NCBI GenBank assembly: GCA_030264375.1
Contig: JASCQW010000162.1
Span: 94,311,352 to 94,375,351, forward strand
DNA: 64,000 nt
Source of the DNA: Carcharhinus longimanus
Lineage: Eukaryota
Reading direction: 5' to 3'
Below are positions 1 to 64,000 of this stretch, one piece after another. Position numbers and translations under genes: made by a program. The notes beneath the pieces are model-generated. The model worked only from the letters and a program-made list of their open reading frames with translations. It did no database searches and was not told the DNA's origin. The stretch's first letter is position 1. Every line of letters starts with the position of its first letter.

Positions 1-440
1 TTGTAAAAACTCTTACTGTCATTTTTTATATTTAGTGCTAGTTTAGCTTCATAGTCTATCCTTCCTTTCTTTATCAACTTCTCAGTCATTCTTTGTTGAT
101 TTTTAAACCTTTTGCAATCTTCTAATCACCCACTACTTTTAGCCACTCTGAACGCATCAGCTTTTAATTTAATACTCTCTTTTATTTCCTTCGATAACCA
201 TGGCTGATTATCTCTTCTCCTACATTCCTTCTTTACCATCGGAATATATTCCTGCTGAGCTCCGAAAAAGATCTCCTTAAAGATCCTTCACTGTTCCTCA
301 GCTGTCCTACCAACCAATCTGCGCCCCCAATCTACATTTGCCAATTCCTCTCCCATCCTATCATACTCCCCTCTGTTCAAACAAAGGACACAGGTCCGGG
401 ATCCTACTTTCTCCTCCTCCATCTGCATCAGAAATCCTAC
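1..440 (-). mobile_element. CR1-type LINE ORF2 fragment (decayed)
   Basis: Minus-strand translation ...LNRGEYDRMGEELANVDWGRRLVGRTAEEQ matches the CR1 ORF2 linker (GDY..MR.EL..VDW...L) between the endonuclease and RT. Confidence 0.7.
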
Positions 441-444
441 CTGG

Positions 445-655
445 TCGAGCTGGTTAGTGATGCTGAACGATGCCGACAATGTGGGTTCAATTCCCATACC
501 AGCTGAGGTTGTCAATGAAGGTCCTGTGTACTCAGCCTTGCCCCTCGCCTGAGGTGTGATGATCCTCAGGTTAAATCACCACGATTCAGCTCTCTCCCTC
601 AAATAGGGGAGTAGCCTATGGTCATCTGGGACAATGGGTGACTTTACTTTTACTG
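445..655 (+). mobile_element. tRNA-derived SINE
   Basis: B-box-like GGGTTCAATTCCC and a TTTAC-type tail; the 3' part recurs at ~17625-17705. Confidence 0.6.
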
Positions 656-1213
656 CACATACACAATAAATATCACTTGTATAGAGCAGGGTATAGTGAT
701 TGTCTGCTCACACGAAATGTAGTGCAATGGCATTGACTTGCAGAAAGTGGTGAACAGTCATAATGTTATTTAATATTGTCACTATGAATTCCAGCGCCCA
801 TTTCTACTGAGTCTTTCCCTTCAGTAACCAGAGAAATTGCTCTGATTGCCCAATGTGCCTAAAAGTTTAATTGATATTATGAATGACAGATTTGTGAATA
901 AAGTCCTACACTTTAAAATGAATGAAGCTTAAATTTGAGATTAAATTTTAATTCATTCAGTAGTGCTTTAGAAATTACAAAGGAGGTTTTGGATGGAAGG
1001 GGAAGGTCTCTCTCAAAGCCATGTAAAACCACTGGCGCTAACACAGAGCTCATTCTGACATCTCTATCATTTAAGTGTTCCTGAACTTTTGCACACATAG
1101 TACTACTGGAGAGCATCACCCATATTCTGTTCATCTATCCATTCAATACTGCAGATATGATGCCGAAGAGTTCCATATGGTATATATCTTCAATACATTA
1201 CATCAGTAACAGT

Positions 1214-2208
1214 GGCCATGATTCTCCCATAAGTGCTGAATTGGCGGGAAAGCTGTTCTAAATCCCAACTGTTTTGTCAGCTCAGCTTCTCACCTGAATC
1301 TCTGCACTCTGTGCACTGCAGAGATCCCAGTTGTGAATATCATTAAAAACCCAGGGGGGTGGACCCTATTTGCATTTGACAGTTCGGGAACTCTGCTCAT
1401 GCGCAGTGGTCCAGATCTGTCAGTCTCCTTGTTTGCTGGCCAGCCCAATCGCTGGCCAATCCGGGATCCACGCAGCACTGCCTCTCCAGCCCCCAGCCCC
1501 TCCCCATTGCTTGGTCGCAACCCCACAACAGATCCCGGGCCAGCTCTGAAACCCCCCGGCCTGGAGCACCCCGATGTCCAGTTCCCCGCACCCAGCAGTA
1601 GCAATCCCCCCACCCCCCCCACTCACCCTGACAGACCACCCTCCCTCCCCGCTGACCTCCCCCACTCTCCAGGGTCCAACCTCCCCAGAGGTAGGCTCCC
1701 CCGCCAGCAGACCACACTCCTAACCCCCAGCCCACCCCAGACACTGCCCTCACTCCATCCCAGGCCAAACATGTCTGCAGAGAGGCAGTGGAACCCCCTA
1801 ACCCCACCAATGACCCTGGGCTCCACCCACAATAGGCAGTGCCCTTGGCACTGCCCGATGCCCAGTGGGCATGAAATACTTCTGGCAGAATGGGAGAATC
1901 AATCGGGACCTGAAAGTTCCCGATAATGAACTGATAAAGATACTTAAAATACATTTTTAAAAGATTTAAATTACTTACTACCTTCCTGCCGGTCTCTAGT
2001 GTGGTTGGGCAGGCTCGAAGGGCCAGATGGCCTACTCCTGCTCCTATTTCTTATGTTCTTATGTTCTTGACTATCGACTGTTCACCGGTTCTGGAAGACG
2101 CGTCTGCATTCCCGGCGCATGCTCAAATCCCGGTTCAAGGCCGGCGACACGCATCTCCCACCTAGACCTGCCAGAAAAGTTGCGGGTCGCGATGGGAGAA
2201 TTGCGGCC
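1214..2208. mobile_element. Non-autonomous DNA transposon (PIF/Harbinger-like MITE)
   Basis: Terminal inverted repeats GGCCATGATTCTCCCAT / ATGGGAGAATTGCGGCC, flanked by a 3-bp duplication AGT; C-rich interior. Confidence 0.7.
2001..2068 (+). mobile_element. 5'-truncated CR1 3' tail nested in the MITE
   Basis: GGCAGGCTCGAAGGGCCAGATGGCCTACTCCTGCTCCTATTTCTTATGTTCTTATGTTCTT is a typical CR1 3' end with an (TTCTTATG)n tail. Confidence 0.75.
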
Positions 2209-2859
2209 AGTATTCCAAAATATTTCACTGACTATAAAGCTTTTGAGATACGCTAAAAGGCACTACGTAAATACCATTCTTCTTTCAATAAGCATATTTC
2301 AGAAATGTAATCACAGCTCCAGACAAGTATCTGGAGCAGAAGTAGCCACACAACAGCTTTGCCCTGGTCTGTCCTTGCCTTTTATGACCCTTCCCCACCA
2401 CACTGTTCTGAATGTTACTCTCTGAAAATTGAAAAATGTTTTAGGGAGAGCATGCCATGTAAATAATGATACTGGGCAGCCAAGTCTTTCTTTGAATCTT
2501 ACTATTGCTTTCAGCACCTTCACCCATGAAGAGAGCTGAGAGGACATTTCCAAGTACATTAATGTACATCTTCAATTCACTATTTATTGTGGAGTTATTG
2601 AGCAGCCAAGCATGTTTTTGTGTGAGAGTATAAAACATTGACGCTGCTGGCCCGGAAAATCAGAAGTTACCGTAAATCTCAAATGCTGCAGCTGTAGTGT
2701 ACTGCACTCGCACCTCTTCAAGATGATTGTCTTGAACTATCTCCATCTCAGTAAAACACATCATTCTGTGTTAAAATGCTCTCGGGATCGCCAATGATCT
2801 TAAGCCACATTTAGCACCAAGGTCGAGCAGGCTTTTGAATGCCTCCTCCTTTCTAAAGC

Positions 2860-4073
2860 CCTGAAGGTTCATTTCCTTCAAGTGCCTATCCAATTTCCTT
2901 TTGAAGTCCTTTGAAGTAATTTCCACTTCCACCAGCAAGTTCCAGGTCATTACCGCTCATTGCATAAAACATTCTCCCTGCATCCCTTCTCCAAAACCCT
3001 AGTCCTTGGCACCATCAGTGAATGAGAACAGCTTTTCTCTGGCTACCTTATTTGAACCTGTCATAATCTTGTGCACTTCTACCAAATCTCCCCACAATCT
3101 CCTTTGCTCCTTTATTCCTCCAACATAACCTTGTAGCTAAAATCATTGGAATCATTCTGGTAAATCTCCTCTGCACTCTCTTAAGGACCTTTACATCATT
3201 CCTTAAGGATGTTGAACAGAACTGGATGCAATACATTAATTATGACCTAACCGGAGCTTTACAAAGGTGAAGCATAACTTCCCTGATTTTGCATTTAATA
3301 TCTCTATCAATGAAGTCCAAGACCTCATATGTATTGCTAACTATTCTCTCAATATGTCCAGTCAAATTCAAAGTTCGATGCACATGAACCCTCAGGTCCC
3401 TCTGTCTTCCTGTAATCTTTTGCATTGTGCCATTTAGTTTATCTTGCCTCAAATTCTGCCAAAATCTCATCCGTCTCTGTGTTAAATTCCATCTGCCACT
3501 TATTTTCCCATTCTGTTAGCCTATCTGTGTCCGGATACAGCAGACTGATGTCATTCCCACTATCTACCACACCTCCAGTCATCAGCAAGTATTGAGATTT
3601 TACTCTGTATTCCAATATCCAAGTCATTTACATATGAACACCACAGCCTACCATCCTGCAAAAACTATGACTCGCTGTTTTCTATCTTAAGATACGTTTT
3701 ACAGTGAACCTTTTGTTCCATGCTCTTCAATGTTGCTAATCAAACTTTGGTATGCTTTTCCAAAAGCTTTCTTAAAATCCAAATAGACAACGGATGGGAT
3801 TTTCCAGCCCAAGACCGGAAATTCCTGCCCAAGCTCAATGGACCTTTAAATGATCACCAAATTTCCTGTCTCCCTCGTTTGGCGGTGGGTGAAATGAGAG
3901 AATTTCAGCCAATATCTGTTGCTTTCACTTCATCTATCTTCTCTGTTACTTATCAAAATTAGATTAGTCAAGCACAATCTACCTTTTACAATCCATCCTG
4001 CCTCTCCTCAGTTAATTCAGACCTCTCCAAGAGTCTGCTGATATTTTCCTGACTGAATCTTATCAACCACTGA
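2860..4073 (-). mobile_element. Decayed CR1 LINE RT/C-terminal region (small MITE at ~3792-3910)
   Basis: Minus-strand ORFs ..DTDRLTEWENKWQMEFN.., ..QRDLRVHVHRTL.. and ..YCIQF...KRVQRRFTRMIP are CR1 ORF2 motifs. Confidence 0.8.
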
Positions 4074-4087
4074 TGTTAAATTGTAAT

Positions 4088-4571
4088 CATGTTGTGGAGA
4101 TGCCGGCATTGGACTGGGGTAAACACAGGAAGAAGTCTCACAACACCAGGTTAAAGTCCAACAGGTTTATTTGGAATCACGAGCTTTCGGAGCGCTGCTC
4201 CTTCATNNNNNNNNNNNNNNNNNNNNNNNNNNNNNNNNNNNNNNNNNNNNNNNNNNNNNNNNNNNNNNNNNNNNNNNNNNNNNNNNNNNNNNNNNNNNNN
4301 NNNNNNNNNNNNNNNNNNNNNNNNNNNNNNNNNNNNNNNNNNNNNNNNNNNNNNNNNNNNNNNNNNNNNNNNNNNNNNNNNNNNNNNNNNNNNNNNNNNN
4401 NNNNNNNNNNNNNNNNNNNNNNNNNNNNNNNNNNNNNNNNNNNNNNNNNNNNNNNNNNNNNNNNNNNNNNNNNNNNNNNNNNNNNNNNNNNNAAGCGCTC
4501 TGAAAGCTAGTGGCTTTTGCTACCAAGTAAACCTGTTGAACTTTCACCTGGTGTTGTGAGATTTCTTACTG
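4088..4571. mobile_element. Penelope-like (PLE-type) foldback insertion, centre masked
   Basis: Inverted arms (AGAAGTCTCACAACACCAGGTTAAAGTCCAACAGGTTTATTTGG vs CCAAGTAAACCTGTTGAACTTTCACCTGGTGTTGTGAGATTTCT); 14-bp direct repeat TGTTAAATTGTAAT at 4074-4087 and 4572-4585. Confidence 0.65.
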
Positions 4572-4624
4572 TGTTAAATTGTAATTACAGAGAAAGGCAT
4601 TCCCCTTGTCTTTGACAGAGTGCA

Positions 4625-5995
4625 ATGGCAGGCTGGAAAAGCGACATTTAGCCCACTGACATGAGGTGGATTTTTTAAATGTCAGGCACTTAGAAAAATT
4701 TATTTCCAGGGGATGCATGCCAGTTCCCTGGCGGGCAGCCTCTGATTCACCTGCCCCACCATCCCCTTGGTACATTCATCATGGGGCACAGTATCCAACG
4801 CACATCACCCAGTTCTCCTTGGTCCACCTCAGTGGATGGCTGCAAAGATGTCTGTCCCCATATTATCAGAAGCCTCCTTCACAGGCTGCTGGATGCGTTG
4901 GAGGTGCATCGTGATGTCCTCTATCCACACACAGAGAGAGGACCAGCTGGCAGGGACATAAACCCAGCATGGGAAGTGGTGACATCGATGGACTACAAAA
5001 GAGGGCAGCAACCCAGTGCTGAAAGAGGGCGAATAATCTCCATTCTGTCAGGGTAAGTCACTCTTCTCATCACTCTCAACTCACACACACACAGGCCCAT
5101 CACACATCCACAGGAAGCTCACTCATTTCCAGCTGTAGGGACATCACGATTCGCTTTCCCACACACATCTTCATCTCCCCTGCGGGTTATGTCCTCAACA
5201 ATTCACTGATTCCCACTCATCATTCATACATGTCAGGCATCCTTATCATCCTCGGTGAGAGTGTGCAGTGCCAGCAATCAGACAGGAGAACAGTGCTCAT
5301 AGAAAGGATGTCAGGATGATGGAAGGTGCTCGGTGCTTCACCTCATCACCATCCATGAATCTGGCAGCCATGAGCATTTCCCAAGCTCATCTGCCCCATC
5401 TGGCCATTGCCTCTGCCTCATGGCTGACATCTCACCCTCCAAGACCTATTCTTCATCATCCACCTCAACATCTTTCTCATCTGAGAAAATATGCTATTCC
5501 TCCATCACCTCCTCAAGCAGCTCCTCCTTCCCCCGTTGAAGTGTCATGTTGTGAAGGGCACACCAGACAACATTGTGTGATGCTTTCTGGGGATTGTATT
5601 GCACCAGACTGGTCCTGGCACTGGAACTGAATTTTCCACATTCCTACAGTCTCAAAGTGCAAGTTGAAACATCAGCCTCATTGTATCTTGTCTCAGCTGC
5701 ACTCTGTGGCCTGCAGCACAGGCATAATCAGCCACCTCCTCAGTGATTATCCCCTGTCCCCAAGAAGCCAACCCTACAGCCATCGAGGACCCTCAAACAC
5801 AGTGGAGCTCTGAATGTGGTTCAGGATATATGGATCATGCACAATCCCAGGGAACCAAGAATACCCCTGGAGAATGTGTGGTCATAGACCAATGGAGTTT
5901 TCAGGGAATGGAAATCCTAGTGGTTGATGAACTGTGCTCCTCGATGCCCCAGGGATCTGAGAGCCACGTAAGTGCAGTCAATTGCACCTGTGGAT
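4625..5995. mobile_element. Decayed PIF/Harbinger transposon: Myb/SANT-like ORF remnant (+) and transposase remnant (-)
   Basis: + strand ..LHRLLDALEVHRDVLYP..PAWEVV..; - strand ~5680-5855 ..PGIVHDPYIL..GWLLGDRG*SLRRWLIMPV.., resembling HARBI1-type DDE motifs. Confidence 0.7.
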
Positions 5996-6761
5996 AGTCA
6001 GAAATCCACATGAATCCCATAGATCTTACATCTTGGTGAGCCTAATTCTGGTCACAATGCAATTTTTACTTTCACCAATTAAAATACTAAAACATGACAA
6101 AACATATTTCTTAACAGCTAGCTATTTCTATTGGCCCATTTCAGCAGTATCTCCCATAGACATAAATCCCTTCTGCAGAACCAGTTAGCACAGAAACCAA
6201 AGATGTTTACGTGGTGCTAGATTTCCAGCTTTTTAACACTTTTGCACAGAGATCCAGACAAAACTTTTCAGAGAAGGATATATCCTCAAAACAGCAAAAC
6301 ATCAGAGAAATAAAACTAGTCTCTGGCAGCTCCCAATCTCCAGAGTTCAGGGGCAGAAAGGGGTTTCTCTCTCTCTGCAGCTTTCAAAACAGCAATTCTC
6401 AGAGAAAGATCTACTCTCATACAACAGAATCTCTAGGAAGGAGACTGATCACCTGGCGCATTGCAGCCTCCAACTCCAGAGAGAGGAAAAGAGAGCCCTC
6501 TCTCTCAACTCAAAAGCAGAATCTAAGCTTGAATACTCTGTGCAAAGAAGAGTTGGTGATTTTCCAAAGTACACCATTTAAAATACATTCACAACAGTCA
6601 CAATACTCCAATGATAGAGAGAGTGAATGTTTACAGTGATAGAAGGAATGCCAACTGAACAGATTACAGCCTTCAGGACTCAATCAGCTTAGTCAGTGGT
6701 GTTGCTGCTGAGACACTTTTAGTGATGGACATTGAATTGATGGGCTTTACTAACATATTTA

Positions 6762-7069
6762 GGAGAGGCATTGGCATAGTCATATTGTCGCTGGACTAGC
6801 TATGCTCTGGAGACCTGGGTTCTAATCCCACCATGGCAGATGGTGAAATTTGATTTCAATAAAAATGTGGAATTAAAGGTCTAATGATGACCAAGGAAGC
6901 CATTGTCATAAAAACCCATCGGGTCCACTAATTTAGGGAAGGAAATCTGTCATCCTTACCTGGTTTGGCCTACATGTGACAAGTGGTTGACTCTTAAATA
7001 TCCTCAGGGATGGGCAATCAATGTTGGCCTAGCCAGCGACACCCACATTCCCATAAATGAATAAAAAAA
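6762..7069 (+). mobile_element. tRNA-headed SINE sharing its 3' tail with the LINE at 42295-42870
   Basis: A/B-box-like TGGCATAGT...GGGTTCTAATCCC; tail GGGATGGGCAATCAATGTTGGCCTAGCCAGCGACACCCACATTCCCATAAATGAATAAAAAAA. Confidence 0.7.
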
Positions 7070-7286
7070 GGTACCCAACATAAAAGGGTCAGCTTCACTT
7101 ATGCAACATTGGCAAGCTCTTGGCTTAGGCAAGCCTTGGCCTAGGGAATCATCAAAAGAGGTAACAGCTTTTAAAGACTCCAGTGAAGTCATCTGAGAAT
7201 CCATCCAATTTGCTGATACATTTGCTGCTTTTAAGAGATGGTGACGTCAATGGGGTGGGTGAAAATGTTGACTGCCTTTATTTTTC

Positions 7287-7515
7287 AGGCTTGGATCACC
7301 ATCTGTGTGGAGTTTGCATATTCTCCCCATGTCTGCGTGGTTTCCTTCAGATGCTCTGGTTTCCTCCCACAGTCCAAAGATGTGCAGATTAGGTGTGTCA
7401 GGGGGACTTGCTAGGGTAAATGCATACGGTTACAGGGATTTACCTGGGTGAGATTGTGGTTGGTGCAGACTCAATGGGCCGAAAGGCCTCCTTGTTTACT
7501 GTAGGATTCTGTGAT
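7287..7515 (+). mobile_element. HE1/V-SINE-type SINE (5'-truncated)
   Basis: V-domain TGTGTGGAGTTTGCATATTCTCCCC...GGTTTCCTCCCACAGTCCAAAGATGTG plus a CR1-like tail. Confidence 0.8.
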
Positions 7516-9839
7516 GTTATGCAAAGCTTATTTGAGGGTTAAAAACATAATTGTAAGAGCCACTGGCTGACACAGTGATAGTGAAGATACAAAACAGTTT
7601 GCGGCCAATGATTAAAAGGCCACAAACTCTCATCCACTGTCTGGTGTCTGGCACCGTAGCGTTGGTAACAGTGAGGAAAGTTGTCTGCTATTCCTGGATA
7701 CTGTTTCCTGTAGGACAGTAGTGTGCCTGGAAGAGGGTAGACGTAGCGAAAGCAAGGGCACAGCTGTATGTTAACTGCAAATATTCTTGTGGGGGATAAC
7801 AAAGCTGACTTTACAATGATAAACCTGCTCAGAAAATCACAGTGTTAACAAGCAACACCCCACTGAGAATGCAATTGGAAGGATTCATCCAGACAGGTCA
7901 GTCACTGATTTATCCTTTTTGCTGCTGGTTAACTGTTTGACTTATTTTTCTCACCCCTATAACTGATTTTTGACTTTTGAGAAGAGCTGTTTGCATTATT
8001 TTTGGCTACTTTTAGAACTACTTCACTGGGTTGCCTTTGGGATGGGAAGATCAGGTGAAAAGACAGGTGAGAGCAGAAATAGACAAGATATATGCCAAAC
8101 ATTGGTCTATTTTACTCCCAGTTAGAAAACCTAGACTGCTGTCCTATAAAGGTTGGTGATCTCTATGGTTGCATACTTGCCATTCTATAGCCAATTCCAC
8201 TTCCACACACTGAAGTGAAATTGGTCTTTGGTGCAGCACTGAACAGCCAACCAAAATCAATGGTGAAGGCAATCATGCAGGAAAGTAGAGCAATTTGCCC
8301 ACTTATTGCTACTGCCAAAAACCAATGCTAGCCATGTTGTTTAGGAAAAACAACCTTACTGTTTTACAATTTCAAAATTTATAGATGTCATCTTAATCTG
8401 CTATTGGTCTTTACATTCTGCAGCAGTGTGTAATTTCCCACCACTAGCCAGTGGACCCCACCCCCCTGCCCCATGAAGGGCAGCTTCTTTGTCCAGAGCT
8501 CATATTTACATCAAACTGATCACCACAAACTTACATAGGGCCAACTCGTTCTGTATCACCTTGGTGCAAATTGCACAACACCCGACTACTGGCTGATTAT
8601 TTGCCCAATCAGACAATCTAAACTAGAACGCTGAGGTACAACTGCAGATTATGTTTCTGGTGTAAATGTTGTAATCTGATGCTGTTGAACTCACAACCTT
8701 GACAATACTAAAAGCTTCATTACGGCTCTTCAGTGTTACTGATGTGAGCTTGTGAGTCATTCACAACCGGTGCAGCAATCTTAACTATTTTCTGCTATAC
8801 TGAGACTGGAACCAAAGAAAGATATGAGCTCGGTTATTCCACAGTTGCTTCAATTTATCCCACTGCATCAAGGACAGATATCAGTATTGTGTTGCATTGA
8901 GGTTTCTGAAGCTGATATGTTTTTCAGGAATTCCCAAGAAGCTGCCAGTTTTGGTGGCCAAACTTTTGACTAGACTACAACAGTGTCGAGTGGATGCGTG
9001 TGCTGAGCCATGTGCCGAATCTTGTAACTGAAAAGCACGAACAATTCTTTTCGCATTGATTTGGAAAGGGAACATCTTGTTCCTTTTTTTCACCCCAGCA
9101 GAATCACAGGCTTGGTTTTCTGCAGATATCATTTCTTGTGTATATTTGACCTATGTCAGCTTACGACGTGTCTTGTAGATAGCAGCTAAACCGCTTTGAG
9201 GAGGAGAACAACGTTACTTTTCACGGCATCCAGCAACTCATTACTGAAAACAGCCAAAATCATTTCCCCCAGAAAGCCCTTTGAATTACTGTTAAAATAG
9301 GAAGATGAATGTCCATTATCACAACATGATATTTGTATCATCCAAATAAAAATTCCACATCCAGTACAAAAGCACAAAAGATCAACTTCTCGCTGAGACC
9401 AAGTTGCTTCAGAAATGTCAAAAGCTACTAATGAGACTTCACACAGGCTATCAGGACAATCACTCCATTTCTGGCCTGTGGGATTAGGTTATCATCATTG
9501 CCCTGCAACCAAACAGCTGGTTCTGACTGTTCAAATCTACAGCAGCTTGCCATTCATTGTAGTTTCCACAACCATTGTCATTCTGAGTAATGGGGAAGCA
9601 GATCCATAATAATTGATATCTAATTTTGATTTGTTTCTTATTGATGGGGAAAATCTTTGATTTACATTTGAATGGGATATTGGTTGGCAGGATTAATGAA
9701 AACAGATTGGCTAAGGTAGCATGTGTTTATAAGATGTGTCAATGCAAATCGAATCACCTCTACAATGCAAATAAGTAGTTGTGCTGGAACACACCTTTTG
9801 AGAGAAATACTTAACTAGATACATTTCCTTTATTTAATT

Positions 9840-10128
9840 TTTATTTATTATTAGTGTCACAAGTAACACTGCAATGAAGTTACTGTGAAAATCCCCTAGT
9901 TGCCACACTCTGGTGCCTGTTCACATAACTGAGGGAGAATTTAGCATGATCAATGCAACTAACCAGCATCTCTTTCAGGCTGTGGAAGAAAACTGGGGCA
10001 CCCAGAGGAAACCCACACAGACCTAGGGAGAACGTGCAGACTCCGCACAGCCAGTGACCTAATCTGGGAATCGAACTCAGGTCCCTGGCGCTGTGAAGCA
10101 GCAGTGCTAACCATTGTGCCAACATGCT
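9840..10128 (-). mobile_element. HE1/V-SINE-type SINE
   Basis: Reverse complement begins GGCACAATGGTTAGCACTGCTGCTTCACAGCGCCAGGGACC and contains the V-domain. Confidence 0.85.
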
Positions 10129-10369
10129 GCTGTATCATAGAAGACCTACGGTTAGCACAAGTGGAGGCTTCCCTTTTCCAATAGTGAACACTACATTTTG
10201 TTCTCTAAATATTACTTCAGAATGATCACAGTATAGAATAGTTACAGTATAAACTACAACATAAATAAATTCCTTGGTATTCAAAAAAAGATGAGATACC
10301 TTAGGGATTTTACTTCAGCTNNNNATAAATGGATGGCCTGATATCAAAACCAAAAATAATCTTGTCATA

Positions 10370-10524
10370 AAACAAAAACATAAAATGCTGTAAAAACTCA
10401 GCAGGTCTGACAGCATCTGTGGAGAGAGAGTAGACCCTCTTCTCTCTCCACAGATGCTGTCAGACCTGCTGAGTTTTTCTAGCATTTTCTGTTTTTGTTC
10501 CAGATTCCAGCATCTTATTTTGCT
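10370..10524. repeat. Palindromic foldback insert (PLE-derived type) with ~15-bp TSD
   Basis: Arms AAAAACTCAGCAGGTCTGACAGCATCTGTGGAGAGAGA / TCTCTCTCCACAGATGCTGTCAGACCTGCTGAGTTTTT; flanks AATAATCTTGTCATA / AATAACCTTGTCATA. Confidence 0.75.
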
Positions 10525-11984
10525 AATAACCTTGTCATATTTGCAAATGACTAAAATGGAAAATACAATAGAGCCAGAGATTAAGCTAATATTTTGGAGA
10601 AGCACAAAAGGTTTAATGTAGGAACTGACAGTAATAGAAGGCTAAACAGTTTTGATGTTCAGCAATTCAAAACATTCACTGATACACAGCCAGAGGAGTA
10701 ATTTTCTTATCATATATTGACAGAAAGGAGTCTTGCCCACCAGCAATGGCAGAAAAAATTGATTCTAACCACACTTTGTGTACAGGGCTCCATTCTGGTC
10801 ATCACACCGTGGACAAATGTAGAGGTATCAGAAAAGAAGAGCAATAAGACTGATCTGAAATATAAGAACCAGTTTCCACCAGTCAAGGGAAGGAAAAAGG
10901 AATCTGTGCCTGTGTTCTGTGGGTTTTGTGAATAAACCTATGTTAAGACTGGCTCCAGATTTCTCCTTTAGTGAATGAACAATATATTGTATCTAATGCA
11001 TAATTGGTTGTGCTTTCGGATGTGTTGAGGTTGTATGATCAGATGGTCTCTTTTGTCTTCTATATGTTTCCTGACCTCTGTGCTCTCATTCCAATTTAAA
11101 TAACTTGCTGAAGAAAAGTTAATTAAGCCAAAAAAACAAACTGTTAACAGGGACCATCAATGAGATGAATGAAAATATTTAAATGCCTAAACCTAAATTA
11201 TTGCTACAAAGTAAACCAGCAAAGTCAGATCAGAACACATTAATTGAAATGTGAATAAAGGAAGGCATTTTTGATTTGGAGAAGGGTAAACAAATCTGTT
11301 GATGATAATGAAACAAAAATATTCAGGACTCCAAGCTGAATTTTAATATTAAGATGGGAGAAAATACAAGAAGGAAAACCAATCAAATGCAAGACTTTTC
11401 CTTCTTTTTAAGTGCTAAAAATCAGGGATTATGTATTTCTGGTATAGCTGCAGCACCATGGACAGTTAGGCAATTTTACCTGATGACATATGGCTCAGAT
11501 ATTTAAAATGATAAAAGTCATAGCTAATGTAGGTGTGAGCAAGTTATTTAAATTGGAATGTGAGCACAGAGATCAGGAGTAGAAAACCAACAAGCTTCAA
11601 GCAAAATCAGAACACAGAACATTTTCTTTCTAAACACAATGTGGTGAATTTGTGTAATGAATTCCTGGCAAAAATACTTTTATGTGATGAACTCCTTTAA
11701 ACAATAACCAAACAGATATATGCTTAGGGAGAGAAATATTCCAGTATAGAAACAGAGGAAGCAACTTGTTGGGGGGGAGTTTGTAACTGGCTGATCTTCA
11801 AGACTTTCCCAGGATTAGCCCTAATTATGGATACAAAGTGAGATGTCAGAGTCAGCAGAGGCCAGGACTGGGGGAATGGTGAAGTGTTCCCTGTTGGAAA
11901 ACCTAAAGGGACATATAGAAAACAAAAGAGGGCATCTGTTCATACAACCTCAACACATCCAAAAGCACAACCATATTATTAATG

Positions 11985-12174
11985 GACTGGTCAACAATTA
12001 TTCCTCAAACAACAACATTAAAACAGATTATCTGGGTTATCAGATTGTTGTTTCTGGAAGTTTACTGCGCACAAATGGCTTTTGCATTTCCTACATTGCA
12101 TGAGTGATAAGACTTCAAAAGTACTGTGTTGCCCAGAAAGTGCTTTAGGATACCCTGAGACCATGAAAGGAGTG
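11985..12174 (+). mobile_element. Deu-domain-type SINE 3' half
   Basis: AACAGATTATCTGG...CATTTCCTACATT...ACTTCAAAAGTAC...AAAGTGCTTTAGGAT..CCTGAG; similar to copies at 45560-45980 and 55975-56410. Confidence 0.6.
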
Positions 12175-14183
12175 NNNNNNNNNNNNNNNNNNNNNNNNNN
12201 NNNNNNNNNNNNNNNNNNNNNNNNNNNNNNNNNNNNNNNNNNNNNNNNNNNNNNNNNNNNNNNNNNNNNNNNNNGCAATCTAGTCCCTAAAGGATTGGGC
12301 ACCATGTTTAAAGGCCCCCCCACACCAGGTTCACTATGGAACCCCCCCATCACCCACTACCACCCTGGCACTGCCCAGGAATGACCCTTTCCACCCTGTG
12401 CGATGCACTCACCTGAGCTCCCTGGGAGGTCTGCTCACCAAGTGCATGCCTTGGGAAATAAGTCAGGTGTTATGCCAGAGTGGGGGAGGAGGGACGATTC
12501 AGGTGTACAGGCCTAATAACGACGTGTTGATTTATTCAAATGATGTTCTCAGTGTTCATCTCATTGACAGGAGTAGGGAGACAACCAACAAAACCATGAT
12601 GCGATTGGGAGCAGAAAGTCCCAGTCAATGATTTATATTCCACTGGAAAATAAGGGGTCACAATTTTCTGGAATTCTTGTATTATTTAGGTTTCTTAGTT
12701 CCCTATTGTTATCAACCTAACACACTATAAATAGCAAATTGATAGCACTCCCTGGATTGTACATGATGATAAATTAAATAATTACCTCATTCAGCTATAA
12801 TGGAATTGTAGTAGTAATGTCTGCTATAGGGTAGCTTATAATTTGACATGAATTGTTACATCTATGCTACAAATGTTAGGTCTCTAAATGAGAGAGATTG
12901 AAGGCTACGCAAGCAAACATGAGCCTGAAAAAAAACTGTGAATCTGGTCACCTATTACCCAGTAACTCATTGTTTATACAGTTCTCACCAACTTAACTAT
13001 TCAGCTTGCTTCTAGGCACAAGGCTATGCTGAACTAAAAGGTTAATGACTTTGAGCTGTGGAGTTTGAACTTGGCATTAGGGCAACCAAAATGAGGTCAG
13101 AAACAGATGTAAATTCAGATGATTGGGGAATATTAATACAACCCATTCAAAGTACCACAATCTGATAGAAGAAAATAAAAACAAGAAACCAGGTTTCATG
13201 CAGATGTTTTAAGCCCCTTGATGACTCCTGAAATTAACAGTTCTGTTCATTCCTTAGCTATCATAAGCCAAAATACGTTTTTCACCTGAAGATTAGATTA
13301 GATAGACATTTAGCAATTACATTTTCAGAAAGGTTAACAAATGTTAATTACAATGCAGCCTATCACTGTTAAACCAAAGAGCTATGATTTTCTGGAATGC
13401 TCATGTTATCTGGACTTTCTAGCTCCCTGCTCATAGCAATCTAACATTTCACAATGTTTATATTCCAGCAAGTTACAGTGTAAGGCACAGTCAATGGCTT
13501 CCTACATTACTACAGCAACTATACTTCATTGACTGGAAAGCGTTTTGAGACATTCAGTGGCCGTGAAGCATTCTATATAAATGCAATTATTTCTCTCCTA
13601 CCCTATGTACCTCACAACACCTGCTGTATTTATTGAAAAGATCTACTGCCTGAAGCAAGCTTCATGGAACCATGTGACACTTTGCTTTCATCATTACTCT
13701 CTAATGTAGAATCTTGTCAAGTGTTTTCTCTTTGAAAATCTAACTCTATTTCATCTACCATCTTTTTTCTTTCATAGAGAAGTATTTGAACAGCTCCAGT
13801 TAGTCAATAATGATTAAATCCTGCCCCAATGATCTGTAACATGTTGTCTAAATTGAATTATCACAAAATTGAATAGAATTAAGATGGTTTAAAAAAAACT
13901 TACTTTTGCAAATTCATACGTGTTATCAAACTGTTCTTACTCAGAAGTTAGAGAAATTTCTGAACTTCACAAATTTTCCTCCTCTGTCACAGATCAAGTG
14001 GTTTCAAATTTTCAAGTTCCTATCACAGGAGAGAAAAGATAGATTCTTTAATTTAGAGGTTGTCTCTTATGAAATATTTTGCAACTCAAATGTGGTGAAA
14101 TAAATTATTCTTACCATTTATTCTGATTCAATTTTGTGAGCATTCAATTCAAATTGCTCTCAATCATTGATGTCAAGGATGGT

Positions 14184-14300
14184 CACAATAAGAAGTCTCA
14201 CAACAACAGGTTTAAGTCCAACAGGTTTATTTGGAAGCTTTCAGAACACCGCTCCTTCTAGGAGCAGCCCTCCCCAGTCCAACACCAGCATCTCCACATC
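14184..14300. mobile_element. Miniature copy of the 4088-4571 PLE-type element
   Basis: Same termini as the 4088 element in opposite orientation; flanks ATGTCAAGGATGGT (14170-14183) / ATGTCAGGGATGGT (14301-14314). Confidence 0.7.
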
Positions 14301-15069
14301 ATGTCAGGGATGGTGTGATGTGTCTTGAGATTTTCAGTATTTTTCAACTTTTCTTGTCTTGCATGCTTGGATTGGACTATCTTGCTTTACACAAGATGTT
14401 TTTCAAATAAATGTCTGTTCCAGTACTTAACTGTAGGAGTGTTCAAAAGCAATTCAAAATACCATTTTCTAACACTAAATACATCACAGAACTGTTAACG
14501 CTTCCATTAAATAAAAGTTACAGTGAAGAAATTTTTCATAATCAGAAGAAAAATAGACGTAATAATTTAATTTTGTGCAAAAACAACGGTGTTATTCTCT
14601 ACATTTGTATATTATCATATATTATTCATGATTTTGTAATTGGATCTGCACAATCAAATTCCTCCCTTGTTTTCACTTCATCTTGTGTTGGAGCTAAAGG
14701 CTGCATTGAAGAATATCAAATCACAATACTGTTTTTAAGATGTGGTGAATAGAAAAAGTATCAAAGAAAAGAACAAGGTTTCAGATGAGACTATTCCCAC
14801 CCATCTGAAAAAACAATCTCTTTGTACCTGAGCCATGTTTATGTATCACATTAGGAGGTGGAAGGTTGTGATCCAAATAAGCATTTCTGTATTGTAATAA
14901 GTTCAGAAGTAACCTAAATCCAGAACAAATCTAAACTAAGAATTGTTAATGAACTGTTAATAATAGAGGATATGTCATGGCTAGTGATGAGGATAATGAG
15001 GATTTTCACCAGTGAAATTGATAAGATGGCCCATATAATGAAATCACAAATGTAGTTACATCAACTTCA

Positions 15070-15435
15070 TTTTGATTTGATTTGATTTATTATTGCCACA
15101 TGTTTTAATATACGGCGAAAAGTATTGTTTCTTACATGCTATACAGACAAGGCACACCATTCATTGAGAAGGAAAGGAGAGAGTGCAGAATGTAGTGTTA
15201 CTGTCAAAGTTAAGGTTTAGAGAAAGATCAACTTACTGGGAGGTATGTCCATTCAAATGTCTGATGACAACAGGGATAAGTTGTTCTTACGTCAGTTGGT
15301 ATGTGACCGCAGATGTTTGTATCTGTTCTCTACAGAAGAAGGTGGAAGAGAGTGTATCTGGGGTGCATGGGGTCCTTGCTTATGCTGGCTGCTTTTCCAA
15401 GGCAGCAGGAAGTGTAGCCAGAGTCAATGGATGGG
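15070..15435 (-). mobile_element. LINE 3' end (probably Rex1/Babar-type)
   Basis: (TTTGA)n TTTATTATTG tail, i.e. AATAAA plus (TCAAA)n on the minus strand, followed by LINE-like 3' sequence. Confidence 0.5.
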
Positions 15436-15530
15436 ATACATGGGATACATATACATGCAATAACCCTCATGACTGAATTCATGGCACGTTTGGGATGTTT
15501 CCAAGTGAAAAATTGTATAATATGTCAGTT

Positions 15531-15604
15531 GGCACCATAGTTTAGTTGGTAAAAACATCTGTCTATTCAATAGAAGATTCTGAGTTCACATCCCTGTGGT
15601 GCCT
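15531..15604 (+). pseudogene. tRNA-Thr(AGT)-derived pseudogene
   Basis: 74 nt, ungapped ~75% match to vertebrate tRNA-Thr-AGT recalled from memory (GGCGCCGTGG...GGTGCCT); acceptor stem GGCACCA/TGGTGCC intact; anticodon loop and B-box mutated. Confidence 0.7.
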
Positions 15605-15682
15605 GGGTCCTTTTGGTCAAAAGATCTTTTTAAATCAAATCCATCCAGAAATAGTGTTGGCAAAATTGTGATATTACACAGC

Positions 15683-15985
15683 TGGCACAGTGGCACAGTG
15701 GTTAGTACTACTGTCTCTCAGCGTCCGAGACAGGGTTTAGTTCCAGGGTGACTGTGCAGAGTTTGCACATTCTCCCCAAGTCTGAATGGTGCTCCACCTT
15801 CTTCCCACAGTCCAAAGATGTGTTAGGTGGACTGGCCATGCTAAATTGCCCTTTAGTGTCCCAAAATGTGTAGGTTCGAGGAATCGGTGGGAAAAATACA
15901 GGGATAGGACTTGGGTAAAAGTCAATGCAGACTTGATGGGTTGAATAGCCTCCTTCTGCACTGTAGGCATTCTTGGATTCTATGA
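15683..15985 (+). mobile_element. HE1/V-SINE-type SINE
   Basis: GGCACAGTGGTTAG head, V-domain and CR1-like tail. Confidence 0.8.
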
Positions 15986-16934
15986 AACATCAGTTTCACA
16001 TTGGTAATCAAAAAAAAGGAAAATGCTATGTGGTGAAGACACTTCGCCAATTTGATGTAACAGTTTGAGTTTAAAGCAAGCCTGTAATTCAACAGACAAC
16101 ACCCATTGCATACCTTCAAAAATATATTGTACTTTCTTTACAAAGTTACAAAAAGTTGACAAATATGTTTCTTTGTATTAAATCTATTCACATATTTTTC
16201 AAGGATGTTGTAAGTATTTTTGTTCTCCTGAGACGAATGTCCAAAAATTTGTCAGAAACATAATGTGTTTTGATCTGGATCAAATTTGGAAGACCATGCT
16301 AGCAGCTTTTCACTTTATACATTGGTACATGACACTGATCTTGACTTCATGTCTACTTGCTAGTTATTGAGGACTGAAAAATACTTTTCTCTGACTCTTT
16401 CGCTTTAACACATCAGAGAGCAGCCTTTACCCATCACCCAGGTCTGGTACTCCAACAGACTAAAATTTCCAAATTTCCAATGCTCAGGAGAGGAGAAGGA
16501 GTAGAGAAAGTAGATGGTGGAAAGAAGGAATTGAATAAGGGAGGATGGCTGAAAATATGATGAGATAGAGAAGCATCTGAATTTATGTGTGTAAGGTGAG
16601 GGAATCTTGGAGTTTATCTGTACAGGGTATTGTATTCCATTTTGTTTTATGAACGTCTTGCATTTTTTGTATTGGATTTCAGTTTTGCTCATTTCACTCC
16701 TTGTGTATTTGGCGTTGATGTTGCATTTTGTGTGTATTACAATCTTACGCTTGCATATTGAGGCTTGTATTTTTGCGTAATCATGTGGTACTCAATCATT
16801 GTTTTTGACATATGTATTTGGTCCTCAGCTCCAAAAAATCCTGCCTTCAGATACACAAAAATGCATTTACAAAACCTCATAGATGTCAAATGAATATCAT
16901 GTTGTACTTAGTCCTAACTGTCAATGAGTCAAAG

Positions 16935-17620
16935 TCAATCATCCCTTTGTCTCACTGACCTACATTGGCCATTGGTTAAGCAATGCCTCAGGGAGATTAG
17001 AAGGGTAAATATGTGGGGTTATGGGGATAGGGCCTGGGTGGGATTGTTATTGGCGCAGGCTCGATGGGTCAAATGGCCTCTTCTGCACTGTAAGGATTGT
17101 ATGATTCTCTGATTAGTTGGCAAGTAATGCTCCACTTCGCAATACCTCAATTCTAAAATTATCATCCTTGTTTTTTGCGGTTGTGTCTTCAGCTGCCTGG
17201 GACCTAAACTCAGGAATTCCATCCATAAGCTTCACACCTCTCTTTCCTTCTTTACAATGTTTCTTAAAATCAATCTGTTTCACTAAGTTTCAGGTCACNN
17301 NNNNNNNNNNNNNNNNNNNNNNNNNNNNNNNNNNNNNNNNNNNNNNNNNNNNNNNNNNNNNNNNNNNNNNNNNNNNNNNNNNNNNNNNNNNNNNNNNNTC
17401 CCCGTGTCTGCGTGGGTTTCCTCCGGGTGCTCCAATTTCCCCCTACAGTCCAAAGATGAGAGGCTTAGGTGGATTGGCCATGCTAAAATTGCCCCTGACT
17501 GTCAGGGGGACCAGGTAGGGTAAATGTATGGGATAATGGGGAGAGGGCCTGGGTGGGATTGTGGCCGGTGCAGACTTGATGGGCCGAAAGGCCTCTCTCT
17601 GCATTGTAGAGATTCTATGA
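16935..17620 (+). mobile_element. L2-like 3' fragment interrupted by an HE1 tail (16990-17112), followed by an HE1 SINE (17398-17620)
   Basis: CATTGG..GGTTAAGCAATGCCTC...TCTAAAATTATCATCCTTGTT L2-like sequence split by an HE1 3' segment; V-domain after the N gap. Confidence 0.6.
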
Positions 17621-18283
17621 AATTACCATCAGTCAGTCCTGCCCCTCAAAGGGGACAGCAGCCCATGGTCACCTGGGACTATAGTGACTTTATCTTTTAC
17701 TTTTACGATTTCATAGTTAATATTTTGCATTCCTGGCCACAAGAATTTCATATTTTTAATGGTGTTTGTCAAACCCCAATTGTAATTAGGAATCAGTGAG
17801 CTTTTGTGATGTTTTGCTACATTATAGGTGCTACACAAATGCAAGTTATTGTTTTTAAGGTGTTCAGCCAAACTATGAAGCTATCAATAGTCATGTACAT
17901 TTTCACAAACTGATCCTATCAAATAATATGAACTGATTATTGATGCAATAACATTGCTGTTATTATCAGACCTAACTATGTAAGGGAACATAAAAATTTG
18001 TAAGTTAGTTAAAAATCAGTAAATATTTTAAAGCAAAATGAAGTGCAAAAAAATCAGGACAATAATTGGAAAGGACAAGCACTGTCATTATAATATTTCT
18101 ATAAATTATACATAAATGATTCCCTTAAAAGTACTCTCTGACAGTTCTTTCATCTACTTACATGTTCCTCAAATTGCATCACAAGAATGTCTACACCAGT
18201 ACATAAAGGTATCTTGAGGTCCACTTACAGAAGAGAAGTTTTCCTCAACTAAATTCAGAACAGCTACAGTTTCAGAATTATTA

Positions 18284-20180
18284 GGCTGGGTTTTGCTGAG
18301 ATCCCTGGAATGCCAGCACCAGGATCACTTGGTCCTGACCTCGCTGGAGTTCAGAGTGCAACATACATCAGCGTCTTGTCAGAGGTATTGGGTGACATCT
18401 ACCTAATTACATATAGATCAGCAGGTGGTAGGAAGAAGTGGATGCAGCTCCAGAGAGTGGATGCAGCTCCAGAGAGTTTCAATAATGAGAGAACAGGGCT
18501 TCAGAGCATTATTCCACTTCTCTCCCTGCATTTAGTGCTGCACTGAGGCAGACTTTCACCTGTTTCCATAGTTAATAATTTCTGGAACAGGTCGCTAGTT
18601 TGGCATAGCCCAGCAGTTCAATGATACCTCCCTGGTAGCCAAGCTAGTGAGAGCCAAGTGGATCATTCTATTTCCAGGGAGTGGCAGGATAAGGCCTGTC
18701 AGGCTAACTAAGGAGGTATGGCTGGAGGTCACAGGAAGGTCAGCAACTTCAGTGTGGGTAGTAGGACACCATTTTCACATTTGATGAGTGGAAAGCCTTC
18801 CTGTCGATGAACACTGCAGGCTGAGACAGCCAAGCTTTGATGGTCATGTGTGTAGTCAATCATGGTCTGTAACTGAGGGAAAACTACCATTGAGGCAAAC
18901 CCTATCGCCCTCTGTGTCAGACTGACTGCATCAAAGTCAATGGCCTCTGAAAAAAGAGCATCCTTTTGCTGATGGATACTGCTATGGACAGCTGATTGTG
19001 AAATCCCAACTGCTGCCAACCCTGAAACAAGTCAGATGCTAGGAAGTTCAAGATTAGATTGACTATTACTGGCAGAAAGTCTCCCAACCCCATGGTCCCT
19101 CTCCCCCTACCTCCCCGGTCCTCCTTCCCACTCATACCCCCCAATAAACCCAGGTCCTTATGGCATAAGGTAATTTTCCAGGAGTCTGCAGAATTCAGTC
19201 ACTGTCTGTTTGGTTGGATGAAGCCATAACCAGCACTGAGCTCTGATATGCTCAGGAAACCTACCCTCTGCTGCTACATTTGTCTCCATGGGTATTAACA
19301 GTTCCAGGCAGCAGGTGGTCGAGGAAATCATTTGGCCCCGCTATGTGCCGCTCTCCTGTGGCTATGTCTGAGGCTAAGTGAACATGAAGAGGAAGCAGGT
19401 GGTGTCCACTGATGCTAGTGAGACCTTCCGTGACTGGTGGGCTCTGCAGGTGCTGGAGTTCCGCCATTAATCCGCATCGTGACATTTTAATTTGATTTGG
19501 CAAGTTTTCTTTAAGATTTTTGTCTTTTGTTCAGTGCCCCTTTAAGGGGCTATCACTTTAGTTTGAAAGGCCTTCTGGCTCCTCCTACCCCTCCACCAGC
19601 ATCTCTGCATCTGCGTCAACAAGGCTTTGAGTCTGAGGCTGCAGCTCATCCCCATTGATTCAACCTATTTCTGAGTAAGTGGTGCCTATATTCAGATACA
19701 GCCTCAACCACTAGGATCACAGCTGGCAAATTGGCCTTGCACTGCACAGTTTGAGCCATTCTCCAAGGTCCTCACGCTCAGTCAGTACTCCCAGTCTGAG
19801 AGTTCTGCTTATACAATGGCAGCTCATTGATGACATGAGCTCCTATTTGCTGATTTCCCCCTTTTATACCGAGGATTTAATGTCTGCCACTTCAGTTAAA
19901 GGTTTCCCACTGTGAAACCGCCTCATCTGCATAGACATGATACTGACACAGCATGGGGCTTATGCACCTCTGATCAAATTGCAACACTGTGCTAAACGGC
20001 CTCTCAGGTGCCTGCTTAATTGCCCTAATTGCCCACCTGCTGTTATCTCGATCCCAAACCAGTGGAAGTATGAAACTAGTTGCCAATATGTTTCTCGCTA
20101 ATGGGGTTATTTACAGAATACAGCATTGCAAATGTCTGCTTCCTATCTACCCACCCACCAAGTGTCCCAGAAGTCAGTCT
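18284..20180 (-). mobile_element. Decayed PIF/Harbinger transposon with HARBI1-like transposase remnant
   Basis: Frameshifted minus-strand reading LPVIVNLILNFLASDLFQG / GISQSAVHSSI...DALF...QRAIGFASMVVFPQLQTMIDYTH, equivalent to the Harbinger transposase LPV...LNF.ASGSFQ, GISQS.VH and GFP.V.GAIDCTH motifs. Confidence 0.75.
19294..19564 (+). mobile_element. Tx1-like LINE 3' fragment (copy A)
   Basis: Inverted copy of 20241-20496. Confidence 0.7.
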
Positions 20181-20240
20181 TAATTTACTCTTTGGAGCTT
20201 TAACTGTTAACACGTGGGAAAATTAGCAAATTAGCCAATT

Positions 20241-20625
20241 AAACTAAAGTGATAGCCCCTTAAACGGGCACTGCAACAAAAGACAACATCTTAAAGAAAA
20301 CTTGCTAAATCAAATTAAAATGTCATGATGGAAACCAATGGTGGAACTCCAGCACCTGCAGAGCCCATCAGTCACGGAGGGTCTCACTAGCACCAGTGGA
20401 CACCATCCTCTTCATATTCACCTGGCCTCAGGCATAGCCACAGAAGAGCGGCACACAGTGGGGCCAGATGACCACCTGCTGCCTGGAGTTGTTAATGGGC
20501 AGCTTTGCCAGGGCTAGGAGCAGCCTTACAAGGAGGTCCTCGTCTCTCCCTGCTGTCCTCTGCACTGAGTGGCAAAAGATCAGGAGGATGGGGCTGAAGT
20601 GCAATTTAAGCTTGAGGAGCAACTC
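20241..20625 (-). mobile_element. Tx1-like LINE 3' fragment (copy B)
   Basis: Translation LHFSPILLIF...EDLLVRLLLALAKLPINNSRQ...CVPLFCGY resembles the Tx1-clade ORF2 C-terminus (LL..AK.AI..SR). Confidence 0.7.
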
Positions 20626-23619
20626 AGTAAAATAACTAAAAAGGTAGTGCTTTTTCCCGTAGCCTATGTATTATTATTGTTATATGTACTTAATTAAACA
20701 ATGCTCTTTAACTGGTATGTTGACAATATAGTTACCATGCCATTAATGTCCATTGCTAATGGACAGTTGGCCATCCTACCTGTGAAGATGCCTCCAGAAA
20801 ATTCATGCAGTGGCAACAACAGGTCAGACATGTCACTTTGCAGGCAAGTTTACCAGCTGACTCATCTCCTAACCCATAGCAGTATCCAACTAATTATGTC
20901 TCAAAGTGTGAGAAACACAGCTCACAGTTAAACAATTTAGTCAAGTCAAGTTCTGAAGGAGCAAGATTTTATTTGACGTTCNNNNNNNNNNNNNNNNNNN
21001 NNNNNNNNNNNNNNNNNNNNNNNNNNNNNNNNNNNNNNNNNNNNNNNNNNNNNNNNNNNNNNNNNNNNNNNNNNNNNNNNNATCTATTTAACTTTAAGCT
21101 ATTTCTCTATGCTCCACAAATATATGTGTTAACAACATCTTTACCTATTGCTCACAAAAGGAATAGAGCTGTTTGCTTTTAGTACGATTCTTCAGTTCCT
21201 TCCACTCGGGACGAAAAGTAATTTCTCCAAATTACGTTCAGTATCTACTTTCATTGAATAACTAAACTGCTGTTTAATTGTTACTTTTGTTGCCAATGTT
21301 TTTGGCATGTTCACCTAATGCTTAATAGTTAAACTACCTGAAATTTGTTAGAAGTTATTGGAAATAAAGTTGATGTGAAAACATTCCATAAATCAAACAA
21401 ATTGTTCAAATAATTTACAAATTGGAACTAGTGATTTATGGAAAAGAAGTTACACTTTTGATGACCATAGCAACTCACAACTCTCACATGGCAAAGGCAT
21501 GGTGGGGTTTGGCAAACTATTCTTCTTAAAGTACGAATTTCTATTATAACTTAGAAATTAAAAACAAATGCATTTTGGACTGTTAAACATAATGCTGTAG
21601 ACATGGTCACATTTATGAATGCCAGTAATGCATGAGATCCATTATTTAGTAAGATTTTGAGAGATTTTGTTGGCATCTGAACAGCAATAACTAGCATTAG
21701 TGCCTATGTTAAGGACAAAGAGGCCAACTATATACTGCCAATTTGAGAAACGTCCCATCCATTGACATTAAGAAACAAGTTGCATGTTTCAGTATCAAAG
21801 CCAAAGCATATTCACTTAGGCCTTCTCACATTACTACTATTATTTAACACTGTGCCACGACTCATTTAAGTCTTTAAAGTTCAGGGGCCAAATAAGCAAA
21901 TCTTACATAAAACAGTCTGCCAATTTTCTATTAGTTTCTAATAGTTTTTCAGATAAAATAGCCAACAACATGAATGGTGGATTTTATGGCCTTGGTTGTC
22001 TCGAACCATAAAATTTTGCCCAAGGTCAGTGGACCTTTCCATGGTCTGCCCTTCGCCCTCTCCAATTCCCATGGCAGACAGATCAGTAAAATTCCAGCCT
22101 GTGAACCAATTGAGGTGGAGAAGGAGGGGGGAGGTCTAAAAACTCCTCAATTTAGAGCCTAAATTTATCTGATTTTTTTTAATCTCAACACCTTTGGAAT
22201 TAACTGTGAAATTATTCCCATCAGCTGAAGCAATCTCGTATTTCAGGAAATACTTTGAGATTTCTTAAATCAACATTAATCAAAAGATATAGAAAACATT
22301 CCACTCCAGCTCAATTATTTAAATTTTAATTTCCATGGAAATCATGGCAACCTTCGTTTTTTGATTTGTAAAGTCAACCTTTACACAAATTCCAATAATT
22401 CTGTAAAACGTTAAGCTGTTTCTCCAACTAAAGTGAACATTTCCACCTCAACTAAGCACAAAGAACCTTGTGAACTTAGTACATGTTAAACTGAATGATG
22501 TGCTTTTTATAAACAACAGCGGCATTACACAATGTGAAACAGATCATTATTTTGCTGCTGAACTGAAGTTGTGTTTAAAATTACTTGTCCTTTACCATTC
22601 TAACTGCTTTTTCCAAATTGGAAGATCTTTGTTTTTTTCTGGTTGTTGGATCTAGGACTGAAGAACCCAAATTATAGTTCTCTCTCTCTCATCATTTTGT
22701 TATGATTGTTTTGTACCTGCAACAAATTGTGACATCTGGAAAGTGAAGTTTGAGAACTAACAACATAAAATAAATGCAAAACATAGATCTGAGTGGTTCA
22801 CCAGTGCCAGAAATTCTGTTTTCTTAGCACAAGGTCGTTATTCTGCAGAATGCTGAATGCAGCATTCGCCTGCTCAGGTGCAATTGTGTGTAACTTAGCA
22901 CATCTCTTCAAAGTATTATCACAGCAACTGCCTGTGTTAGTTAGAAGATAATTATTCTTGAATAACTTGGCTTATTAGAAGTCAATTTGAATTTTTTGTA
23001 CCTTTTCAAAGTGTGATATATAAAGCAAATTATGATAGAATGCATTTTCTATTGATAAGAAGGTTTGGCTGTGAAGTTCAGCCTTGACTGTGAGCTTGCA
23101 TTTGTTGGACAGGTGGCAAATTGTGGGTATCAGAAAGCACAAATGCAGAAAAGAAATGTTGGGGTGAGGACAGGGGCTGGGCTAGAAAGCAAGAGATTCA
23201 AGGTTAAACTATCAAAAGCTTGCACTTCATGTCAGGTAGCAGGACCAGGGCAAAGTAGGGTTTCAGAATGGGCATTAGACAGCATAATACTGTCAACCTC
23301 ATAGATGCCACATTGAACAGGCTCAGTAACAGCTGGCCCTATGATGCAGAGCATCATCCCTTGCAAAGGACAGGGAAAATGCTTGCATATCTATCCCCTG
23401 ATGGTTCTCTGCTGGTCCCCAGTTATGTGCAAAATTAAACTTATTGCACAAGAGAAAGGGCAGAATGAAAGTGAATGTATTGCAGTGACATGTCTGTCAT
23501 AGCTGAACAGTTGAAGAAATCGGGACGAAGGAATTGGTGTGAGGCTGACAGCATTGGCAAGTGTGTGTTGGTGAGATGGAGCATCCGAATGTTAGGCATG
23601 AGTGCTAGTTGCTGCTGGG

Positions 23620-23895
23620 TGAGCAGGCTCAAAGTGAGGGGGCGAGGTTTAACTCCGATATCAGAGGGACGTTTTTTATGCAGAGAGTGGTGGGGGCCTG
23701 GAAAGCACTGCCAAGTAGGGTGGTGGAGGTAGACACGCTGGCGTCGTTTAAGACTTACCTGGAGAGTCACATGAGCAGGCTGGGAATGGAGGGATACAAA
23801 CGAGTGGTCTAGTTGGACCAATGAGCAGCACAGGCTTGGAGGGCCGAAGGCCTGTTTCCTGTGCTGTACTGTTCTTTGTTCTTTTGTTGTTCTTT
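23620..23895 (+). mobile_element. CR1 LINE 3' end
   Basis: LKVRG.RF..DIRGTFFMQRVVGAWKALPSRVVEVDTLASFKTYLESHM plus a (TGTTCTT)n tail. Confidence 0.85.
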
Positions 23896-24294
23896 GATAC
23901 GTTGGTACATTAACCCAAGTGTGAGGTTCGTTGTGTTGTGGGCGGAGATCATGTGAAGATGCATTCATTTGGCCTTAATCACATGTGTGAGGGAGTTCAT
24001 TGATCTTTTACTGGCAGTGTAAGCAGGTCCTCCAGTCTGGACTTTGGGATTTGACCTCCCTGGATACCTGCTCCCTTTCCCTTCAGAGGCCGTGCCTTGA
24101 GACCTCAGCCCCTGTGAAAATATGGCTAAAATTATTTTATTCAATTTGGCAGAAATGTATGTGGCACCTGACACACGCACCACAAGACAATATACTTCTT
24201 GTGACATTCTGATGGTAAGTAGATGTTTCATTGTTCTATTAGGACAGAATTGTTTCATTGTGTAATACCCGATGTGATATTCTGCTGAAGCATT

Positions 24295-24660
24295 AAATTG
24301 TGCCAGCTCGGTTTCAGTGGTTGAATTGTCACATCTGAGTCAGATGTTATGTGTTGAAGTTCCAGTCCAGAAATCTGAACTCACCTAGGCTTTCACTTCA
24401 GCGCAGTACTGAGGGAATACTGTATTACTCCCATTTGGGTGCATTGTTAAGCTAAGGCCACATTTATCCTCTCAACTGGATGCTAAAGATTCCACAGCAT
24501 AACTGTTCAATGGTTAAGGGAGTTTAATAATTGAAATGTGTTTGACCCTTTCATGTTGCAGCTGAAAAGCATCCAATATTCATAACTTTGTTGTTTATCT
24601 GCTGCAGTGTGTGATATCTATACATGCGATATATGCTTAAACATTTTAATGGATAGTGAT
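24295..24660 (+). mobile_element. Decayed Deu-type SINE
   Basis: tRNA-like head (CAGTGGT...TCTGAGTCAGA...GTTGAAGTTCCAGTCCAGA), GCAGTACTGAGGGA and CTCTCAACTGGATGCTAAAGATTCCA. Confidence 0.55.
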
Positions 24661-24664
24661 TATA

Positions 24665-25001
24665 GTCATAGAATCGGAGAATCATAGAATTCATACAGTG
24701 GAGAAGTAGGCCATTTGGCCCATTAAGCCTGCACCAACAATAATCCCACCCAGGCTCCATCCCTGTAACTCCACATATTTACCCTGCTAATCCCTCTGAC
24801 ACTAAGGGAAAATTTAGCACAGCCAATCAACATGACCTGCACATCTTTGGACTGCGGGAGTAAGTTGGAGCACCCAGAGGAAACCCATGCAGACATGGGG
24901 AGAAACTGCAAACTCCACAGAGACAGTCACCCAAGGCTGGAATCGAAACAGGGTCCCCAGCACTGTGAGGCAGCAGTGTAACCACTGTGCCACCATGCCC
25001 C
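24665..25001 (-). mobile_element. HE1/V-SINE-type SINE, full length
   Basis: Complete head, V-domain and (ATTCTATG)n tail on the minus strand. Confidence 0.85.
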
Positions 25002-26114
25002 CCAATTTCTATACACAATATTAATATGGAGAAGTGTTTCAAGACTATTTTACCTGTGATATGAAATAATATTGCTGTGAAATTTACATACCAATAAGTT
25101 TTTTATAAAGTCAAGAATTTAGCATTAATATTAATAAAGGTTCATTGTGAAAAAGCCCATAAGTTTCTCAATAAATAAATTGACTGCAAATAAATTGTTG
25201 GTTGATTTGAACTTTTTGAAATTCTTAATCTGTCTCAGATTATTAATTTCCTTATATTTGGATTTGGCAGCTAAGGGCAGGGAATGGCTACATTCTGAAC
25301 TGTAGCTATAATCACAGCAGAGAAATATAGGGGCAGAAGGACTCCATTCAGATTTCAAGCCTGCCTACCATTCGATAGGATCATGGCTGATCTGATTGTG
25401 GGCTGAACTCCACTTCCCTGTCAGTAGTCACATTCAACAGAATAGGTGTTGAATAATAGATGTTGGATAAGGCAGAAATCAGAATAAGATAGGAAAAAAA
25501 TAGAAGAGGGAAGCATGAAGTTCAGGCAACAATATGTGCCACAGACTGCAAAGGCTGGCCCAAAAAAGATAAGTGAGAAATCACCTTGAAAATGAAGGCT
25601 AAGAAGAGCAAGAATGATCCTCTGCACTCCACAAGAATGTTGTGGGCTGCTGCCATCTGGGCCATCGCCTATTCTTAAGACTTACCTTACTGCTAGCCTA
25701 GTCTGTCTCTGGACCACGTGATATTGCACTGACCCAAAGCCAGCAAGCTACACTAGACCGTGCAGCTCACTGGTGGCATGATAATGATGCATGACCATTG
25801 AAATTAACTAACCTTCCTGCCTGGTGATTCAAGCAATTAGTCTGCCAACTTTACCGACCAGCCAGCCAACACCTGAAGCCTAGCCAGACTGCACTTTGAA
25901 CTTAATCATCCATCAACTACAACTTGTTCCTCAATTAGCTTGTGATATTTACGTCATATTGTTAGTTTCACACTGTGATTGCATTCATCCACTAGAAGAA
26001 ACATGGGAAACTACAATCAGAAAGGTCTGTGCAGTTCATCTAAGGCTCCCAAAGACTAGTACCTTCAATTGGCAATTTTTCAAATACCTTCTCTGTTTTC
26101 CTAGAAATACTACA

Positions 26115-26615
26115 GAAATGGTAACACAGCAGTATTGTTACTGAGCATATAATCCAGGTTTCCAGTCTAATGCTCTGGAGCCACAAATTCAAATCCTGTC
26201 ACAGGATCTGGGGGATTCAAATTTAAGTAATTAACATTAAATTTATAAGAAAACTAGTCTCAGTAATGATGATCATTAAGCGACTGGGTTGTCACAGAAA
26301 TGCTATCTGGTTCATGAATGTCCTTCAGGGGAGGAAATCTGCTGTTCTCACTCAGTCTGGCCTACTTGTGACTCCAGACCAACAGCAATATGATTGATGC
26401 TTAACTGCTGCCAAAATCACCTAGCCACTCAGTCTTATCAACCAGTACAAAAAACATTAAATAAGAATGAAACCTAGGCACCACAACCCTGCCCAGTCAA
26501 CCAGCAAAATCCTCCTAACCAACATCAGGGTTTTTGTGCCAAAATGGTACAGTCTGTCACACAGACTTGTCAAGCAATAGCTTGATATAGTCAGACTCAC
26601 AAATTCATACTTTGA
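26115..26615 (+). mobile_element. LINE 5' end: tRNA-SINE-like head followed by APE endonuclease N-terminus
   Basis: 26115-26405 resembles the SINE at 6762; it is followed by ..ILLTNI....VPKWYSLSHRLVKQ*LDIVRLTNSY (frameshifted), an APE N-terminal motif (N..GL...PDIV.LTE). Confidence 0.6.
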
Positions 26616-26879
26616 TCAGATAACATTTCTATTGAGGCTTTGCTTCTCCACATAAATAAGGCTAGGTTCTTTGATCCCTCCTCTTGTACAAATCCTTAAG
26701 CTATTAAAGTATGATGGGATATCTTTGCCGCGTGTTGACCAGAGTTTNNNNNNNNNNNNNNNNNNNNNNNNNNNNNNNNNNNNNNNNNNNNNNNNNNNNN
26801 NNCCTTTTAAGATTTAACTCATTTGCTAGTATTTTGGTCATCTGTCCCAATATTCTGGCTGCCACCTGTCCTAATATCT

Positions 26880-29800
26880 TAGAGTCATATAGTGCAGAAA
26901 AGGTCCTTTGGCCCATCTGCACCAACAATATCTATCACTAAAAGCACAAATCCCATTTTCCTGCACTTTTCCCACATCTTTGACAGTTAGAACATTTCAA
27001 GGGCTCATCCACATGTTTTTTAAAGGTTGTAGGGTTTCTGGCCTTGACTATCTTCCCAGGCAGCACATTATATATTCCCATCACCCTCTGAATGAAAAAG
27101 TTTTTTTTTCTCAAAACCCCTCTGAATCTCTTGTCCCTTATCCTCAAACTATGCCCCTCGTGATTGGCCCCTCAACCAAGGGGAAGAATTGTTCCCTACT
27201 CACCCTGCCCCTACCCCTTGTAATCTTATACACCTCAATCATGTCCCCATTTAGCCTTCTCTGCCCTAAAGAAAACAATCCAAATCTATGAGTCTCTCCT
27301 TATAGCTCAAATGCGCCATCCCAGACAACATCCTGGTGAACTTCCTCTTGAACCCTCTAGTGCTATCACATCGTTCCTGCAGTGACATGACCAGAACTGC
27401 ACATAGTACTCCAGCTCTGGCCTAACTAATGCACTGTAACCAATATTACTTCCTTGCTCTTACACGCTATACCACAACTAATGAAGGCAATTGTCCCATT
27501 TGCCTTTTTAACTATCCTATTCATGTGCTCTGCTAACCTCAGAGGCCTATGAATAATGACCTCAAGATCCCTCAGTTCCTCTGAGTTTTCCAGTGTCCTG
27601 CCTTTCATTAAATATTCCCTCCTTTGACCCAATGCCAATTTTTAAGTGCTTTGGGATATTTAGAGGTGTTTATATCAATGCAAGTTATTGTTATTAGACA
27701 GACTGAATACTGGGATTTGTGCTCTATTCCTCTGGCTATAATAAAATGTTTCCTTACTGTTGCAGTGCACTTTTGCTAGTCACAGTAGACTATTCACAAT
27801 TTCCTCCAGATCCCTCTCTGTTTTGTATCTTATGTTTGAGAACCTTTTACAATATATTCCTCCATTTTATTTCCCTTCCTAAGTTTAATTATATTGCATT
27901 TGTTTGTGAATCATCAGCTCATCTTCTTAACTCATCTCTCTTTATATTGCACTTGCCAGTTCCCTATTGTTCAGACACCAAAGTTTAACTTTGCTTCTAT
28001 TCCTGTTCCAAATATACCCTGTAATTTGTAAGATATCTAGTCCCTGTGGGACCTGCTAGTGATTTCTAGCCTGTCAAGTGCAGCTCTTTTCACCATCACA
28101 CTTTGCTTTCTCTGATCTAGTCAATTTTCAATCGCCTCAGGAGTTTGCCTCCTATTCCATTACCTTCCTATCTTGTGGACTAATTGTGACATTGTATTAA
28201 AAGCCTTTTTGATGACTAAATATATCACACCACAGAGTTTCCATTGTCGACAAAGTCCCTCAAAGAACTCCAGTAAATTTACTGGACATATTCTCATAAA
28301 TCCATGCTGACTTCCATGTAGCTCAACATACCTATCCAAATACTTCATTATTTCTTCAATTCGTATCCCTCCTAATATCTTGCCCAAGGAAATGGATTAA
28401 CTCTTGCCATTCCTTCTGTTGCAGGCAGCATGCAAACTTTGTGAAACAGAGAATCATAGAAATTTACAGCACAAAAGGAAATCATTCTGTCTATGACAGT
28501 AGCCATCAGGTTTAATCCTACTTTACAACTACTTGGTGTGTAACATTGTAGTACATCTTCAGGAACTTTTTGATAATGTTATTGAAGGTTTCTGCATCTA
28601 CCATCCTTTTAGATAGTAAGTTCCTGATCCCCACCAATCTGCGTGAAGAAACATCCCTCCAATCACCCCAGCCTTCTTACTTTAAATATGTGCCCCTTAG
28701 TTATTGGCCTCCCAACCGAGAAGAATAGGGTCTTCCTATCCAATCTATTCAGAACCCTCATAATTGTATGCACTGCAATTAAATCTCCCCTCAGCCTCCT
28801 CCATTCCAAAGAAAACAACACTAGCCTATCCAATCATTCCTCATAACTAAAATTCTCCAATACAGGCACAATGCTCACANNNNNNNNNNNNNNNNNNNNN
28901 NNNNNNNNNNNNNNNNNNNNNNNNNNNNNNNNNNNNNNNNNNNNNNNNNNNNNNNNNNNNNNNNNNNNNNNNNNNNNNNAGCCTCCTCCATTCCAAAGAA
29001 AACAACACTAGCCTATCCAATCCTTCCTCATAACTAAAATTCTCCAATCCAGGCAACATGCTCACAAATGTCCTCTGTAACTTTTCTCTGTAGTTTTTCT
29101 GTACGGCAATAACCAGAACAGCATACAATACTCAAGATATTGCCTAACTAATACTTTACAGTTTTAGCATAACCTCCCAGCTCTTATATTATATGCCTCA
29201 ACTAATTCAGGAGAGTGTACCATGTGCTTCTTGATCAACATATCTACCTGTATAGTCACCTTCAGGGATCTGTGGACATGGAATACAAGTTCCCTCTATT
29301 CTGCTACACTTCCCAGTGTCTTACCATTTAATGTGTATTCCCTTGCCTTGGTAGCCTTCACCAAATGCATTACCTCGCATTTCTCAGAATTGAACTCCAT
29401 TTGCTGAGCTATGTACAAATCCAACATCAAGCTATCCCACTCCCTGTCATTCTGGTGTGTTCCACGTGCCTATCCAATAATCGCTTGAAAGTTCCTAAAG
29501 TGTCCGACTCCACTATCACAGCAGGCAGTGCATGCCACACCTCAACCTCTCTCTGAGTAAAAAATCTACCTCAGACATCTCTCCTATATCTCCCCCCATG
29601 AACCTTATAGTTATGCTCCCTAGTAACAGCTACATCCACCCAAGGAAGTAGTCTCCGCACATCCACTCTTTCTATCCCCCTCATCATCTTATTAACTTCT
29701 ATTAAGTCGCCTCTCATCCTCCTCCACTCTAAAGAGAAAAGCCCCAGCTCCCTCAACCTTTCCTCGTGAGACCTACCCTCCAAACCAGGCAGCACCCTGG

Positions 29801-30093
29801 TAAATCTCCTCTCCACTTTCTCCAATGCTTCCACATCCTTCTTATAGTGAGGTGACCAGAACTGCATGCAATATTCCAAATGTGGTCTCACCAAGGTCCT
29901 GTACAGTTGTAGCATAACCCCATGGCTCTTAAACTCAAACCCCCGTTAATAAACGCTAACACACTATAAGCCTTCTTCACAGTCTATCCACTTGAGTGGA
30001 AACCTTCAGAGATCTCTGGATATGAACCCCAAGATCTCTCTGTTCCTCCACATTCCTCAGAACCCTGCCGTTGACCCTGTAATCTGCATTCAA
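26880..30093 (-). mobile_element. Cluster of several CR1 LINE 3' fragments of different ages
   Basis: For example MLQLYRTLVRPHLEYCMQFWSPHYKKDVEALEKVERRFTRVLPGL...RGDLIEV (29571-29915), SQHGFMR..NLLEFFE (28160-28387) and KNFFIQRV (26938-27147). Confidence 0.9.
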
Positions 30094-30269
30094 NNNNNNN
30101 NNNNNNNNNNNNNNNNNNNNNNNNNNNNNNNNNNNNNNNNNNNNNNNNNNNNNNNNNNNNNNNNNNNNNNNNNNNNNNNNNNNNNNNNNNNNNCATCTTA
30201 TACGTCTCAATGAGATCTCCCCTCATTCTTCTAAACTCTAACGAGCACAAGCCTAGTTTATTCAGCCTC

Positions 30270-30470
30270 TGTGTCACTGTCTGTGTATTCTCCCCGTGTC
30301 TGCATGAGTTTCCTCCCACAGTCTGAAGATGTGTAAGTCAGTTGGGTTATTGCCCCTTAGTGTCAGGAGGACTAGCTGGGGGTTATGGGGATAGGGCCTG
30401 GGTGGGATTGTGGTCAGTCAGACTTGATGGGCTGAATGGCTTCCTTCTGCACTGCAGGATTCTATAATCT
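30270..30470 (+). mobile_element. HE1-type SINE fragment
   Basis: V-domain and tail motifs. Confidence 0.7.
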
Positions 30471-31649
30471 GAGTCTTTCATGTGAAGTTACTCATCCAGA
30501 CATCTGTACAAGTTCTCCAACTGTGTATTAATGCTACCAACTTCTCAAATCCTTCAGAAATAAATCTACGTTTTTCAAATTAATCCATCCCTTGTGGCTG
30601 GTAGGTGCTTTGATCTAATAAGTGAGTACAAGATGAAGAAAAACACATCAAAGCTTATCTCTGTGCTTCCCAAAACCCTGTCTCTCTGCTGGCTCCATAA
30701 CCCCTTAAATTTAGCCAGCCCCCTAAGCACCCCATTGATGTCCAGATCTCTCTGTACTGCCACCACTGCCCTCTGTTAAACCTCCCGTCTCTTGGTTACG
30801 TTGTGTTCTGCTGCTTCAGATCTTCTCCCCCTGTCAATTGAAGAGAGTTTAAAGTCTTTGAACAGGAGGCTAGAGAAACACTCGGGGTTCCCCTCCACAA
30901 CTCCAACCCCACTGTACCAGACCGCTCTCTGAGATAAAGTCGCAGCCAGAAGATGGAATGACACTGTCAAACATACTGACAGGTTCTTTAGCTTTGAAAC
31001 TCTGGACTGTGATGCCTCCCACAGTTAGCAAGCTTGCTAACCCTCAGCATTCACTCTCACTCCTGAAGATTTGGTTGGGATGCCAGGAAGTGATCTTGGA
31101 GTTCTCCCACAACAGGAGTTAGTGTCTTCAGGAAAGGAGAGAGCACAAAATTTTAAAAAAGGATCTCAAAGTTGGAGGCTGATAATTATTGGCTAATGCA
31201 GCAAAGAAGGAGGCCATTTGGCCCATTGAAAGAGATATCCAGTAGTCCCACTCTGCCGTTTTTATCTCCTGGAAGGAAATGTTCTTGACTAACTCTTGTC
31301 CTTGCAGCATCTTGACCTTAACCTGTAGCAACTCAGCCGAGGCCAGCTTCCCACCACTGGAAACCAAACTAATAGCCGCATCTGTGACGTACAGCAAGCA
31401 GGTCCATACCTGGCAACCTACAACAATGGTCCGGGTTACTGCGACAGGTTTTAACCTCTGCTGCTCATGTCCCTTTGCGCCAGCCTCCAACCACTCAAGA
31501 AGGGAGTTCATATTGCACACACCCACCGGTAGATCACTCGATGATCCCTGTGTCCTTCCCTCCTCCCTTGGGTCCAACTCACCCCCCCTGCCAGAATGCC
31601 CTTTCCTCTGCCTAGCAGTTGGCCTGAGGTCTGTCAAAATCCAAATCCA

Positions 31650-31845
31650 ATCCAAAGATGTGCGGGTTAGGTTGATTGGTCATGCTAAAATTGCCCCTTA
31701 GTGTTCTGAGATGTGTAGGTTAGAGGGATGAGTGGGTAAAATATGTAGGGATAAGGGGGTAGGGCCTGGGTGGGATTATGGTTGTTACAGACCGGATGAG
31801 CTGAATGGCCTTTCTGTAGTGTAGGGTTTCTATGATTCTATGATC
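31650..31845 (+). mobile_element. HE1-type SINE 3' half
   Basis: TCCAAAGATGTGCGGGTTAGGTTGATTGG...TTCTATGATTCTATGA. Confidence 0.8.
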
Positions 31846-31924
31846 ATTAATATATACCAGAAGGCAATGGACGTGATACTGAGTTCTGCAGAACCACACT
31901 AGAAACAGCCTTCCAGTGTCAACT

Positions 31925-32270
31925 ACCAATCAACCATTACCCTTTACTTCCAGCCTCTGCACCAATTTTGAATCAAAATTGTTACTTTGCCTTAGATTTT
32001 ATGGCATTTCACTTTTGGAACATCTGCCATTTGGGACGTTATTGAAAGCCTTGTGAAAATCCATATGGACAACATCAAATACACCACACTCATTGACCTT
32101 CCTTGTTACTTCCTCAAAAAATTCAATCAAAATTCAATAACAAATCCATGCTGACTGTCTTTGATTAATCTGTGCCTTTCTCAATTCAAATTTATTCTCT
32201 CCCTCAGAAGTTTTTCCAATAAATTTCCCTTCAGTTAGGTTAGACTGACTAGCCTGGAATTATCTAAATC
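31925..32270 (-). mobile_element. CR1 RT fragment
   Basis: GAAAGCCTTGTGAAAATCCATAT..ACATC and AAATCCATGCTGACTGTC, the reverse strands of the Y.DF.KAFD and SQHGF motifs. Confidence 0.7.
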
Positions 32271-32875
32271 AGTTCTGCACCGATTTCCAGGCCCCGGAAA
32301 TGCGCGGAGGCCATGTCCGCCCAGGGGGCAGCCCGCTAAACGGCCTCCGCTGATGTCTCCCAGCCCACTGCGCTGTCTGAGAGAATCTCAACCCCACCCC
32401 CTCCCCACCCCCCATCCTCCCCATATCTTTTCTTTCTCTTTAAAGCCATGACACCTAATATAGTTAGGACATGACAAAAAGAAAATTGGTGATGACTCAG
32501 GAGTTTGTTCAATCCAAAACACTGAGAAAAGATCCCATGTAGAAGAAAAAATATTGTTAGTCCTCGCACTTTGAATATTAGAAGCTGGGGAGAAGCAGTA
32601 ACAGGATTAAAGACTAAAGTATCAGTACAGGAAGACATGTAAGAAAAAGCTCTCTATGTGGCCTTAAAAGTGGGTTTTTTCCAATCAGAGAAGGGTGAGA
32701 TTCCAGTCTGTGTCTGGTATATTTGAAAGGAAGGGATATTCTGCCATATGGCTGGGGTCATTTGAAGAAAAAATAGAATAAGTCAACAGTCTCCATGGTA
32801 AACTGTGGAGTACTGGAAAGTCAGTAAAAAATATATATACAGGGAAGTCTCGAATTGCAAGTGTCTGCAAAAGAA

Positions 32876-33320
32876 ATGATGGGTCAGTTAGAATCCATGG
32901 GGCCTTTCAATGAAGAAAATGAATCATGGAGTTCCTGTGCGGAACATTTTCAGTACTTTGTACGAGCAAAATTGCAAATTAGTTGTTCTTACCAACCTTT
33001 CACTGTACAATAAGAAATAAAATCTTCAATTTGCTTGATTCATCCAACAAAACCAGGAACCAAAACCTATGATGATTTGACAAAGATTCTTGAAGAGCAT
33101 TATTCTCCAAAGCCAAGAAGGAATTAGTATGTAATTATTTTTGGTGGCCGGGTCTGGATGCTCAGATTGAAGAAAAGGTGGTACTGTGTTAATCCTGTGG
33201 ACGAATAAGAAATACACCACCATTGTCTCCATTACATCCTTGCGACTGGCCTAAAGTGCCATGGCAACGATTGCATTTGGATGTCGTTTGTCTGTTTGAG
33301 GGTTACATGTTCTTAGTATA
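32876..33320 (+). mobile_element. Heavily deleted Gypsy-type LTR retrotransposon remnant (gag N-terminus plus integrase piece)
   Basis: MGQLESMGPFNEENESWSSCAEHFQYFVRA..PTKPGTKTYDDLTKILEEHYSPKP, then PLSPLHPCDWPKVPWQRLHLD...FEGYMFLV. Confidence 0.75.
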
Positions 33321-33435
33321 AAACAGGACAGAATGCTCGCTCTAAGATTCTGGGCTGGATTTTATGACCTCACTCGAACAAGACCAGAAGTTCCCAACCA
33401 AGGTTGAATCCGTGGCAGATAGGGAAATAGAATTC

Positions 33436-34805
33436 CAGGACTTGAGGCGTTGGTTCAGGAGGTGGGCAAGAGTAGTGAGGTTCTCCATCTACAGGAGATA
33501 AGAAAGTCCCCCACGTAAACACTGAGAAGGAAGTTGATGCAGGTAGCCATTAGGGTGAATGACAACAGTGTAGTCATGAGGATATGGGTACATTAGCAAG
33601 AGAAGTTTAATGACCTGAAGCAGTCAAGGTTAGTTGAATCATCCTGAAATGCCATATCCCACTACCTCTCATCACTCACCTCACACATTCATTCACATAC
33701 CAACAATCTCTACTAGTCACAGTCCATGCTTCATATTCATAGCTTCATCTCACCCTCTTGCACTAACATTGCTGCAAGCCTCATACTCACATCTCACAGC
33801 TTGTACAAACTGCCAGTTCTTCAACCATAACTCAAACAGATTGCACAACATTCATTCATAAAGTTACCAGGCGTACAGATGGTAGCAACAGGAGCTAACC
33901 AGCAGAGGACAGACATTTTCACAGGCCAATGGAGGAAACTGTAAATGCCAACATTGGAGTGGCCATAACTGAGGCTGTGACTAGTGGCAGGGCAATTTTC
34001 CTTCTGAGAACCCATTTCCCCTTCATCTCGGAGTCCCTACTGATGTACAAGCTGCAGATGGTCTAAACTTGCACATCTCATGCTCCCACACAACACTTAC
34101 CCCAAGTCTACCCTGGTGCCTTTCTCCTTCCGCAGACTGGCACCTAACCAGGCAATGGAGCAAGTGTATGAAGTACAGAACAGCTAAAGGCTGATAATGA
34201 TGAAATATAATTACTCCATCTCAGATTCACTGCCAGCAGCTCAAATATTGCATTGCACATACTCTAGTGCCTAGCATACAGGTGGGATTTGCACATGGTG
34301 AGATGCTGGACCATGGCCAACCAGCAATCTTGGCAAGTTGCTCAGTTGTTCAGGTTCCAACTCCATGGAAGGTCGCATATGAGAACTTGAATGAGAATTC
34401 TGATGGGATGGTGTACAGAAAAAAGACAGGTAGAAAAGCACAATGGAATGCTTGGTACATTGGTAGGACTGCCAGAAAGGCTGCTCAGTCATGGCACATG
34501 AGAATTCCAGCTCCAATTTGACATCGGGTTAAGTGCAGCATTTGGAGCCCACACTATCCAGTGAGGAAGTGGTGGCCAACTCCAGGAGAACACTTGCAAC
34601 CATGATGCACTGTCAGATAGCCATTGTCTCCATTTCCAATGCAACACCAACAAAACCAACCCAATATCTGTGTGCCGCTGTGGATATCCAGACTAAAGAC
34701 ATACAATCTTATTTTGTTGGTGTGCAACTTCAGTTTACTGCCATGCAGACTTGGACTGCTACCATCATGGATACAGTACTGAAGGGAGTTGCAGGACCTC
34801 ACAGC
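33436..34805 (+). mobile_element. Harbinger Myb/SANT-like ORF remnant
   Basis: LEALVQEVGKSSEVL...LRRKLMQVAIRVNDNSVVMRIWVH*QEKFNDL resembles the Myb/SANT-like W..VA..VN....RTW.QCRKKFNDL motif; downstream extent is approximate. Confidence 0.6.
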
Positions 34806-34814
34806 AACAGTACC

Positions 34815-35590
34815 AAAGGCATCAACATCTTATATTTATACTTATGTAATGAAATGTCCCAAGGTGCTTCATAGGAGCTTTATAAAACAAGAAATGGCAC
34901 TGAGATACACAAGGCAATATTAGCTCAGATGATCAAAAACTTGGTCAAAGAGGTAGATTTTTAAACCATTTCTTAAAGGAGGAAAGCAAGGTGAAGAGGT
35001 ATAGGGAAGGAATTCCAGAGTTTGGGGCTGAGATAGCTGAAGATACGGCCACTAATACTGGATAAATTATAATAGGGAATGCATGGGACATCAGAATGAG
35101 AGGGACACAGATATTTGAGAGGGTCATCGAGCTGGAGGATATTAGAGAGATGGCAAGCAATGGATAGATTTGAAAACAAGGATGAGAATTTTAAAATTAG
35201 AACATTTCTTGACAGGAAGCCAATGTAAGTCAGCAAGCACAGGGGTGAAGGATGAACAGAACTTGCTGGGAGTTAATTCACGGCAGTAGAGTTTTGGGTG
35301 GTCTCAAGTGTACAGAGGGTAAAATGTGGGAGGCAAGTTGGTGTGCACTGATATGGTTGAGTCTCCAGGTAATGAAAGCATGGATGAGGATTTCAGCAGC
35401 AGATAAACCAAAACAGAGGTGAAATTAAGCAATGTTCCAGTGGTGGAAACAGACGTTCTTAGAGATGGCATGAATATGAGGTCGGGAATTCATCTCAAAA
35501 TCTAATGTGATACCAAGGTGTGAACAGACGAGATAATCCCAGACTGTTGCCAGGGGGAGGTGGTGGAATCAATAGTTAGGGAACAAGGTG
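34815..35590 (-). mobile_element. L2-type LINE 3' region
   Basis: AGGGAAGGAATTCCAGAGTTTGGGGCT..AGCTGAAG (minus strand ..FSYLSPKLWNSFP) with an L2-like tail. Confidence 0.7.
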
Positions 35591-36207
35591 TTGGAGTGGA
35601 AAATCAGTGTTCCAGTAGATTACTAGAATTAGCAAGGTACTGCCAGGGTGATGTGGTAGTAGTTCCATGGAGTAGCAACCTGCTGTCCAGCTGCAGAGTA
35701 TTGTTCACACACCACTGCCACTCCACCAATGCTCCACCAATGCTCTCAGTCCCTCCTCTCAGTCCCAACTCCTGGCATCTGTATCAATGCAATGCTGTCT
35801 GAAGCCATGCTTTCAACCACCAGAGCTACTCAGGGTCATCCCGCAGTCTCATTGTAGTCTTCCTTGCTGAAAGTCAGCAGCTTTGCATCAGCCATGCTGC
35901 AGCCTCTAGGGTAGCACGGCATTGGAGCACAAGGCCAGGCAAAGCAAGATAGGTACTAAACACAAGGGTGAATCTTGCCTCTTGTGTGAAATATTAGACT
36001 TTTTTGATAAAGTTGTTTTGAAATTGTTATCTTCAAAGCCTGATTCTCATATTAGACACATGCACATCTCCCTCCCTCACATACACACCTCTCAAACTCA
36101 CCCCTTTCTCTCACACACAGTCATCCCTCTCTCTCACACATACGCACACACTCACCTTCTCTCACAAACTCACTCACCCTGTCTCTCAGATAATCATCTG
36201 TTGGATA

Positions 36208-36508
36208 GCATGATGGCACAGTGGTTAGCACTGCTGCCTCAAAACACCAGGGACCCAGGTTTGGCTCCCCAGCTTGGGCCTGTGCAGAGTCTGCACGTTT
36301 TCCCTGTTTCTGCATGAGTTTCCTCCAGGTGCTCTGATTTCCTCCCACAGTATGAAAGACGTGCTGATTAGATGCATTGGCCATGCTAAATTCTCCTTCT
36401 GTGTACCCAAACAGGCATCGGAGTGTGGCAACTAGGAGATTTTCACATTAACTTCATTGCAGTGTTGTGTAAGCCTACTGTGACACTAATAAATAAACTT
36501 AAAAAAAA
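36208..36508 (+). mobile_element. HE1/V-SINE-type SINE
   Basis: Head, V-domain and AATAAATAAAC tail. Confidence 0.8.
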
Positions 36509-38132
36509 CTCTCATACACAAATTCACCCTTCTCTCATACACGCTGTGATGACACTGTGCCTTTAAGGAATGTATTTTAATCATGCTCCTTTGCAGGATT
36601 TTGTTGGCACTGTGTAGTCTGCAGCCTGTGTCCTCTAATTGTTACTGAAGCAAGATAATGGATTTCATGCTGATTTTAATCTGGACTAATGCAGTGTTCT
36701 CTGAATTAATGGTCCTTTGGGAATTGCTGAGTGGATCTTGAATGGGGTTAATTAACAGGTCAGGTGATATTCCCCACAGAAAAGTCCAGCTTTTAGTTTC
36801 ATTTCCCTGTTGCTACTAGAAGTTGGTGGAAGAAGGCAGTGTAATCTCTCTTTCAGGGAAATAGACGATGAGCAGGTTGGGGCTGTCGGTAACAGAGAGA
36901 AAGGTGAAACGTTTGGGAGGAATGGAGAAAAACTCTTTACTCCCACCCTACCATAGGAATCAACCATATCCTCACTATTAAATGGTGAGGATACCTAAAA
37001 ATAAACAAGACCACTCAATTGCAAGTAAAAATAAATATCTTGGCTGAGACATTTCAAGCCCAGATGGATTCCCAGCGGTGAATTTGGCAAAGCTAAATTG
37101 AGATTCAACAATATATTTGAGAACCAGTGCAGGAATGAAATGCGTGATGAGTACCTAAATAGATCAGCGTTCTGCAACATTAAAGATGTTTGGAGATGTG
37201 GCTATAACCCTTGTATAAATACAGATAAGAATTATGAAAGTGTGTGGTCTGTAGCTAAAACAGGGTGAATGAAAAGAGGAAATGCTCTCAATTGAAGGAA
37301 AAGTGATCTAACAATAAATGGGAAACTTCAGCTAGATAAGAAATTGTCACCTTTCCATTGATTCAGGTGAAAGATTGTTAAAGAAACAAGAGATATGACA
37401 GTGGTTCCAATGTATAAAAGAGAATCACAGCGCAGTACATCTGATCCAAAAGCAGCAATGAGCAGACAAACAATAACTAGTCTGCAACCTCATTCACTGA
37501 ACTCTGAGCTCAGTGTTAAACCATCCCTTAAGCTACCTAAATAATTGTCAGAGAATTAAAACTCTCAATTCAAAACAATGCGTAGGTTCAAAGGAAAAGC
37601 CAGACAAAGCAATATGTAAAACTCCTAATTAACTTTCTGCTTGACACCTGAGTAATTATTATCCTGCTGGGATCCAATACATACAACAGTTTTCTTTTTA
37701 TTAAGGGGCTTCGTGGAGAAAATAAGTAGGCACCTTCCATTTTAAGTGAAAGAATAAACAACTGAGCTTAGGTACTTGATCAGAAGTAAAACATGAAATC
37801 ACTGTGAGCATTTGTGAAGCTAAAGGGTGCCTTCATGTTTGGGTGGGTCTTTCACCAAAAGAGTATTCATTTTAAAATCAACTGCATCAGATCAAGCAAG
37901 TCTTTGCTTATTAACAGCAATGCAGAGATTGACAGAAATATTGAAAATCACTGACTTTAATTTTTAATCACTTATACAGTTGCACTATGAGTAATCAGTG
38001 AAACTATTCACTGAGTATGCACTACCACTGCAACACAGAACAGTGTGAAAACATTGGTGCTTTTCCTTTCAGAGCTATAAAAGCCACGTGCAAACTCAGT
38101 AACAAGGGAAGAGAAAAAGTAACAAGACTCAT

Positions 38133-38430
38133 GGGCAGCACAGTGACACCATGGTTAGCACTGCTACCTCACAGCACCAGGGACTTGGATTCAGTTCCAG
38201 CCTTAGGTGATTATCTGTATGGAGTTTGCATGTTCTCCCTGTGTTTGTATGGATTTCCTTTGGGTGCTTCTGTTTCCTCTCACAGTCCAAGATGTGTGGG
38301 TTAGGCTGATTGGCCATACTAAATTACTCCTTAGTGTCAGGGAGACTAAGAGGGTAATAAGTGGGGTTACAAGGATAGTGCCTGGGTGGCATTGTTGTTG
38401 ATGCAGACTTGATGGGCCGAATGGCCTCCT
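38133..38430 (+). mobile_element. HE1/V-SINE-type SINE
   Basis: Head, V-domain and tail running into the N gap. Confidence 0.8.
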
Positions 38431-39233
38431 NNNNNNNNNNNNNNNNNNNNNNNNNNNNNNNNNNNNNNNNNNNNNNNNNNNNNNNNNNNNNNNNNNNNNN
38501 NNNNNNNNNNNNNNNNNNNNNNNNNNNNNNNNNNNNNNNNNNNNNNNNNNNNNNNNNNNNNNNNNNNNNNNNNNNNNNNNNNNNNNNNNNNNNNNNNNNN
38601 NNNNNNNNNNNNNNNNNNNNNNNNNNNNNNNNNNNNNNNNNNNNNNNNNNNNNNNNNNNNNNNNNNNNNNNNNNNNNNNNNNNNNNNNNNNNNNNNNNNN
38701 NNNNNNNNNNNNNNNNNNNNNNNNNNNNNNNNNNNNNNNNNNNNNNNNNNNNNNNNNNNNNNNNNNNNNNNNNNNNNNNNNNNNNNNNNNNNNNNNNNNN
38801 NNNNNNNNNNNNNNNNNNNNNNNNNNNNNNNNNNNNNNNNNNNNNNNNNNNNNNNNNNNNNNNNNNNNNNNNNNNNNNNNNNNNNNNNNNNNNNNNNNNN
38901 NNNNNNNNNNNNNNNNNNNNNNNNNNNNNNNNNNNNNNNNNNNNNNNNNNNNNNNNNNNNNNNNNNNNNNNNNNNNNNNNNNNNNNNNNNNNNNNNNNNN
39001 NNNNNNNNNNNNNNNNNNNNNNNNNNNNNNNNNNNNNNNNNNNNNNNNNNNNNNNNNNNNNNNNNNNNNNNNNNNNNNNNNNNNNNNNNNNNNNNNNNNN
39101 NNNNNNNNNNNNNNNNNNNNNNNNNNNNNNNNNNNNNNNNNNNNNNNNNNNNNNNNNNNNNNNNNNNNNNNNNNNNNNNNNNNNNNNNNNNNNNNNNNNN
39201 NNNNNNNNNNNNNNNNNNNNNNNNNNNNNNNGT

Positions 39234-39350
39234 CACTCTGCCTGTGATCAGTGAGGGGGAAGGGGAGGGTCTGCTGCCACTCCGCCTGTGATCAGTGAGG
39301 GGGAAGGGGAGGGTCTGCTGCCACTCTGCCTGTGATCAGTGAGGGGGAAG
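39234..39350 (+). repeat. 44-bp G-rich minisatellite (at least 2.6 copies, abutting a gap)
   Basis: Unit CACTCTGCCTGTGATCAGTGAGGGGGAAGGGGAGGGTCTGCTGC starts at 39234, 39278 and 39322. Confidence 0.9.
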
Positions 39351-40164
39351 TTGTGCGTGTGGTGGCACCTGAGAACCAGTCTAAAAGTCAGATCTGAAAT
39401 AGTCCCAGTTTCAAGTCTACCCAGCGCTTCAAATCAAAATGGTGATATAGGGCCCGTTAACTTTCTTTCTCTGTCCACAGATGCTAACAGACCTGCTGAT
39501 TATTTCCAGCACTTTCTGTGTTTATTTCAAATTTTCAGTATTTGCATATGTTGGCTTTATTTCACCGTACCCCATATCATCAGTTGCTAACTAATTCTGA
39601 ATTATAAGTGGAAAGCAATTAAACACTATTGCAGCAACCCAGCTAAAATCTTAACTGAATATCCTGCAATAAATGTGCACTTACTATAATAAGATAAAGC
39701 TCACAGCAAGAAGAAATTGATTTGCTTTTGCAGACAATAGGGAATTCATTACTGGAAATTAGGGAATCTAACAACATGCTGTACCCAAACATGAAATCTG
39801 AAGTGCTTGATCAGCTACAAGCATTGCTGATATGTTGGCACCTCGATATCTGGATAACTGACAGAATAATGTAACAACCATTACTTAAGTAGTTGGAGCT
39901 GATACAACAATATGGATTTGTGTGGCATCGTTAAAGTAGCAAGACATGTCAAAATGTCACACAGAAATGGGATCACAAAATGGACATTGAGCCAAAGAAG
40001 GAATGATTGTAAATGATAGCCATTAGCTTAGTCGGAGATGAGTTTTAAGGTCAGTTTTAACAGAAGAAAGAGAGGGGGGAGGTGGAGAAGTATAGGGACA
40101 TAATTCCAGGACAAGGGATTACACAGCCGGCAGTAATGAGGTAAACTGATATAGTGATGCACTC

Positions 40165-41462
40165 TTTCAACCTTATTTACATCCTTCCTGTAACTAGGTG
40201 ACCAAAACTGTACACAATACTCTAAATTCAGCCTNNNNNNNNNNNNNNNNNNNNNNNNNNNNNNNNNNNNNNNNNNNNNNNNNNNNNNNNNNNNNNNNNN
40301 NNNNNNNNNNNNNNNNNNNNNNNNNNNNNNNNNNNNNNNNNNNNNNNNNNNNNNNNNNNNNNNNNNNNNNNNNNNNNNNNNNNNNNNNNNNNNNNNNNNN
40401 NNNNNNNNNNNNNNNNNNNNNNNNNNNNNNNNNNNNNNNNNNNNNNNNNNNNNNNNNNNNNNNNNNNNNNNNNNNNNNNNNNNNNNNNNNNNNNNNNNNN
40501 NNNNNNNNNNNNNNNNNNNNNNNNNNNNNNNNNNNNNNNNNNNNNNNNNNNNNNNNNNNNNNNNNNNNNNNNNNNNNNNNNNNNNNNNNNNNNNNNNNNN
40601 NNNNNNNNNNNNNNNNNNNNNNNNNNNNNNNNNNNNNNNNNNNNNNNNNNNNNNNNNNNNNNNNNNNNNNNNNNNNNNNNNNNNNNNNNNNNNNNNNNNN
40701 NNNNNNNNNNNNNNNNNNNNNNNNNNNNNNNNNNNNNNNNNNNNNNNNNNNNNNNNNNNNNNNNNNNNNNNNNNNNNNNNNNNNNNNNNNNNNNNNNNNN
40801 NNNNNNNNNNNNNNNNNNNNNNNNNNNNNNNNNNNNNNNNNNNNNNNNNNNNNNNNNNNNNNNNNNNNNNNNNNNNNNNNNNNNNNNNNNNNNNNNNNNN
40901 NNNNNNNNNNNNNNNNNNNNNNNNNNNNNNNNNNNNNNNNNNNNNNNNNNNNNNNNNNNNNNNNNNNNNNNNNNNNNNNNNTGTAGATCCTATCCCTTAT
41001 CACACCTTCCAATAACTTGCCAACCACCGACGTCAAACTTACTGGCCTGTAATTTCCCGGATTTCTTTTGGAACCTTTTTTAAACAATGGAACAACATGA
41101 ACCACCCTCCAATCATCTGGCATCTCCCCCGTGCATACTGACATTTTAAATATGTCTGCCAGGGCCCCTGCAAGTTCACTACTAGCCTCCCTCAAGGTCT
41201 GTGGGAATACCCTGTCCTGTCCTGGGAATTTATCCACTCTGATTTGCTTCAAGACAGCCAGCACCACCTGCTCTTTAATCTGTAAAGGTTCCATGACCTC
41301 CCTACCTGCTTGTCCTATTTCTGTAGACTCCATGCCTGTTTCCGCAGTAAATACGGATGCAAAAAAACCATTTAGTATCTCCCCCATCTCTTTTGGTTCT
41401 GTACACAGTCCACCACTCTGGTCTTCAAGAGGACCAATTTTATGCCTCACGATCCTTTTGCT
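40165..41462 (-). mobile_element. CR1 LINE ORF2 (RT), relatively young, partly masked
   Basis: IGPLEDQSGGLC..EMGEILNGFFASVF...MPDDWRVVHVVPLFKKGSKRNPGNYRPVSLTSVVGKLLEGVIRD. Confidence 0.92.
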
Positions 41463-41466
41463 CCTA

Positions 41467-41795
41467 TGGTGGCACAGTGGTTAGCATTGCTGCCTCGCAG
41501 CACTGGGTTCGATTCCAGCCTTGGGTCACTGTCTGTGTGGAGTTTGCATGTTGTCCCTGTGTCTACGAGGGTTTCCATCAGGCGCTCCGGTTTCCTCTCA
41601 CAGTCCAAAAATATGCAGGTAAGGTGGATTGCCATGCTAAATTGCCTCCCAGTGTATAAAGCTGTGTAGGTCAGGCAGATTAGTGGGGTAAATACGTGGG
41701 GTTATGGGAATAGGGCCTGGGTAAGATAAAAAGCTGGGTCAGTGCAGACTCAATGGGCTGTATGGCCTCCTCCTGTCCTATTGGGATCCCATGAC
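41467..41795 (+). mobile_element. HE1/V-SINE-type SINE
   Basis: GGTGGCACAGTGGTTAGCATTGCTGCC head and V-domain. Confidence 0.8.
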
Positions 41796-42294
41796 TCCAG
41801 GAATAGAGGAGAAATGCTGAAGCAGGATAGTGTGATCACATCAAAAGCTACAGAGAGGTTGAGGAGGATGAGAAGAAATAATGCAAATCACAGAGGATCT
41901 CAGTTGTGACTTTAGCTATGCGTGTTTTGTGCTGGGCGCGGGGAAGGATTCAAAAGCAGGGAAAGGTGGGAGCAACAGCCATTGATATAAAAGGGGACAA
42001 CACATTCATGGATTTTAGAGGCAATTGTGGTTAAGGATGTGTTTTCTGAAGCAGATATGATAGTTTAAAAAGGGAAAGGGACAGTATTTAAAAATTTTAT
42101 AATTTCACCTCATTTGAGAATTAGAGAAGGAGGTTGGATGGGAATGGGGACAAAGCAACATGGAATGTGAGAAAGGGGAAAACAGTAGCCCATCCATCCC
42201 TCAATCCTGCTCCCAAATTCAATACAATTATGATCAATCTCCTGCCTCAAATCCACTTTCCTGCCTGCTCCTTAATGCCTTGATACTCTGAGAG

Positions 42295-42870
42295 GTTAGG
42301 AATGCTGTGGCAGGTAACTCACCTCCTGACTCTCCAAAGTCCATCCACCATGTATGAGGCACGTGTCAGGAGTGTGATGGAATACTCTCTCCTTGACTGG
42401 ATGAGAATAACTCCAATAACACTCAAGAAGCTCAACACCATCCAGGACAAACAGTCCAGTTGATTGGCACCCCATCCACAAACATTCACTGTCTCCACCA
42501 CTGGCAAACAGTAATGGCAGTGTGTACCACCTACAAGATGTGTTGCAGGAAATCATCGAGGCTCCTTAGACATCACCCTTCCAAATCCACGACCACTGCC
42601 ATCTAGAAGGACAAGTACAGCGGACACATGGGAACACCACCACCTGGATGTTCCCCTCCAAGTCACTCACCATCCTGACTTAGACATGTATTGCTATTCC
42701 TTCACAATCACTGGGTCAAAATCCTGGAGCTCCCTTCCTAACTGCACTTAGGTGAACCTACACTACAGGGACTGCAGCAGTTCAAGAAGCCAGCTATCCA
42801 CCACCTTCTTAAGGGCAATTAGGAATGGATGATAAATGAAGCCCACGTCCCTTGAATGAATAAAAAAAAT
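42295..42870 (+). mobile_element. Non-LTR retrotransposon 3' region (same family as 62455-64000)
   Basis: HLLTLQSPSTMYEARVRSVMEYSLLDWMRITPITLKKLNTIQDK; tail AGGGCAATTAGGAATGG...GAATGAATAAAAAAA. Confidence 0.75.
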
Positions 42871-42959
42871 CCTGCATGCTAACATTCTGAGTTTCTTGTA
42901 TGCGTACACCCGAAACTCTGAACATCAACATTTAAAAGGTTCAAGTTTTAAAAAGATAT

Positions 42960-43745
42960 TCTGCTTTCCTCTTCTTACTACTTAAAATGAATAACCTCAT
43001 GCATCATAATCTACCTCTCACCTTGTTGCCCACTCAGGTAACTCGTCCATATCTCTTTGAAGTCTCTTTGTATCTTCCTCACATCTTGCATTCCCACCAA
43101 GCCTTGTATTACCAGCAAACGTAGATGCATTACTCTCAATCTCTTCAAATAAGTCATTGATATAGATTGTAAATGGCTGAGGCCTCATCACTGATCATTG
43201 CAGCAATCCGTTAATTATAACATATCAACTTGAAAATGTTTTTCTTATCACCACTCTCTGCTTCTTGTACACTAACAAATACTCCATCCATGCTAATATA
43301 TTATCCACAACTCCATATGACTTAAGGACAAAGTGGAAATAGATGATTTGGCCCATTGTGTCTGCATCACCATTCAATGACATCATAACTTACCTAGTGT
43401 GATAATCCTCAACTTCACTTTCCCACCTTATCCCAATAACCTTTGATTCCTTTACTGATGGAAAATCTGTTTATTTTAGCCTTGGACATACTTAATGACC
43501 CAACCTCTACAGCCCTCTGCTGTAAAGAATTCCACAGATTCACTAACCTCTGAGAGAAGAAATTCCTCCTCATCTCTGTCTTAAATGGGTGGCCTCTTAT
43601 TCTGAAATTTTGCCTTCTGGTCTTAGGCTCTCTAGTGTGCCAAAGGGGAAACAACTTCTCAGCATCTACTCCACGAGTCCTTATCTTATGTAATAACATT
43701 TGGTGTGGCAACCAGTTGAGTACAGTTTGGAAATCCAGGGATTGA
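42960..43745 (-). mobile_element. CR1 LINE fragments
   Basis: RIRGHPFKTEMRRNFFSQRLVNLWNSL plus upstream RT pieces. Confidence 0.8.
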
Positions 43746-44432
43746 ATTGAATGGAGTACTCGCCTGGCTAAAAAGTCAGTGTTGAGTACATTCACAATCC
43801 CAATGACTTCACCACAATAATTTAATGTTGGGAACAGTTTAGTTGCTTTAGGGTGAGATTTACTCCCCCATCTCATAAGGAGATTCTACCTTAAGAAAGC
43901 TGCCAGACAATCCAATTATGGTTGAAGAAGCCAGAAGGTTGGGTTAAAAGGAGAGATGACCTTTGATGTTTGGGATTGCTTCCAATGGGCTCAGGGGATG
44001 AACAAAAGAGGTTCTACCGCTTGCCCCCACCCTTTCCGACACCCACCCCTAGCTCTTACAACTAAAACTATTGAGTTTCTGGTATGGTGTGAGCCTCTCC
44101 CTGCTATGAGTGAAATACTGGTTGTGTTGGATAAGATCCTTGCACAGACATTAATTGGTTACTTTCTAGCCTCAATAAATCCGTGCATAGATGGGCCAAA
44201 GCCCCCATTACTCCCTGTAAAACTGTAGACAGATTGGGAGCAGGTAGGTTTGTGATTGAAAGGAAACTTACTGGATTTTGTTTACTGCATGCCTTCAAAC
44301 CCATCAGTAGAAAGTGTAAAATCCATCCCAAATATGTAGGGTGGGATATTCCTCCCCCTCCACAGCCTATTCCCTGGCTGTGGGAAGCTCACTGGCCCTG
44401 AGATTTTATAGTCCCACTGTTGTCACAAAGAG

Positions 44433-44810
44433 GGCGGCACGGTAGCACAGTGGTTAGCACTGTTGCTTCACAGCTCCAGGGTCCTGGGTTCGATTCTCGG
44501 CTCGGGTNNNNNNNNNNNNNNNNNNNNNNNNNNNNNNNNNNNNNNNNNNNNNNNNNNNNNNNNNNNNNNNNNNNNNNNNNNNNNNNNNNNNNNNNNNNNN
44601 NNNNNNNTTCCTCCCACAGTCCAAAGATGTGTGGGTTAGGTTGATTGACCATGCTAAGAAATTGCCCCTTAGTGTCCAGGGATGCGTAAATTAGAGGGAT
44701 TAGTGGGTATAATATGTAGGGATGGGGATAGGGTCTGGGTGGGATTGTGTTCGGTGCAGACTCGATGGGCCAAAGGCCCTCTTTCTGCACTGTAGGGTTC
44801 TATGATCTAT
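44433..44810 (+). mobile_element. HE1/V-SINE-type SINE (young, partly masked)
   Basis: GGCGGCACGGTAGCACAGTGGTTAGCAC...GGGTTCGATT head and tail. Confidence 0.88.
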
Positions 44811-45329
44811 CTGTGTAGGACCTCCTTTTCCCCTGAGGACTCATCCTTGAAATCCTCTCACTTCATTCACCCAATACAACAAACAATGTGGAGAAAAAGA
44901 TTACCTTGAGAACCATGACAATGAGGTATAGAGCACTGAGGCCCAACGGTAAGGCACCACACTTATTCTCACCTTAAAATAAATGAAATTTTAGGAGTTA
45001 GGAGTTGCACATGATACATTAGCAATGAACAAAAGCAGCAGGGTGAAAAAAAGCCTTTAACTTACAATGCAAGATGGAGTGATAAACTGTTTATGGTGTA
45101 TCCGAACATTGTCCAAAGGTGCCAGAATAGCAGATGAGTAGCATTGATAGGAGTTGAGATAGAGGAGAGGACTGTTCCAGTTGTTGCTTTTACACCTATG
45201 TGGACAGCGGATTTCTTCAAATGACAGCTCAGATGCTGACTTTAAATGTTTTGTATGAATGTCTGTCACACTGGTCTTCTGGCTATTCAGATGTTCAGGC
45301 AGCATATGTGCTCTAGATGTTGAAATCCT

Positions 45330-45541
45330 TGGTGTAGAGTTAAACACTTCTGATTTATAGAGGCATCTAAAGCAATGCTTCAAAATGGCAATTATATGCT
45401 GTACAATGGCCCTTACCATTGCATGAACCTTATTATTACTGTGGCCTACTTCTGTCTGCAAACGCAAAAGCATATCATTAGCTGGGATAGAAGAGGATCT
45501 CCTCTCCCTCTGAGGACCCATCCTTGAAATCCTCTCACTCC
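45330..45541 (-). mobile_element. Harbinger transposase C-terminal fragment
   Basis: ..HAMVRAIVQHIIAILKHCFRCLYKS, equivalent to HARBI1-type H..TR..IE..IG.LK.RFRCL. Confidence 0.6.
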
Positions 45542-45559
45542 TGTATGACTATATTAAAA

Positions 45560-45980
45560 AGAAAGACTCGTATTTATGTAGTGCTTTTCATGACCATTGG
45601 ACATCTCAAAGTGCTTCACAGCTCAGTAAGTACTTTTGAAGCTGTAATGTAAGAAGAACACTAACTAATTTGCACTCAACAAACTTCCATAAACAGCAAT
45701 CTGATAATGACCAGATAATCTGTTTTTTTGTGATGTTGATTGAGATAGATTTTGGCCAGGACACCAGGGATAGCTCTCCTGTTTTTCTTTGAAGGAGTGC
45801 AATGGGATCTTTTACATCCACCTGAGCAGCTAGATGTAGCCTTGGCTTAAGAGCTCATCCAAGTGACGACACCTCCAACAGTGCAGTGTTCGCCAGTACT
45901 ACACTGGATATTTTGTACTCAAGCCCTTAAGTGTGACCTGAACCCAGAACCCTGGTGCGTGTGCTACCTACTGAGCATGG
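45560..45980 (-). mobile_element. Deu-type SINE, near full length
   Basis: Minus strand has a tRNA-like head, CAGGTGGATGTAAAAGATCCCA, GTGTCCTGGCCAA and CAGATTATCTGGTCATTATC. Confidence 0.7.
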
Positions 45981-46904
45981 CAGACATAAACAAAAAATAA
46001 AATAAAGAAATGGTGTTGGAACAGCTGCAATAATGCATATCTAGAAATGATTACAAACTAGTAATAATATCAGCATTTTGTCAACTGAAATTTAAAAGCA
46101 GGTTGTGATCACCCCAGGGCATCTGCTATCTCTATAATACCTGTGGAAATTATTTATTTTCATAGCGGGGATCCTTATTTAGTTTCAATGCTTCTGAAGT
46201 GTCATGTGATAATCTCCACCTTGAACTATTTATGATTAGAATGCAGCCATTAGACCATGAATAGATTAATTATAAGAAAATAATGCAATTTGTCATGAAA
46301 ACTGCATTTTGCAGGATAGTTATGTTTTAAAATATACCCTTTAATTTAAGGTGAATTAGATCCTTCTGAAAAAGAGGGATGGTGAATTCTGAATAAACAC
46401 CTCTGTTCAGAGCCAGGTTCATGTCATCTTGTTGCCATGGAAAGAAAAACACGAGCTGAAACACATTAATGCACCAGGTGCAAGCTTTAACACCTTTATT
46501 CGATATCTTGTAGAAAAGGGAGAGTTGTTTTGAGAGAGTGGAGACAAAGAAGCTACTGCTGTGGTGAAGCAGGTGAATTGTTTTGTGTTAACAACCAAGC
46601 AGGATGTTTGTGAGAGTTATGTTTCTGTTAAAAAGAAGGGAACAGCATTGCTGAGTCTCTTGGAGATTGAGAAATTTACCATAGTCGAGGGGTGCCTTGT
46701 TGGTGATGATTGGATCTGAAAATCTCAGGCTGAGTGGAATAATTATCAAAAGAAACAAAGTTTCAACCTCCTTTGCTGGAGAGAAGTGAACCTGTTGGTG
46801 AGCTATGATACATTATGGGATTGTTCCTGTAATGCTACATATTTGTCAGAAGCAAGGTGTTGCATAAGAGTATTTGAGACATATTTGAGTTGTGTCAGTT
46901 AATG

Positions 46905-47029
46905 CTCGGCCTTTTGGCTAAGATCAAGTGTAGTATTGACATGGTGCACTTGGGTGAAGTCATTAGGTTACATTTTAGTTTCATTTGAAGTAATTTTTTA
47001 AAGTGGCATCTTGGCCTTTTGGCTAAGAT
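46905..47029 (+). pseudogene. Two U2 snRNA 5' fragments heading an unclassified repeat
   Basis: 46905-46936 CTCGGCCTTTTGGCTAAGATCAAGTGTAGTAT matches U2 nt ~8-39, including the branch-pairing GTAGTA; 47009-47029 is a second, shorter copy. Confidence 0.85.
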
Positions 47030-48003
47030 GCAAATTAGATCAAGCCTTGGAGGAGGAGCTATGCCTATTCCAAACAGCTTGGATCATGTAGATCAAGCCC
47101 AAGACAGGAGGTGAGAGCCCTGTCTTGTCAGCTTGGATCGGGAATNNNNNNNNNNNNNNNNNNNNNNNNNNNNNNNNNNNNNNNNNNNNNNNNNNNNNNN
47201 NNNNNNNNNNNNNNNNNNNNNNNNNNNNNNNNNNNNNNNNNNNNNNNNNNNNNNNNNNNNNNNNNNNNNNNNNNNNNNNNNNNNNNNNNNNNNNNNNNNN
47301 NNNNNNNNNNNNNNNNNNNNNNNNNNNNNNNNNNNNNNNNNNNNNNNNNNNNNNNNNNNNNNNNNNNNNNNNNNNNNNNNNNNNNNNNNNNNNNNNNNNN
47401 NNNNNNNNNNNNNNNNNNNNNNNNNNNNNNNNNNNNNNNNNNNNNNNNNNNNNNNNNNNNNNNNNNNNNNNNNNNNNNNNNNNNNNNNNNNNNNNNNNNN
47501 NNNNNNNNNNNNNNNNNNNNNNNNNNNNNNNNNNNNNNNNNNNNNNNNNNNNNNNNNNNNNNNNNNNNNNNNNNNNNNNNNNNNNNNNNNNNNNNNNNNN
47601 NNNNNNNNNNNNNNNNNNNNNNNNNNNNNNNNNNNNNNNNNNNNNNNNNNNNNNNNNNNNNNNNNNNNNNNNNNNNNNNNNNNNNNNNNNNNNNNNNNNN
47701 NNNNNNNNNNNNNNNNNNNNNNNNNNNNNNNNNNNNNNNNNNNNNNNNNNNNNNNNNNNNNNNNNNNNNNNNNNNNNNNNNNNNNNNNNNNNNNNNNNNN
47801 NNNNNNNNNNNNNNNNNNNNNNNNNNNNNNNNNNNNNNNNNNNNNNNNNNNNNNNNNNNNNNNNNNNNNNNNNNNNNNNNNNNNNNNNNNNNNNNNNNNN
47901 NNNNNNNNNNNNNNNNNNNNNNNNNNNNNNNNNNNNNNNNNNNNNNNNNNNNNNNNNNNNNNNNNNNNNNNNNNNNNNNNNNNNNNNNNNNNNNNNNNNN
48001 NNN

Positions 48004-48380
48004 CTGGGCACCTAAAAACTTGAAGCTCTCCACCATTTCTACTTCGTCCCCGTTGATGTAGACATGGGGATGTTCTCTACACTTCCTGAAGTCAGTGACA
48101 ATCTCCTTCATTTTGTTGACATTGAGGGAGAAATCATAGTCACCGCACCAGTTCACCAGATTCTCTATCTCATTCCTGTAGTCTGTCTCGTCGTTGTTTG
48201 AAATCTGAGCCACTATGATGGTGTCGTCAGCAAGCTTGAAAATCAAGTTGCAGGGGAATTTGGACACACAGTCATAGGTGTAGAAGGAGTATAGTAGGGG
48301 GCTGAGAACACAGCCTTGTGGGGCACTGGTGTTGAGGATGATTGTGCAGGAGATGTGATTGCCCAACCTTACTGATTGTG
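48004..48380 (-). mobile_element. Rex1/Babar-type LINE RT fragment
   Basis: LNTSAPQGCVLSPLLYSFYTYDCV...IFKLADDTIIVAQISNNDETDYRNEIENLVNWC...LNVNKMKEIVTDFRK. Confidence 0.88.
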
Positions 48381-49515
48381 GGAAGAAGGGAATGGTGGTG
48401 CAGAGAGCAAGGGGGAAGTTCCCTTTGCAACCGAGGTTAGGGAAAGGCTGGTGGTGGCAAAACTTCGAGTATTTCATGTTTTTCCCTGATTATAACATAA
48501 CAAAATGAGAACTGGCTGAAGTCCAAATATTACCACTGATATCCAATTGCCAGTGAAAACACAGCCAACACAGGAAGGAAAGAATGTCATGTCTTCTTGA
48601 GTTCTCTACCTAAAGGCAGTCCAACCCGTGGCACCATGACCTCCACCATAGGAGGCAGGTCCCAAATCTACCCCAGCCAGAACATGGGCATGCTGGGGAT
48701 CATGAAGGAGGATCCAATGGGGAAGCCCCAGTGCCCCTATACTGGCAATCCATGTCGTGGACGAGGTGGAGAAACGAGGTGGAGGGTCCCGATGTCTGTG
48801 GGAGGAGGGAGACTCTGCACTGTGAGATTTTAAAAAGGCACCCAGTCACTTTGCAGCAGGGCTCACCAGCATGTTTAAGTGCCGTTCCTCCTGAACCATA
48901 GGGTACAACTCGCCACACTCCCAAAAAATGACTATGTGTGGGACGATTGCAGTCCAGACCACACCTTACAGACCGCATGGATTGCTCCAGTCTTCTCACC
49001 ATTATGACACTTTGTTTATTTTTGGAAAAACCACAGCCATTGTCCAGGAACCATTTGCTATGCACATTGTTACTTTCACTGCACTAATACCTGGAAGAAA
49101 AATATGCGGAAACTCCAGATCGCTGGGTTTCTTCATATTCTCTTAAAAATATGCATGTTGGTCAATGATACTTTTTCAAAGCCTTCGTCAACTTATTTTT
49201 AAAAATACCTAAGTGTCACTAGAGTTTGCGCAAACTGTCGAACATGCTGTTAGAACACCTCAGCATGTTTGATGGCGTTGGTATTAATTTGCTGTTGTTT
49301 AATCCAACTGATGTTGAACACATTTGAACACGGAGAACATTTCCATTGTTCTTATTCTGCTNNNNNNNNNNNNNNNNNNNNNNNNNNNNNNNNNNNNNNN
49401 NNNNNNNNNNNNNNNNNNNNNNNNNNNNNNNNNNNNNNNNNNNNNNNNNNNNNNNNNNNNNACGGATAACATTTCCATTGTTCTTATTCTGCTATTTTTA
49501 TGTATTTGCATTCAG

Positions 49516-49636
49516 ACTTGCAACAGTGACCAACAATGCAGAGGAGGCCAGTGTTGTGCTGCCTCTCTGTGAATTCAGAATCTCCATGTGTATCTTGGGC
49601 AATGAGGGGGACGAATGCCATTCTCTGAGTCACCAA
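49516..49636 (+). pseudogene. PROK2: Prokineticin (PROK2/Bv8-like) pseudogene, exon 2
   Basis: Bounded by TTCAG| and |GTTAG (phase 0); reads TCNSDQQCRGGQCCAASL*IQNL, frameshift, MCILGNEGDECHSLSHQ, versus prokineticin ACxxDxQCGGGxCCAVSLWIxxLRMCTPMGxxGDECHPLSHK. 121 bp vs the expected 126 bp. The family call is firm; the PROK2 paralog label is tentative. Confidence 0.88.
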
Positions 49637-51211
49637 GTTAGCATCTTTAAGTTTTTATGCCAGATGAGAGTTGGTAAGTTAGAGAAATAATGCATGAAAG
49701 TGCACAGTTATTAGTGAGATTTCTTAATATCTGCCATAATTGTGGCATTTTTCATTGATTTATTTACAGTTTGCACTATGTTTAACTGTAAATATATCAG
49801 TAGAGCACATTACAAGAAATGTTGATTTTAAATATCAGTAAAAATACAAATTAACACCTTTAAGAACGTACGTCTTTATTTATAATACGCAAACATTGCA
49901 ATGCTTTTAGCCCTCGGACGACAAGGAAATTCTTGTATCTTTGTGCTGGGCATTTTTGTAAGTTTTCAGCTTAATCACAAAATGGATGTTGCTGAATAAA
50001 ACATTAATAATACAGCAATAAAGCTACTCACATATCAGAAATGGCTTCAGTGCTGTTACATTAAGGCTAAAACTGAAAAGTACCATTTCATGATATTAAA
50101 AATCTTGCATGCGGCACATACTTCATGTGAATTTAGCAATATCTATCACACTTTTTGTGCCCTCACACTTTCTCCCTCTACTTTTCTGACTCACTGTGAA
50201 CAATGCCTTGGGAGTCTGTTAGTGTTATTAATAATACAATATAAACACTTCAGATTTGGTTGCTCTGAGCCATTTGCTTTCAATCCTCCCCATCCTTTTG
50301 CATTTNNNNNNNNNNNNNNNNNNNNNNNNNNNNNNNNNNNNNNNNNNNNNNNNNNNNNNNNNNNNNNNNNNNNNNNNNNNNNNNNNNNNNNNNNNNNNNN
50401 NNNNNTTCAATCCTCCCCATGCTTTTTCATTTCAAATTTTAGCTTTAGTCTCTTTTGTTGAATTTATACTTCTCTATGACAAAAACAAAAAGGGAAACCG
50501 ATAGATGTAAACTCATTGTTAGCATGCAGGAAAAAGTACACGCAGGGGAGAACTTTGATATTTTAAAATATAACATATCACAGGGGACCCCATGATGTAT
50601 TAAATCTTAAAATATCAAATGCTGAAAAACAATTTTACAAGATACTTCAAGAATACGCACTGTTTCATACAATTTCAAATAGCATTAAATCATTTATGGG
50701 AACATTTTTGAATTCAGTACCATTAAAGAATTCTCCCTACGTAGTCAGTCCAGGATATGAAGTGGCCTGAATTTGCTTTAATTTATTCCAGGCTTGTCTC
50801 AATTTGAACCATTTTAAGGTCGTATATATTTGACTCCTCTAAAAAAAACCGAAAGTCACAACTCAGAGGAGAGAAGGGAAGATGGGAGGGAGAGAAAATT
50901 ATTTTAGAAAGATTTTTTTTCTCTAAGGATGCAATCATGAGCTTAAATACAGAGGTTATAGTGACACATGCATGGAGACAAATGCTGGGAACTGTTTTGT
51001 AATTTGCAGCATATTAAGTGAATCATACAACCATTGTGTAGGAGGCAAACTTGAATTTATTTTAACAGCTCCAGAATAAATGTAGGATTTTTGCACAATC
51101 CCAAACATATGAGTGCATCTGTAATTCAAATTTGTGGATACTTCATCAATTTTTTTGAAACTTTACGAACCTAAATACATTTCAATACTTGTTCTGTAAG
51201 TTAAAACAAGA

Positions 51212-51562
51212 TCATGGAATCCCTACAGTGCAGCAGAGGACATTTGGCCTATCAAGTCAGCACTGAATCTGACAGAGTATCTTACCCAGACCTCGAGGTC
51301 TCCCATCTTTTCCCTGTAACCCCAGACATTAATCATGGATAAGCTATCTTAGTGTCCACCTTGGGACACTAAAGGGCTATTTAGCATGGCTGATCCACTT
51401 AACCTGCACATCTTTGGACCGTGGGAGTAAACCAGATTACCCAGAGGAAACCTACATAGACATGGGGAGAATGTGCAAACTCCACACAGTCATCCAAGGC
51501 CGAAATTGAAGTCAGGTACTGGAGCTGTGAGGCAGCAGTGCTGAACACTGTGCCATTGTGCC
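51212..51562 (-). mobile_element. HE1/V-SINE-type SINE
   Basis: Full head, V-domain and tail on the minus strand. Confidence 0.8.
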
Positions 51563-53569
51563 TTTTTTTAAACACAGTTATCTTTGATATGTTGCTTTGT
51601 TAGTTTTACTTACTTTAGGCATTTATCCCTACGAAGCTGTCATTTCCTAGTTACTCATAGAAAAACAACAAAGTTAAATCAGAGGAGAACCAGAGTCCTA
51701 AGACCCGGGTTTTGACAATTTTGTGGACAATTCATGACAATCATTTCTCTATCAAGTGGCACATATCATCCAGGCTATGCATGACAATATTTGATTGGGT
51801 GGCATTAGCAGGCTGACTTCCATAGGAAGCTCCTGCAAAGGCCTCATACAGCGCACATAACCACAACATATTGACAGAATGGTGACAATCCAATTGATAG
51901 CACCCTGCACCTTTCTCTGAAAATTTTGCTCGTTTGCTTTCCATGTGGCTTCTACCCATGACAGCCATCCTTTGAACATATTCTGACTTGCTGCAGCTGC
52001 GGAGCTTTACTGTCGGAGTTAGCAGTTTGCGTAGGTTCAGAGATGACACACGAAAAGAACATTAGGTGACTTTGGTGGGATTAATATCTAAAATTCCTCC
52101 AGTTAATTAGCTACTAATGACCACGTTCTGACAAAAGGAGGGAGATATGGTTGATGCTGACAGCAGCCTGGCCAGTACCTCGAGCTGTTCTGACCTTCAT
52201 CATTGGAAGGCAGCAAGTTTAAATCTCAGGGATGTCTGTCACAGTTTTAGTTGTTTGTGTCAGGCATCAGGTGGATCAATAGTCCAATTCAAAGGCAATA
52301 TATTAATCTCTCCCATTCTCTTAATAATCTACATAAAAAGCAGTAATATTCATTTTAAATATGTAGGAATGGGTGTGCATTTTTACTAATGGTAAGTGCT
52401 ATCTATTGGGGTAAATTTTCCCATCTTGTACTCTCAGCAGGGAGCCAAGCTCAAAAGACTATCAGAAATAGCTTTACAGTTCTGCATTGCTGATTTCTTT
52501 TGACCGTGCTTCCTTTCAACACACATTTCCACTGGAAATGTAGGTTCATGAATTTATCCCTAACTACTCCTTTTAGGCTCCCTTTCTCATGAGATGCCAA
52601 GCAAAAGCATCCTGTTTATTAATCCCATCAAGCACATCTATGTACAGTATCCACTGCTGCAATAATGGACTTGGACTCACCTAATTCTTTCACTTTTAAA
52701 ATGGTGTGATACAGGTTGCATTTCCACAAGGAATAATTTTAATGACAAATTAGTATGAATCATACAAATGATACAGAGGATATGTTCAGCTGCAGAATAT
52801 TAAGCATCTCAACTAAAACAAGCTGTTACCAATTAGTTTCAGATTCAAGTGGTGCCCTTAGCATCTTCTCCTCAATAAATTGAAAGATTTTTCTTAGAAA
52901 TTAAGATGAAAGTATTTGGTCAGTCATTAGATATTTCTTTTTTGTAACAAAAATAACTTTACAGTGATTTTTATTTCAACTGCTACCTTTGCACTGCTTA
53001 AATATCTACTACAACTATAGTCAAAGCTGTAACTCATCTAATTGTTTATTCAATAACAGGAGGCAAGTAAATAATGAATTCATTTAAACAAATTAATACA
53101 ATCTATAACACTGTGTATTTTGGCGCACGGCTTGTGCATTCTTGCTAACAAGAAAATCTATGGAAATCAGCTTCACTTTTTGTATGGTTCCCAAAGATTA
53201 GCCTAATGGAAACATGCAACAAAGAACAGTTCATTGAATCATTCCTGAAATAGTAACAGTAGGTCTTTCATCTAACAATATTTCAGGCAGCATTTTGAGT
53301 TATGCCTTCAGGAAGACAGAAAATCACTTCACATTCACAGAGAGATAAAGGCCACTAGCTAACAACTTTAAGAGTGATTTTAGAGTAAGGCTGTTATTTT
53401 TATCTGGTCAAATATAAATAAGCAGGTCTGTGGATAATTTATGATGAAGAAACCTACTTTTGGAATACTGAAACAACTCCTTTTTTGGTCAACATGCATA
53501 CAGTCTTTAGAAGCTGAGTTTAAATAGGCAAGCCTTCTTGTTGTGCAACTCACATCCACAGGACTGTGA

Positions 53570-53890
53570 TCATAGAATCACTATAATGCAGAAGGAGGCC
53601 ATTCGGCCCAATGAGCCTATACTGATAAAATCCCACTGAGGGCCCTATTCTTGTAACCCAATGCACTTACCTTACTAGTCCCCTGACACTAAGGGGCAAC
53701 TTAGCATGGCCAATCCACTTCACTTGCATATCTTTGGACTTTGGGAGGAAACCGGAGCACCCAGATGTAACACATGCAGACTTCGCAAATGTGCAAATGC
53801 CACACAAACAGTCACCCAAGGCCAGAATTGAACCTGGATTCCTGGCGCTGTGTGAGGAGGCAGTGTTAAGCACTGTGCCACCGTGCCATG
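53570..53890 (-). mobile_element. HE1/V-SINE-type SINE
   Basis: Full head, V-domain and tail on the minus strand. Confidence 0.8.
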
Positions 53891-54074
53891 GTAAGATGTA
53901 AAATCGAATGCAATCAATCATCAATCTAGGTTAAAGTGGGCCAGGATAATGCAAACAATCAATCACTGGTACCTTACAATATCACCTTGAAACATACTCA
54001 TCATATTCAAAAATGGTTATTTGTTTTCCAGTGGCCATTCACAACCTCACACAATCAGGAAAACATTACAAGTA

Positions 54075-55110
54075 TATAGATTATACTGTACAGACACAGG
54101 CCATTAACCCAGCCACTCCATACCAGTGTTTGCACTGCACCTGAGCCTCCTCCTGTTTATCCCCATCTAACTCTTCTAGCCTTGCCTTAAATGCATCTAA
54201 ATCATTCAGGTCAACCATTCCCTGTGGTAGCAGGTTCCACAGTCTCACCACTTTCTGGGTAAAGAGGTTTCTTGTGAATTCCCAGTTTCATTTCTTGGTG
54301 ATTATCTTATGTCGATAACTGTAAGTCTTACTTCCCTCTACAAATGGGAACATCCTCCCTGTGTCTACTCTATCAAAATCTTTCATAATTTTGAGATGTC
54401 TATTAGGTCACCACTCATCCTGTTCTTTACAAACGAAAACCTGTTCATCCTCTCCATATGAAAACCTGTTCATCCTCTCTGCCTATTTTCTGATATCCTA
54501 CTGGTAAATCTTTTTGTAGCCTCTTCAGTGCCTTTGTATCTTTTTTTATATAATAAACAAGCAGAATTTTGCACCATTCTCCAGGTGCTCTCCAACCAAT
54601 ATTCCATACAGGGGTTTAGCATCATTTCTTTACTTTTCCACTCTTCCTCTAGGAATAAACCCAAGTGTAAGATTTACTTTTAATGGCCTTGGTAACCTTT
54701 GTCATTACTTTTATTTGTGCTCCTAGATCCCTTTGCTCCTCTACCCCATTTAGATTCTATGGACGGGATTCTCTGGTCTTGTCCTTGGTGGGGCCCATTG
54801 CTGGTGAGAACGGAGAATTTGGTGTTCCAGTCAAAGCTCTATTCACTTTCAGCAGCATCGGAAAATCTCAGCCACGAACAAGGATGGAGATTTCAGCAAC
54901 CTCCTTACTTTTATTACCAACATATAATACATTATGTTTATCTATATTGAAATTAATTTGCCAATTGTATGCCAGTTCTGCAAGTTTGTTCATATCTTTT
55001 TGTAATTTGCTGTTCCTCAGTACTGAGTATGTTCCCCAATTTGGTGTCATCTACAAATTGAAATATTCTATTTTTGATTCCAAACTCTAGTCATTGATAT
55101 AAATTGTAAT
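54075..55110 (-). mobile_element. Decayed CR1 LINE 3' region (small MITE at ~54761-54898)
   Basis: ..KLQKDMNKLAELAYNWQINFNIDK..; CR1 3' UTR-like sequence at 54075-54420. Confidence 0.75.
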
Positions 55111-55974
55111 TTATATCAAAACATTGACAAACCTGGCTGCACTAAGATTGGGGCGCCATCTATACAGGGTGCCCAAACATAATAGGAATAAACCTCCACC
55201 CCACAGCTCACCATGGATGTCTCAGAGGCNNNNNNNNNNNNNNNNNNNNNNNNNNNNNNNNNNNNNNNNNNNNNNNNNNNNNNNNNNNNNNNNNNNNNNN
55301 NNNNNNNNNNNNNNNNNNNNNNNNNNNNNNNNNNNNNNNNNNNNNNNNNNNNNNNNNNNNNNNNNNNNNNNNNNNNNNNNNNNNNNNNNCCCTCATCAGC
55401 CATCACATGTTCCCCCACTCACTCCCAGACAACAACCAAATCTGAATGAATCCCCCTGCTCCTCTCCATGAGGCTTCCATTGGGGACCGCCTCATGGCAC
55501 AGATTGGCACTGCTGGGTTGACATGGGCATGATGTCAACCTAGGCCAAGGGGCTGTGCTAGAGCATAATGTTAGGCCAGTTTCTGGCCATGTCCCTCTCC
55601 CCCAGGGGCTGTATATACAGTTATGCTCCTGAAGAGAACCCCAAGACAGGTCCATATCGAGGTGACTCTGTTGTGAATGGCACTGGTGTGATGTCATACC
55701 AGCATCTGCTGAATATCCGGTGAGGGGGGCAAGTCCTGGAGAGAGTCCTCACTAATGACATGCTAGTGAGGGCCCTGTGTCGTGTTTGACGTTATTCTGC
55801 CGGCAAGGGAACTAGAAGATCGGAACTTGGAAATTTGCCAATGCGAATCATGCTTTTCAAGTGTTTCCAAATTTTGAGCACGGCCGTCATTCCCACAGAT
55901 AGAGAGCGTGGGCTCAAAATCACCCCCATTGTTTCATATTTCTACCATTTCTTTATCCCTCAGTTTCTATATTG

Positions 55975-56410
55975 TGCATTAGCCACAGCTGAGTTGGCAG
56001 CACTCCTGCATCTGAGTCAGATGGCTTGGGATCACGAGCCTGTCCAGGACACGAGTGCAATAAACCATGGCTAACATTTCAAATGTGGAATGAAGGGAAT
56101 GCTGCACAGTCAGAGATGTTGTCTATTCGACAAGATGTTAAACTAAGTTCCTCTCAGGTGAAATAAAAGATCCTGTGACACTATCTTCTGGAGCAGGCGA
56201 ATTCTTCCTCGTGTCCTGGACAATCTTTATCCCTAATCAATATCATAGAAACAGATTATTTAGTCAGTTACACATTGTGTTTGTGGGAGCTTGCTGGGAT
56301 CAAATAAGCTGCTGCATCTCCTACATCACAATAGTGACAACTTTTCCAAAGTACTCCACTGACCCTAAAGTATTTTGAGACATCTGGTGGTCATAATTGG
56401 TGTTATATAA
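55975..56410 (+). mobile_element. Deu-type SINE
   Basis: TCTGAGTCAGA head, CTCTCAGGTG..AAAGATCC, GTGTCCTGGACAAT and ACAGATTATTTAGTCA. Confidence 0.65.
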
Positions 56411-59400
56411 GCAAAAATGTTTATTCCCCCATCTCTTTTATCGTGTTTATATTACCTTGTTTTTCATCGAATAACCCTATTCTCATCATGATTTTCGCTT
56501 CTTCATTTATGTGCCTGTAAAATATTTTACTATTCTGCTTTATGTTCCTTGATAATTTAATTTCATAGTCCTTCCTTGTCCTTTTTTTGATGCCTCCTCT
56601 AATCTCTTCATATTAGCATTTATAATGCTTTCCCCTGCTGTTCATTTACTTGGGGTGTGATCTTACCAGAATGTGGCAGAATATTGATTCTGGCGAAAAG
56701 AATGGCATGCCTCATCCAGCTGGGTGTATTTCACTCTGTCAGTCAGGGGAATGGGGCCTCAACACGCCAGCAAAGACCAGCTGCACTGAGATCAGGATAT
56801 CATGTTTAAAGAACACATACACAAGTACATGAATGATCCTCTCCCCAGCCTGTCACTGCGGCCTCAGGGCCAACCTGACCCCTGACCCCTGACCCTTGAC
56901 CCTTGACACCTGAGCCCCAATCTGAGTTGGCACTCACTCTCCCCCCCATAACCACTCCCCTCCCCTTTGTCCCCCCCCCGCTCCTGATCAGAGCCGGCAC
57001 AAAGTCACCCTATCCCTTCACCCTATCAGAGTTGGTATTCCGCCTCTCTTTATCCCCATCTCTTAATTCTGGTCCTGTTTTCACAACTGAAATATTAAAA
57101 TATCCTTTCTGAGTGTGTTTTGTCTATTGCACATCAGAGTCAATCCTGATTCCTTTGTTCATTGGTGACTGACCAGACTTACCTGAGATAAACACTTGGA
57201 TGGAATCTTCCAGTCCCTCCCACTGTTGGGATTATCCAGTCCCATCAGGGTCAATAGACTTTTGAATGGCTTACCGCACTTGACCATCCTGCCCCACTGT
57301 AGTGGGGTCATAAAATTCCACCCGACCTTTCTCAGGTAAGTTTAGTTTTTGAAAGGTACTTGGTCTCTTCCTCTTTCTGACCAGCAGCCACAATGCATTT
57401 CCTGAGGCCTCACTCATGATTTGATAAGGAACTGAATTTTCACTGGATTTTGTATGTAGGATTTTGTATGTGAGTTTCTCAAAAAAAATTTCCTTTAAAA
57501 AATGTGGTTATTTTCAGGATTGGTTAAATTTGTTGCTTTATGTCAATATGTTTATCCACAAATCTGAATACAATAAACAAGCAGTACTAGTTCAGAACAA
57601 CTGGACACTGTTCTGTTGTGTAGTCATGGTTTGGAGGGAGGCTTCAGGGATTGTCTGTCCTCCCAAAGTATACTGTTTGAGTCTCTAGTTTCTCAAAACC
57701 ATTACCCATTTATTTCCAGTAAGTAGTTACCACATTTGGGCCTCTAAATAAGGTTCTCATTCCTGATCTCTCTTACTTGACAGGCGTATGATCTGACACC
57801 ATTATTACATCAGAATATATATGTTAACTCTTTATTCTGAAGATATTGTAAGTTGCAATAATGGAGTGGAATTAATATATAAGTGCAAGGTTGGGCACAA
57901 AACATCTTTGATGTTCTGAGGGCTAACCCTAAGGTTTCAATTCATGTTCCTGATTAACAGAATTCATTAATCTACCAGTGAACACAGAATTAGCGAGAGA
58001 TAAAAGTGAATGTGGAGCATAGAATTCCAACTTTCGTGTTGAAAGAAACAGACCAAAGAACTTGTGTTTAAAAAGTTATGGCAAGAAACAATGATGTGTG
58101 TAGATCAATTAAAAATGTTTGGATTTAATCAAGAATCATTTTGAAGAATGTACATAAAGCACACAAAATCAGGTTATCAGTTTTTTAATTGATTAATTGT
58201 TTTTTGCTCCTTTTTATATATGATCTGATATTTGTGGAATCGTGAAGGTGTTAGGGGTAATCAAAAATTACTCAAGATTCGGAAAACTGAGAGCTTCCCC
58301 TCCCCCCATCCCCTGCACCTTCCCTTCCTCACCTTTAACAAATTCCATTTTAAACAGAAAACATCTTCTTTTTCAATTTTTTCCTCTGTTTCTGGTGAAT
58401 ATAGCCCTACAGCAGGAACCTGAATTAATTTAACATAAGTTGGCAATCACCCCCAGGGAGGTAACAATTTGGTTGGAAGTGGGATAAAAACCATTTGTTC
58501 CTGCAAGAGGTTGGTGTGAAATAGGCTATAAGGCCCAGACTTCCAACCCCTTGTCGAGTTTGCTATGTCAGGTGATTTCCCAGCTCAGTGAACCTGATGT
58601 TTAAAAGCGTCCCCCTGCAGGTCAGATATTTGGTGGTGGGATAGGGACTGAAACAGATGGCAGGAAAGGCAACCCCGGCACAAAAACATAGGCTGCTGGG
58701 CGTGTTTAAATAAATAGATCTGAATAAAACAAAAACATTTCTTCAGTCCTCATCCCCCTCACACCCTATACATTCCTGATAACAACTTACGCCAATCCAT
58801 GCCCCCCACGCACTTCGTCCATGTTCGTTGAACTGTTCCTTGACACCTTTGAATCTTTCTGGATACGTATGACAGTTTTAACACTTCCTTGAGAGATATG
58901 CCAGCTTTAAAACTTTCTGGACAACTTTGACAGGTTTGACAGTTGGAAAATTATTTAAGAGCTGGACAGTTCCATGACAGCTAGACAACCCTGTAACTGT
59001 TCCTTGAGAGCTGGACAGTTCTTTGCCAGGTTGAAAGTTTGAATGAATATTTTGTGCATAAAATGTGATATCTAAATGCACTCCCTAAGTTCAGACCTCC
59101 TCTTACCTGTTCTAATCTGTACACTCCAGATTCCTCACTCCTGTTCTGCCAAAATCCCCATTCAGAAGCAACAGCTGCCTTTACAAATTGCATATGCGCA
59201 AACCCTTGTCCAACTCTAGTCCAACCCGCTGAAACGATGGGAAATGCTGGGTTTGAGGGTGGAGCTTAGAAATTTCAGCCATTTCTGGATGAGCCTCTCC
59301 ATCTTGATGTAAATCCAGACTTAAAATGGTTTTACTTTACTGGTTGTCCATTAATGTCTGACCTTATTGTGTTTGACACTGATACTAAATGCCACAATTT

Positions 59401-59730
59401 TTTAAAAGTGTTAGCCCAGACCTGAAGCCATAAGATTTAATTCACTATATGGTCAAACAGACCAAGTTTATATATGTGTGAAATGTTCTATTTCCTATCA
59501 TTAATACTCAACACCTCTGTGCGCACAAAATTTACCAAACAGAAAAGGTAAATAAAAGTCCCTATAGAAAATCACTGAAGACTCATACTTTAGTTAAAAC
59601 AATTTTGAATGGTGTATAACTGAAGTATGGTATTTGTATTTCCATAAAAGGCAAGTTACAAACTACATTGAATAATTATTTATTGCAAGTGATAATGGTG
59701 CTTCAGCTGTCTGTTATTTATATGACAAAG

Positions 59731-59865
59731 GAAAATTTCCTCCCATCCGCTGGAAGACGAATACATCACAGATACCCTTGCTTGCCCAATTTTACTTGTG
59801 TGAGGTCTGGAGATGGCCAACACAGATGTTTATCATAGTTCAAATTGGAAGGTGTTTTCTTTTAG
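59731..59865 (+). pseudogene. PROK2: Prokineticin (PROK2/Bv8-like) pseudogene, terminal exon
   Basis: Reads (ENF)LPSAGRRIHHRYPCLPNFTCVRSGDGQHRCLS*FKLEGVFF*, versus VPFxGRRxHHTCPCLPxLxCxRxxxxRFxCL...; AATAAA at 59913-59918. The paralog label is tentative. Confidence 0.85.
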
Positions 59866-62454
59866 CAGAAATAATCTGGTTTAATCAAATGTGCATTAAC
59901 CAGCCTACTTTCAATAAATAATATATTTAAATAGTTGTACACATTTGTGAAATAACATTCAAGCTTAAGTAAAGGCATAACTTGTGCGTGAATATTTTAT
60001 GCATTTGTCCATCATCTTTTGGGAGTGTCTCTGAATGGATTTTGCTATTCAAAATTTCTGTTCAGGATGGGAGGAATTCTTCCTTTGCCACATAAAAGGC
60101 AAAGTGAAACTTGAAGAAAAACTTTTTTTGGGATTTTTCTGGGGAAAGAGGACATCCACCATACACAATGAAGGAATTAGCTGACCATGACCGTTGAGTA
60201 CCACCAAGATCTGTCGCTGCTACTTTAATTTAAATAATTAAAAGGAATGCATACATTCATGTTTGACTAGGCAGTAAATCGAAGAAAATCTTTTGGAGTT
60301 AGTGACAGTTAAAGATCGTCTGAAAGAATTTCCACTCTCATACGTCAATAATATCAGTGCAACTTTCACAAATTCAGCCATGTCAGCGGAAACCATCAGC
60401 TAATTTTAAACTTAAATGAGTTACAGCCAAAACCACTTATACTTTTCTTTCCTCAAGCTTTTATGCCAGTTTAAGATTCAATATTGTCAGATCAAGGCGT
60501 GCACACAGAATTGACTTGTACTCCCAAGTGACCATTCAAGCAGGTCCTTCAAATTTCCTTATTTTCCTAGACCCACGGGTTCAATTGGGCATATGGTCAA
60601 AGTTTTTCCTGACCACAAAATACCAAATTTATATTCAGAAACTGATGAGCTCTCAGTGTTACATCTTTTTCACTGATCTTAAATCAAGTTACTTAAATCA
60701 AGTGGAGAAACAGACATTCTTATTAAAAATGCTTATTCTTTACGATTCGCCAATTTAAGAATAAAACTGGACCAAGTTGCAACCTTTAAATGCATTACTA
60801 AGTATGTTGTTAATAGAAGTAAAATGAAATAAATGATTATGTTCTATTTCACTGCCTGATTACTCATGGAAGATTTTACAGTTGAGATTTTGTAAATGAT
60901 TTTTTACCAGAAATTCACACCGTAATTTAATCAAAGCAATTCCGAGTGCATTTTGGGAGCAATTTCCTAAATATGCCTGATGTGAAAACTATCCCCATCA
61001 AGAATCACTTCCCTTGAGAGATGGAAGGGCAGCATCCCTTAACTTCCAGTAGTAGGTTTCACTGGAAGAGGTCCCGAGAGCAGTGAAGCCTACTTGGTGA
61101 TGAAAAGCAAACGCAAGGACAGCAGAAAATCATGTTCAATAGCAGGAGAAGGAATTAATACTACTTCACCTTTTGAAGATAATATTCCATGCTAATGAGT
61201 GATCCGTGCGCAGAAACAAGGACCAAGATTTGGCATCCGTTCATGCAGCAGGATTCTCTGGTCCCACTGGCAGCACACTCCCTGCCCACGAGTTTCCTGT
61301 CGCTGTAGGTGAAGTCAATGGGAATTTTCATTGACAGCGGCGGGACTAGAGAATCCCACTGCTAGCAAACAACTCTCCATCTCCTACCAACTCATGGCTG
61401 GGAGGCCAGAGAATCTCGCCCAAATTGTTTGTCTGTTTTGACTTCCCAAATGCCTTTCTTAAAATATCAGCCATGTGCCTTTACTTCTGAATATAACTTA
61501 TACAGAACTTATATTCTATAATTTCCTTTCTTTTGTAATTTTGGTCCAGTTCCTTCTGGTGTTTTATGACCTATTTTCTCGCTTGGATTAAAATATGTTG
61601 TGGCATCATTCTAGCAGATCATCAAAGTATCAGAGATGAAACAACTGTTCTGGTCAGATTCAATTTGAGAACCTTTCTTAGTACATTCAAAGGATATGCA
61701 CCATAGTCACATGACACAAAGCCAAACATAATGATAAAGCCACCACTAAGGTGGCTGATGGTTTTCAAGTTCTTTGCAACTAATGCTATTGTATGAGCAA
61801 TTATTACCAGTTGAAAGTTAAAGATTGGTCAAATTGGAAGTTGCATGAAATCTTGATAAATTATTATAACATTTCAGTAGGAAATCTAACAACTATATTA
61901 AGAATAGCACACTAATTTACTGTAACAACTGCCAGCAAAGCAGCTTACACGCAACTTAATAGCAAAGCTTGCTTGCACTACTGAATAATTCACATTCCAA
62001 ATCTCATAGCTTTTGGAAATCCAGATTAATGTGCAACACAAAGTAATTATGTTATGTTTTTGTTTTGTGGCTGAAAAGATTTTTAGGTTGAGAAGATTTT
62101 TATATCTTAAATCCCACAGAAACATGGAAAATATCAGCAGGAGGAAGCCGTTCAGCCCTTTGAGCCTGCTCTGCTATTCATTTTGATCATGGCTGATCAT
62201 CAAATTCAATATCCTGATCCCATCTTCCCCCAATATCCCTTGATCCCTTTAGCTAGGAACAATCATATCTATCTTCTCCTTGGAATTACAGATGTTATAC
62301 TATGGCTCTTGTTCTATATATTGCTGGGCCGAGGGTAGAATTTCAGTACTCATACAAAGCCCACAGTCCCTTGACAGATGAAAGTGCAATCAAAAAGAGT
62401 AAAATATACTAAACCACCTTATTGGTGTTGAAACCCCTTTCTCATCCTATCATT

Positions 62455-64000
62455 TTTATTCATTCTTGGAATGTGAGAGTCATTGGAAAGACCAGAATTT
62501 ACTGCCCATCCCTAATTGCTCTTGAAAAGATGCTGGAGCACTGCCCTCTTAAAGCACTGCATTCCATGTGATGTGGGTATACACACAGCGAGGGAGTTCC
62601 TGGATTTTGACCCAATGACAATGAAGAAACGCCAATATGTTTCCAATTTAGGGCAGTGTGTGACCTGGGGAGGATCTTGTAAATGATCATATTTCTGCCA
62701 CCTTTTTCTTTCCAGCTTGGTCAACTGCATGGAAAATGCTGTCAAAGAAGCCTTGGCAAGTTGCTGCAAAGCAGCTTGTAATGATGCACACTGCTGCCTA
62801 TGTGCACCAATGGTGGAAGGCATGAATGATTACATGGCAGATAGAATGTCATCATGGAAGTTGCTTTGTCTTGAAAGGTGTAGATGTTTTTGAGTGTTGT
62901 TGGAGCTGCACTAATCCTGGAAAGTGGAGAGGTTTCCATTACACATATGAGTTGTACCTTGGAGGTACAGTTCAGGCTTTGCGGAGTCAAAAGATGAGTT
63001 ACTCACTGCTGAATTCCCAGCTTCTGATTTGTGGCTGCAGTAAATGTATATATAGCCGGTGCAGTTAGGTTTGTCAATGATAATCCCCAGAATATTGATC
63101 ATGTGCGATTCGATGATGGTAATGCTGCTGAATGTCAAATAGAACTGATTAGATTGCATTGAAAGTGGTTGTTGCCTGGCACTTCTATGGCACAAATGTT
63201 ACTTGCCACTTATCAGCTCAAGCCTCAATGTTGTCCAAGTCTTCTTGCACATTGACATGGACTGCTTCAGTATCTGATGAGTTGGAAATGGAATTGAACA
63301 CTGCAATAGTCAGTGAATACCCCAATTCTTGATGGGAAGCGGGAAGTACACTGATGAAGCAACTGTTAAAGTTTACTTATTAGTGTCACAAGTAGGCTTA
63401 CATTTATACTGCAATGACGTTACTGTGAAAATCTCCTAGTTGCCATACTCTGGTGTCTGTTCGGGTACACTGAGGGAGAATTTAGCATGGCCAATTCACC
63501 TAATCTGCAGACCTTTGGACTGCGAGATGAAACCTGAGCATCCAGAGGAAACGCATGNNNNNNNNNNNNNNNNNNNNNNNNNNNNNNNNNNNNNNNNNNN
63601 NNNNNNNNNNNNNNNNNNNNNNNNNNNNNNNNNNNNNNNNNNNNNNNNNNNNNNNNNNNNNNNNNNNNNNNNNNNNNNNNNNNNNNNNNNNNNNNNNNNN
63701 NNNNNNNNNNNNNNNNNNNNNNNNNNNNNNNNNNNNNNNNNNNNNNNNNNNNNNNNNNNNNNNNNNNNNNNNNNNNNNNNNNNNNNNNNNNNNNNNNNNN
63801 NNNNNNNNNNNNNNNNNNNNNNNNNNNNNNNAGTGAAAAGCTGCCTTGATGTCAAGGGCAGTCAATCTCACCTCACCTCTGGAACTCATCTCCCTTGTCA
63901 TGTTTGGACCAAAACTGCAATTCAGACTGAGCATTGGTGGGCAAATTGTTGCCAAGTCAGTGCCTCTTAATAGCATTGTCAACAACACCTCCCATCACTT
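62455..64000 (-). mobile_element. Non-LTR retrotransposon RT/3' region with nested HE1 SINE (~63370-63557)
   Basis: RGEVRLTALDIKAAF, TPQSL and AAPTTLKN..TFQDKA; tail GCAATTAGGGATGGGCAGTAAAT on the minus strand. Confidence 0.8.

Follow-up and report, generated by a model that had tools for sequence, protein, structure and literature searches.

Our analysis makes it very probable that the lineage of Carcharhinus longimanus has no prokineticin-2: the PROK2 gene is dead at its ancestral place, a retrocopy of it on another scaffold is stopped too, and the animals likely rely on an intact PROK1 acting via the same receptors. The likely lack of prokineticin-2 follows from a broken orthologue together with a stop in the one other copy that was found.

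Prokineticin exons in the window

The window, a 64,000-nucleotide stretch of C. longimanus DNA, holds two prokineticin exons on the + strand, 10.1 kb apart. They had been proposed in the earlier note from the letters alone, and Pfam and tblastn matches confirm that they are real. The exon 2 relic (49516..49636, +) has the phase-0 boundaries described there and is flanked by AG (49514-15) and GT (49637-38). Intron 2 (49637..59739, +), 10.1 kb long and interrupted by two small gaps of N, separates it from the exon 3 relic (59740..59865, +), in which the normal stop stands at 59863-65. Exon 2 of the prokineticin family has 126 nt (42 codons) and the relic 121 nt, a net loss of 5 bp; the shorter length arises only with this loss, the exon being in frame in sequencing runs X16 and X21. 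In a search of 24,736 Pfam families with E up to 0.1, PF06607 (Prokineticin) was the sole match to either exon piece, passing the cut-off for exon 3 (E 2.5e-6) and falling narrowly short of it for the first part of exon 2 (E 7.8e-4). A tblastn search with the catshark PROK2 query gave E values of 1.9e-16 (exon 3) and 1.4e-7 (exon 2). Descent from the prokineticin family is shown by PF06607 and the 42-codon, phase-0 exon 2. A Dickkopf or colipase-like identity was rejected, as PF06607 alone matched both pieces at that threshold; this comparison used Pfam profiles, and the prokineticin tree had no Dickkopf rows. Rfam at gathering thresholds gave 0 matches in the 64-kb window.

Lesions of the PROK2 relic

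Exon 2 carries a TGA stop in place of Trp24 (49570..49572, +), a residue described as critical in prokineticins (PMC10595023), and a frameshift region (49585..49594, +) whose net loss of 5 bp destroys one of the ten cysteines. Both lesions had been reported in the earlier note and were confirmed on re-reading. A 100-N assembly gap with duplicated flanks (49362..49461, strandless) ends 54 bp before exon 2, and therefore the lesions had to be checked in independent runs. We compared exon 2 in 4 of 22 listed runs, using contigs, one per run (depth 5.6-19.7), which show presence and cannot show absence; absence of a contig is uninformative because the known exon 3 relic is itself missing from the X21 contigs among the matches listed. 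The Trp24 stop, the oldest lesion seen, has the same letters in the contigs of 4/4 runs, which come from four organisms up to 5% apart, and in contigs at least it is a shared, disabling lesion of the kind expected of a unitary pseudogene. The assembly may itself have been built from one of the four, X1, and the independent runs would then number three. The frameshift region is in frame in X16 and X21, at -1 in X11 and at -5 in X1. As two runs are without the 5-bp loss, it is younger than the Trp24 stop. A further stop, at 49534, is seen in X21 alone (by manual reading).

At the homologous place of the exon 3 acceptor (59729..59739, +) there is no AG, and X16 has an identical flank, read by hand from a loose contig end; the nearest AG, at 59729-30, is in frame and 9 nt 5′ of the first codon. 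Within exon 3 a Cys codon is changed to Tyr (59773-75), and a second, early stop (TAG, 59836-38) lies past the last Cys. The relic retains 8/10 cysteines, one being lost inside the frameshift and one replaced by Tyr. The lost acceptor, the Cys-to-Tyr change, the second stop and the 100-N gap are absent from the earlier note. Among 80 scored relic residues, 26 are absent from all 10 intact shark PROK2 sequences, vs. 0-5 unseen residues when each intact sequence was left out in turn (Fisher p 1.6e-5).

Exon 1, which encodes the signal peptide and AVITG, was sought by motif, peptide and DNA searches and was not found in the 169,516 bases 5′ of exon 2, of which 28,253 are N; a genome-wide DNA search gave chance-level matches alone. 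The best local candidate, near 46,890, proved to be a U2 snRNA fragment. Thus the AVITG terminus and signal peptide of a functional prokineticin were not recovered, with doubt left by the gaps. A leader-bearing contig was seen in X16 and X21, and not in X1 or X7, among the matches listed; its absence from the latter two does not prove a deletion of exon 1.

A PROK2 retrocopy and its possible service

An intronless PROK2 retrocopy with both exon junctions fused lies among LINE remnants on another scaffold, C98; it is newly identified here and was beyond the view of the earlier note. The copy has a 5′ leader of about 270 bp and no poly-A, and an extra Gly codon stands after its N-terminal motif; among the matches listed, the X21 gap total leaves no room for absence of this codon. 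Its TGA is present in the genome and in loose contig ends of X16 and X21, so that it is stopped in 3/3 organisms readable. The X21 copy has 15 extra signal-peptide bases, which give the family's 19 residues (counted by hand, among the matches listed).

Whether this copy ever worked can be weighed from its changes. That it never did is close to an even bet: it would have been copied late from another intact PROK2 duplicate, since lost or missing from the assembly, or else its near-intact state would reflect differences in local rate and small numbers. The few changes of any class on its lineage before the sampled organisms split are consistent with this, as are the missing poly-A and the extra codon. 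Lineage rates also differ strongly: at 18 sites where the window organism's own retrocopy departs from the state shared with X16 and X21, the window agrees with the shared state at 12 and with its own copy at 3. Against it, a third copy was untraced in the genome searches and in five runs, where no third exon 2 contig was seen among the matches listed, and a ghost duplicate would also gather synonymous changes, so that a low synonymous count is no better explained.

In the other reading, which refines our explanation of the loss and which we hold possible at somewhat less than an even chance, the retrocopy may have been functional for a while once the parent was dead: a working copy would have allowed the parent to decay and would itself have been inactivated shortly before the organisms split. 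Its shared state has at most 5/83 residues unseen in intact sharks, and over exon 2 it is far less changed than the parent (2/37 vs. 12-13/37; Fisher p 0.003-0.006). Parent and shared retrocopy state have no lesion in common. After the split the retrocopy locus was no slower than the parent locus (57/771 vs. 18/339 differences to X21; p 0.24). The full-length X21 signal peptide and the 5′ leader also favor former service. Such service is doubted because synonymous counts weigh against it: the window differs from the shared retrocopy state at 8.5 of 49 synonymous sites (0.17, about the non-synonymous 0.19), while two clock-like lineages would predict 14-17 (P 0.02-0.09). The extra Gly codon also argues against it, the run contigs behind the leader and gap readings come from 40 of 110 rows, and protein searches found no intact retrogene protein.

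Orthology of the relic

On the window's scaffold, C162, SHQ1 (93.12-93.14 Mb, +) is followed by an RYBP-type gene (93.44 Mb, +), the relic (94.36-94.37 Mb, +), a GPR27-type gene (94.43 Mb, -) and FOXP (95.07-95.08 Mb, +). We take the two typed genes to be RYBP and not YAF2, and GPR27 and not GPR85, on motifs and on the presence of SHQ1. The human PROK2 neighbourhood has the same gene order (PMC5651901). RYBP and GPR27 beside the relic mark the PROK2 locus, as the earlier note had said such neighbours would; EIF4E3 was not located, none of 15 EIF4E-family matches in the genome adjoining GPR27. In a tree of 33 rows, relic and retrocopy fall on the PROK2 side and a gene on scaffold C142 on the PROK1 side (100/99). 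The relic nests within shark PROK2 but is a long branch (0.61 vs. at most 0.07 for the ten intact shark PROK2 rows), and its placement beside Scyliorhinus is supported at 87/88 only. The nearest intact PROK2 shares 64% identity with it over 78 columns.

Beyond the retrocopy, PROK1 and the window exons, nothing came up in three genome searches; the assembly is gappy, these searches give lower bounds, and a gap could conceal an intact copy. In one of them a repeat within the N-terminal extension of the query crowded the candidates, of which 150 of 909 were scored. Synteny, tree and lesions agree on a non-processed PROK2 pseudogene in a shark. The earlier note had left a lost orthologue and a dead extra paralogue as alternatives; with synteny, tree and a complete PROK1 elsewhere the former stands and the latter falls, and judged from sequence the window exons are supported as the true PROK2 orthologue at its ancestral place. 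A dead third prokineticin (a duplicate or genome-duplication ohnologue), with the real PROK2 elsewhere, appears quite improbable: assembly gaps could conceal a tandem copy, but the relic lies between RYBP/SHQ1 and GPR27/FOXP and nests in shark PROK2, 13/18 residues of its translated intron end agree with the N-terminus in the PROK2 model of the white shark (counted by hand), and PROK1 adjoins a different FOXP gene, on C142. An intact PROK2 whose apparent lesions are mistakes of assembly or sequencing close to a contig end, as the gap with duplicated flanks might suggest, was rejected as extremely improbable on other runs' contigs, X1 matching the window without a difference over the 301 bases of 49500-49800, the stop being retained in three other organisms, lesions standing in both exons 10 kb apart, and one third of residues differing from intact orthologues.

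PROK1 and prokineticin receptors

The loss of the PROK2 orthologue leaves a complete PROK1 on C142, with exons 1-3 open and 81/82 mature residues equal to those of Mustelus PROK1; a genome search for LAMTOR5 gave no match, and the PROK1 neighbourhood was not confirmed in this way. Open prokineticin receptor exons were found, first exons on C132 and C61 and second exons on C99 and C187. The 160 kb that follow each first exon yielded no second exon, and the roughly 65 kb ahead of the second exons yielded no first exon; the start-of-exon pattern occurs at 13 places in the genome, none on C132 or C61. First and second exons being unlinked, whole receptors are presumed, and scaffold misjoins are possible. 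Among 18 solved-structure matches there was no prokineticin receptor. As both prokineticins activate both receptors (PMC10595023), PROK1 likely covers for PROK2.

Extent and course of the loss

Open PROK2-type models exist in ten other shark species and one ray, by which a loss general to cartilaginous fish was rejected. The shark rows are Scyliorhinus canicula (P0007), S. torazame (P0006), Stegostoma (P0002), Chiloscyllium (P0004, P0009), Rhincodon (P0008), Hemiscyllium (P0011), Heterodontus (P0005), Pristiophorus (P0010) and Carcharodon (P0012). With open models in catsharks, carpet sharks, horn shark, sawshark and white shark, the loss is therefore placed within a clade of ground sharks. 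No report of PROK2 loss was found in titles or abstract beginnings among the literature matches listed.

We infer the following order of steps. A germline transcript of intact PROK2 would have been reverse-transcribed and inserted among the LINE remnants on C98. The parent, no longer needed, would then have decayed, gaining its stop, losing the acceptor and changing about a third of its residues. The retrocopy would have gained its stop not long before the sampled organisms diverged. Since that divergence, 5 bp of exon 2 and 15 bp of the retrocopy signal peptide would have disappeared in the window's lineage, and probably exon 1 as well. Tentatively, PROK2 may have been lost in a whole branch of ground sharks in two steps, the retrogene taking over, the parent decaying and the retrogene dying; PROK1 alone would serve the olfactory bulbs, GnRH systems and daily rhythms, and earlier-branching relatives may still use the retrogene.

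Comparison with known systems

The relic shares with the PROK2 of other sharks the exon 2/exon 3 layout, the Cys scaffold and the C-terminal tail. Theirs is open, with ten Cys and Trp24, whereas the relic has two stops, a frameshift and two lost Cys, lacks the homologous acceptor, and has no exon 1 that was found. Unitary pseudogenes are lineage-specific gene losses, and the relic resembles them in its orthologous position, fixed lesions and, as far as searches of a gappy assembly reach, the lack of a working copy; it differs in that a surviving processed copy gives a second record, which lets the steps be ordered. Mammalian PROK2, the Kallmann-syndrome gene at 3p13, has the same neighbours in the same order (PMC5651901), and it and the shark locus share the layout described for the family, with a 42-codon exon 2 and Trp24 (PMC10595023). 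Like orphan retrogenes, which take the place of a lost parent (PMC4772013; PMC3548309), the C98 copy is intronless and lies away from a parent that has decayed in situ, and it resembles the intact protein more than that parent does. Described orphan retrogenes are open and expressed, whereas the C98 copy has no open frame today, being stopped in the three organisms readable. Mice that have lost PROK2 show small olfactory bulbs and few GnRH neurons and fail to develop sexually, and variants of the gene are found in Kallmann syndrome (PMC10595023). In contrast to the mouse loss, that of the sharks is common to several organisms and evidently tolerated.

Ground sharks without PROK2 would amount to a natural knockout for which close relatives with an intact gene serve as controls; among these, catsharks are laboratory animals. 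The finding raises the question of whether PROK1 acts in the places of the brain that belong to PROK2, or whether the signal is unneeded for olfactory and GnRH development in sharks. If the retrocopy did take over from its parent, it would be an orphan retrogene observed once it had itself died.

Decayed PROK2 Exons in the Window

Both prokineticin exons proposed in the earlier note were found, and a Pfam search, in which a Dickkopf or colipase-like identity had been the named alternative, matched either exon piece to Prokineticin as the sole family. Exon 2 (49516–49636, plus strand) keeps its AG and GT ends and carries the TGA reported at the conserved Trp24 codon (49570–49572, plus strand); its length of 121 nt vs. 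42 codons in the family bears out the net 5-bp loss. According to a review (PMC10595023), Trp24 is, along with the N-terminal AVITG, critical for prokineticin receptor binding. In exon 3 (59740–59865, plus strand) the first homologous codon has no AG immediately upstream, Tyr replaces one Cys, and a TAG is present past the last Cys. Of the 80 residues scored in the relic, with X placed at each break, 26 are absent from all 10 intact shark PROK2 proteins; a leave-one-out control on the same 10 proteins gave 0–5 such residues each.

Orthology of the Relic

The neighborhood on scaffold C162, of which the window covers G000:C162:94311352-94375351, comprises SHQ1 exons (93.12–93.14 Mb; SHQ1 was seen on this scaffold only), an RYBP-type exon (93.44 Mb), the relic (94.36–94.37 Mb), a receptor gene with an open frame of 376 codons, opposite in strand to the relic (94.43 Mb) and with GPR85 and GPR27 as its closest atlas clusters, and FOXP exons (95.07–95.08 Mb). 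We take the second gene to be RYBP rather than YAF2 and the receptor to be GPR27 rather than GPR85 from characteristic motifs, on which the naming of SHQ1 does not depend. The RYBP-type and GPR27-type neighbors are those expected of the PROK2 locus; EIF4E3 was not located in a family search of the genome. The human order, as given in PMC5651901, is FOXP1, EIF4E3, GPR27, PROK2, RYBP, SHQ1. An open 303-codon single-exon forkhead frame (L023, G000:C162:94546450-94547358, plus strand; PF00250, E 8e-33) lies between GPR27 and FOXP and is missing from the human list for that interval.

In a tree of 33 rows (30 hand-picked from protein searches and three from this genome), the relic grouped with PROK2 and the C142 gene with PROK1, across a split supported at 100/99; the relic and an intronless copy (see below) adjoin Scyliorhinus (87/88). 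PROK1 on C142 has three exons, all open and with proper splice ends. Synteny, tree placement and this complete PROK1 together indicate that the relic is the PROK2 orthologue; of the two origins considered earlier, the lost orthologue thus stands, while the dead extra paralogue is disfavored. A further FOXP gene (C142:1.36-1.37 Mb) is located 0.7 Mb from PROK1 (G000:C142:644759-662462), a proximity that would fit an origin of the PROK1/PROK2 pair by genome duplication.

Lesions in Independent Runs

As an assembly gap lies 54 bp upstream of exon 2, the lesions were checked in independent sequencing runs. Part of the stretch is contained in 22 runs from 12 studies, and exon 2 was compared in four (X1, X11, X16, X21). 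The X1 contig equals the window at every base of 49500–49800 and may come from the assembly's own source. X11, X16 and X21, from three other organisms, showed 8, 13 and 18 differing letters in 339, respectively, none of them in codon 49570–49572. The Trp24 stop is therefore kept in all four, which speaks against the assembly error considered earlier. In the frameshift region X16 and X21 have 5 extra bases vs. the window and X11 has 4, all keeping the stop, indicating that the TGA predates the frameshift and that the latter grew in steps. Reading by hand revealed an additional stop of X21's own at 49534 and, at loose ends of contigs compared at the retrocopy described below, an exon 3 flank likewise without acceptor (X16) and the exon 3 Tyr (X7). 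Each of these comparisons used single contigs (depth 2–23) rather than raw reads.

An Intronless Copy and the Missing Exon 1

A PROK2 retrocopy (L001, G000:C98:47978916-47979450, minus strand) is intronless, with both exon junctions fused and a 5′ leader. It has one TGA, one extra Gly codon and no poly-A; resemblance to the parent stops ~11 bases past the stop codon, and LINE reverse-transcriptase remnants flank it on either side. The retrocopy was found in all four runs compared (X1, X7, X16, X21) and its stop in each of the three in which that codon was readable (X1, X16 and X21). In this genome 14/83 residues are new, and with the letters common to X16 and X21 at most 5/83 (counted from 40 of 110 rows; the others cannot increase the number common to all).

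It is possible, at somewhat below even probability, that the retrocopy once worked, the parent decayed, and the retrocopy died later. A copy dead from birth would be expected to show no less decay than its parent, whereas in the shared state of exon 2 new residues number 2/37 in the retrocopy vs. 12–13/37 in the parent (p 0.003–0.006; parent count hand-corrected from 14/38 by removing one indel-region codon and one change missing in X21), and after the split of the sampled organisms the retrocopy locus was not slower than the parent locus. On the other hand, the synonymous difference is 8.5 in 49 sites where a clock predicts 14–17 (P 0.02–0.09), lineage rates are unequal (~fourfold), and the extra Gly adjoins the activating motif. 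A once-working retrocopy could be likened to the orphan retrogenes of mammals (PMC4772013; PMC3548309).

Exon 1 of PROK2 was found neither in the 169,516 bases upstream of exon 2 (28,253 of them N) nor genome-wide. X16 and X21 each yielded one additional contig that covers 190 bases of the retrocopy leader (~85% match) and that we interpret as exon 1 of the parent; no such contig came from X1 or X7. Exon 1 was likely deleted late in the window's lineage. A U2 snRNA-like fragment (46898–47096, plus strand; E 2.5e-7, 43.2 bits, below the gathering score of 46) matches well over its first ~39 bases only.

Distribution of the Loss

No intact PROK2 was obtained in three genome-wide searches, nor as a third contig in five runs. 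Open PROK2-type models exist in two catsharks, five carpet sharks, horn shark, sawshark, white shark and one ray, which argues that the loss is local and not general to cartilaginous fish. Mustelus PROK2 was absent from three protein-search matches and from the best 120 of 323, in a collection containing Mustelus PROK1, which hints weakly that the loss extends to smooth-hounds. PROK1 was also retrieved for eight ray or chimaera species besides Narcine, with their PROK2 absent from the best 120 of 323 matches. These absences, including that in Mustelus asterias, may reflect additional losses, incomplete annotation or the word limit of the search. PROK2 models P0012 (white shark) and P0011 (Hemiscyllium) and PROK1 model P0132 (Mustelus) have no signal-peptide exon, and the N-terminus of P0012 is translated intron.

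Receptors and PROK1

Mature PROK1 is identical at 81/82 residues to that of Mustelus asterias, at 73–74 to catsharks and at 68–69 to rays. Together with the position of relic and retrocopy beside Scyliorhinus in the tree, this suggests that the animal is a ground shark from outside the catsharks. What we take, from characteristic motifs, to be prokineticin-receptor-type exons are all open: first exons at G000:C132:126925137-126925631 and C61:116435002-116435475, second exons on C99 (~4.095 Mb) and C187 (~1.646 Mb, with a small N gap). Their spread over four scaffolds reflects either scaffold misjoins or four partial loci. Since both prokineticins activate both receptors (PMC10595023), the strongly conserved PROK1 is a likely stand-in, and would act on both receptors in place of the lost PROK2. 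In mice without PK2 the olfactory bulbs are small, GnRH neurons are reduced in number and sexual development fails (PMC10595023, section 12). Three GnRH genes are kept in catshark and whale shark (PMC6135963). The open literature searched held no report of PROK2 loss; subscription papers, or supplementary material such as tables of genes lost in shark genomes, could contain one. The relic would add a new case of lineage-specific loss of a conserved neuro-hormone, itself a known phenomenon, possibly with a two-step history.
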